Part shown: piece by piece, positions 1-64,000 of the stretch | Layout: each line of letters begins with the position of its first letter | Position numbering within the stretch: position 1 is the first letter of the stretch | Notes under the pieces: generated by a model | Seen by the model: only the letters and a program-made list of their open reading frames with translations | Told to the model about the DNA's origin: nothing | Databases searched by the model: none | Assembly: GCA_951406725.2 (NCBI GenBank) | Contig: OX597820.1 | Span: 5,022,001-5,086,000 of the forward strand | DNA: 64,000 bases | Direction of reading: 5' to 3' | From: Octopus vulgaris | Lineage: Eukaryota | Made by a program: the position numbers and the translations under genes

Positions 1-146
1 CCATGCTGGAGCACCGCATTTAGTCGAGCAAAGCGAGCCCAGAACTTATTCCTTGTAAGCCTAGTACTTATTCTATCGGTCTCTTATGCCGAACCGCTAA
101 GTTACGCTGACGTAAACACACCAGCAACGGTTACAAGCGATGTTAA

Positions 147-206
<60 letters not shown>

Positions 207-303
207 CACACACACACACAACACACACATATGTATATATATATATATATATATATACGACAGGTTTCTTTCAGTTTCCTTCTACCAAATCCACTCACAA
301 GAC
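1..303 (-). mobile_element. SINE family A (tRNA head, internal microsatellite, CR1-like tail), partial copy
   Basis: Reverse complement of the family body seen at 2479-2852 and 44234-44663, with an internal (CA)n/(TA)n tract. Confidence 0.85.
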
Positions 304-406
304 TGTCTGTCTGTCTGTCTGTTTGTCTGTCTATCTGTCTGTCTGTCTATCTGTCTGTCTGTATCTCCCTCTCTCTCTATCTCTATCTGTCTGTCTGTCT
401 GTCTTC

Positions 407-494
<88 letters not shown>

Positions 495-495
495 A

Positions 496-528
<33 letters not shown>

Positions 529-600
529 TTCTGTCTGTCTTTCTGTCTGTCTATCTGTCTGTCTGCTTGTCTGTCTGTCTATTTGTCTATCTGTCTGTCC
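304..600. repeat. (TCTG)n/(TCTA)n compound microsatellite
   Basis: Read directly. Confidence 0.95.
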
Positions 601-772
601 ACCCTCACGCCCATCTGTCTACCTACTTATCTACACTCACCGTTTTATTCAAATATCTGTTCACACCAAACCACCCGTGTATCAACGGAACTATATTCAA
701 CAATTCACACGCCATCCCACCCCACCAAATACCCTGAACAATTAAAAATAAACCATCTCACGTAACATTTAC

Positions 773-845
773 CTGGCGTTAATGTTTTGCCGATGAAATG
801 TGTCACACCTCACCCTGGTTCTGACCGATTTCCTCCAAACATAAC
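773..845 (-). CDS. Candidate 73-nt internal exon of an unidentified minus-strand host gene (GYVWRKSVRTRVRCDTFHRQNINA)
   Basis: Strong acceptor ttttttttttcttttcatcatcAG and donor CAG|GTAAAT. Only the phase-1 frame is open, matching the phase-1 donor at 11572. Confidence 0.35.
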
Positions 846-1699
846 CTGATGATGAAAAGAAAAAAAAAACTAATCAACTCTACAATTCTGTCTGGACAAC
901 ACCCTCAATAAAATGCTGCACACCACCCTGATTATCGAATACGCAATAATAGAGCTATTCGTTTTAATGCTTAGGATTTCACATGCTGATTATTTTTCTA
1001 TCCTTGTGTACCCTGGGTGGTTCATAAATGATCGGATAATTCCGGTGCGTGCAATATTTTAATTAAATACACGTGAGGCATTTCCGGGTGGCGTGGAGTG
1101 TCTAGCATGTTAATCCCACCCTTAATGAACTATTTCTCAAGCAAAAATATTCTTATGTTGTTTCAATCGGCTGATGTTTTTTTTTTTCCTTTTTGGTTTG
1201 TAGTGAGATTCCTGTAGATGTTGCTGTTTAACCCTTGGTCACTCGTAATCCACACAACCCATTACCAAAAGCATTCTCTTCCGTCATCGTTCGATCCATA
1301 ATATTCTGAGATGGTCAACGATTTTGTATAGATAAGGAGTTATCTCCCTTGCAGGACATTGTTAACAGCGCATGACTAGAACTGGGAGAAGGTATATCCG
1401 GTGCATACCTGGAATGCTTGGGCGAGAGAGAGTTTCTTGCTGTGAGATTACACGACCCCCCCCTTTTTTTTCTCTTTAAAGACAGTAATATGGAATTTAA
1501 AAAAAGATTTGGTTGCTGCTTCCAGCCATGTAGAGGTTTTGACATTGTTGTTTCCACATCGGCTGTTGTTTAACCCCAGGCTAGGCTTGATTCAGTGCAT
1601 CTTTGACAGAAAGCATTTTAATTGTGATGAGCCTGTCTTTCATTCAGACGTACTAAGCCCTGAATCACATTATCAAATGTATCCTGCACATACATAGGA

Positions 1700-1730
<31 letters not shown>

Positions 1731-1972
1731 GTGTCTGTGTGAATGTATATCTATGTATCTATACATACATACATATATGTATGTATATATGTGTGTGTGT
1801 CTATATATGTATATATATAATATTAGGGAGTATAACTCCAAACTTACAGATATAAGTTATATATTAAAAAAAAATTATATATATACATATATATATATTA
1901 TTTGTTATTTACTTATTGATTTATGTCTATCACTGTTTGAATTGCATGATAGTGGTTTTATCTCTAATTCAT

Positions 1973-2009
<37 letters not shown>

Positions 2010-2012
2010 ATA

Positions 2013-2397
2013 TCTATATATCTATATAAACGGCAGTTTGTCTGTGCGTTTTCTGTGTGTCTGTTTGCTTGTACCCTCACCCTGACCACGGCTTTCAACC
2101 GCTTCTGATGAAACTTGACACACACATAGCCCAATGTCATAATTCAAAACTAACGCAGCGAAAATTTTGAAAAGTTCCCCCAGTTCTGAAAAAAATCGAT
2201 AAATTCGACATGGGGTCGAGAATCAGAAACCCAAACCACAGACCGTCTAGGGGACGCAACTCCACCTTTTTTAACTCTCAAAAAAAAATTACCATCATTT
2301 TTTTCCATCTTTTTGCTATTTTTTGGCTATAACTCTCTAAAAATGCTTTATAGTTATTTCCCTTACAAACCTGAGCAACGCCGGGCGATACTGCTAG
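2013..2397 (+). mobile_element. Non-autonomous Helitron
   Basis: TC-type start within a TA tract (exact start ambiguous); subterminal CTGAGCAACGCCGGG hairpin; CTAG end followed by T; 3' ~115 bp shared with 6285-6681. Confidence 0.75.
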
Positions 2398-2478
2398 TAT
2401 TTTAAATAACAATCTAATCAAGTGGTAGCATGAGAGGAAAAACCTTATAGGTTATAATTAAAATTAAAATTGTAAATA

Positions 2479-2852
2479 GGCGCAGGAGTGGCTGTGTGGT
2501 AAGTAGTTTGCTTTCCAGCCACATGGTTCCGGGTTCAGTCCCACTGCGTGTCTTCTACTATAGCCTCGGGCCAACCAATGCTTTGTGAGTGGATTTGGTA
2601 GATGTATGTATGTATGTATGTATGTATGTATGTATGTATGTATGTATGTATGTGTATGTGTGTATGTGTTTGTCCCCCCCACCACCATCGCTTGACAACC
2701 AATGTTGGTGTGTTTGCATTCCTGTAATTTAACGGTTCGGCAAAAGAGATCGATAGAATAGAATAAGTCCCGGGGTCGGTTTGCTCGTCTAAAGACGGTG
2801 CTCCAGCATAGCCGCAGTCAAATGACTGAAACAAATAAAAGAATAAAAGAAT
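2479..2852 (+). mobile_element. SINE family A, near full length, internal (TATG)n
   Basis: A box TGGCTGTGTGG, B box GGTTCAGTCCC; tail ACGGTGCTCCAGCATAGCCGCAGTCAAATGACTGAAAC followed by (TAAAAGA)-type repeats. Confidence 0.9.
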
Positions 2853-2875
2853 AAGGGTATCTAAGAGATACCACC

Positions 2876-3046
2876 ATGCTTGAAATAGCAGTCAAAACGT
2901 GCCTCTAAAACCACATTGGATAATTCCGGACCCTGGGTTTCTGGCTTTGTATAAAAGTACTTTGCATTTGTCAAGAGCCAGAAACCCAGGGTCCGGAATT
3001 ATCCAATGTGGTTTTAGAGGTAAGTTTTGACTGCTATTTCAAGCAT
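2876..3046. repeat. Inverted repeat, ~70-bp arms with ~27-nt spacer
   Basis: atgcttgaaatagcagtcaaaac...gggtttctggct versus agccagaaacccagg...ctgctatttcaagcat. Confidence 0.9.
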
Positions 3047-3099
3047 ACCCTTATATATATATATATATATTTAAATAAATAATTATATGTTACCTTTTC

Positions 3100-3345
3100 G
3101 AGCCATGGCAGACTTAAAAGGGCCGGTTTCCCGTTTTCAAAGGCGTATAGATTCCTCATTTGGACGGGACTCCAGTCCGTCACAAGATGACTAATATTTT
3201 CCAGCCAAAGGGGACTGGGGCAGCGGGAAATGAAGTTTTTTGCTCAAGAACACAACGCCCAATCTAGTCCGGGAAACGAAACCACAATCTTACGATCACA
3301 AGTCCAACACCCTAACCACTAAGTCAGCCATGCGTCTCCGCACGC
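3100..3345 (-). mobile_element. SINE family D (tRNA head plus CORE-like block), diverged
   Basis: Reverse complement reads tagtggttagggtgttggac...gttgtgttcttgagcaa, as at 41443. Confidence 0.65.
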
Positions 3346-4050
3346 ACACACGCATACACACACATACACAGAAATAAAATGTGAGATATGATTTTAGCAA
3401 TAATTATTCTCTTGAAACATTTTTAGAATTTTTCAATTTTCAATCTTTCTCACAAATTTTCCGGTTACGTAATTTTCTTCTTATTATATGGTTATTTATA
3501 GTTTGGTTTTCTCTTAAACTTATTTTTTCCGTACTTCATAAACCTAAGCAATATATAATGTCAGATAAATATGAGATCATGGACAACTATTTTAACTAGT
3601 TTTTTATGGAGATGACCTGCTTCTACAGCTGTCATAAACTTCAGTTACAGTAGCGTCGTTGCTGTCAGGTTTTAGTTTCATTTTCCCATGCAACCTGTTC
3701 TATATTATATACAGAGTTAATCCCAACAGTTTCTCACATTATTCATTTGTTTCGATTTTGAATATGTTTCCAAATTATTTTTATACGAAACGGGAACTGT
3801 CAGTGCTACTTAATGTTCAAGCAACACACTCAAGTCAGTTTGACCGTCACACATTTTGGTGAAGCAACGAAACGCATCGGCGTAGAATTGTGAATGTTTT
3901 CCCGTAATTTACTATCGACCATTCACTTGTGCCTCTGAGGGTAACTTTGTAGGTGCAATCCTATGGTCATTCATGTCCGAAGGGGTTTCGAATTCACAAT
4001 ATATTTATTAGTAACTATAACATTACCTAGTTATCTTCTGAAATATTTAC

Positions 4051-4775
4051 AGGACGCCATTTGAGGATCGTATCTTTATTACATAGCTACCGACACTTAG
4101 TGAATGTTTTTTCCTCAGGGTTGCTACAAACTGGTAAAATGTATTGGTAAAAGTTATTTATTCTATTATATTTTCCGGCATAGTGTATCTAGGATAAAAC
4201 TGTCTAATATGCGCTACTGTTTTATGAATATAGCGTGATTCTTGGATGATTTGACTGATACTTATAGCAGGTCAAACCACTCCACAATGTTATTAATAAA
4301 TCCAGTGAAATTAGTTTTTAATAAAAGTAGATACTCATAGTTTAATCGTAATCAAAAATATCTAATTAAATGGTTACGTAATTTATTTGGGAGTTAAACA
4401 AGTCCATTGCGCAATTCTAATTCTCATGAATTAAGATTTCCGAGTTCTCTCCCTTAACTACCTTCGTCAGATGCAGTCATCGAATCAATGTTTTCTTCTT
4501 GTAGTTTATACGAACATCTGATATGTTTGGTTCACCAGATGAAGTAAAATGGACATAACTATGTGATGACCATGCGGACGGCGTGTCTACGTAAGTTTCC
4601 TTGGTCATTATACGCATACATATAGGAATGTATATACACAAATATAATGCCGCCCCTTGTATGTAACATAACAGAGAGAGATTATAATTTACACGGGTTG
4701 GGTGTTAACATGGCAGCGATAACACGCAATAGGACGCCATTTGAGGATCGTATCTTTATTACATAGCTACCGACA
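4051..4775. mobile_element. ~680-bp unit bounded by an exact 45-bp direct repeat, containing a degenerate hammerhead motif
   Basis: aggacgccatttgaggatcgtatctttattacatagctaccgaca at 4051-4095 and 4731-4775; CTGACGA...GAAA on the minus strand at 4427-4475. Confidence 0.5.
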
Positions 4776-4842
4776 TTTACTATCAATATCGCTTTGGCGC
4801 GCGCGCGCGCACGTGTGTACGAGTGTATGTGTATTTTCTCTT

Positions 4843-5133
4843 TTTCTCTCTTTTCTCTTTTACTTGTTTCAGTCATTTGACTGCGGCCATGCTGGAGCAC
4901 CGCCTTTAGTCAAGCAAATCGACCCCGGGACTTATTCTTTGTAAGCCCAGTACTTATTCTATCGGTCTCTTTTGCCGAACCGCTAAGTTACAGGGACGTA
5001 AACACACCAGCATTGGTTGTCAAGCAATGCTAGGGGGACAAACACAAACACACACACATATATATATACATATATACGACACGCTTCTTTCAGTTTCCGT
5101 CTACCAAATCCACTCACAAGGCATTGGTCGGCC
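4843..5133 (-). mobile_element. SINE family A, 5'-truncated
   Basis: Matches family body and tail. Confidence 0.9.
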
Positions 5134-5357
5134 ACATATATATATATATATTGGAAGGTTTGGAGATGATGTACAGGTATTTTATATTAGAAGAAATGAG
5201 GTACTCAGAAAATCGGATGGTTTATATTTACAGATATTTATTTGTATATTACATTTTTTATATATATCATATAACTTAGATCATGTATTAGCGCTTTCTC
5301 CCATTCTAATGGGGTTTTCAAATCAAACTATGTATATATATGTGTGTGTGTGTGTGA

Positions 5358-5394
<37 letters not shown>

Positions 5395-5760
5395 AATGTA
5401 TGTACTTATATATGCGTATATGTAAATATGTATCTATGGCAGCCTGTATATATGTCATGTAAATATATATGTACACACACACACATATACATTTATACAT
5501 ATTCACAGGTATGTATATATATATGCATATTTCCGCATATAAAGGAATATATGTTGACATATATATATATATATATCTAAACTCAAAATAAGCAACAAGG
5601 ATATCCGTGGTAGTGTAGTATAATCGTTTCATGCAACTTCATTTTATTAAACGCCCCATTTATAATCACCCCCATTTGATTTATATGGATAATACCATAC
5701 AAAATTCTGGTGCCTTTAACTTAAGTGCCATAGTCATCTGAATCTAAATTTTGCTGAACT

Positions 5761-5850
<90 letters not shown>

Positions 5851-6080
5851 CATACATACATATATGTACACACACAAACACACACACACACACACATATA
5901 TATACATATATAAACACACGCACACACACATATGTATATGTATATAGAAAATATACAGGGTAGACGATTTAGAGAAATTTTCTCCCAGTGGCTAGCATGC
6001 ATAATTGAGTCAATAGACGACATATTTTTTTCTATAAAATTTGTGTACATTTCTATACACAAAAGAGGTGAACTAACGCC

Positions 6081-6147
6081 TATGCTGGTGAGGACACGGA
6101 TGGCAAAATATTCTATCTGTTCATTGGTGCGGAAACCTAGGTACATA
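6081..6147 (+). ncRNA. Type I hammerhead ribozyme motif (A6>G variant)
   Basis: tatg-CTGGTGA-[imperfect helix II]-GAAA-CCTAGG-TA|cata; helix I tatg/cata; palindrome ACCTAGGT; predicted cut after 6143. Confidence 0.6.
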
Positions 6148-6284
6148 TGTAACTATCGAAAATGATTTTATTTTTCATCCCTTTCGAAATTATTCTTATC
6201 CGTGGTTTGGACTTTGACTGCTCTTCTTAGGATGCAAAGTTTCCTGTTGAGTTCACCCCTTTTGTTTATAGAAATGTACAGAAA

Positions 6285-6681
6285 TTTTTATATATAAAAG
6301 AGAGGTTGTGTGTCTGTCTCCTACGATTTAGATTCCTAACTACTCCCACATTTTGCGGTGCATTTTAACCAAAACCGGGTATCTTATAGTCGTGATTCAT
6401 ATCGAGCCCTTCTGGGTATTAGCGCGCGTCTACGATGAGTCTACGATTTAAAAAAAAAATTACCATTATTTTTTTCCATTTTAATGCATTTTTTCGCTAT
6501 TATATAAGGGAAGTAACTCTCTAAAAATGTCTACGATGAGTCAACGATTTAAAAAAAAATTTACCGTAATTTTTTTTCCATTTTTAATGCATTTTTTGCT
6601 ATTTTTTGGCTATAACTCTCTAAAAATGCTTATATAGTTATTTCCCTTACAAACCCGAGCAACGCCGGGCGATACTGCTAG
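6285..6681 (+). mobile_element. Non-autonomous Helitron
   Basis: Inserted between A and T without TSD; 3' CCCGAGCAACGCCGGG hairpin plus CTAG; sister copy at 7416-7811. Confidence 0.85.
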
Positions 6682-6770
6682 TTTCATATAAAAGAATATG
6701 TCGTCTATTGACTCTATTAGACATGCTAGCCACTGGGAGAAAATTTCTTTAAATATTTTACCCTGTATAT

Positions 6771-7125
6771 TCTCTATATTATAAATCTGAAATGCGACAA
6801 AAGTTTGTTTGTCTGGTTTGGGCTTTGGAACGGGTTAAGTGGCACTAAATGCGGTTGGGTTCGCTCCAAAATTAACAGGCACATGTAAAAAGAGTGGGCT
6901 AGGTTAGAAATCCCTATCTCAAAAGCTGTGGTTACTAGGGCAAAACCCCACACACTTTGACAAATGTATGTCGTTTCCATCTTTCTCATATCTGCCTGTC
7001 TTCCTCCGTCTCTCTCTCTCTCTTTCTCTCTCTCTCTACATTCCCATGTTTTCTCTATAACGACGTTTGACAGCTTCCACTATCCTTCCCCCGCTACAAT
7101 TGCCAGCTCTGTTACTCTTTCTGCC

Positions 7126-7161
<36 letters not shown>

Positions 7162-7340
7162 CGTCTGTCTGCACTATCTCTCTATAACTTTCTCTCTATA
7201 ACGACGTTTGACAGCTTCGCCGTCTCTCTGTCACTCTTTCTTCCACCACCTCTCTCACTGTACTTCTGTCCCTATCTATACAGAGAAAGCGTGACAGTAG
7301 CAACAGTTTAAATATCCCCGTCTTTTAGAACGGCGAATTA
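6771..7340 (+). mobile_element. Possible further Helitron-type fragment
   Basis: TCTCTATATTATAAA start followed by GTTTGTTTGTCTG; CCGT...ACGG hairpin near 7318; no clean CTAG end. Confidence 0.3.
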
Positions 7341-7415
7341 TTATCGCCCACCACCATCGCACAATCATAACAGATATTATTAATCAGATATATTGTGTTA
7401 ATCTATATATATATA

Positions 7416-7811
7416 CTAGCAGTATCGCCCGGCGTTGCTCGGGTTGTAAGGGAAATAACTATATAAGCTTTTTTAGAGAGTTATAGCCAAAAAATAGCAA
7501 AAAAATGCATTAAAAATTGAAAAAAAATTAAGGTAAATTTTTTTTTTAAATCGTTGATACATCGTAGATATTTTTAGAGAGTTACTTCCCTTATATAAAA
7601 GCGAAAAAAATGCATTCAAATGGAAAAATATGATGGTAAATTTTTTTTAAATCGTAGACTCATCGTAGACGCGCGCTAATACCCAGAAGGGCTCGATATG
7701 CATCACGACTATAAGATACCCGCTTTTGGTTAAACTGCACGGCAAAATGTGGGAGTAGTTACGAATCTAAATCGAAGGGGACAGACACACAACTTCACTC
7801 TTATATAAAGA
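7416..7811 (-). mobile_element. Non-autonomous Helitron, same subfamily as 6285-6681, inverted
   Basis: Minus strand reads A|TCTTTATATAAGAG...CCCGAGCAACGCCGGGCGATACTGCTAG|T. Confidence 0.9.
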
Positions 7812-8139
7812 TGCTTATTTTTTTTCAGTCATAGAGTTAGATTTATGAAGGTCTTCAGTAGAAAATCCTTCGAATTCTGACTCGCTGCTTGATATAATGA
7901 AATTCGTATCCATTTTTTGTCAGAATTACAAATTTTGAAAACACAATAGGAACAAATTTCGGAAAAAAATCTCCCATAATTCACGGAATTAAAATTACAC
8001 TTCGATTTTTGTACAAAACTGTATTTGAAGTGTTTACGAAGTATAATACGTGTTTTCACGAATGTACTAAAGAGATTTACTCTGATATTCTCATTTAAAT
8101 ATGAATAGGTAAATTCGGGCGGTTTGGTAACGAAAGGGT

Positions 8140-9055
<916 letters not shown>

Positions 9056-9401
9056 CTATAAAATGAAGAAGGCGAACGTTGATACAATTTGGATTTTTAT
9101 GTAAAAAGGGGTCTAAATGGGGCTGGAAAGGGATTGAAATTTACAGGAGGGGATAACTTGAGGTGATAAATTGATTGGGAGACGTTTTGGGGCGCTACAG
9201 TGGATGCTTTGGCGTGAAAACGGGGTTTTATTGATCTTTGGGGATACTTGGAGGTCTAGATTGGACACCTTTGGCTTGATTTCAATCAAATTTTCAACAT
9301 GGTAAAGTGGAACCTTATAACACAAGCCTTCTGTAGTTTTTTCACTCTTTTTTATTTTTTATACATCCAACCACGTGCTTTCACGCACCAACTCTCTCAG
9401 C

Positions 9402-9462
<61 letters not shown>

Positions 9463-9649
9463 CTATTAGAGTTTCTGTTAGCCTCATGAAGGGTTGGTGT
9501 CATCCAAGGAAATACTGCTTCAATACCTAATATTGGGGGGGGGGATGAATTGATTTCCTTAAAATAATAAGCGTATATATAGACTGTAGTTCATACTGAT
9601 ATAAAGGAAGAAAAAGAAAATGGAGATTTTGAAGTTAATAAATATTTAT

Positions 9650-9955
9650 TATCAACAACAAATCGAGCATTATTCCTTACAGCTGTTTCAATTATACTCA
9701 GTGAATTAAATATTAAGTTCATATTTCTGAGCATAATCTTTTCAGTGAGAAAAATATACCTTTAGATGTTTGGTATGTTTGTTTGTAGATTGATCACAGC
9801 AGACTCTGAGATATGAACTTAATATTTGATTAATTCACTGTGTGTAATTGAAACAGCTGTAAGGTATAATAATCGATTTTTTGTTGATACTCTACCTCTG
9901 GTATTTGAGTACTCTTTTTTCCACCTTGTTTCACGTTTAGGTGCTTACTCCGGTA
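9650..9955. mobile_element. Fold-back pLTR-like element with GAAACAGCTGTA hammerhead half-core
   Basis: Arms ~9650-9730 and ~9804-9889; 9890-9955 is the reverse complement of ~41822-41890. Confidence 0.6.
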
Positions 9956-10165
9956 TATATATATATATATATAAGTAGTTGAATGAATTATCTTAGTATG
10001 GATAATTCGGTTAACCGATACCTGGGCAGCAAATTCACGTCAGAAAAACACGGTTGAAGCTACATGCCAAGGGCAGAGATCACGTGCTTTCGTGTGGAAA
10101 TTTGTGTGTCTTTTTTTAGTACAAATAAATGAAAGAATGGAGTTGAACGACGATTTAACAAAATT

Positions 10166-10260
10166 CCTTTATTCTCGACATATGTTTCAAAGGCTGCATA
10201 TTCCTAATTTCGAAGGAATAAGGGGTGCATTATGCCGCCTTCTCATCAGGAAAAATAAGG
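10166..10260 (-). ncRNA. Type I hammerhead ribozyme, canonical core
   Basis: ccttatttttc-CTGATGA-gaaggc...gccttt-GAAA-CATATG-TC|gagaataaagg; GUC site with cut between 10177 and 10176; palindrome ACATATGT. Confidence 0.8.
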
Positions 10261-10301
10261 AACTTATGTCAGCATCAAGATGAACAAAACTTTTAGATGG
10301 C

Positions 10302-10340
10302 TGCCCACACGGAGTCCATAGCGATAATGGACTCCGTGTG

Positions 10341-10344
<4 letters not shown>
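10302..10344. repeat. Perfect 18-bp hairpin ending the hammerhead-bearing element at a (TA)n tract
   Basis: tgcccacacggagtccat-agcgata-atggactccgtgtgggca. Confidence 0.9.
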
Positions 10345-10387
<43 letters not shown>

Positions 10388-10389
<2 letters not shown>

Positions 10390-11162
10390 CAATAATAATT
10401 CTCTAAAAGAGATATAGACAGTAACTGCTCGATAACATAAGGGACTAAAGCCATCTGAATATGGCTAGGGACGGGCAGGGTGGTGGGGGTGTTACTGTTG
10501 CATTTAGCCCCAGGCGAACATCGACGTCACCAGAAAGGCTCGACACCGTCACGGTGCCCTTAACCTGCAAAGGAAGCGGAAGCCTACCACACGCCGACGA
10601 TAGGCAATACACCTTGAAACCATGGTCCGTGTGTGGTTTCCGCTTCATCGGGGAATTACCTCCCTTTGCAGGTTAAGGGCACCGTGACGGTGTCGAGCCT
10701 TTCTGGTGACGTCGATGTTCGCCTGGGGCTAAATGCAACAGTAACACCCCCACCACCCTGCCCTGTCCCTAGCCATATTCAGATGGCTTTAGTCCCTTAT
10801 GTTATCGAGCAGTTACTGTCTATATCTCTTTTAGAGAATTATTATTGCTTTCGAACAGATTTTCGAAATCAGCAAATGTATTTTGCTTGAAAATCTATAT
10901 ATGAATATCCTGCAGAGTGAGAATTCGTCGAGGAAGCGGAAGCCTACCACACGCCGACGATAGGCAATACACCTTGAAACCATGGTCCGTGTGTGGTTTC
11001 CGCTTCATCGGGGAATTACCTCCCTTTGCAGGTTAAGGGCACCGTGACGGTGTCGAGCCTTTCTGGTGACGTCGATGTTCGCCTGGGGCTAAATGCAACA
11101 GTAACACCCCCACCACCCTGCCCTGTCCCTAGCCATATTCAGATGGCTTTAGTCCCTTATGT

Positions 11163-11165
<3 letters not shown>
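10388..11165. mobile_element. 360-bp-unit structured non-coding element: 1.65 tandem units plus an inverted partial unit, in (TA)n
   Basis: 10571-10805 equals 10931-11165 (period 360); 10388-10573 is the inverted copy of 10663-10849; homologue at 54992-55360. Confidence 0.85.
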
Positions 11166-11198
<33 letters not shown>

Positions 11199-11243
11199 TG
11201 GGACAAGAATGCAAAACGTCCGGAAAACAAGGTGATACAAAAA

Positions 11244-11444
11244 GGGACAACAAAACATCCACATAGACGATACAAAAAAAAGCAAGGACGGGTCATTCGA
11301 AGCTTTTCTACCTCAGTCAAGAACTGGATCATCCTCGCAATTTCGGCTGTGCGAGGATGATCTGGTTCTTGACTGAGGATAGAAAGCTACGAATGACCCG
11401 TCCTTGTTTTTTTTGTATCGTCTATGTAGATGTTCTGTTGTCCC
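11244..11444. repeat. Fold-back element (~95-bp arms) with minimal hammerhead-like motif
   Basis: Arms 11244-11339 and 11350-11444; CTGAGGA-ta-GAAA-GC-TA at 11373-11389; flanked by (TA)n. Confidence 0.7.
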
Positions 11445-11453
11445 ATTTTGCAT

Positions 11454-11538
<85 letters not shown>

Positions 11539-11571
11539 TAGTGTAGCAGTTGCGCATAATCGAAATCTCAC

Positions 11572-11806
11572 CTGTCTGTGCCACAGGTGTTGTACTCGGA
11601 CCATGCGGAGCTCGATACCTCTCGCTACAAGTCTTGTCGTTAGAAGCACCGAAGGTAAAAGCGAGAACAAATATGGCAATATTTATCAGCCGAACATCGC
11701 CATCAATCCACCGTTTAAAAATGACGTCGTATTTTCTTGAATCCAGAACAATAAAAAGTGACCGGGATTTGCTTTGCTTTGACGAAACGAAACCACGTGA
11801 CCACAT
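11572..11806 (-). CDS. Candidate first coding exon (78 codons with hydrophobic segment LINIAIFVLAFTFGA); exon may begin at 11890
   Basis: Non-repetitive CpG-rich island; ATG at 11806; donor CAG|GTGAGA at 11572/11571; weak acceptor at 11891. Confidence 0.3.
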
Positions 11807-12243
11807 TTACACCGTGGTCATGTGGTTTCGTTAGACTCGTTGTATTAGAACAAAGCTGAGAAGAAATGTGAATGAAGCAGCGTGAATAGCCTGTAAATCT
11901 CGATGTTAATAAATAAAACACACACACCTTTATACACAAACGCACACACACGCAGACACACATAGAAACGCGTGTGTATGCGCATGTGTGTGTGCCTGTG
12001 TGTATAAAGGTGTATGTATATACACGGCTGTCAGGTAGGTTTTTTCTGGGTAACTGTTTGCCAATTCTTTCCTGTTCAACAGAGAGTTCTGTGCATTGCT
12101 GCAAGACATCGGCATAGTTTATTAGCTGCAGGAACAATGTTTAGAACAAGATTCCTCAGCCATTCTTACATCAGAACCATTAGCATCAATCAAATTTACA
12201 TGTGCACATGCTTGCACGTACGCGCTCACACACACACTCACCG

Positions 12244-12314
<71 letters not shown>

Positions 12315-12382
12315 GTTTCTGTGTGTTCGTATAAATATATGCATTTATCTTTCTCTCTCTCGCTCGCCCTCCCTCCCTCCCC

Positions 12383-12414
<32 letters not shown>

Positions 12415-12495
12415 CCTATACATATATATATATATATTTTTTTTTTGTACTTGTTTCAGTCATTTGACTGCGGCCATGCTGGAGCACCGCCTTTT

Positions 12496-12660
12496 AGAGT
12501 GGTGAAAGAGTACAGCAGGGATCACCACCATCCCCTGCCGGAGCCTCGTGGAGCGTTTAGGTGTTTTCGCTCAATAAACACACACAACGCCCGGTCTGGG
12601 AATCGAAACCGCGATCCTCCGACCGCAAGTCCGCTGCCCTAACCACTGGGCCATTGCGCA
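12496..12660 (-). mobile_element. SINE family C (tRNA-derived), 5' part
   Basis: Reverse complement gcgcaatggcccagtggttagggcagcggac...ggtttcgattcccagaccgggcg; same as 34817. Confidence 0.85.
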
Positions 12661-12671
12661 TATGTACATTT

Positions 12672-13050
12672 ATTCTTTTATTCTTTACTTTTTTTATACT
12701 TGTTTCAGTCATTTGACTGCGGCCATGCTGGAACGTCACCTTTAGTCGAACAAATCGACCCCAGAGCTTTTTCCTTGTAAGCCTAATTATTATTCTACCG
12801 ATTTCTTTTGCCGAATTGGTAATGTTACGTGGACGTAAATACACCAACATCGGTTTTCAAGCGATGGTGGGGGACAAACACAGACACACAAACATACACA
12901 TATATACTTCTTTCAGTTTCCTTGTACCAAATCCACTCACAAGCCTTTGGTTAGTGCGAGGCTATTGTAGAAGACACTTGCCCAATGTTCCACGCAGTGG
13001 GACTGAAACCGGAGCCGTGTGGCTGGGAAGCAAGCTTCTTAACACTAGGC
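12672..13050 (-). mobile_element. SINE family A, diverged full-length copy
   Basis: Head, body and tail all recognisable. Confidence 0.85.
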
Positions 13051-13105
13051 CATAAATACAGCATACATACACATATAAGTGTGTCCGAGTGTGTGTACAT
13101 GTGTG

Positions 13106-13160
<55 letters not shown>

Positions 13161-13257
13161 GTATATATAATATATATACTATATATATTATATATATATA
13201 TATACACACACATATATATATATATACTATATATATTATATATATATACACACACAC

Positions 13258-13314
<57 letters not shown>

Positions 13315-13395
13315 CACATATATACATATATATAACCACTAAGCCACGCGCCTCCACAATGTAATGACTTGAAACAAAGGATAGAAGATATATAA

Positions 13396-13458
<63 letters not shown>

Positions 13459-14687
13459 TGCGTGCACGCCGGCATATGTTTTTGTTCGTGTGATAAGAAT
13501 CTGGTGCCGAAAACAGTAGACACCGTGTAAGAGCAGCAACTCAAAATATAAGGTATTTAGAAAGTTTTTCTTCTGTTTGTTTGTTTCTTTTTGTTTTGTT
13601 TTTTTTTGTGATAATTGCAAAAACCAACATTTACATAATAATCATGTTGTTTTGTTTTCCCGTCGAGTCAGAAAGAAGCAAAAAATGCAATATAAAGGAA
13701 ATCGGTTAAACGAATATAGCGAAACAGCATGAACATCCAAGCAAATCTCAATTTTATCAAATAAATCACAAAACACACACAAATATGTATATATATATAT
13801 ATATAATTTACACACATATATACATATCTGTATATACATAATATCTTATATATCTTATTATATTAAGATATATTAAATAAAACCAAACCCGCTGCAACAC
13901 TATGAGAATTGTGTATTATCTGTGTGAATATATTAATTTCTATTTTGTTGGTGCTCTCCCGATGCTGTTCTGGTACAAAGGAAGGATTCGCAAGAATAAA
14001 TAACAAGATAAAATGTCAGAAATAATCGCGGAATGTGGAACGACAAGATCCTTGACATAATCTGTTTCAATCTGACAGTAGGGGTTAGGAATTGAAGCTT
14101 CTCTGAAGAATGGTCGTCCTATTTGATAATGTTTGAGATGAAGAGGAATCTAGATTTTATGATAAATGTTTATAGGTATTGTGACAATTATTTTGGTGTT
14201 ATCTCGGGGACTCTTTTACACTCTGTGGTAAAAACAAAAACGAACAAACGTTCACATCGCAGCCTGTCGTATGAATAAGATTCTATACGAACATTTGAAA
14301 TTCTAGGAAGAAAAAATAAGCAACAAAAATGCTTCGGAGCTATTGTTGTAGTTTGTTCGTGTTTAACTATAAACTTTGCTGCAATAAATCCCCCGGTTTG
14401 GGTTTCGGTCCCACCACATGGCATATTGGACAAATAACTTCTGCTAAAGACTTTAGTCCTTGTGGAAGACTGAGAGATCTTATCCATTCCTAAGTCGTAG
14501 ACTTAGTCTATCATCCCATCTAACACCATCACTTTATCCTGGGTTAGTTTAAATCCTTTTCATATCAACCCACTTAAGACTGCCCATGGCACTACGATAC
14601 AAAATGTCTGTTTTAAAGCGAGTTGTTGTGCCGCTTCATCGCTCCTTGTTACATGTGGAAGGCTCCACACTCACAACTGTACAGTGG

Positions 14688-14719
<32 letters not shown>

Positions 14720-14801
14720 TGTATGTATGTATGTATGTATGTATGTATGTATGTATGTATGTATGTATGTATGAATGTATGCATGTATGCATGTATGCAT
14801 G

Positions 14802-14835
<34 letters not shown>

Positions 14836-14851
14836 TGTATGTGTATATATG

Positions 14852-14945
14852 TAAGTTTCCTTCCTGAGCGTCCAATAACACTATACTTGTTCCACGTCCT
14901 CGCGTTGGTGTGTTTTCTCTTCGTGTTTTCATGTTTGGATTAACT
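14852..14945 (+). mobile_element. Fragment of the mini hammerhead element family seen at 19965-20140
   Basis: Reverse complement of ~19965-20047; ends in (TA)n. Confidence 0.65.
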
Positions 14946-15030
14946 ATATATATATATATATATAAATGTGTGTGTATGTGTTTGTGAATGTATATATACA
15001 TACACACACACACACACACGCACATATATA

Positions 15031-16650
15031 TCTTTTCTTTTCTGCAGTTTCAGCTCAGAGCTGCGGCCATGCTGATGCACCGCCATTTTGCTACACTGTT
15101 ATTACTGAGAGCCTCCTCTAATATGTGGCACTTGGTGAAGAATGGATTTTGATATAGCTACTCTCATTTGCACCTCTTGCCGTGAGGTAGGTTCATCTGG
15201 GACTCTCGACAGGGAGATGTCCAGCTTTGATTTAAAAACCGCTACATCTATTTTGTGCAGGTTCCTCAGGCTCTTTCGGTGAATATTAAAAAGCTGTGGG
15301 CCCTTGAAACCCAGGCTGTTCCAGTAACTGGTCCTGAAGCGCGATAGTGTTGCTGGGATCTTTGGCACTATGCAGTGTCGTCCCGTTCTGGCATTGGTGT
15401 AGCTTCCAATGCCAAAATTTGGCACAATTCCTTCCAGGATCTTCCAGATATATACTACTGCATACTTCTCTCCAGGGAGTAAAGTCTTAGCTATTTCAAC
15501 CTTTCCCAGTAGCTGAGCTGTTGCAAAGAGACGATCTTTGGGAATCTTCTCTGGATTGCTTCAAGGCCTGCTGTTAATTTCACACTGGTGGGTGACCATA
15601 TCTGTGAGCAGTGATCCAGGCGACTGAAGACGAATGTCCTCCGGAGGACCATTATTGTTTCCTTATCTCTGGTTCTGAATATTCTCAGGATTCATCCAGT
15701 CAGTCGTCTGCACTTTTTCGCCATCCTGGTAATGTGTACTTGGGAAGAGGTATCATCACTCATGTCGATACCCAGGTTCCTCACTGATTTAGACTCTGGG
15801 ATTGAAATTCCCTGTGGACCAGTGTACCCTGTAAGTTTCATATTCAGTTTTGGACGCTGGTAGCGCAGGGCTTGGAATTTCTCAGCATTAAACTGCATAT
15901 TATTATCCTCAGTCCATCTGTAAATTGAGTCCAACTCCTGCTGCAGATGTGCAACATCGCTGGGGTTCTGTATTTTCTGCGAGACTTCCGTATCGTCTGC
16001 GTAGCTTGCAAAGGTGGCTATCTGGGCACTTGAGGGCATATCTGGGAGGGCCACTATAAAAAGCAGTGGTCCCAAGACAGTGCCCTGTGGAACACCGTTC
16101 ACTATTTGTGTGTTCATAGAGGTGACTCCATTAACCACTACTGCCTGACTCGTATCTTTCAGGAAGTCATGTAACCACACTCCAAGTTTTCCAGCTATGC
16201 CAAGGTCATGCAGTTTGTGGCGTATCATACCATGATCCACCTTGTCAAAAGCTTTTGCAAAATCAAGGCATCCACATTTGATTTGTTGAGTAACTGCCTC
16301 AACACCCAGTCATAATGTTGCAAGAGCTGGATCAGGCAGCTTCTACCTGGTCGAAAACCATGCTGGGTATCACTCAGCAAATTATTTCCCTCAAGGAATG
16401 CGATTAGTTACTCTCTGACTATCCATTCCATGACTTTGCTGATGTGTGAAGTCAGAGAGATAGGCCTATAGTTTTTGGCTTCTGCTCTACTGCCCCCTTT
16501 ATGTATTGGGCATATTATTCCCTCCTTCAGCTTGCTTGGCAGTTTGCCATTCGCAAGAAAGCTCTGGAAGAGAATCTTGAGGGGTTTTGCCAAGGCATGC
16601 ATGCATGATTTGAGGAGGATGGCTGGGAAACCATCAGGACCAGCAGTTTT
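15031..16650 (-). mobile_element. CR1-clade LINE, 5'-truncated, decayed ORF2 reverse transcriptase with intact 3' tail
   Basis: Motifs AGPDG, NYRPISLTS, QHGFRPGRSC, DFAKAFDKVDH, GVPQGTVLGPLLF, YADD; frameshifts; short 3' UTR ending in (GAAAA) repeats. Confidence 0.9.
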
Positions 16651-16727
16651 TTCGACGATTTATGCAATCTCTTTTTGGTTGTTTCAGTAGAACGAAAAAC
16701 CACGTCTTTCTTCAACGAAATCTGAAG

Positions 16728-16795
<68 letters not shown>

Positions 16796-17225
16796 CACAT
16801 TCACATACATAAGGCACAGATAATACCATAGCAGTGTCTGCATATGGGTGTAAAAGTTCACAAAAGCCCATCTGCCTATTCATACATACATACATACATA
16901 CATACATACACACATCAACGTTCACACACGTCTACATAAACATAATTGTAAATTTTTTATGCATATAATTATATAATTGTATAGATTGTATAGACAAGCA
17001 TAAAACACCCAGCCGCCCCATATATGTGTGTGTGTATGTATATATGTATGTATGCATGTGTATATATATATATATATTTATATGTCTACGGACCTGTACA
17101 AGGAGGTTGTGAATGTAATATAAAAGTTTTCTGATACACTAGCTACAAATAGCTTTATTTATATATTTAAATATATTTTCTTTCTTTTACTCATATATTA
17201 AAAATATTTTATTCCCCAGCCTTAC

Positions 17226-17350
17226 CTGCTGTCTCCATCCATTTTTACTCTTCATCAACTTAGCACAAAACGGGTTTAGTTGAGAAGACAAATTATGTAC
17301 GTTAGGCTAAGTTATAAATGTAAGTCTTCTCTTTGTTTACAGAAATAAAG
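17226..17350 (-). other. Candidate non-coding (5' UTR) exon
   Basis: Acceptor catttcattttctgcAG and donor CAG|GTAAGG; unique sequence. Confidence 0.3.
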
Positions 17351-17954
17351 CTGCAGAAAATGAAATGCTGCAAGGAAATAAAGAAGTCTCTCGTATGCAT
17401 TGATAATTGTCATTTTTACCGGAAGTTGTTTCAACCCTCTAACGTTATTTTTATCGTCATTTCCGGTTAAATGTTTAAAGGTAAAGTGATCGGCGGAAGA
17501 ATATCTTCAGTGAGATCTACCACATAATATATACTAACTAAAAATACTAATAGTTTTTTTTTGTTGTATTCTTTTTGTGTGTTTATTTGTTGAATATGAA
17601 GCAATTAGCGAAAAAGCATTAAAGTAAAAGATTAGACAGATACGGGAGGATTAACCGCTGTTTAATTCACAAGGAAACTAGAATTAATAAAAAGAACGAT
17701 GCTTAAACTAGTTCCACTTCCTTTGTCTGTTAATAACGATTCTTCTTGAAGTACATTCGTTTATACGTAATAATTTGTTACGCTGGCAGTGAGCCCAAAA
17801 CATTTATAGGAGAGGGCGATGAGGATTGAAACAAACCCCCATGTAGAAGGGATCTTTACGAGCATGGTGAGGCATGAAGCTGGAACATATTGATGTTAAA
17901 CCCAAATCTCTACCATTTCTATCAATCCAGATTTTTTTCTGTTTATAAATCTTG

Positions 17955-18500
17955 TTTGCGTGGTTGGGTGGCAGTGTGGTAAAAAAAAAATTTGCTTCCC
18001 ATCCACATGGTTCCGGGTTCAGTTCCACTGCGTGGCACCTTGGGCAACTGTGTGTATGTATGTATGTATGTATGTATGTATGTATGTATGTATGTATGTA
18101 TGTATGTATGTATGTATGTATGTATGTATGTATGTACGTATGTATGTATGTATGTATGTATGTATGTATGTGCGTATGTATGTATGTATTTATGTATGCA
18201 TTTATGCATGTATGTTCGCATGTTAGTGTGTATGTATGTATGTATGTATGCATTTGTGCATGTATGTTCGCATGTTAGTGTGTATGTATGTATGTATATA
18301 TGTATGTATATATGTATGTATGTGTGTATGTATGCATGTATGTATGTAAGCGTCGCAGTTCACATGGACGTGTATTTGAGCATTTGTGTCTTTATTTGTG
18401 TATATATGTATGTATGTATGTATTTATATATGCATGTATGTATGTGTGTGTGTGTATGAAAATATCAGTATTCATGTGTGTGTGTTTGTGTATGTGTATG
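17955..18500 (+). repeat. SINE A head running into a long (TATG)n-type microsatellite
   Basis: ccacatggttccgggttcagttccactgcgtggcaccttgggcaa followed by the tract. Confidence 0.85.
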
Positions 18501-18570
18501 TAGGCATGCATGGATAAATGGATCATTGGATAGATGCGTGAGTGTGTGTGTGTGACGGAGAGATAGAGAA

Positions 18571-18643
<73 letters not shown>

Positions 18644-19183
18644 GAGCGAGAGAAGGCGAGGAAGAGAGAGAGAGAGAGAGATTAATAGTCAGTATTTTCC
18701 CTCCCCAAAAACCTTCCTGCTGTGTGCAGAGCCGCCGCTAACCAAATCACAATGAATTCGTATCCAAGACAAGAGAGAACTGGGCTATTTCTGTTGGGGA
18801 ATCTGCAAGACTTTGAAACTCCCTGACGAAATGAAGCGTTACATGAAGAAAGCAGAGCCCAGATATGTAAAGAATAACACAGCCACCCCGCAGGCTGATG
18901 GAACAATGATGGCTGGGAAGAAGCTGTGGTGGTGGTCACGGTGCTGAGTGCTGTCTTCACATGTAGAAGAGGAAGTGATGGTATACAGTAGCAATGACAA
19001 GAAAGATAAACAAATCGTCATCATCCTATCACCTTTTGGAAGAAGGAATACAACAGAAGCTGGAACGGAAATCATACACGTACTTATGCGTATATACCAT
19101 ACATACATATATACATATATACATACATATGTATGTATGTGTAATGTATACGTAAATGCATGTACTTAGGAGTGTATGTATAT

Positions 19184-19226
<43 letters not shown>

Positions 19227-19283
19227 GTATATTTATATTTATGTATACATATGCACATGCATAAACTCTAACACACACACATA

Positions 19284-19327
<44 letters not shown>

Positions 19328-19377
19328 TATATAAATATAAATATAAGTATACATGCATATATATATAGAGAGAGAGA

Positions 19378-19410
<33 letters not shown>

Positions 19411-19699
19411 CTATATAGAATGTAGATAGAGTAATAAATGTATATAATCCAGACCTGAAGATTGGGAGTACGTCGAACTAATTGAGTATTGAAACTAGAG
19501 ACCTTATATCTCAAAAATACCGACATACTGTCATGAAAAACGTGTTGTCTTTAAAATGGAAACTCTGGGATTCTGAATAGATATAGTAAGTATCATATTT
19601 AATATTTGATGGCTCGGTCGGGTATAATATCTGTGAATGTTGATTGAGTAGAGGGGGGGTTCTGTCTCTAAAACTACTTACATATATATATATATATAA

Positions 19700-19757
19700 A
19701 ATTTAAATTAAGCAGAAAATGGAGAAATTATCTCCATTTTCTGCTTAATTAAAATTT
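19700..19757. repeat. ~26-bp terminal hairpin of a TA-embedded element
   Basis: aattaagcagaaaatggaga-aatta-tctccattttctgcttaatt. Confidence 0.8.
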
Positions 19758-19918
19758 GAGTCCTGATAAACTCTTGTTTATTTTTATTATTCCCTGTATC
19801 CTATAAGCATAATATGCTTGCATACCCATGCCCAGGGTTAACCATAGGTAATTTATACTGGTAGTAAAAACAGATATTCTTATCCCTTAGACGTTTATTG
19901 CAACCGCTAATTCTAATA

Positions 19919-19970
<52 letters not shown>

Positions 19971-20063
19971 ATCCAAACAAGAAAGCACAAAAAACACAAC
20001 ATCGCGAGGACGTGGAACAGCTATAGTATTATTGGACGCTCAGGAAAGAAGGAAAGAAGGAGG

Positions 20064-20098
20064 GTTTAACGTTTCGAGCGGAGCTCTTCGTCGGAAAC
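20064..20098 (-). ncRNA. Minimal hammerhead motif (U4>C) within TA-embedded element 19965-20140
   Basis: gttt-CCGACGA-a-GAGC-tcc-GCTC-GAAA-CG-TT|aaac; palindrome AACGTT. Confidence 0.65.
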
Positions 20099-20135
20099 AT
20101 AGGAGAAGGAAAGATGCAGAGAAGGGAAGACAGAG

Positions 20136-20185
<50 letters not shown>

Positions 20186-20511
20186 GATGGTTATGTATAT
20201 ATAAATTGTTCGTTGAATTGGTATCTGTAATGTTTATATATCCTCACAATTTCTAAAACTTTTATTACTAGTTTATCATGGCAACTGTTTGATGAATGGT
20301 TACGGGAAAACTTTTTCGGTTTCAATAAAATAGCGTGTGGAGGTGGGAGGGGGGAGTAGGTGAGTCCAGTTACGTAAGTTGGAACGTTGACCTAAACTTT
20401 TATGAAACATTTCGGTCTTGCTTTACGGCCAGCGAATTGACCTGAGACAGTGTCCCCGCACTGAAACAATAACAGGATGAGGGACTGATATTTGCCATTG
20501 AAAAACACACG

Positions 20512-20645
20512 GAAACTATCGACTTCACTTAAGCATTTACTATTTGGTGTCAGCATCTTCGTTGCACCAACTACGTCCGAAACTATCGACTTCACTTAAG
20601 CATTTACTATTTGGTGTCAGCATCTTCGTTGCACCAACTACGTCC
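20512..20645. repeat. Exact 67-bp tandem duplication
   Basis: gaaactatcgac...ctacgtcc twice (20512-20578, 20579-20645). Confidence 0.9.
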
Positions 20646-20924
20646 TTGTCACTGATGAGTATTCATTGCGTTCGTCCTCCTCTCAAACATTCTTTGTTTG
20701 ACGTACCTCAAATGAATTTGGGACTGCTTAAGAACATGTTCGTTTTCTGATCGACAAATTCACATAGTTTTTATTTTATCAGCGATAATCCTGCCTCTAT
20801 AATCGTTAGATACTGTAATCCTGACTTTAAACTTATTTTTGATGCAATTTTTGTTAACATTTCGTAAACTGAAACCATCCTACTCCAACAACATTTACAG
20901 TTTGTACATCAACATTATAATGAT

Positions 20925-21025
20925 CTTCATCATCATCATCATCATCATCAGTGTCGTCAATATCATCATCATCAACATCATCACCAACACCATGATGTTC
21001 ATCGTCGTCATCATCATCATCATCG

Positions 21026-21062
<37 letters not shown>

Positions 21063-21138
21063 TATCATCAACATTATCGTCAACATCATCATCACCATCG
21101 ACATGATCATCATCACCATCGTCATGATCATCATCGCC

Positions 21139-21171
<33 letters not shown>

Positions 21172-21461
21172 GTCGTCGTCAACATCATCACCATCATCTT
21201 TACCACCACCACTACCACCACAACCACCACCACCACCACAAACACCACCACCATCATCACCATCCACATCATTATCATTAACGATGAGTGAATAATTGAG
21301 TACTGGGTTATTGCACTTGGTTTTTTTAAATCTGGGGATGATGGTGGTGAAGTTCATGATGACGATGATGACGACGACGATGATGATGATGATAGTGGCC
21401 TTATGGTGATTAAGTTTAATGGTGATAGTGATAGCGGTAATGAGGTTGATAACGATGATGG

Positions 21462-21495
<34 letters not shown>

Positions 21496-21509
21496 AATGA
21501 CGATGATGG

Positions 21510-21540
<31 letters not shown>

Positions 21541-21556
21541 GATGATGGTGATGGTG

Positions 21557-21606
<50 letters not shown>

Positions 21607-21656
21607 GGTGATGATGATGATGATGATGATGGTGATGGTGATGATGATGATGACGG

Positions 21657-21706
<50 letters not shown>

Positions 21707-21725
21707 ATAGTGATGATCATGATGT
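20925..21725. repeat. (CAT/CAC)n tract followed by complementary (GAT/GGT)n tract
   Basis: Read directly; strand switch at ~21285-21335. Confidence 0.95.
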
Positions 21726-22127
21726 TTGTGATAGGTGCTTCTTCCACACGTGTAAAAATTTGTTTCAATTAATAAACGCGGTGTATTATATTTCTAAACA
21801 GACCCTACATCAACCGCTACCCGTTTATCCACCCGCTTTTATATATTTACTTTCTAAACCTTCCCCAAATAATAATATATTTCAAAGCGCAGCCAACTTG
21901 AACAAGACGTGTCCCTATTTTAATCAACAAAACCCCCAAGAAATAGTCCCACCCCTTTTCTCACATCTCTGCGAAAAAAAAACTTAAGGGACCAGCTAAA
22001 GGATTTAAAAGTACCCAGGTCAGCCTTTATTGACACAATTTCAATAAGAATTTCCCTTTATTTATTTATTTTTTTTTTTTTTACTCTATTATATTTACTT
22101 TTTAATTGAAATCTTTCTTTTCCTTTT

Positions 22128-22584
<457 letters not shown>

Positions 22585-22958
22585 TCTTTCTTCCTATCTA
22601 CCTGTTCGTACCCGCTCGCAACAATGTCGTCAACGCTGGCCCAACATCGCTGCTAGATTTCCGGGTAGAAGACCCCTATGTAAATAGAGGGAACACAAAG
22701 AGATTTAACAATTCCTAGATGGGCCGAAGGTTATGCCTGGATGAACAAACATAACATCACCTTACGCAGTCATCCTTAACAAATTTATGCATCGTTGAAC
22801 AGTTCACTGTATTTCCTTCTTCACGGAAACATTTTTTTTTCTTTATTTTTTTTTCGTTTTCACCTTTTAATATTTATTTTGCCTTTTGTAAAAACGATAA
22901 CAGCATTGATATCAACAACAACAACAACAACAACAATAATAATCACAGCAGTAACAGC

Positions 22959-23001
<43 letters not shown>

Positions 23002-23057
23002 TCAACACTAACAACAGCAGCTTGGATATCACCATCATCACCGTCATATACAACACA

Positions 23058-23568
23058 AGAAGCTTACTTCCCAACCGCAAAATTCCGGGTTCAGTCCCAC
23101 TGCATGGCACCTTAGGCATCAGGGCTACCAAGGCCTTGTGAGTAGATTTCGTAGACGGAAACTGAAACTCTGTGTGTGTGTGTTTGCATGTATATGTATA
23201 TATATATATACACACACACACGCTCGCGCGAACACACGCACACACATACACACACATATAGATGTGCGCAGAAGTAGCTGTGTGCTACGAAGTTTGCTTC
23301 CCATCCACATGGTTCCGGGTTCAGTCTCACAACGTGGCACCTTGGGCAAGTGCCTTCTATGTATTTGTATGTCTGTGTTTGTTGCCCCACCATCGTTTGA
23401 CAACCGATATTAGTGTATTTACGTCTCCGTAACTTAGCGATTCGGCAAAAGAACCCGATAGAATTAGTACTAGGCTTACAAAGAATAAGTCCTGGGGTTG
23501 ATTTGCTCGACTAAAGGCGGTGCTCCAGCATGGCTGCAGTCAAATGACTGGAATAAGTAAGAATAAAA
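23058..23568 (+). mobile_element. SINE family A: two head segments plus body and tail
   Basis: Heads at ~23058 and ~23265; tail ggcggtgctccagcatggctgcagtcaaatgactgg. Confidence 0.8.
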
Positions 23569-23585
23569 CATTATATGCACACACA

Positions 23586-23654
<69 letters not shown>

Positions 23655-23666
23655 GCAAACAAGCAC

Positions 23667-24310
23667 AAAGGGTGCGGTGAGTGAACTGTCGTCTAAATTA
23701 CGCAAAAATGTAAATAACACTGAGATCTCATTTTAACAGAGATATTTACCAAAGTTGCATAAAAATATCTTGAAATACTAAAGAGTAAATTTATTCAATA
23801 AAATCGCAATTGTCTTCAACCACGGCATCCAGACGACTTCGGAATCTCCTGCAGCTCTTCTGGATGGTCTCTTGTTCAAGCCGGGGAATGCTGCCATAAT
23901 CCTTGCTTTGTGTTCATCTTTGGTGTTACAAGGAGTTTTGTTGTTCTCTCGCCCAACTGCGCCCCACACATAATAATCAAGGGGATTGCAGTCTAGAGAG
24001 TTAGGTGGCCAGATGTTGGGGGTGATGTGGTCGCAGAAATGGTCTGACAATCATGACTGGGTTCTCCTGCATGTGTGGCATGGTGCAGAGACCTGTTGCC
24101 AGACATAAGGTCTTCCAGCAACCACCGTCTTGTCTCAGGGCAGCACCCACATCCTCCAGGTACTTGATTTCGGCCTCCGTTTTGAGTGTGAGGCCGTGTG
24201 GGCAAATGAATGGAGGCATAACGTCGCCATCACTAGTGATCCCTCCAAACACCATGATGTTGACTGGATGTTTGATATTTATCACTCTCGGTACATGTCC
24301 TCAGATTGCA
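23667..24310 (-). mobile_element. Tc1/mariner maT-type (DD37D) transposase remnant, 3' half plus right end
   Basis: KHPVNIMVFG...WQQDSAPCH...WPPNSLDCNPLDYYVWG; 37 residues between the 2nd and 3rd Asp; frameshifts and stops. Confidence 0.85.
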
Positions 24311-24819
24311 CTTGTGTGTCGGATCAATTAGGAAAAAATGTAAAAATAGACCATATGTGTGTATGTTTGAGTGTGTTTATGTGTGTATTGATGTATGCAT
24401 GTTTATATCTATCTATGTGTGTGTCTCTTTGTATTTGTCTCCCATCATTGCTTGATAACTGGTGTTGGTGTGTTTATGCCCTCGTAATTTACTGGTTCAT
24501 CAGAACACGATAGAATAAACGACTGAATATATATATATATATATTTATAATTAAATTAGGGTAGAAATTGATATTAATCAATTAAAACCAGTGGCCCAGC
24601 ATATTTTAAAAAATCCGAATATTAAAAATTTTCTTACATACAAAATTTAGAGGATTGACCACTAAAAGTGGACAGCCTGTATGCTAGATATAGACGTCAA
24701 GATCGCCATTTTCCACGGAGAATATGTTCTCAACAAAAAAAATCAGCAAAAAAAACAAATCGTAAAAATAAGCTAGACAAATGAAAATATAGGAAATAAA
24801 AAACGATATATATATATTC

Positions 24820-25240
24820 TCTCTTTCTCTTTCTCTTTTACTTGTTTCAGTCATTTGACTGCGGCCATGCTGGAGCACCGCCCTTTTTTTTAGTCGAGCA
24901 AATCGACCCCGGGACTTATTCTTTGTAAGCCCAGTACTTATTCTATCGATCTCTATTGCCGAACCGCTAAGTGACGGGGACGTAAACACACCAGCATCGG
25001 TTGTCAAGCAATGCTAGGGGGACAAACACAGACACACAAACACACACACACATACATATACATATATATATATACATATATACGACAGGCTTCTTTCAGT
25101 TTCCGTCTACCAAATCCACTCACAAGGCATTGGTCGGCCCGGGGCTATAGCAGAAGACACTTGCCCAAGATGCCACGCAGTGGGACTGAACCCAGAACCA
25201 TGTGGTTGGTTAGCAAGCTACTTACCACACAGCCACTCCT
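24820..25240 (-). mobile_element. SINE family A, full length and young
   Basis: Very similar to 44234-44663. Confidence 0.92.
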
Positions 25241-25259
25241 ACATATATATACGAAGATG

Positions 25260-25640
25260 ATACAGCATGGATTGGATATGACACAAAAAGGCCATGGAAT
25301 TACTATGCTAGAAATATCATTATGAAAGCATATTCAAAATGCGATAATTCGAGAATGGAGCGGAGTGATGGATGTGATCGCAGAGTACCGAAGCACAAGT
25401 TCTTTTGGTCCGGACGTGTTCCAAGGTTCCCAGGCAACAGGTGGACCCGTGCAGTTGTCGAGTAGAGATTTGTAAAGGCTAATTGGAAGGCCTCGACGAC
25501 GATGGGAAGATGATTTGGTCAAGCAATTTGGGTCAAGATGGAAAAGAATGGCGCATTCAAGGCAGAATTGGAAACACATTATCACCAGCGGTGTGTAGCA
25601 GCATCTGATGGTCTCGTCGATACTGTGATATTGTGATATG
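25260..25640 (+). mobile_element. RTE-clade LINE 3' fragment, decayed
   Basis: NRWTRAVVE...LIGRPRRRWEDDLVKQFGSRWKRMAHSRQNWK. Confidence 0.65.
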
Positions 25641-25827
25641 TGTATGTGTGTATATATACTTCTAACATTACGGCGGTTTATTTTATTGGAAAGTAATACA
25701 TTTGTATTGCAATATTTTATTTTTCATTGAAAACTTTTTCCCTGTTCTCGTTCAGTTAACGGCCAGGCGTTCAGGTGAGTATACTGGCATTGATGTGGCA
25801 ACATTTGAAATATTTTCCAGGTAAATC

Positions 25828-25894
25828 CAGCTGATGAAGACTGATCAATTTTACGTTGACAAACGTATTTGAAGAGTCCGAAACATAGGTACTG
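25828..25894 (+). ncRNA. Type I hammerhead ribozyme, canonical core
   Basis: cag-CTGATGA-a-gact...agtc-c-GAAA-CATAGG-TA|ctg; GUA site, cut after 25891. Confidence 0.72.
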
Positions 25895-26629
25895 TATTAT
25901 CCGATTCTGGGTTGTCCATTTATCGAATGTTCTTCCTAGAGGTAAGACAAATTTTTCATGTGTGTTGCATTCACACGTCTTTGCCAATATATACGCAGTG
26001 AAGCTTTACTTACATATTCTGTGTCCATCATCACAACATTAGTATAAAAATGAAACAATTCACTCACCTTCCTTTTTTTTTTTTTTTACTCTGTGTCCAA
26101 CAATCGCAGACTTAAACTTTTTTTGCGTAAGCCTTAAGAACATTTGACTCTCCTCGGACAACTTGACATTTCTACTCTACTGTTACCGGCGCAGAACTTG
26201 GGAGGGGTGGGGGTATTAACCATGTCGTTGTGACACTGTCACACTGTCAGAGTATGTCACTGTGTCACTCAATAAATTTGCTAGTGTGCCTTAGTCTGTC
26301 TGTGCGTCTGCCTATAACTGTCAAGCAACCAATCTATTATTTTAGTATTTTGTCACTTCTTCGGTGTATGTTACTGGTGTTGACAATGTGATTTCTAGAA
26401 GAGTTTCTTTATTTTGATGACATTTACTGAGGAAGGGCGCTGGGGGGTGGAGGGAGTGGAGGGAGTGAGTTACTTTTGAGAGAGAAAAGGAGAGAGAAAG
26501 AGAGAGAACAAGGAAGGAGAAGAAGATTAAGAATAAAAACAAAATGGCGTAAATAAGAAGACGAAATATGAGAGGGAAGAGAAATGACGTTGTTTGTGAA
26601 ATGCATTGGCGCTGGACCACCGTTGACGT

Positions 26630-26867
26630 AATACACCGTCACCAGCATCAGCAACAGCTGCACCACTGTCAACACAACCACCTCCAACGCAACCATGACC
26701 TACACAAGCTAAAATGCAGTAACATGACCATCACATCCGCCACCACCACCACTACCACCACCACCACCAACAACAACAATAACATTAACGACAACAACAG
26801 TACGATCATCATCAATACCACCACACCCACTATGATCACCACCACCACCACCACCACCAACACCACT

Positions 26868-26901
<34 letters not shown>

Positions 26902-27218
26902 GCAGTACCATCACCAACTTCACCACCGCCACCACTACCACCACCACCACCTCCACCACCTCCACCAGCCTCCATCAGCAACAACAGCAAACACAAAACA
27001 GAAGTTCCACCAGCATCACCACAGTCATCATCATCATCACTACCACCACAACCACAACCACAACCACCACCAGCACCACCAGCACCACTACCACCAACAC
27101 CTCCATCATCACCTCCATCAGCATTAATAACAACACAAGCAGCATCACCACAACCACAGCCAAAACTACTACTACTACTGCTACTACTACCACTACTACT
27201 ACCACTACTACTACTACC

Positions 27219-27280
<62 letters not shown>

Positions 27281-27290
27281 TATATCTATA
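26630..27290. repeat. (ACC/AAC/ACT)n compound trinucleotide tract
   Basis: Read directly; source of poly-T/V pseudo-ORFs. Confidence 0.95.
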
Positions 27291-27987
27291 AATACATAGA
27301 GAGAGTATTAATTATTAAGTACTCAATGATGTCAGCAATGTGTGAATAAATACGAAGATTAAATTATAGAAATATGGCGTCGGTGTTATAGGAGACAGAG
27401 TTGAATTAAAAGTGGAAACATATACAAAAGCAACAACAATATACACACACTTATATGCATGTGCATACATGCATATATACATACACACACATATATATAT
27501 ATGTGTGTGTGCATATGTATGTGTGGATGAGTATAAATTGAGGAAGGGAGAGAGAGAGAGAGAGACGGAAAAACCGAGAAAGACGGGGCAATGATATTTT
27601 ATATACACTCCACACACACACACACTCACACACACATGCACACATGCATACACACACATACACACATAGAGGGTGAGAGGGAAATAGAGAGAAGAAGAAA
27701 TAATGAAGGAAAAAAAAAGGAAGAAACGAAAGTTGTCTGAGGAAAGGAGGAGTCTGGTAGATTTAAATACCGATGAAACTGATTCGAAACAGAATGGAAA
27801 AAAAGGAAAAAAAGGACACGACAAAAAAAAAACAGAAAAAAAAAGAAATGAGATTATTAAATAATGAGTGTTTATGTTAATATTAAATAAAGTTCGTAAT
27901 GTTTAAATCATTAAGTGTTGTTGTAGTAGCAGTAGTAATTTTATAATAGTAATATAAGAACATAAAAACACCAATGATAATAATAAC

Positions 27988-28020
<33 letters not shown>

Positions 28021-28222
28021 ACAACTAATAATAATAATGTTGTAATATTAATTTAAAAACTAGTATTACGTCATTTTCTTAGTGAAAGGTCAGCGAATCA
28101 TGAAAGATTATGTAAAAGTTATATCGTTTTTTTTCTGTGATATAATTACATATTGACTTCATAATAACAGCAACATCATCGTCATCGGCAGCAGCAGCAA
28201 CAACAACAACAACAACAATAAC

Positions 28223-28260
<38 letters not shown>

Positions 28261-28431
28261 TGATGATGATGATAATAATGATAATGATAATAATAATAAT
28301 GATAATGATAATAATAATAATGATAATAATGATAATGATAATAATAATAATAATGATATTGATAATGATAATAATAATGATAATAATGATAATAATAATG
28401 ATAATAATGATAATGATAATAATAATAATAA

Positions 28432-28646
28432 TCGTTATTTCTAGGCACAAAGCCCTGAAAATTTTGGAGAAGGGGACTAGTCGATTACATCGACCCCAGT
28501 GTTCAACTGGTACTTAATTTATCAACCCTGAAAGGCAAAAAGGCAAAGTCGATCTCTGCAGAATTTGAACTCAGACCGTAAAGACGGGCGAAATACCGCT
28601 AAGCATTTTTCTCGGCGTGCTCACGATTCTGCCAGCTCGCCGCCTT
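28432..28646 (-). mobile_element. SINE family B
   Basis: Reverse complement of the 37014-37245 type. Confidence 0.8.
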
Positions 28647-28683
28647 AATAACAATAATGATAAGAACAATAATAATAATAATA

Positions 28684-29472
28684 GGCCGGCGTTATCAAAA
28701 CTGATAATTGTGTGACGAAAGAAAAGTTTCATCAAGAATCGAACACACACACAAAAAAAAAGAAAAAAGCATGGAAGGAAGAAAATGTACGGTCAGTTTG
28801 CAAGAGATGTGAACGCGAAGACAGATACAGACGACTGGTGGCTATGGTTGAAGAGGAGTGACCTGAAGATAGAGACAGAAGCACTCATATTTCGCAGCTC
28901 AAGAGCAAGCATTAAGGACCAACTATAGGAAGTGCAGAATAGACAACACTACCGATAGCGACAAATGCAGAATGTATGGTGAGAGGGGTGAAACGGTGTG
29001 GCACATCTTTAGTGAATGCCTGAAATTATTACAATGGGAATATAAAAGACACCATGACAATGTGGCAATTAGGAGCTCTGTGGAAATCACGGCCTACGAA
29101 GAGCAAAGACGTGCTATGAGCAAAACCCAGAAGGAATCACCGAAAATGAGAATTGCAAAATCCTGTGGGATACAATGATCCAGTGCAATCATTTGACCTG
29201 ACATCGGAGACCGGATATTGTTGTGGGGAATAAAAAAGAAAGAGCATGCATGATAATCAATATAGCATGCTCTGGTAGCAACAGGATCAAAGAGAAAGAG
29301 GAAGAAGAAAAAATGAACAACTATGATGATTTGAAGTGGGAAATACGAAGATTGTGAGAATCCTTCTCAGGGTTCATGAAGCATGACCATTAAAAAAATG
29401 TCTCCTTAATCTGCTGGCTGTGGACAATTGACACTTTCATCATACCCAGCAAAATAAGCTGTGAGTTTTCAT
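28684..29472 (+). mobile_element. Dong/R4-clade LINE 3' fragment (zinc knuckle plus restriction-like endonuclease) in a (TAA)n tract
   Basis: LKIETEALI/AAQEQALRTNY...KCRMYGERGETVWHIFSEC...YKRHHDNVA...KILWD...RRPDIVV; ends in (TAA)n. Confidence 0.85.
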
Positions 29473-29473
29473 C

Positions 29474-29546
<73 letters not shown>

Positions 29547-29547
<1 letters not shown>

Positions 29548-29970
29548 GATGGGCTACAGCAAATATTCTGCTCAATACCACAGATTTGCTTGTCAGTTGT
29601 TTGACCTTAACCAGTTGAGCATGTCCCTTAGTGGCTGACGATATGTGCATCTCTGATCACGAGCGAAGTAGTGGGGAGCATCATAGCCATGTGTTGAGAG
29701 GATTCTTTGGGGTTTGAATAATTCACCTCTGGAAACATGGGTGGTTCTTTCAACATCCTTAAACAACCCTTATTCAGAGACCTTTTGAGCAGGATGGGCT
29801 ACTCAACCTGAAGAAAATTCTAACTGGGCCCCACCTGCAAGGTCATTGCTGTTTATCTTGATATGAGATCACCATGTCGCGCACATATGGTTGTGATGCA
29901 TGTCCTGGTGTACCTTTATCAGACGGGTAGTCATGGTGGGTATATTGGGCTTCGTATATTTACCCCAGTG
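29547..29970. mobile_element. ~425-bp non-coding insert flanked by (TAA)n on both sides
   Basis: Clean TAA borders, no convincing ORF. Confidence 0.55.
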
Positions 29971-30554
29971 TAATAATAATAATAGTAATAATAATAATAA
30001 TATATTTTTTAAATCATGAATTTATTTATTTATTAATTTTTTAAATACATATTTTACCTGTGAATTTGCGTGTGTAATCTGGGAAGGCATAGAATGCAGA
30101 GAAGGAAAGAAAAAATAATAATAATAAAGGTTTCAAATTTTGGCCCAGGGCCAGCAGGTTGTGAGAAGACGATTACATCGACCCTTGCACTTGAGTAGTA
30201 CTTTATTTTATTGACGCCGAAAGGATTAAAGGCAAGGTGGACATCGGCGTTATTTGAACTTAGAACGGAAAGAGCCAGAAGAGATACCGTGCGTGTTAAA
30301 GATGGCGAAGGAATGAAAGCAAAGAGAAGTTTGGCAGGATTTGAAATCGGAACTTGAAGAGCCGAAAGAAATACGGCAAAAAATCTTTCTGATCTTCTAA
30401 CGATTCTTCCGGCCAACAATAATAATTCCTTCCTTATTAGCATTAAACACACACACACATACATATATAAATACATACATACATATACATACATACATTC
30501 ATACACATATGTGTGTGTGTGTGTGTGCGCGTGTATGTTTGCGTGTGTGTGTGC

Positions 30555-30760
30555 GTCTGGGTTTGTCCCTCACCACCGCTTGACAACCGGCGTAGTTGTG
30601 TTTACGTCCTTGTAAGCTAGCGGTTCGGTAAAAGGTGCCGGTAAAATAAGCCACAGGCTTTTATAAAAAAAAGATTGGGGTCGATTTGATCGTCTAAGTA
30701 TTCTTCAATGCGATGCCCCAGCATGGCCGCAGTCTAATGACTGAAACAAGCAAAAAATAA
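30555..30760 (+). mobile_element. SINE family A 3' half, diverged
   Basis: caccgcttgacaacc...cagcatggccgcagtctaatgactgaaacaag. Confidence 0.8.
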
Positions 30761-30979
30761 ATGCCATAGAAGTTACAAAACTTGTTGGCGAGGAGAAAAA
30801 TATTTGAAAGATCTTTTAAGAGTTTTCTGCAAAGTAGAAGATTCTTAAATGAAAGATAAAAACACTGCAACGATTTGTTCGAAAATATAATTAAAACCCC
30901 TCCCTACAAAATAAAGATGAAATTATCTAAAATACACAAAAGCCAAAACGAAAAATATGAAAATAAAAGCACAAAAAAT

Positions 30980-31280
30980 GACGAGTGTTCCAGTTGATCA
31001 ACGGAAGAGCCTGCTCGTGAAATTAACGTGCGAGTGGCTGAGTACTCCGCAAACACGCATACCCATAACGTAGTTCTGAAGGAGATTCAGCGTGACACAG
31101 AATGTGACAAGGATTCCTCCCTTGAATTACAGGTACAAATCATTTTTGCCAGATGAGTGGACTGGAGCAACGTGAAATTGAAATAAAGTGTCTTGCTCAA
31201 GAGCACAACGCGTCGCCAGAAATCGATCTCACAACCTTGCGATCGTGAGCCAAACACCTTACCCTCTAAGCCACGCACCT
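30980..31280 (-). mobile_element. SINE family D head/CORE-like block with an alternative tail
   Basis: Reverse complement gttgtgctcttgagcaagacactttatttc...acgttgctccagtccactca. Confidence 0.75.
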
Positions 31281-31662
31281 TTGCCAATCATGAAAACAAC
31301 GTACAGGGTAACCACTCCGGTACATGCAAAGAAATCGCTGCCTGCTTGTGATGGGGCTCTCACCTTCACACGATACAACTATTCTGCAACAGAATGGCTA
31401 TTCTTGAAGGCACCAGGAATTATCTTTGGTGCAGGACTGAGCTACAAATCTCTCATAAACTGTAAGAAATTTTATAGTTGTAGTTTTTAGACAAGCTTTT
31501 ACCTTGTACCTATCATTTGAATACTTCACAAACTCGGAGTCCTTTTCCCCCTCAGCCAACGTATTGTTACTCTCTTCGTAGTCAAGATACTGAGGATGAG
31601 GAAATATTTTTGCCTTTTTTCCTTTTAGCTTTTTAAGTTCTTTTCGGCAGAAAGACCTTAAA

Positions 31663-32146
31663 TGATGGTCAGCCTGTGATGATATGCATAAGATCTGGTC
31701 ATCAAATCTAAGTAGAGATTTCAAACTTAAAATCTTCAAAGCCATAGTCGAACCAATTCTACTATATGGCTCAGAAACCTGGACGTTATCAAAGAAGCTT
31801 GAGAGGCGGTTGGATGGAACTTACACTCGCCACCTTATGAGAGCTCAAAATCTCTCCTGGAAGCGTCATCCAACTAAAGTACAAATATATGGGAAGTTAC
31901 CACCTGTATCATCTCTTATGAAAGGTAGAAGAGTCCAGTTTGCTGGACATTGTTGTAGAGCTGAAAACGAGGTATTTCTACTCTGCTCGCGATACCAGAG
32001 GGCGCACACTCTCCTACCCTGATGTAATCTCCAAGGATACAGGCATCCAGCAACAGGACCTCCGTAATGCTATGATGGACCGTGAAGTCTGGTGTAACAT
32101 AGTAAATTCCATTGTCTCGACCACGGTCGAACAATGAAATGAAATT
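31663..32146 (+). mobile_element. RTE-like LINE 3' end with (TGAAA)n tail
   Basis: KIFKAIVEPILLYGSETWTL...RRVQFAGHCCR...AMMDREVW; tail tgaaatgaaat. Confidence 0.85.
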
Positions 32147-33624
32147 GTGACATGTGTTGCGGGTCAGACTTTCTATCTTGAATGATCAGTCGCAACGACT
32201 TTCTCTCAGAAGCCACAACAGGACACCACTCCGCGACCCTTTTGTTGTTCTGTGAAGTCATGAATTCTTGTATGCCATAGATACTCTACTCTGCCACATA
32301 TCTCCAACGGCCACAGCAGCGCTTACCACCGGTCAATTTTCAATTTTCACATTGTTACAGATTCCTTTACTGATGACCCTTGTGTTTTTTCATCCTAAAT
32401 ACTCTTACATTAGCATGTGGGTAGATTCGTGATGCCCCAACCAATTTTCTCTTGTCACCGCATAATGAATTAGAAAGCAATTCATATTGTACCATGTGCT
32501 CTCATTCAATCGGTTTGGGAGATCTTATTCTCCCTAACTACTAGGGTTCCCTGCTGTTACTCTTTCGGAGACATGATAAAAACCCACGTCTCTCTCAAGG
32601 CACAAGCAGACGTTATTCTCCTTCTTTTCATAAGTCAATAAAGTACTGAGATACTGATGCACTTTACATTGTCACGCAACCCTGCCAGGCAGACTTTTCC
32701 TCGGTCTAATATTTCATATCAAGGACCTGCATGTTTGAAGTAACTTCAACGAAAAAGGAAGATTGGAAACGCATTCTCTAGTTTTCAATGCAAACCATCC
32801 ACTCATTCTACCGCCATTTTCGTTATTTTCTTATTTTAACAAATGTGTGTGCGTTCTGTTGTTACTTTTGTTTATGTATATAAATTTTCGTTTCCGGATG
32901 TGAAATTGTAAAATCGTGACTGTCTGTTCTCGAAAATCTATCTTTTTGCTTTCCTTGTTTATATGTTTTGGACTCTGTTTATCTTTTATTTAAAATTTGT
33001 TTACATGAATTTGAAAATAAAACGACTGTTTTGTTTCAAAAGAGATGCATTCGCTACTTCAGTTTCGGTTGCTTTTAGCTCTTACAACTCCTCTGCGAGA
33101 AGCCATATTGAATGCTATCGTAACCACAAGAAAAGAACCGAAGTAGCGTTTTCTTCTGTTGATATTTTCTGCCCCAAGTAATAGAGGCAGACGTATCAAC
33201 GTGGGGCAATAATCGGTTTGTAAAATAGCTCAAACAGGGATAATCTTTATCCAGTCAAACTTGTTGATAATCCAGTTTCAATGGGAGCTGGGTCAAATAT
33301 TGTTGTCCGAGAAAGAAAGTAGCTCAGATGGCACTAAATCTCTCAAATATATGAAGAAATTATCCAAAAAAAAAATAAACATCTTGAAATAGAAGTAACC
33401 TGAATGTCAGGACAAAAAGCAAAAATGGTTATTATAATAGAAACATAGATACTTTGGGAATGATTGAAAAATAAAGAACAAAACAAAAAAGAAAAAGGAA
33501 GTAATTTCTAGGATTTAAAGAACTGAAGTTGGAGATCATTGCCAAGTTTTGCCGATAATTCTTTGTCACGTGATACCTTTAGCTTGTTGGGCTATGTAAT
33601 AAGTTTTGTAAGAAAACAACAGGG

Positions 33625-34000
33625 TCACTCATCCTGCTAGAAGTAGCAGTCACCTTACTCTCAAACGGCATCTGACCATAACAAAAGGACAAAAACATTA
33701 GTTATGTGAAAAAAAGTCACAACTAGAACGAGTCTTTGATCATAACTCAACCGAGCAGTGCTGACCAGGGGCTAAATATATATCGTATATTTTATACCAA
33801 TCCAAACCAGGTAGACTCTATGTGGTTGTCATGTCTGCTGGAAATAGCAGCCATACATGCAACAACACACTGTGCAGCTTTTGCAAAATGATGTCATTAG
33901 ATAATGCTGACTAAGGTTGACAACGTCGGGGTGGTCATGGCTGGAACAGCTTTGATGATAGGTTTGTTTGGACCAGAGCCTCTTGTGGATTGAACCTCAC
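33625..34000 (-). repeat. Old degenerate interspersed repeat (also ~1220-1650, ~56400-56560, 58345-58880)
   Basis: Shared blocks tttagcccc(a/t)ggtcag...tgatcaaag...ttccagccatgacca...ggctgctatttc(c/t)agcag. Confidence 0.55.
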
Positions 34001-34816
34001 TCCCGCCAGCGACACCAGCAGCCGTCGCAACATGTGTTTTATATGAAAGGAAACGAAGGAAACTAAAGACATGCGTCCTAACATTAGGAAAATGTCGGAA
34101 TGTTATCGAAACACCTTGAAATGGTTAAGATTTCGACATTCTCGTAGATTTGGACAATTTACCCAGAAACCCACGTTGTTGTATTTAAGAACTCTCTGGT
34201 CTCGGATGTTTTTGCAGCGACTCCTGCCTTTGCTGCTGCTCCAGCTGCCACTCCTACTGCTGCTGCTGCTGCTGCTGCTGATATTATTGTTGCTGTTACT
34301 GTTGCTCTCGACATAGACTCTCGACAGTATTCCAGGTGTTTCTGGAGAAAAACAGGCGGATGGCACCAACGAAGAACGCCTACAAGGCCTGAAGAACAAG
34401 AATCCTACATATGGAAGACATTAATAAGAATTCCTTTCTTTCGTTAGTCACGAGGAAGTGTATTAATTAGTTGCTAATTAGTAAGCTTCTAATGATCTTT
34501 CTGTCTCCAACATATGAGTGAATGGGTATAAAATACATTAGTACATATGAACCTTGAAAGGAGCTCCACGGTGGCTGCTCAATCGGTTTGCTAGAAATAG
34601 CAGCCAAACGACCTACATTTATTTTTAGAAACAGAAGCTGTTATTTGTAAATGTGGTATTAGACACATGAAGTGAGGTGGGGGGAGAAAAGAGGGGATGG
34701 CTGTGTGGATGCAGGTTTTAATGATAAGGTTGCTCAGTTGGGGGGTAAAGAAAGGACTAAACAACAACAACAACAATAAGGATAACGATACAAACCATAA
34801 CAACAGCAACAACAGT

Positions 34817-35150
34817 GGAGGCGCAATGGCTCAGTGGTTAGGGCAGCGGACTCGCGGTCGGAGGATCGCGGTTTCGATTCACAGACCGGGCGTTGTGTGT
34901 GTTTATTGAGCGAAAACACGAGGTTCCGGCAGGGGGGGTCGACCCCTGTTGTACTCTTTCGCCCCAACTTTCTCTCACTCTTTCCTCCTGTTTCTTCTCC
35001 CCGACTTCCTACGCAACAGCTGAGCCTGGATGCGCATTCATCCATCCGTCGATGCTCTCGGTGTCGGGGGTTGACCTGCTCTCTCTTCTGCGAGTCTTAC
35101 GAATAGCAAAGGACCACGTTTCGGACTTCTCCCACTACAGACGGGACGAA
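34817..35150 (+). mobile_element. SINE family C, near full length
   Basis: tRNA-like head GGAGGCGCAATGGCTCAGTGGTTAGGGCAGCGGACTCGCGGTCGGAGGATCGCGGTTTCGATTC. Confidence 0.85.
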
Positions 35151-35534
35151 GACCGTTTCGCTCAACAAACAAACAAACAAACAGCAGCAACAACAACACC
35201 AACAACAGACGCAAAAGACAATAACAGCAACTATAATGATAACAAAAACAACAACATCATCATCAGCAGCAGCAGCAGCAGTAGCAGTGTCTTTTGAAAT
35301 CAATTCAGTTCCTGACATTTCATGTTGTTCTTCGCCAGACGTCAGGTTGTTGTGTCACAAGATTCGAGGTTTATCGAAGGAAGCGATAATGGTTTGTAAG
35401 AAGGGTCTTCTCTCTAGTTTTTGGTTTTATTACCAGAATCATCAGAAATATCAAATGCCTTACCTTCTACAGTTTTACTGTCTCCCATTATTTTCTGAGT
35501 TCAAATTCTAGTAAAGTATTATTGTTTTTTTCCA

Positions 35535-35720
35535 GTGAAGTTGCTAAGTGGCAGAATCGTTATCACGCCGGACAAAATGCTTAGCGGCATTTTGTCCGTC
35601 TTTATGTTCTGAGTTCAAATTTCGTCGAGGTCGACTTTGATTTTCATCCGTTTGGGGTCAACAGAGTAGATACCAATCAAACACTGGAGTCGATGCAACT
35701 GTAAACCTTCCCCAAAATGC
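35535..35720 (+). mobile_element. SINE family B, diverged
   Basis: tggcagaatcgttatcacgccgg...gagttcaaatttcgtcgaggtcgactttg. Confidence 0.75.
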
Positions 35721-36219
35721 TGGTCCCGGTGTCGATGAAATAATACCAGTGATATACTGAGGTCTATTTCATCGACAATACTCCCCCGCCCATAATTTGT
35801 GGTCCAGTACCGATATTAGTAAAGTTATTATACAAATGGATCAGGGCTTCGAACACCGGATCATAATGCCGAGAGTTCCAATACCGGATCGGGCAATATG
35901 AAGTATCCTTCAGTAAGATTCTTTTTTTCACGTTGCCTCAGTCTATTCGGCTGTCAATAGGAAGCAACCATATTTTTCAATCTACACGGTAAATATATTA
36001 CCGTGAAGAAAAATAAGGAAAGATATAAATGATGTCACAGATGGGGAACTGGTGACATAGGTAGAGAAAGAATGTCACACGGATCCAAAGTGCTGTCAAA
36101 TTTTTGTTTAGGGCCAGCAGAGGTCCCTCACCGAGAAAGTCTAAGATAAAAAAAAATCTTCTAGTCATTACGAAACCGCTATTTGTTCTTCCATCATGTT
36201 TAGGACTATATTACCCACC

Positions 36220-36560
36220 GTACTTACTTACTTGTACTTGTGTCGACATTCACCCTGGGCGGGTTGAGTCGACTTCTTCCACCACCCTCGAGGCATCTCG
36301 AACCATGGCAGCCCACGCACGACGGTCCTGCGCCAGTTCACTGGAGATAGCGAGCCAGTCACGGTTCCATCGGCGCAGGTTGACCACCTGCAGACCCGTG
36401 AGCACGGAGAGGTCCACCTTGATCGTCGTAGCCCAGGTCCGTGACATCCTCTGATTAAGGCGGTAGTATGTGAGGGAAATTTGGCTGATATTTCTAGCGC
36501 GTGGGGGGTCAGTACGTAGAAGTTCTCCCGCCATGCTAACATTGAACGAGAGCTGATTTG
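36220..36560 (-). mobile_element. RTE-clade LINE 3' end with (TAAG)-type tail
   Basis: RTWATTIKVDL...RRWNRDWLAISSELAQDRRAWAAMVRDA; tail caagtacaagtaagtaagtac. Confidence 0.8.
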
Positions 36561-37013
36561 CAAAATACATCCCTGAATCTCTATAAGTGTTTGTTCTGTA
36601 TTGTTACTACATCACATATAAAACATTATTGTTGCTGTGTGTGTCCATGTTACAATATCGCTCTCTTTCTCTCTCTCCCTTTTCTCTCTCTCTCCCTCTC
36701 TTTCTCTCCCCCTTCTCCCTCTTTCTCTCCCCTTCTCTTTCTCTCTCTCTCCTTTCTCTCTTTCCTTAATATCGTTGTGTAAAACCATGTTACTTCATAA
36801 TTTTTTGCAACCACATGAAAACCACACAAATGTATGCCACTGCAATCTATTTACCACTTTAGACCTAGGTAGGCCTCGGCTTATAATCAGAGATGCTCCA
36901 ATCATGACCATCTAGTCAATTACTCAGAAATACTTAAGATTAAGAACAATGCACAATAAGATAGTAAGATCCACAGAAGTAGAATCCGAGAAGTATAAAG
37001 TTTCTGTGGTAAA

Positions 37014-37245
37014 GGCGGCGAACTGGCAGAAACGTTAGCACGCCGGGCGAAATGCTTAGCAGTACTTCATCTGCCGCTACGTTCTGAGTTCAAATTCCAC
37101 CGAGGTCGACTTTGCCTTTCATCCTTTCGGGGTCGATAAATTAAGTACCAGTTACGCACTGGGGTCGATATAATCGACTTAATCTGTTTGTCTGTCCTTG
37201 TTCATCCCCTCTGTGTTGAGCCCCTTGTGGGTAGTAAAGAAATAG
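37014..37245 (+). mobile_element. SINE family B, full-length reference copy
   Basis: A-box-like TGGCAGAAACG, B box GAGTTCAAATTCC, central GCCTTTCATCCTTTCGGGGTCGATAAATTAAGTACCAG. Confidence 0.88.
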
Positions 37246-37478
37246 ATAATCTGGGTGGTATGGTGGTACAGTGGTTCTGGAGGAGTGGCAATCGCCCAAG
37301 AAGTAGATCGGAAAGGATATGTGAGACCGAGAGAAGAGGAGGTTCTGTCAGGTAGGATCAAACTGGGCAAAGGTGTGCGTGCGCGGACAATTGCTTCCTT
37401 TTCTGGTCAATCGAATATAGAGCAACCGTTAATCCATACACGGTTTTTTCTCTCTCCATCCGTTTTCCTTCCTCACAC

Positions 37479-37515
37479 CTTTCCGTAGAAGAGCTTTAGG
37501 CCCGAAACGTTAAAG
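37479..37515 (+). ncRNA. Degenerate minimal hammerhead motif (family of 52732 and 59977)
   Basis: cttt-CCGTAGA-a-GAGC-tttag-GCCC-GAAA-CG-TT|aaag. Confidence 0.45.
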
Positions 37516-38246
37516 CAATTCTTCCATTTTTCCTGATCGTTAAACTGGTACACACTATTTTTTATTCTTTCGCCCATCTTTGTGGCTTTAAAAAAAATGT
37601 TTTTGGACCATAGTTAAGATTACTTTATCAACAATATCCGTTCTTTTTAAACGGGTATAACTTCAGGTGTTTGTACGTGCTCGACTGCTGATATGTGTGT
37701 ATGAGTAAATATGTATGTGCACGTATGTATGTATGTATGTATGTATGTATGTATGTATGTATGTATGTATGTATGTATGTATGTGTTGTGTGTGTGTGTG
37801 TGTGCGTGAATATATGGTCTATGTGAATGACTGCTGCCCTCTGCAATCCTCACAATATTAAGGTTTCCTCTGGGGTTTTCTTCTCCATCCCCCATTTCGT
37901 TCGGTAATATTTCTGTCCTTGTAATTGCATCTAGTGCCTTCTTCTTCTGCCAGAACTCAGAAAGACAGGATTTCAAGACTGTGCAACAGAAACGATAGGA
38001 GTCTGTCAGCTGCTGCAGTGATATCCGTGGGACGCTGGAATTTAGGACTAATCACACATTAATAAGATAATTAATTTTGTTCAAAACTGTATCAATTACT
38101 GAGTGTTAATGTACACACACACACACACGCACACATACTTACAAACATTTGCATAGGTGTATATGTGTATATATATGTATATATATAAACACGTGTATAT
38201 AAAAACGTGTGTATATATATCTATATAAACACATGTATGTAAAAAC

Positions 38247-38296
<50 letters not shown>

Positions 38297-39119
38297 CACA
38301 TATGATGTGTGTGTGTGTGTGTGGAAAAGAAGTTGAAGAAGAAAATATAATGAAGCTACATCTTTCGTTTTGGCTAAACCTGATGCGCGCATATTTTCAA
38401 TGACATAAGCGATCATATTTCTGTTAGTGTCACATACGTACTTGCACAACGTCAAGCACAAACACGCGCACACACACACATACACACACACACACACTGA
38501 GACACATATAACATGGCGAGAAACGCTATTATTCTTATTGAATATAGTCAGGAGGAACAAAGAACAACATATTTCCTTAGAAAGTCTTATTCTTTGCTTT
38601 TCCGAGTCCTTCATTTTCTCTTTCTATTTTTCTTTTGGGCCGAATAGGGTCATAGGGTCGTATAATGGGACTGAATTAAATAAGACGCGCAATTGTGTCA
38701 CCCTATTCAACTAATTCTACTTATCCATCCACCCCCTATGATTTCCACCCCTTTAATCAGCACCCCTGTAAACAGCCCATCTTTCTATGGATTCTATCAA
38801 TCCAGTTATCACCTCTGTATCCACCACCCGTGTCTCCTGAAACGGTAAATATGGATTTCCATGAGAGACACACCACTTGACCTTCAGGGAGAAGAATAAT
38901 GCATTAAATAAACCAAGTGCTTGGGTGGTACTTCGCTGGTACTTCGTTGTCACTATCCTTTGCTGATTCCAAAAAGTTGAACACCAAAGCTGGTCTCGGT
39001 GAAATTTTAACTCTGGACGTTAAGAGACCCAACGAATTACGGCAGCTTCTGTTAGTCCTTCCTGCTCGCCTACAAACCTAAGTTTATTCCACACTGGGCC
39101 GTCCGCTAGATTACGTATG

Positions 39120-39470
39120 TTGCCGAAGCGAAATGAAGTGTTTTGCTCAAGAATGCAACGCATCGCCCGATTCAGGAATCGAAACCACAATCTCATGATC
39201 ACGAGTCCAACATCCCGAACAACGAAGCCACGCGCTTCCGCTAAACATAAATTATCATTTCTACTTTGGGCACAAGTCCTGAAATTTTAGGGGAAGGGGG
39301 CTAGTCGATTACATCGACCCCAATACTCAACTAGTGCTTATTTTATCGACCCCGGAATGGTGAAAGGCAAAGTCGACCTCGGCGCAATTTGAACCCAGAA
39401 CGTGATGACAGACGAAATGCCACTAAGCTTTTTACCCAGAATGCTAACGACTCTGCCAGCTCGTTGCTTT
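39120..39470 (-). mobile_element. Adjacent SINE D head (39120-39240) and SINE B (39255-39470)
   Basis: Similarity to 41443 and 37014 copies. Confidence 0.75.
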
Positions 39471-40201
39471 ACTAAACCTAAATAGTGACATCGCTTTATC
39501 AAACCCTGTTGCTTACGAAGAGCTGCTTATACTATGTATAAGGTATAAAGGGTACCACGGTGTAATCAATAACAGGGATGACCCCAGAGCCCTTCAGATG
39601 TTTGCTAACAGATGCTTTTACTCTTCATATCCTCTTAGAGACAAAACACGAAACAGCTGTCGAAGAAACGAAAACTTGGGAGACATTTCTTGCTTAAACA
39701 ATAAAGTAAGATAAAACGACTTTGAGAACAATACGAGGAAGAAAGGGTGTAGTGGGAGGAGATGCCTCTCTTATAATTACATAAAGGTTCTCTCTCTCTC
39801 TCTCTCTCTTTCTTTCTCTTTCTCTTTTTCTCTCTACTTCTCTTTCTAGTTCTGGTAATTTACACCTTGAAATAAATCTGCTTGGATATGTAAACATTAA
39901 ACTAAATGAATCCAAGACAAACAATAAAATGGCGTTAAAGCAACAAATTGCAGAATGGCAAATGATATCAATATGTAAGAGATATCACATTCAGAGCAAC
40001 AATAATTGATATCGCATCACACCGCTGCTGCTGCTGCTGCTGCTGTTGCTACTGCTGCTGCTCTCTAGTCTCCGCTCTCCATTTACAAGTTTCTAGTACT
40101 TACAGATTCACTTCATAAAATTACACCTTACCGTGTCATCGTATCTTTTCAAGGCTTATCGGATGGTTTTAGGAACAAGATTTTACCCTTTCATAATCTA
40201 T

Positions 40202-40267
<66 letters not shown>

Positions 40268-40309
40268 TATAACACTTATATATTCACATATATACATACA
40301 TACTTACAT

Positions 40310-40350
<41 letters not shown>

Positions 40351-40404
40351 AATATAAATATATATATATATCAAATATATATAGTGTCACATATATATAC
40401 ATAT

Positions 40405-40469
<65 letters not shown>

Positions 40470-40531
40470 TATATATGTATAGTGTGTGTATGTATATGCA
40501 TACGCAAACGCAGTGTGCGCATGTATATATA

Positions 40532-40694
<163 letters not shown>

Positions 40695-41288
40695 CTTATG
40701 CGTGTGCATGAAATGAAATAGGTGTGACGGAGTAACGTATCGCATTTATTGCTTCGTTTGTGTCTCGATGTCGCCCGTCATATTTTAAAGTATTTCAGAT
40801 GTTAAATTTTACATCCCAAGCTTTGAAATCTGAGAATGAATATTTTATATGGTTCGTTTTAAGTAAATGTATAATACGTACATACACTTGTATATCGTGA
40901 TAATGTCCTTAATTGTCCGAAAGCCGATGACGCAGAACTCAAAGTAACAACGTTACAGGACCTCAATTTTAAATTGATATTATTATTTATTACTATGTAC
41001 ATGGCGTACATTTTCTTTTACTCAGTCTAAATCACACTCACACACACACACACACACATACATACACACACACACATTGAGACACCGACATACTCACAGA
41101 AACCCACACATATATCTAATTCTAGGAATAGGTATGGGCTTGTGCTGAGAAGCTTGCTTCCTAACCACATGGTTCCATGTTCAGTCCCACTGCACGGCAC
41201 CTTGGGCACGTGTCTTCTATTATAACCTCAGGTCAGCCAAAGTGGTGCGAGTGGATTTAGTTGACGGAAACTGAATGAATCCTGCCGA

Positions 41289-41348
<60 letters not shown>

Positions 41349-41367
41349 CATATATATATATACACAC

Positions 41368-41404
<37 letters not shown>

Positions 41405-41442
41405 TATGTGTGTGTGTGTGTGTGTGTGTGTACATATATATG

Positions 41443-41752
41443 GTTGCGCATGGCTCAGTGGTTAGAGCGTCGAGCTTACGATCGTGAGGTTGTGAGCTCG
41501 AATCCCGGACCGGACTGCGTGTTGTGTTCATGAGCAAGACACTTTATTTCACGTTGCTCCAGTTCACTCAGCTGTAGAAATGAGTTGCGACGTCACTGGT
41601 GCCTTGGATAACACTGGTGCCGTGGAGAGGGGACGCTGGTATGCATGGGCGACTGCTGGTCTTCCATAAACAACCTCGCCCGGACTTGTGTCTAGGAGGG
41701 TAACTTTCTAGGTGCAATCCCATGGTCTGTGTCGTGACCGAAGGAGGTCTCC
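41443..41752 (+). mobile_element. SINE family D, full length (tRNA head plus CORE-like block)
   Basis: TGGCTCAGTGGTTAGAGCG...GAGCTCGAATCCCGG then GTTGTGTTCATGAGCAAGACACTTTATTTCAC; its tail also appears near 3925-3985. Confidence 0.85.
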
Positions 41753-41760
41753 GAATCTCC

Positions 41761-41816
<56 letters not shown>

Positions 41817-41819
41817 TGT

Positions 41820-42007
41820 ATATACCTGAGTAAACACATAAATGTGAAACAAGGTGGAAAAAAGAGTACTCAAATACCAGTGGTAGAGTAATATGCTTTA
41901 TTTAAAGCAGCAGAAAATTCAACAAAACCTGTTACTCTGAGTTTCACGTTGCAACGGGAAACTCAGAGTAACAAGTTTTGTTGAATTTTCTGCTGCTTTA
42001 AATAAAG
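41820..42007. mobile_element. Fold-back pLTR-like fragment in (TA)n (50-bp arms) retaining GAAACTCAGAGTA half-core
   Basis: Arms 41896-41945 and 41957-42007; helix III sequence as in the Penelope pLTR at 46969. Confidence 0.7.
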
Positions 42008-42115
42008 TATATATATATATATATATATACTTTTGCTCTTTTACTTGTTTCAGTCATTTGACTGCGGCCATGCTGGAGCACCGCCTTTATATATATATAC
42101 ACACATACATATATA

Positions 42116-43618
42116 CACCACGAACCACTCTAATAGCTTAGGAGTGAAATTTAGGATATCTCGGTTTTTGTGAATTGATTTTCATAAAAAATTTTCCCAG
42201 CTGGTTTGCACACTCTGGCAGCACGATTGTTATGTTTTTATTATTCTGTGTAACGTCCTTTCTTTTTTTTATTTCAGATTCTTCAGTTTTGGGGTGAACC
42301 ACATTAATAGCGTCTCTCCTCACTAAGAACAATGGAACGTGGAAACGTGTGTCATCATCAAAGAAAGAGCTAAACGTACCCCTCTTCATACCATTGCGGA
42401 GAAGTTAGGTCGTCATGTGGATGCAATTAGATGATTCACGAAGGACCCTTCGCCAAGGATGAAACGATCCGATTGTAGGAACTCCAAGACTGTGACAACT
42501 AGGGATTTCAGGAATATTGGCCGCAAGTTAAGTGAGAAACCTGGACAAACAAGCGAAGTCATTTTTTCATCCTCCGGACTTCCTCATGTTCCGAAAACCA
42601 CATTCTGCGAGAACCCCTGAAGCTGCCTCTTTTAATGCCCCGTCTCAGGAGTTTAAGGCTTTAATGGGCCCAAAGGTACATGACGTTAGACATGAGTTGT
42701 GTTCTCTTCACTGACGAAACCAGGGTGACGGACCTGATGGTTGGGCAAAAATGGTTGGGCCTATTTTGGAGATGAGCGTCACCAACGTTTAAGTCGACAA
42801 CAGGGTGGAGGGGTTATGTTGTGGACGAGTATCACTAGGGACAGACTTCGTTGACTCCGTCAGAGTACCTGAAGGGGTTAAAGTGACCGCAGCTGCCTAC
42901 TGCAATCTCGTGAAGGAGGTCTTGGATCCCTGACTTGATGACATACTGCTGTCACTTTTAAGGTATCTCGTATTCATGCATGACATCGCTCCCTCCCACT
43001 CTGCCAGGACCACCCAAACTTTCCTAGGGTCTTACGGCATACAAGGTGAAAGATTGATGGTGTGGCTGCTAGCATCTCCGGATCTTAACCCTATCAAAAA
43101 TCTTTGGTCCATCATTAAACAAGATGTTTATGCCGATGGACACCAATTTACGTCGAAAGATGTCTTATGGGCGACCATCAAACCTGCTGCAGAGGCAGTC
43201 CAACCTGCTGCTATTAAAGAATTGATCGATTCCATGACTAATAGGGTTTTTGAAGTTATCCATCGAAATGGCTCTCATGTGGCTATAATAATTCATTATG
43301 TCAATAAATGTTATAATATTATTATGGTTTTCTGTTAAATATATACTCAATATCTGCATAATATGTATCGTTACCGTTCATTTTCTGAAAAGAAATGTCT
43401 AGATGGGTTATTTTCGTTCAAAAGCTATTTGCGTGGTTCACCCAAAAACTGAAGAATCTGAAATGAAAAAGAAAGGACGTTACACGGAATAATGAAAAAA
43501 TAACAATGGTGTTGCCATAGTGTGCAAACCAGCGTGGAAAAGTTTTATCAAAATCGAACGCCCGGAAAACGGAAAAATCCCAAATTTCACTCCTAAACTG
43601 TTAGCGTAGTTCTGGGTG
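42116..43618 (+). mobile_element. Full-length decayed Tc1-like DNA transposon, DD37E spacing (TRT-like)
   Basis: ~190-bp TIRs (42116-42302 and 43432-43618), TA flanks; LFTDET..DGPDGW..QQGGGVM..FMHDIAPSH..SPDLNPIKNLW with 37 residues between D and the E position (E>K). Confidence 0.88.
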
Positions 43619-43703
43619 TATATAGAGGAAAAAGTAAAACCAAAGCAGAACGAATATCTCAAGTCATTTAGAATAATTTAATTAGGATAAAGTGAATTTG
43701 AAG

Positions 43704-43780
43704 TCTTTACAGCCGTTTCTGGTAAAACCCAAGTGGTAGGTTAGCATGGTCACGCACTGGGTATTCCGGCATCAGACACA
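43704..43780 (-). ncRNA. Degenerate hammerhead motif
   Basis: CTGATGC-[accca...tgggt helix II]-GAAA-CGGCTG-TA; weak helix I. Confidence 0.4.
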
Positions 43781-44086
43781 AGGTATGAATATTTTAGACG
43801 GGGAAAATTTACAGTTGAGAAGGAATGAAAAATATTCTCAGTTGAAAATAGAAGAATAAAGAGTAAAGATAGAATAGAGGTGGGAGAATAATATTCACAA
43901 CTCATCTCTTTTGCAGAGAATATGGATGCTGGTCGGTACTTCCATGAAGGTACAGGTGTTTAATTAAAATCTCAGGTAAATCCAGGCGGCATTTTGAATG
44001 ATGATAGAAGCGATAGATAATATGTAAATATGTATATAGAACGAGGAAGTAAGATAGACATAAATGGGTTTTGTGAGTGGCTGAGT

Positions 44087-44158
<72 letters not shown>

Positions 44159-44233
44159 TAGAAAAAATGGATAGAAATAAATTTTCTGATTATTTTCCCA
44201 CTTTAGTAATTAGCTGCTAAAATGATAAACATC

Positions 44234-44663
44234 TCTTTTACTCTTTTACTCTTTTACTCTTTTACTTGTTTCAGTCATTTGACTGCGGCCATGCTGGAGC
44301 ACCGCCTTTAGTTGAGCGAATCGACCCCGGGACTTATTCTTTGTAAGCCCAGTACTTATTCTATCGGTCTCTTTTGCCGAACCGCTATGTGACGAGGACG
44401 TAAACACTCCAGAATTGGTTGTCAAGCAATGCTAGGGGGACAAACACAGACAAACACACACACACACACACACATACATATATATATATTTACATATATA
44501 CGACAGGCTTCTTTCAGTTTCCGTCTACCAAATCCACTCACAAGGCATTGGTCGGCCCGGGGCTATAGCAGAAGACACTTGCCCAAGATGCCACGCAGTG
44601 GGACTGAACCCGGAACCATGTGGTTGGTTAGCAAGCTACTTACCACATAGCCACTCCTGCGCC
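44234..44663 (-). mobile_element. SINE family A, full-length reference copy
   Basis: GGCGCAGGAGTGG head through to (GTAAAAGA)n tail. Confidence 0.92.
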
Positions 44664-44707
44664 TAATCATTAAAGTGGAAAAATTATTAGAAAAGATATT
44701 TCTATAC

Positions 44708-44775
<68 letters not shown>

Positions 44776-44780
<5 letters not shown>

Positions 44781-45253
44781 AATATAATATGTGACAATTA
44801 TTCGGTAGCCATGATAAAACTCCGAGTTTCGGATGTCGGGGCGGCATCCCTTCCGTTATCGGGCCATCGAAAATATGCTATGAAAATGACCGTTAAAACA
44901 AACGAAAATTACTGTGTGATTGACCGTTATTAAGACAAAAGAGCTATTAGAATGATCGCAAAGTGAGGGGAGGGAGTAAAAGTCTGGGAGTAAAAATGTT
45001 CATAGTAATCGCGTAAGCGCACATGTCCATACGTACACATGCGCGCCCAATTACCAACGTACATGCGCCTATATGTATCTACTCATCCACCCTCACTTGA
45101 AACACACATGCTCACCCTTACATTCGCCAAAAAATATATAAATACCCGCATATCATGGTTACCGAATAATTGTCACATATATTTACAGAGAAATTCCACT
45201 ATTTACATAATATCGAGGTTTCTTTCATTCTTTTGTCGTCTTGCCATTTCTAT

Positions 45254-45258
<5 letters not shown>
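44776..45258. mobile_element. ORF-less relative of the adjacent Penelope element (inverted pLTR fragments, decayed hammerhead at 44813-44860)
   Basis: 44790-44816 inverted with 45151-45178; 45185-45258 homologous to 47020-47087. Confidence 0.7.
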
Positions 45259-45302
<44 letters not shown>

Positions 45303-45309
45303 TATATAT

Positions 45310-45362
<53 letters not shown>

Positions 45363-45387
45363 TATAATATATGTATGTATGTTTGTG

Positions 45388-45430
<43 letters not shown>

Positions 45431-45444
45431 ACATGTACATACAT

Positions 45445-45501
<57 letters not shown>

Positions 45502-45530
45502 ATACAATATGTTACATTACTCGGTAGTCA

Positions 45531-45593
45531 AGATAAAACTCTGAGTTTCAGATGCCGAAGTGGAAATCCACAGCACCATCTCTTCGGTTATCT
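45531..45593 (-). ncRNA. Hammerhead motif in the downstream pLTR (sense to the PLE ORF)
   Basis: Mirror copy of 46925-46987. Confidence 0.7.
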
Positions 45594-45797
45594 GGCTATT
45601 TGAAAACGTTATGAAAAAATACCGTTAAATAAAGGGAAATTACTCTGTTATAACTCTGCTTGCCTGCGTACTTATACATCGCTCGCATTTTTCGTCATAA
45701 AAACTATATGAAAATACATAAAAAATATATAAAAAATATATAAAAAATATATAAAAATATATAAATTCTTCTTGGGACATAACATAGAAAGCATGTT

Positions 45798-46806
45798 CTA
45801 TCTGTTTTCTTTAGGGGACCAAAAACGTAACAGAAATTTAGTCACATGAGGGCATGATCCGAAAAGCTCTGTCCTTGTATTTAGACATGTAGTAGGGTCT
45901 AAGCTGCTTTTCCAGATAAGCCATCTCTCCATGTCGCATAGACCGCACCTTCCGCTGCCGTTAGTATAGGGCTTACATCTGGCCAAAATCTTCCATTGTA
46001 TGTTATAATCGACACCTTTATCTCTTAAAGACCAAATAAGATTAGACAATTGTGTCGCTTTTCTTTTGTTCCAGTGCCTAAAGCTCAAAGTGTGGTTATT
46101 GAACCTGGCCTTGAAATTACCCTCTGTAAGGCCCACGTATTTCTTCGTCGAAACGGTGTCTTTAGTGGTTATAGAGTTTACGGTAGCTTCATATATGATG
46201 GTCTTGGACATGCAAGCTCCATTTAGCGGGCACAATTCTTTATTCCTGCATGAAGAGCTGTTTTCTTCTTGTGTTTTTTGTATGTTATGTTTGATTATGT
46301 TTTTAAAATTGGTAGTTGAACTAAAACTAATTTTTAAATTGTGTCTATTGAAGAGTTTCCTATAAGTATGGTTAACTGGAAAATGTCTATCTATCAGTGC
46401 TAGGAAATATTTACCTATATTGAAGGCCACCTCGGGTGAGTAAGGGGCGTAAACCAGATGACCTTCCTATTTCTATTATTCCTTTTCCTTACTGTTGGGC
46501 TAGTGATAGGTGTATATTTTATTTCATCGCTAAAACGACTATCTTTTAAAGCCTTATTATAAACTAGGGCAACGCTATTGAAGATGTCCTCATCAGATGA
46601 GAGGCTAGAAATCCTCTTACTAATATTTTTAACTAAATTTTTGAATACTATAGGGGGATGGCATGAACCTACATTAATATAACTTAGTCTATCATTGGGC
46701 TTCCTATAAGGCTTATAAATATTCTTATTAAGATCTAAGGAAACGTCTAAGAAATTGACAACCGTCGGGTTAGTATCTATAGTTATACTAAGTCCGAAGT
46801 GTTTCA
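45798..46806 (-). pseudogene. PLE RT thumb/linker plus C-terminal GIY-YIG endonuclease, one frameshift near 46440
   Basis: VVNFLDVSLDL..YKPYRKPND..YINVGSCHPP; CRNKELCPLNGAC..IIYEATV..YVGLTEGNFKARFNNH..CGLCDME..LNTRTEL..CPH. Confidence 0.9.
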
Positions 46807-46924
46807 TCATATAATTTTTATGACGAAAAATGCGAGCGATGTATAAGTACGCAGGCAAGCAGAGTTATAACAGAGTAATTTCCCTTTATTTAACGGTATT
46901 TTTTCATAACGTTTTCAAATAGCC

Positions 46925-46987
46925 AGATAACCGAAGAGATGGTGTTGTGGATTTCCACTTCGGCATCTGAAACTCAGAGTTTTATCT
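46925..46987 (+). ncRNA. Hammerhead motif in the inverted pLTR (U4>C variant)
   Basis: agataa-CCGAAGA-gatg...catc-t-GAAA-CTCAGAG-TT|ttatct; 6-bp helix I. Confidence 0.72.
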
Positions 46988-47083
46988 TGACTACCGAGTA
47001 ATGTAACATATTGTATAGATAAATTTCCTCTATTTACATAATATTGAGGTCTCTTTCTTTCTTTTGTTATCTTACTGTTTTAT

Positions 47084-47135
<52 letters not shown>

Positions 47136-47234
47136 TGCATGAATGCATTTATATAAGTACATGTACATATATGTATGTATATTACGGGGATGCAAACGCA
47201 TCTGTCTGTCTCTGAATATATATATATATACATA

Positions 47235-47330
<96 letters not shown>

Positions 47331-47539
47331 TGCTGATTTCGCACGTGTCGTTCACAAAGGGTTGTAAACGAAGGAACAAAAGGTTAAGCGCTTTGCTTCT
47401 AACTTTCATTTCGCATTTCCATGAATATTCAGTGAGGGTGTGGGACATTCAAAAGACAACCAGGCTATGGGTTTACCAGCTGAGGGTCGGAAACAAAACA
47501 CTAACTCTAAACACTTCATATAGGATACTTTCAATTATA

Positions 47540-47554
47540 ATGTATGCGTGTGTG

Positions 47555-47588
<34 letters not shown>

Positions 47589-48020
47589 TGTATGTATGTA
47601 TGTATGTATGTATGTATGTATGTATGTATGTAGGTATGTATTTATGTATGTATGTATGTATATATGTATGTGTGTGTATGTATGTATATATGTATGTATG
47701 TATGAATGTATGTATGTATGTATGTACGTATGCAATGTATGTATGTATGTAAGTATGCAATGTATGTATGTATGTATGTATGTATGTATGAATGTATGTA
47801 TGCATGTATGTATGTGTGTATGTATGTATGTATGTATGTATGTATATATGTATGTATGTATGTATATATGTATGTGTGTGTGTGTGTATGTATGTATATA
47901 TATATGTATGTATGAATGTATGTATGTATGTATGTTTGTATGTATGTATGTATATATGTATGTATGTATGAATGTATGTATGTATGAATGTATGTATGTA
48001 TGTATGTATGTTTGTATGTA
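47540..48020. repeat. (TATG)n microsatellite
   Basis: Read directly. Confidence 0.95.
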
Positions 48021-48524
48021 TCTCTGAATAAACGCTTGTCTATGATATATATATATATATATGCACATATCTGTATGTATCTGTGAATGCACATGTGCGT
48101 GCATATATGTATGCGTGTGTGTGTGTGTGCGTGTGTGTGTGTGTGTTGTTAGTCTGACACCCGCTACGACTTCGCACCAGCGTTGTACGTCGGAGAAGGC
48201 AATTATTGAAATGTAGATATTTACCGTCATGCCTCATTGCAGATACGGTAACACGTGATATGACGGAATTCTACGTAATTTAACGAGATTCAACCTCCTC
48301 TGCTGCTTCTATGACTGGAGTGTTTGGTCGCTTCGGTGTTAACCTTACCAGCAGGACCTCCGCATGATGGAGGCCCTCCTCGTCTAATTACATACGAAGC
48401 ATGCGCACACGTGGATATATATGTGTATCTGTGTGTGAGTGTGGATAGACACACACATACAAAGGCGTACGTAGTTACATCATATACGACTGCACAACAG
48501 AACTGTATGCGGATATATAACTCT

Positions 48525-48592
<68 letters not shown>

Positions 48593-48617
48593 ATCTATCT
48601 GTCTGTCTGTCTGTCTG

Positions 48618-48648
<31 letters not shown>

Positions 48649-48653
48649 ATCTA

Positions 48654-48690
<37 letters not shown>

Positions 48691-48695
48691 ATCTA

Positions 48696-48726
<31 letters not shown>

Positions 48727-49717
48727 ATCTAAATATACGCCTGTCTGTCTGTCTGTCTCTGTTTATACACACGCACACACACTCTTATGCAACACACACA
48801 CACAAGCTTACTCAAACATTTACATGCACGCATATAAAAATGCGCGCAAACACACACGTATAATCTACTACCGCTACCAGTGATAATGATGATAATAATA
48901 ATAATAATAATATTAATAATAACAATAACAACACCGTACCAAATGTAAACACTCTGCGTGATGTCGGCCATCAAATGTTATTTTTACGAAATCTTTAATC
49001 ATGTTGTTGGAATTGTCTTATGTGATAAAGTTGTTTTTTGTTTCAAGCAACCACTCCCCAAAGTTTTCGCTATCAGGTGAGCCTCCCCATTTGTTAGTGT
49101 CGTTAGAACTGGCGACTTAATTTCACACATGGTTAGTTTGTTTTTCTTATTGTCCTGAGTCAAGATTGTCTTTTAAAAACAGTTTATAAATCCTATCGAC
49201 CGCCCTCTGTCGACTTGTGTTGTTCTATCTTTGAACGATTTTCAATAGATAATTGCCCCGCGGACATGTTTTTGTTTCAGTTTAGCTTAATATTTTGTAA
49301 ATCTTTGAAATGTTCAGTGTGGGTTGATATTGTTTGGTCTGTTAGAAAATAAACCTGAAGTAAATGACTGAAAGATATAGTTTCGTTGCGACCTACTCCA
49401 AAACAGCGTCTATGGTGGGAAAACATTTAGACAATAACAGACTGTCTTGAGTATTTGCATGTATGTGTGTGTGTGTGTCCATGAGTTAATGAGGGTCCCT
49501 CTAGGTGTCCACACGACATGTAAATATTACTGCCAAAGCACACGTTAATCGCTTTAAAAGGAAACAGAACACATTGGATAATGAAGTCCCAGGTAGACTG
49601 TGCCTGAATAAAAGTCTAAGCTTTCACGTCTTGGATCCCATACGAAATGGATCAGAGTTCGTTTTGCGCTAAACAGCAACAACAACTCGACAACACTAGA
49701 ACGCGTGTTATTGCACA

Positions 49718-49759
<42 letters not shown>

Positions 49760-50079
49760 TATTTATATGTACATGTATGTATGTATGATGGTGTGTGCGT
49801 GTGTGAGTGCATATATATGTACGTGTATATGTATGTGTATATGTGTTACTGTTTAATAGCAGCATTACCACCACCACCACCACCACCACCACCACCACCA
49901 CCACCACCACCACCACCACCACCTCGCATTCATACAAGGCTTTTGATGTGAGGGACATCAGAATTTTCCTCTGGTTCCTTGTAGGGCCCTGCCAAAACCT
50001 CAAGGTCACTTCGTTTCCCCCTCTGATGAAAATATTTGAATACCTGTGCTTCTACGATTATCAAGATTCAGAACTGGCT

Positions 50080-50647
50080 TCAGGTGTGGCTGTGGGGTAA
50101 GAAGTTTGCTTCCCAACCACAAGGTTCTGGGTTCAGTCCCACTATGTGGCACCTTAAGCAAGTGTTTTCTATTATAGCCGCGAGCCGACCAAAACTTTGT
50201 GAGTGGATTTGGTAGATGGAAATTGAAAGAAGCTCATCATATGTGTGTGTGTGTGTTTGTCTTTGTGCCTGTGTTTGTTCCTACAACTACTTGACAACCA
50301 GTGTTGGCTTGTTTACGTCCCTCTAACTTAGCGGTCCGGCAATTAAAAAAAAGTACTGGGAGTAGGGGGTCGATTCATTCGACTAGAAATGGTCGCCGTG
50401 TAATGACTGAAACAAGCAAAAGATAAAAGACACGAAATACCTATTTCTTTACTACCCACAAGGGACAAACGGATTAAGTCGATTATATCGACCCCCCAGT
50501 GCGTAACTGGTACTTAATTTATCGACCCCGAAAGGATGAAAGGCAAAGTTGACCTCAGCGGAATTTGAACTCAGAACGTAACGGCAGACGAAATACGGCT
50601 ACGCATTTCGCCCGGCGTGCTAACGTTTCTGCCAGCTCCTCGCCGCC
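50080..50647. mobile_element. SINE A (+, 50080-50430) tail-to-tail with SINE B (-, 50437-50647)
   Basis: Similarity to reference copies. Confidence 0.85.
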
Positions 50648-51809
50648 TATACCTATACCTATAAAGCAGATACATATAAAGAAATGTCAGAGACAAACTC
50701 CCAAAAACTTCCACAAATAAAAAAAGTATCAGCAGTTTTTTGTTTTGTGCCACTTTCTCTTTTTTGGCCTGTCTTCTTCTTTCATAAACAGTATTTTGAA
50801 AATTTCTGCTTTCCACATTAACCTCGCCTCACTCAATGCTTTTCTACTGAATTGCCTCTCAGTTTCGCTTCCTACTTAGTAATATTCTAAATTCTTACAA
50901 AAACTCTTCGACTCAATCGAGTACATTAAAGTTATGTTAAGCACCTTAACTTCAAACTTCTGAATATGTATAGACATTCTATATTAATGTTATATTCACA
51001 GACTGAAGGATTCCTAGCAGAAAATTAAAGAATGTCACTTTGTAAATATATACAAGACATGCGTACGTACAAAAAATTATAGAAGCAAGCAGATGGAATG
51101 AACAGGCTTTGATCACAAATCACGACAATTGTTTTTGTGCTTTGGTAACAGCTGTTAATTGCTGATTTTTCCATATCATACTATAACATAAATAATTGCA
51201 CAAATGCGTACCGGCGCATCATCAGGTGAGTGGCTTTGACAGCACTGGTTGGTCACGTATAAGGGAGTGCTTCATGGCCGCAGTTAAAAAGTGACTGAAA
51301 CAAGTGTAAGAATAAAAGAATATATATACACGCGCGTACACACACACATAAATACACGGGGCACTCACACATTCCCCCCACACAAGTGCGCTCGCCAATA
51401 CACATACACACACGCATACATTATCCTCACACACGCACACACACACACATGCTTTCGCGTATACACTTTGACCCGGTCACTGTTGTCTCCCTTGCCACTC
51501 TTGTCTCCAACCACTTCCTTCCTTCCGGTCAATTCAACATCTACAACCGTTAATCCGGACACGTTGCTCTCCTCTCCGTTTCTTTTATCTTTCCTCTCTC
51601 CATTTCTTCTCTCTTCTTTCCGTCGACGCCGGAAGCACTTACTTATTTCGCTTAATGCTTAATCCAGCACTGGGATTAGCACTATATAGACATTTGTATT
51701 CTTACCGTAATTCCCTCGGACAGAATAATCCTAATATACAGGGGATCGCGAGCGAACTCGTTGCTGCCGCAAGCGTAGGCTCGTTGTTGTAATTAATATT
51801 GTTGATTAG

Positions 51810-52160
51810 TGGTATTTCGTCTGTCTTTACGTTTTGAGTTCAAATTCCGCCGAGGTCGACTTTGCCTTTCATCTTTTCGGAGTCAATAAATTAAGTACCA
51901 GTCACACACTGTGGTCAATAAAATCGACTTAATCCGTTTGTCTGTCCTTGTTTCTCCTCTCTGTGTTTAGCCCCTTGTGGGTAGTAAAGAAATAGAAATA
52001 GGTATTTCGTCTGTTTTTACGTTTTGTGTTCAAATTTCGCCGAGGTCGACTTTGCCTTTCATCCTCTCGGGGTCGATAAATTAAGTACCAGTTGCGTACT
52101 GGGGTCGATCAAATCAACTGCCCCACCCTCGAAAAAAAATTTCGGGCCTTGTGCTTAGAG
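51810..52160 (+). mobile_element. Two tandem 5'-truncated SINE B copies
   Basis: Both begin ggtatttcgtctg (about 51811 and 52001). Confidence 0.85.
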
Positions 52161-52731
52161 TAGAAAAGAATTAATATTGTTGATGTTGCTGTTATGTTTG
52201 GTGATGATGATGACGATGATGACGATGCTATCTCTAAGATAATCCCGTTTGATATATATTTCTGTGGCAAGGGTTGCTGTTGACGTTATGGGCTTTTTCT
52301 TTGACGTCATTGGCGTTGTTGACGCTGGGATTTTTGCTGACGCTTTGCCATTATTGTTGTTGTTGTTGCTGTTGTTATTATTATTATTGTTGTTGTTTTT
52401 GATAATGATGTCGTTCGTGCTGTTGCTGTTGCTATTGCGTCGTTGTTTCAAACGACGCATGAATTATTTAGTAGCTGGCAATGTAAACTTCGGCGTGAAA
52501 CCCGAGTCAGAAGATAAAAAAATTAACTTGCAATAAAGTACACATGTGTGTATATGTATATGTATGTATGTGCATGTGTATATATATATACACACACATA
52601 CACATATGTACATATATGTACATAAATATGCATATGTACATAAATATATACATATTTATGTATATATTTATGTGCATGATAGATCGTAGCCACTACACAC
52701 ATTTTTTCTCTCCTTGTGTTTTTCTGTGTCC

Positions 52732-52767
52732 CTTTCTGTAGAAGAGCGTAGGCTCGAAACGTAAAAG
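52732..52767 (+). ncRNA. Minimal hammerhead motif (A6>U) in mini element 52690-52860
   Basis: cttt-CTGTAGA-a-GAGC-gtag-GCTC-GAAA-CG-TA|aaag; palindrome ACGT; element ends in (TA)n. Confidence 0.6.
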
Positions 52768-52854
52768 ACTGTTTCTATTCCTGAGCGTTATACTAATACA
52801 CCTTTTTGTTTTGTACACCACCTGTCTTCGTCTTTTGTTTTTGTCGTAAACTCT

Positions 52855-52905
<51 letters not shown>

Positions 52906-53250
52906 TTCTGGATTCAAGTGAATCGGGTCCTTAAATAGTAAAGCACCGAGGGGTCAGGTCAGTGAAATCGCTATCGCGTACGAAACGATATTAGAGGAAC
53001 ATATAACGTACATACTGAAGTAGAGACGAATTTCTATTCCCGTTGCGTGTGAGGTCACAAGCGTCCGACTGAGTGGACCACGGGTGTCAAGGCTGCACCT
53101 GGCTCATACCAGGATTTGTTGAATGTTGTTGTTTTTGTAAACGGCTCTTTTTCGCGTGAAGTAATCACTCTATTCATCAATAGAAATAACATGCCTGAAA
53201 CAGCTGTAGTGAATGGACTACTATCCATCTGTTGGTATTTGTTTATCTGT

Positions 53251-53303
<53 letters not shown>

Positions 53304-53495
53304 GGTGTATTTCGTCTGCCGTTACGTTCTGAGTTCAAATTCCGCAGAGATCGATTTTGCCTTTCATCCTTTCGGGGTCGATATATTAAGTACCAGTTGT
53401 GCACTGGGGTCGATGTAATCGACTTAATCCGTTTGTCTGACCTTGTTTGTCGTCTTTGTGTTTAGCTCCTTGTGGGCAGTAAAGAAATTGGTATT
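53304..53495 (+). mobile_element. SINE family B, 5'-truncated
   Basis: Begins ggtgtatttcgtctgccgttacg. Confidence 0.85.
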
Positions 53496-53619
53496 CTATA
53501 GGTAGGTCACATGTTACTGTGCCTAAGAACAAGGAGGACTCACAGAAAAAGAGGAGATGGAAGACAAAGGGGAGATGAAAGAGGCATGCAAAACATCTAC
53601 TCGAAACCATTTAAAATCA

Positions 53620-53815
53620 TCGATGAAAATCGATCCGAGATCGATCCTAGTTCTATGCTTTAATCGCTATCTGAAAGAGAATAAAATACCTTCACTGTGA
53701 GAAGAGGCGAATAACATCTTGCTTCATTACAAGGTTGGCAAGGAAAATTTCAGAAACCATCGACCTATAGGCTTCTTGTTTCACCTCCATAAACTGTTTA
53801 CAAAGATCATACATA
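53620..53815 (+). mobile_element. RTE-type RT N-terminal fragment
   Basis: LLHYKVGKENFRNHRPIGFLFHLHKLFTKII resembles LLHKKGDKEDLxNYRPIxLLSHLYKLFTKII. Confidence 0.6.
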
Positions 53816-53841
53816 TAAATATATATACATATAAGCAAAGA

Positions 53842-53906
<65 letters not shown>

Positions 53907-54019
53907 ATGTGTGTGTGTGTGTGTGTGAGTGTGTGTGTGTGTGCGTGCACATATATATGTATGCATATATACTTATATCTCTATGCGTGTATATATACAC
54001 ACAGAGATACACACGTGTG

Positions 54020-54078
<59 letters not shown>

Positions 54079-54387
54079 CTGATGTTTATTGTTCAATTGT
54101 TCAATGCTGGGAAGGCGGTGTGAAAGGAGAGCTGTGGTGTGGCGGATATATATATATATATTATTATTGGCCCTCACTCATTCGTTTTGCGTTTAACTCT
54201 TACTCTTCCTTAACACCTTACATTCTTCTTCTTCTTCTTCTTCTTCTTCTTCTTCTTCTTCTTCTTCTTCTTCTTCTTCTCCTCCTCCTCCTCATTCTCT
54301 CTTCCTTCTTCCTCCTCCTCCTTCCGTCTAACGCCTACTGCTCCAGCTGTTGTTTGCGTTATGTCTGATCGTTATAGTCTTTCTGTT

Positions 54388-54443
<56 letters not shown>

Positions 54444-54641
54444 CTTCATTCACACACACACACACTTCCTACATCTGCTCCTTAAATTCTTCCAAAATCA
54501 CAACCTTTAAGCCCCACACTTGTTTCTATAGTTGCTCCCCTATCTCCCAGTCCCACACAAATCACCAATTTCTCAAAACCTAACATAAAGAAAAAGAGAA
54601 AAAGAAAACGTGAAAGAGACGTAGAAACAAAGATATACGCG

Positions 54642-54674
<33 letters not shown>

Positions 54675-54931
54675 GTACTGGGAGAATAAGAAACGGAACG
54701 AAGCGAACGAATCGAATCGACCCCGACGCCAAGGGCGCTGTCAAACAATAGTGTAATAAATAAAATATATGCATACATACAAACATATATGTACGTACCT
54801 ACATCTACATGTATATATATACATGCATATATAAATATATATACACGTGAGTACAGGACACCACAACTAGACATAGAACTCAACGAGAAACGAAAACGGA
54901 AAAACCATTTTTTTACAACAGAAAAAACAGA

Positions 54932-54990
<59 letters not shown>

Positions 54991-54991
54991 G

Positions 54992-55357
54992 GGGGGTGTT
55001 ACTGATGCATTTAGCCCCAGGCGATCATCAACGTCACCAGGAGGGCTGACGCCATCAAGGCGTCCTCTAGCCTGCAAAGGGAGATCATTCCCCGAAGAAG
55101 CGGATGCCACATACGGACCTAGGTTTCAAGGTGTTTGCCTATTATCAACGTATGGCAGGCACCGCCCCTCGACGAACGACTCTCTGTGCAGGCTATATAT
55201 AAAGATTTTCACAGTAAATACATTTACTGATGTAGAAAATCCGTTCGACAGCAATAATAATTCTCTAAACGAGATATAGACAGTAACTGCTCCATAACAT
55301 AAGGGACGTTAGCCATCTGAATGTGGCTAGGGACAGGGCAGGGCGGTGGGGGTGTTA

Positions 55358-55360
<3 letters not shown>
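54992..55360. mobile_element. Circularly permuted 356-bp monomer of the 360-bp family with 13-nt terminal redundancy
   Basis: gggggtgttactg at 54992-55004 and 55348-55360; colinear with the 10.4-11.2 kb unit; TA/TG flanks. Confidence 0.85.
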
Positions 55361-55394
<34 letters not shown>

Positions 55395-55398
<4 letters not shown>

Positions 55399-55586
55399 AG
55401 TGGCTGTGTGGTAAGTAGCTTGCTTCCCAACCACATGGTTCCGGGTTCAGCCCCACTGCGTGGCACCTTGGGCAAGTTTCTTCTACTATAGCCTCAGGCC
55501 GACCAAAGCCTTGTGAGTGGATTTGGTTGACGGAAACTGAAAGAAGCCCGTCGTATATATCTATATATGTATGTATATATTTATAT

Positions 55587-55634
<48 letters not shown>

Positions 55635-55825
55635 TGTTTCTGTGTTTGTTCCCCCAACATCGCTTGACAACCGATGCTGGTGTGTTTACGTCCCGTAACT
55701 TAGCGGTTCGGCAAAAGAGACCGATAAAATAAGTGCTAGGCTTACAAAGAATAAGTCCTGGGGTCGATTTACTCGACTGAAGGCGGTGCTCCAGCATGGT
55801 CACAATCAAATGACTGAAATAAGTA
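55395..55825 (+). mobile_element. SINE family A, full length
   Basis: Head, internal (TG)n and tail. Confidence 0.92.
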
Positions 55826-55839
55826 ATATATATATATAT

Positions 55840-55900
<61 letters not shown>

Positions 55901-56949
55901 GGAGAATGGAAGCGTGCAGAAAATGCAAAAATTTCCCGGAAGATTTCGGACGTCGTTTATTAATCTTTTACCAGGAGAATATGACACATCATCATCCAAG
56001 CTACCCAGATCAACACTTCTGCAGTTGCGTGTACATGTGTGTGTGTCTGTGTGTGTGAGAGAGAGAGTGTGTGCGTGTGTGTGTGTGTGTGCGCATACGC
56101 AAGCACGCATACACACACACACACACACACACATATATACATATGGAAGTATTGTTCTCTCCTTAATATTTCCTCGCGTTTATTTTAGAGCCCAGAACTT
56201 CCTGAATCTATCGGCATCGCTATACTTTCTCGGTTTCATCTTCAGAGTGAAGTGTGTGTGTGTTGCCGGATTAGTTAGAATCATGTTCATTGCTGACCTC
56301 AGTAGGATTTGAACTCGAGTCGTGTTGACGAGATCCAGACAATAAAATTTGTCGTCGTCGCCCTTGTTGTATAACCCAGTGTCGGCCATGATCGAGCATT
56401 GCAGTGTTACAGCATGTTCCATCCATGACTCTCCAGCCTTTTCCTTTTCCCATAGTGGCCTCACATTCCATTATCCATTATATTCCTACTTAAGACGGTA
56501 GGATGTTGTCTGAGGGAGATAATCTGACTACTCTTTCTAGCATGTCGAACGACTTCATAGAGGTTCCATTGTTTGTAACTTACCAAAGACCTTGACACAG
56601 TTTACATAATGAGACATGGGAAGTTCTCTGAAATTCCTCAGTTGCTGCTTCTCTCTGAAATGTCAAACTGGTTGATATCTTACAGAAATACCAACTCCCT
56701 TCTACAACAACCCCTTAAAAGGTTGTTGTACTTGTTGATGTTGTTGCTGTTGTTGTTGTAGGATGGAGTTTGGAATATGTTATATCGTATCATCAACTGA
56801 TGTTGATAATGGTGTCGCTATTGTTTATTCTCTCGTTGATGTTGCTGTTCTTGTTGTTGTCCATTTCGTTGATATTAATCGTGCTGTTGATGTTGTTGTC
56901 GCTAGTGTTGTTGTTGTTGTTATTGTTGGTTGTTTCCGATTCGTCTTAT

Positions 56950-57090
56950 AAGAGCAGCGCCTATGAACACTTCAAGAAGTACATGACTCCAAAACAAGAC
57001 AATATTATCGTAAGTTCAAAGATCGGACTCTTCCGCTACCCCAACCCACCCAAAGATCAGGCAGCGGTGTTAAACCGGTTGATGGATTAA
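56950..57090 (+). mobile_element. Possible Ty3/Gypsy RT remnant
   Basis: SSAY...QDNIIVSSKIGLFRY...LNRLMD loosely resembles the gypsy GLFxY...FQRLMD segment. Confidence 0.25.
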
Positions 57091-58018
57091 GCCTACCCTT
57101 AATAACTGGAACGATGCCTTGACGGGTTCCCACGTGGGTTCTGTCTACCTAATTTCACAAACACTCTATTGGTTAACCTGCGATTATTTTCGAAAACACT
57201 CGTCCAAGGTGCGGCAGAGAGTATTGAACTCAAAACCACGTTATTGTAAAGTGAACCATACAACCATGTTTGCACCAACTTTATAGTGTTGTTTGACTGC
57301 TTTCTTTTACTAACACATGACTCTAGTTGTGATGGATATTCTTTTGGTGAAATAATTAAAGCTATAAAGAAAGTGAAGTGATTTCAAACGGGAATCGAAA
57401 CTGTGTCCCCATTTCACTGAGTTGGAGTTTTACATCTTGAAATTGCAGAAACTTTGGCACTCCGAGAAAAGTGCTTAGCGCCAGTCTTTCACCTTAATGT
57501 TCTGAGTTCAAATTTCGCCGAGGTCGATTTGCCTTTCATTCTTTCAAGAATTAAGTACCAGTTGGATACTGGAGTCGATATAATTAACTAGGTCCTTCCT
57601 CCAAAATTTTAGTAGAAAGAGTTATTTTATTAAACGATAATCGAGAGTTGATAGACATTTGTTTACTAAGCCATTATGCAAATGAAGGCTGGGGTATGGT
57701 CTATGTCAGCGACCTCAGTATGTCAGTACTCCTTATACGTGGTCCCCACCCTGGGGTAGGAAGTGTTCATAAGCATCTTCGTCCACTTCCGTGACTGATG
57801 TTACAAAAGTAAGGAGATAAGATCTTATATGGCTCGGATATGTGCAATAGAATGAACACCGCCAAAGACACCCGGGAGACAAACGGGTATGTTGTCCCTG
57901 AAGGGTTGTGCTAAATAAGAATGAAACCCGTGGGATCGATCCGCGAAGAGACGGAGTAGGCATTTGTTTACATTTGTTTAGGGGATAGGGTTACACGAGC
58001 AGGGTCACCAAACACTTG

Positions 58019-58066
<48 letters not shown>

Positions 58067-58170
58067 GCTGCAACAAGAACAAGAAAAATAAAAACAATTA
58101 CTACTACTACTACGACTATACTGTAACAACAGCAGCAATAAAAAACTACTATTAGTAGTAGTACTAGTAG

Positions 58171-58229
<59 letters not shown>

Positions 58230-58344
58230 TCATACAAGGATAAGGAGGAAACGTTGATGATTACGATGCTGATGCTGACGGTGATGGTGATTATGATGAT
58301 GACGTCTGCATTTCTCTGTCTACCACCCACCCACCCACTCGTCT

Positions 58345-58880
58345 TCTTTAACCCTAGGCCAACCCGAAGCCAGCAAACCTATGACCGAAATCATTCCACC
58401 CATCACCATTTCTAAAGCTACATTATGTTACTCATGTTGTCGTTGTTGTCATTTTAGCCCTGGGTCAGCTCTGACTAGGCCCACCTTTGATCAACGAATG
58501 CCAGTTATGACCATCCTGCCTTATGTAGGTTTAACTAGCATTTCATTGTCTGCGTCTTTTCATTTTTTTGTAAGACAATAAGATATGAGGGAGATTTGGT
58601 TGTTATTTCTAGCAGATAAAGAAGCGAAGTAAAGTCCCGTCCCCTTCGTCATGTTGTTGGTCCATATTGTTGTTATTTAACCCCAGGTCAGTCCTGATTC
58701 AGCACAACTGTGATCGCAGGCTTTCCAGCGATGACATTCCCTCCTTTTTACTTTGAATATACTGCAGCGCCGAACTACATTATTCAACGTGAGCTTTGTT
58801 TTCATAGATTGGTAAGGGGTTATCTGAGGGATATTTGGCTGTCGTTTCTAGAAAGTCATGTGACAACAGAGATGCGGTGT
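58345..58880 (+). repeat. Three tandem degenerate copies of the old repeat also seen at 33625-34000
   Basis: Starts tttaaccctaggcc (~58347), tttagccctgggtc (~58453), tttaaccccaggtc (~58676). Confidence 0.55.
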
Positions 58881-59038
58881 CTCCCTTTTCCCTAAAGGCA
58901 TCGATTTGCAGTCAGACAAACTGAACGAAATAGCCAATCATTCTTTTCCATTCATTTCACCACATGGCAGTTCGATACCTGATTCTTCACATCACATCTC
59001 TTAGTATATCCCGTAGAGCTCTCTTTTGCTCCTGTCTG

Positions 59039-59115
<77 letters not shown>

Positions 59116-59383
59116 TTATCTATCGATCTATCTATCTATCTATTTATGTAGCCAGCCATAAACATAAACATACATAAACATACATACATATATATACACA
59201 CATAAACATACATACATATATATACACACATAAACATACATACATATATATACACACAAACACACACACACATATATATATATACATACATATAGACATA
59301 TAATGCACATATATATATATATATATGTATGTGTGTATATATATGTGAATATGTATATACACATATCTTTCTCCCTCACTCTT

Positions 59384-59488
<105 letters not shown>

Positions 59489-59547
59489 TGCAAATAAGAA
59501 AATGGAGGAGAACAATAGTTGGTTCATCAAATATATATACATGCTTA

Positions 59548-59937
59548 ACTGTGTAGTAAGAACCTTGTTTCCTAACATGATTCCGGGTTCAGTCCCACTT
59601 CGTGGTACCTTAGGCACGTGTCTTCTACTATAGCCTGGTGCTGACCAAGGCCCTGTGAGTGGGTTTGGTAGACGGAAACTGAAAGAAGCCCGTCGTAAAT
59701 ATATATATATGTATATATGTATGTATGTGTTTATGTGCGTGTGTCTGTGTTTGGTCCCCACCATCACTTCACAACCGATGCTGGTGTGTTTATGTCCCTG
59801 TAAATTTGCGATCGGCCATCGGGACGATAGAATATGTAGCAGGCTTACAAGGAAAAGTCCTGGGGTCGATTTCCTCGACTAAAACCCTTGTGGGTGTTGC
59901 TTCAGTGTGACCGCAGTTAAATGACTGAAACAAATAA
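59548..59937 (+). mobile_element. SINE family A, diverged
   Basis: Head, body and tail recognisable. Confidence 0.85.
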
Positions 59938-59976
59938 GTTTCTTTTCATTCTCTCCCTGTTTGTTTCCTCGTGTTC

Positions 59977-60012
59977 CTTTCTGCTGAAGAGCGTAGGCAC
60001 GAAACGTAAAAG
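59977..60012 (+). ncRNA. Minimal hammerhead motif (A6>C) in mini element 59940-60109
   Basis: cttt-CTGCTGA-a-GAGC-gtag-GCAC-GAAA-CG-TA|aaag; homologous to 52690-52860. Confidence 0.55.
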
Positions 60013-60109
60013 ACTTTCTCACCTTCCTGAGTGTCGAACTAACACACCTGCTTGTTGTTCATACACCAGTCTTCGTCTTTTGTTTTTCTCTAAAGTTCAA
60101 CTATATATA

Positions 60110-60209
60110 NNNNNNNNNNNNNNNNNNNNNNNNNNNNNNNNNNNNNNNNNNNNNNNNNNNNNNNNNNNNNNNNNNNNNNNNNNNNNNNNNNNNNNNNNNN
60201 NNNNNNNNN
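60110..60209. other. Assembly gap (100 N)
   Basis: Run of N. Confidence 1.
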
Positions 60210-60500
60210 TTTAAGATCTTCCTGTCACTGTCCACTTGAACTGCAGATACCAGGACGCTCTTATCGGTGTTTTTGTGCGGCTAACCCGCTACAATCCACG
60301 GTCAATTTTCTCTCCTATGAAGGGTTACGCTCTACGATGCATCACTATAACCCACAACACTTTGCAACTGTTTATGCGTTCACCTGTACACACACGTTAA
60401 TTCTATTCCTGTCGGTGAGTGGGGGGAGAGTCTAATCAAGATAGTAATTTTAAAATGATTAATAGCGACAGAAGCAATATTAATAATCTTTATATCCAAC

Positions 60501-60636
60501 TTAACGTGGATGTTGTGCTAGAGCACCGAATAATGCGGTATCTACATTGAGAAGACCTCGCATATGCGTTCTTAAGAGAGGTTTTCTCAAAGTAAATAAC
60601 GCGTTATTCGGTATTCTATCACAACATCCACGTTAA
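60501..60636. repeat. Imperfect inverted repeat, ~59-bp arms
   Basis: ttaacgtggatgttgtg...gagaagacctc versus gaggttttctc...cacaacatccacgttaa. Confidence 0.85.
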
Positions 60637-61445
60637 CTTAGATTTAGGCATTTAAGTGTTTTTGCTGTCCGTGCGTGTGCATATGTGCAATGTTTTCCTC
60701 TTCGAAGTACTCGTTTGTATGGATGTGTCTCTGTGTGGTTATTTCTATATGTATATGTGCGTATGTCTACAATTGTGGTTTGTTTATTTTCTAAATATGA
60801 TTAGAAGAATATCGAGACGAGAGAGCTGTAAATATTTGACTTTTGTACATTCGGAGTGTGAACAAAAAACTGTACAGACACAGCAAGGTGTTCAATGGGA
60901 TTAAACAAACAAAACAGACAAACAAAAAGCGGAGACAGAAAGACAAACAGTACCAGTTTTGGTCTTCTTAATCTTTTTTTAAAAAATAATTCTTTGAATT
61001 CCTGCTGTAAAGAATGAATTGGTTTCTCACAAAGAAACAAAGACCCATTTCTGGAATTTAAATAACAGCAACAGTGAATATCAGAGAAGTCTTGTATATT
61101 TTGAATATGTAAACTGAGCGTTGGTTCACCTCCCTGTATCTCTGTCTGTGTGTGGCTATGCATAGATCTGTGTATGTGCTTGTGTGAGTGTACGAAGTAT
61201 GTCTCTGCATGTGTGTATGTATGAGCATCTCGTATGTGCCTATGCGTTTGAATGTACGTATATATAAAAAACAAAATAAATAAATAAATAGAAAGTGGGT
61301 AAAAGAATAGAAATATATAAATCACAAACATAAACATTCATATATAAATAGACATTTGTCATGTATGGAAACTGAAGCATTAAGCTGGGCGACAGGTTAA
61401 ATTTTAACACACACACACACACACTAGATGTATGTATGCCTGTCT

Positions 61446-61569
61446 GCGGGGTGTATGTAAAGTTTTGAGCCTTGAAGGCCCTTGAGCCTCGAAGTCTTGT
61501 ACATTCATCAGAAGTCTTGTACCATGTTTTGTTTGTTTCTGAGGCTCAAGACTTTTCATACACCCTTCG
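61446..61569. mobile_element. Mariner-type MITE
   Basis: ~26-bp TIRs ggggtgtatgtaaagttttgagcct and aggctcaagacttttcatacaccc(ttcg); TA at the right flank. Confidence 0.6.
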
Positions 61570-62378
61570 TATGTACGTATGTATGTGTGTATGTATGTAT
61601 GTATGTATGTATGTATGTATGTATGTATGTATGTATGTATGTATGTATGTATGTATGTATGTTGTGTATGTATGTATGTATGTATGTATGTATGTGTGTA
61701 TGTATGTATGTATGTATGTATGTATGTATGTATGTATGTATGTATGTATGTATGCATGTATGAATGTATGTACGTATGCATGTATGTATGCATGTATGTA
61801 CGCTTGTATGTATGTATGTATGTATGTATGTATGTATGTATGTATGTATGTATGTACGTATGCATGTATGTATGCATGTATGTACGCTTGTATGTATGTA
61901 TGTATGTATGTATGTATGTATGTATGTATGTATGTATGTATGTATGTATGTATGTATGTATGTATGTATGTATGTATGTATGTATGTATGTATGTATGTA
62001 TGTATGTATGTATGTATGTATGTATGTATGTATGTATGTATGTATGTATGTATGTATGTATGTATGTATGTATGTATGTATGTATGTATGTATGTATGTA
62101 TGTATGTATGTATGTATGTATGTATGTATGTATGTATGCATGTATGTATGCTTGTATGTATGTATGTACGTATGTATGTATGTATGTATGTATGTATGTA
62201 TGTATGTATGTATGTATGTATGTATGTATGTATGTATGTATGTATGTATGTATGTATGTATGTATGTATGTATGTATGTATGTATGTATGCTTGTATGTA
62301 TGTATGTATGAATGCTTGTATGTATGTGCGTATGTATGTACGTACGTATGTATGTATGTATGTATGTATGTATGTATG

Positions 62379-62409
<31 letters not shown>

Positions 62410-62430
62410 GTATGTATGCATGTATGTGTG
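61570..62430. repeat. ~860-bp (TATG)n microsatellite
   Basis: Read directly. Confidence 0.97.
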
Positions 62431-62846
62431 TAGATTTGTATGTTTTGTTTTGTGTATGTATTCTCATGCGTATAGTTTGCATATCTAGACCTGCTCATAT
62501 ATATTTAAATGATAAACTTCCAGAAATGTTTACAGACTCTTACAGTTCCACTGATGTATTGGATCTGTATTCTTCGAATTAGCTTTCTCCTTTCTGGTTT
62601 TGTATGTATGTATGTCATTGTTCAGTTTTATTTCAAGATTTTGTTGCCGATAGGGAGCTGGTTTCTAACCTAGATTCAAGGCTCCTTCACTGGAATTTCA
62701 ACATCAACAACAGGGAATTTTTGTATGTATGTATGTATGTATGTATGTATGTATGTATGTATGTATGTATGTATGTATGTATGTATGGAGCGGTAATAAG
62801 AACAAGAGATGACAAGAAAATCGCAGGTTATGTTACGGGCTTCAGT

Positions 62847-62927
62847 AGCTTACAACTGTTTCTGCTATAAGATGCAGTGGACTTTTTGTTGAGTGACTGA
62901 ATGACGTCCTATAGCTTCATCGGAGCT
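62847..62927 (-). ncRNA. Type I hammerhead motif (U4>C)
   Basis: agct-CCGATGA-a-gctata...tatagc-a-GAAA-CAGTTG-TA|agct; GUA site, cut between 62851 and 62850. Confidence 0.7.
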
Positions 62928-63182
62928 TGGAATATAAATTGCAATTTATTTGGGGAAAAAAAGAATTACACATTTCCCGATGAACTGCTAGACTAGCATC
63001 CACTCATCGTTGCCGATTTATCAAAAAGTGTGTTTGCACGAATTCCACCGGCAGAAAGAGTCTAGACTTATGAAAATCACTATAAGAATTGGGGTTGTCT
63101 AATTTGCATGTGTATGGTTTGGGGTTGGGGAAAGAACGAAGGAGCAATAATGCGTTCTTGCCTTAGTCCAATATTACACAGA

Positions 63183-63451
63183 AACACACGGACACACACA
63201 CGCACACACACAGGGACATACACACATACACACACGAACACACAAACACACACGGACACATACACACATGGACACACACATACACACACACACACATACA
63301 TGCGCACACACACACGGACACACACACTGACAAACACATACACACATGGAGACATGCACACACAAACGGACACACACATGGACACACACATACACACACG
63401 GACACACATGGACACACACACGCACACACACACACATACACGCACACACAT

Positions 63452-63484
<33 letters not shown>

Positions 63485-63720
63485 GGGACATACACACATA
63501 CACACACGAACACACAAACACACACGGACACATACACACATGGACACACACATACACACACACATACATGCGCACACACACGGACACACACACTGACAAA
63601 CACATACACACATGGAGACATGCACACACAAACGGACACACACATGGACACACACATACACACACGGACACACATGGACACACACACGCACACACACACA
63701 CATACACGCACACACATACA

Positions 63721-63753
<33 letters not shown>
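63183..63753. repeat. Degenerate (CA)n tract with ~272-bp higher-order duplication
   Basis: cagggacatacacacatacacacacgaac recurs at 63211 and 63483. Confidence 0.8.
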
Positions 63754-63756
<3 letters not shown>

Positions 63757-64000
63757 CTGAACAATTCGTCATTGCCAGGCAATTTATTTCTCCAGCAAAA
63801 TGCCTTTATTTCAATTTTTTTTATTTCTTCTCAGACCATGTCTTCTCCGGTGGATAGGCCTCTTGATTAGGACAGATTTCTGCTTTGTTTGGGTCAATTC
63901 ATAATGCATCGATAAGCTAACTGTATGAGTTTCAATTTGGGCCACAAATGAAAAGTTTCTTCTTAGCTCGCTACTGATCCCTTGTTAGGGTCTTTCGATT

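Follow-up and report, generated by a model that had tools for sequence, protein, structure and literature searches.

A 64,000-nt stretch of Octopus vulgaris DNA (contig OX597820.1; hereafter the window) carries a non-coding unit of about 360 nt in tandem, inverted and permuted forms, and the question it raises is what kind of element this unit is, whether it encodes a ribozyme, and how it reached its present sites. An initial annotation had described a period-360 tandem (10571-10805 = 10931-11165). BLAST and a base-wise comparison established that this duplication is exact, with 235 nt and no mismatch, so the main arm of the locus (locus 1) comprises 1.65 units (Table 1). The inverted partial unit reported beside it was also recovered, and it joins the main arm through a 3-nt AGG microhomology (10571-10573). 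A second, diverged monomer (locus 2), said to begin at a different point of the unit and to carry a 13-nt terminal redundancy, has both properties: the redundancy is exact, the identity to the unit is 84.8% over 381 columns, the unit there measures ~356 nt, and its orientation is opposite to that of the long arm of locus 1.

Table 1. Positions in the window of the two loci, their flanks and the predicted RNA features of the unit.
Feature	Position	Strand	Basis
Main arm on the hammerhead (sense) strand, holding 1.65 copies of the 360-nt unit head to tail	10571..11165	+	sequence comparison
5'-truncated arm in inverted orientation; equals 10664-10849 reverse-complemented, apart from a 1-nt deletion	10389..10573	-	sequence comparison
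One-sided tail of ~44 nt (unit 10806-10849) at a single end of the locus-1 insertion	10389..10431	-	
Target microsatellite to the left of locus 1, (AT)n	10344..10388		
Target microsatellite to the right of locus 1, (TA)n	11163..11188		
Type I hammerhead, copy 1; core CCGACGA (U4C) at 10594-10600; helix I 10588-93/10628-33; predicted cut after 10627	10588..10633	+	descriptor scan
Type I hammerhead, copy 2; identical to copy 1, 360 nt downstream; core from 10954; predicted cut after 10987	10948..10993	+	
Predicted 360-nt monomer from double cleavage (inferred)	10628..10987	+	circular fold z -5.0
125-nt rod with CCUGCA/UGCAGG base, extending helix I	10909..11033	+	RNAalifold consensus
Conserved segment, continuing in 10806-10850; holds all three observed 3' ends and the AC-rich tract	11070..11165	+	
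Locus 2, permuted monomer of ~1.05 units between (TA)/(GT) and (TA)18	54988..55361	-	
Locus-2 hammerhead, type I; UUGAUAA core with U3-A8 covariation at 55148-55142; loop 3 CUAG; GUC triplet; predicted cut after 55116	55110..55154	-	

The ends of both loci all adjoin TA or GT microsatellites, in line with the TA-type surroundings first described; the window as a whole is rich in microsatellites, and TA arrays of at least five units make up 3.5% of it. The earlier statement that neither locus has a credible ORF also held, the longest ATG-initiated frame around the circularised unit being 50 aa on either strand. The GC content of the unit is 46.7% (10628-10987, 360 nt). It is scarcely credible that the tandem and the inversion are products of the assembly: the duplicated 235 nt are 100% identical and PLE (Penelope-like element) structures of this kind are described as troubling assemblers (PMC8557442), but the head-to-tail joint and the end at 10849 recur in independent public runs, and the inverted arm has a 1-nt deletion of its own.

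Both strands of the 64-kb window were then scanned with a hammerhead descriptor that allowed one core change and used the core boxes of the type I motif. Three matches were obtained, all belonging to this family (10594-10627, 10954-10987 and, on the minus strand, 55148-55116), and none in 20 shuffles. A looser scan returned seven rows, namely these three, two copies in the pLTR of a PLE, one weak motif and an alternative reading of locus 2; its false positives amounted to 22 matches in 50 shuffles, four of them with a helix I of at least 6 bp, against five in the real window. All three copies (3/3) have a helix I of 6 bp, a helix II of 3 bp and a helix III of 2 bp, together with GAAA and GUC, so that three helices surround the core boxes in type I order with an NUH triplet. 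In copy 1, helix II opens with a U·U followed by its 3 bp, and GAAA, the 2-bp helix III with a palindromic CAUG loop and the GUC triplet complete the motif.

These matches contradict the earlier view that no intact hammerhead core is visible, and they do not support the suggestion that the family may lack a ribozyme or use an unrecognised one: at the tip of the rod sits a type I hammerhead of variant core, which is recognisable in every unit-length copy of the window. The finding therefore falls inside the class of animal non-LTR retrozymes and non-autonomous PLEs. That the unit depends on a new ribozyme, or on none, is very improbable given a hammerhead once per unit in all three copies covering the site, even though the conserved 3' segment contains hairpins of unassigned role and Rfam gave no match. 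In the window, Rfam produced no gathering match and no hammerhead even at E<=10; around both loci it returned only chance-level miRNA, lncRNA and snoRNA matches (E 0.19-8.8).

The cores themselves depart from the consensus. All three window copies fail the strict CUGANGA pattern (C3 U4 G5 A6 N7 G8 A9), and no canonical CUGANGA core occurs among the variants listed in four public runs. The letters found, U4C at locus 1, U3-A8 at locus 2 and the U10.1·U11.1 mismatch, are all described natural variants. According to Perreault et al. 2011 (PMC3088659), U3-A8 is a natural covariation that retains activity, no mismatch is tolerated better than U10.1·U11.1, and activity in vitro is considerably reduced with U4C, yet enough for viroid infectivity. 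A literature search for C3U found no activity data on U3·G8. The CG-to-TA change in the locus-2 core could be CpG decay instead of selection.

The CAUG and CUAG loops each turn helix III into an 8-nt palindrome, and this palindromy is kept across a 2-nt change, an outcome shared by 6 of the 54 possible two-letter changes. Computed homodimer duplexes reach -12.6 and -12.8 kcal/mol, and the CAUG/CUAG heterodimer -6.3. When the monomer was folded under constraint, helix I was kept, the core was mispaired in the MFE structure and helix II was not recovered. Judged by its sequence, a helix III of 2 bp closed by a palindromic tetraloop is a dimer-type design. It is probable that the unit is a non-LTR retrozyme or non-autonomous PLE with a working dimer-type ribozyme, at least in the subfamily represented by locus 1.

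Between copies that are 85% identical, GAAAC, GUC, G5, A6, A9, the helix I pairing and the loop-3 palindromy are all kept, which argues against a decayed, relic hammerhead. On that alternative account, the unit would be a non-autonomous PLE that travels as linear read-through RNA without being cleaved, and drift would explain the core variants (U4C, U3·G8, U3-A8). It draws on the lack of a canonical core in any copy seen and on the hammerhead region itself, where the substitutions (8/46) are no less dense than in the neighbouring rod and hairpins. Published work adds to it, since most predicted Xenopus retrozyme dimers were inactive (8/9 without cleavage in vitro and 1/9 cleaved; bioRxiv 2026.07.22.740005), and PAc inserted in vitro without any need for cleavage, none of the reads ending at its cut site (PMC11167929). 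We nevertheless consider a relic unlikely, because U4C and U3-A8 are documented as active natural variants (PMC3088659, PMC4209133) and U4C recurs in the unrelated pLTR of a PLE in the same window.

To analyze the structure around the hammerhead, an RNAalifold consensus of the two copies was computed. It contains 98 pairs; four show double changes, and in nine a change on one side leaves a G·U on the hammerhead strand. It also includes the ~125-nt rod closed by CCTGCA/TGCAGG that had been proposed. Because this structure was fitted to both copies, single-copy structures were tested too. With the locus-1 structure, double changes number three where the null averages 1.3 (P=0.14), and broken pairs are fewer than in the null (P=0.035); with the locus-2 structure, double changes number four where the null averages 1.6 (P=0.06), and broken pairs are again fewer (P=0.024). 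The compensatory pairs named in the initial annotation thus stood, as part of helix I and its extension, the rod, and the covariation check on the two copies found an excess of preserved pairing, but the double changes themselves were not significant with two sequences. Covariation between the two copies is accordingly a hint. One named hairpin, GACACC/GGTGCC, has an A·C mismatch as written, which on the hammerhead strand becomes G·U. That strand also folds better, with circular z values of -5.0 and -4.4 compared with -3.7 and -3.2 for the other strand.

The unit is present in 20 of 24 listed public runs, which come from 9 studies and bear 5 organism labels; none is recorded as RNA, and 14 of the unit-containing runs are RNA only by guess. 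Four were examined at contig level: X1 and X2 (RNA guessed; two studies) and X18 and X19 (genome-scale). X1 and X2 each contain one self-closing 390-nt contig, consisting of the whole unit plus an overlap, with 0 and 1 differences from locus 1; in such closed contigs a circle and a tandem array look alike, and X1, whose contig is near-identical to locus 1, may relate to the source of the window DNA. Contigs bridge the head-to-tail joint, with no ORF between, in 4/4 runs. Since the joint is also present in the genome-scale X18 and X19, it supports a head-to-tail arrangement without an ORF, not a circle. The listing of molecule ends for these runs was empty, in contig data where RNA ends do not appear. 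DNA pattern scans gave no match in viral contigs or in two metagenome scans.

The runs also differ in their cores. By depth, positions 10954/10955 read mostly TT in X18 (8557/9096) and X19 (582/744), with no listed change at 10958/10959, so UUGACGA with a U3·G8 wobble is the majority core there; X1 and X2 read CC only. This is a weak hint of an excess of the U4C subfamily in RNA, in a comparison where the runs were picked by likeness to the locus-1 variant and contigs drop variants. RNA editing was considered as a rescue of U4C; the X1 and X2 contigs read C at 10955, and thus nothing points to it.

In X18 and X19, where 850 and 373 contigs match the unit, depth over the segment formed by 11070-11162 and 10806-10850 exceeds that of the hammerhead part by one to two orders of magnitude. 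Contig depth is not copy number, and this far greater depth in genome-scale runs makes it likely that the conserved segment is common to a larger family. Between locus 1 and locus 2, 10738-10849 shows 7 substitutions in 112 nt, and the conserved 3' segment has hairpins. The depth bears on the possibility that the unit is the ordinary pLTR or 3' UTR of an autonomous Hydra-type PLE, the loci being heavily 5'-truncated copies with local duplication. The insertion geometry and hammerhead style are indeed as in PLE pLTRs, the 11070-10850 segment is likely common to a far deeper family, and 72 loose ends exist beyond the 18 listed. What lies upstream of the unit is however the unit itself (1.65 copies at locus 1; a full circle in the 390-nt contigs), the unit has no ORF, and among the 18 loose ends listed none was identified by eye as ORF sequence, most resembling family variants or (TA)n. 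We therefore regard an ordinary pLTR as quite improbable. The unit also falls outside the autonomous PLEs of the Hydra clade, as it has no ORF with RT and C-terminal GIY-YIG between pLTRs.

The candidate retrozyme carries the marks of PLE insertion. Locus 1 combines an inverted 5'-truncated copy, a one-sided tail and a microsatellite target; an inverted copy truncated at 5' and a tail of 30-40 bp on one side are described for PLEs, and Hydra elements are described as inserting in (TA)n (PMC8557442). Read on the hammerhead strand, locus 1 has a 3' end on each outer side, and the two lie 44 nt from each other along the unit; the outer end of the inverted arm (10389) would be an RT start site; three X19 contigs stop at 10849, the same point, and continue into (TA)n. 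An end of locus 2 falls in the AC-rich tract of the unit. These positions recall the biochemistry of a purified PLE protein, which cleaves both DNA strands and extends them, starting at two neighbouring internal sites in an AC-rich stem loop that define the PLE tail (Frangieh et al., PMC11167929). The hammerhead of that PLE is described in the same work as protein-assisted. The tail label used in Table 1 follows this concept (PMC8557442 and PMC11167929).

The window contains a PLE of the corresponding type. The element at 45500-47084 (minus strand) is 5'-truncated, frameshifted, Hydra-type and embedded in TA repeats. It retains an RT tail (46415-46864) and a GIY-YIG domain (45798-46466; Pfam match below cut-off, E=0.009), a Hydra-type linker and CxxC/CxH motifs, and by eye 61/84 residues of one block match Hydra-1_Obim, a likeness that suggests an octopus as host; a protein search of its C-terminal fragment against longer proteins gave no match. 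A 212-nt inverted pLTR and a ~64-nt tail repeat the geometry of locus 1, and hammerhead-like motifs with a U4C core occur in both arms (45587-45537, minus strand; 46931-46981, plus strand). The inversion-plus-tail geometry and U4C cores shared by this element and locus 1 support the PLE reading. BLAST detected no similarity between the unit and the pLTR of this element, which thus shows the type of machinery, not the partner. The earlier suggestion of mobilisation by a Penelope-type RT is upheld as likely, since inversion, tail and TA targets are all seen at the loci; more specifically, the reverse transcriptase/endonuclease of a Hydra-clade PLE likely copies the unit into TA microsatellites.

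Several other parts of the window resemble PLE debris or carry further repeats. A TA-flanked 170-nt piece (19967-20137, minus strand) has a minimal hammerhead-like motif with a U4C core (20094-20068), whose helix I of only 4 bp is a level also reached in shuffles. A TA-flanked palindrome at 41815-42012 contains the 3' half of a Hydra-type hammerhead and a one-sided tail that recurs at 9890-9955 (68 nt, 92.6%); both are likely inverted PLE 3' fragments. Head-to-head palindromes unrelated in sequence to the unit, several of them beside TA arrays, lie at 2876-3046, 9650-9889, 11234-11454, 60491-60646 and 19699-19757 and are possibly more PLE-type inverted fragments. Two 400-nt inverted repeats (6291-6690 and 7408-7807) are 93% identical and ~700 nt apart, an exact 67-nt tandem duplication occupies 20512-20645, non-LTR retrotransposon fragments occur at 15102-16309 on the minus strand (RVT_1 match for 15695-16309, E=5.5e-19), and a run of N marks an assembly gap at ~60110-60214. 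An abundant dispersed repeat, present at 55397-55830 and many other places, presumably resembles a tRNA-derived SINE. ARAGORN found no tRNA gene, and a bacterial promoter/terminator scan stayed at chance level and is irrelevant to an animal locus.

A mechanism that would account for both loci can be outlined. The plus strand of tandem loci such as locus 1 would be transcribed, and two hammerheads 360 nt apart would pair through their palindromic ACCAUGGU helix III. Slow cuts after GUC (10627, 10987), possibly helped by a PLE protein, would free the 360-nt monomer, which a host ligase would close into a circle. The Hydra PLE enzyme would nick (TA)n on both strands and prime cDNA internally at 10805 and 10849, positions separated by 44 nt, and the two cDNAs would join head-to-head through the AGG microhomology to give locus 1. 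The 1.05-mer of locus 2 would instead result from a single pass that started in the AC-rich tract and went once round a circular or dimeric template.

Animal non-LTR retrozymes are tandem repeats of 150-450 bp with type I hammerheads, expressed as circles, those of Mytilus mussels measuring 350-390 bp (PMC7229834), and Li, Clavereau & Pollet tie retrozymes to PLE pLTRs (bioRxiv 10.64898/2026.07.22.740005). The octopus unit is likewise a short head-to-tail repeat within 150-450 bp, with GC below 50%, no ORF and one type I hammerhead, of variant core, per unit in at least two consecutive units (10594, 10954). Like the Mytilus repeats and the axolotl Rtz_353, it is by sequence a non-coding tandem of a few hundred nucleotides, and its monomeric and tandem copies at two loci of the window recall the monomers and dimers that retrozymes have dispersed in genomes. 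Its 2-bp helix III with a tetraloop and its U·U at the base of helix II are those of axolotl HHR_Amex2, for which a 2-bp helix III and this U·U are reported (PMC7229834). Unlike these retrozymes, it shows no canonical core in any copy seen (the variants being U4C, U3-A8 and U3·G8), and its insertions bear the full PLE signature of head-to-head inversion, one-sided tail and TA targeting. The type I order and tandem units separate it from plant-type retrozymes, which have LTRs and a type III hammerhead.

With Hydra-clade PLEs, including Hydra-1_Obim, the unit shares (TA)n insertion and an inverted 5'-truncated copy, as well as a hammerhead near the 3' end with a palindromic helix III and often a U·U opening helix II (PMC8557442), but it lacks their RT/GIY-YIG ORF and has 360 nt where they have 2-3 kb. 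By eye, the U·U at the helix II base was counted in 14/26 Hydra rows of File S2 of PMC8557442; the CUGA core is present in all published rows (26/26), which had been retrieved by means of a canonical descriptor. No unit motif of at least 11 nt was found in the PMC8557442 supplement. The dimer-type helix III, the palindromic loop 3 and the U3-A8 pair are also features of PLE minimal hammerheads, U3-A8 being known from Schistosoma PLEs; low, dimer-dependent cleavage is reported in the same work (Cervera & de la Peña 2014, PMC4209133). In contrast to the long helix II and short helix I described there, helix II of the unit has 3 bp after the U·U and its helix I is long, extended into the 125-nt rod. 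The U4C substitution is the one known from a viroid variant cited in PMC3088659; rare in viroids according to that source, it occurs within this one window both in a subfamily of the candidate retrozyme and in the pLTR of an unrelated PLE.

The class to which the unit is assigned is already known; what is new is its non-consensus cores together with clear Hydra-type insertion footprints. Literature searches (octopus retrozyme; C3U) returned no description of the family, which does not prove its absence from print or from Repbase/Dfam. All observations could be joined into one broader account, which as a whole we hold to be doubtful: a cephalopod retrozyme family would run on hammerheads outside the consensus core (U4C, U3·G8, U3-A8), with U4C shared with co-resident Hydra PLEs as a lineage-wide, probably protein-assisted ribozyme missed by Rfam and standard descriptors; orthogonal loop-3 palindromes (CAUG vs CUAG) would keep subfamilies apart, and a genomically minor U4C subfamily would accumulate as a 360-nt circular RNA.

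PLEs have been proposed as the movers of retrozymes from co-occurrence and pLTR similarity (PMC7229834; bioRxiv 10.64898/2026.07.22.740005). In the octopus window it is the insertions that bear the inversion, the tail and the TA targets of PLEs, and this points to the Hydra clade; locus 1 constitutes a natural, ready-made dimer. If the broader account is true, locus 1 and locus 2 would directly record how a PLE enzyme primes on two strands and copies a circle once round. One family with three variants of the core, beside a PLE that also has U4C, suggests that searches built on the consensus miss part of these ribozymes in this lineage.
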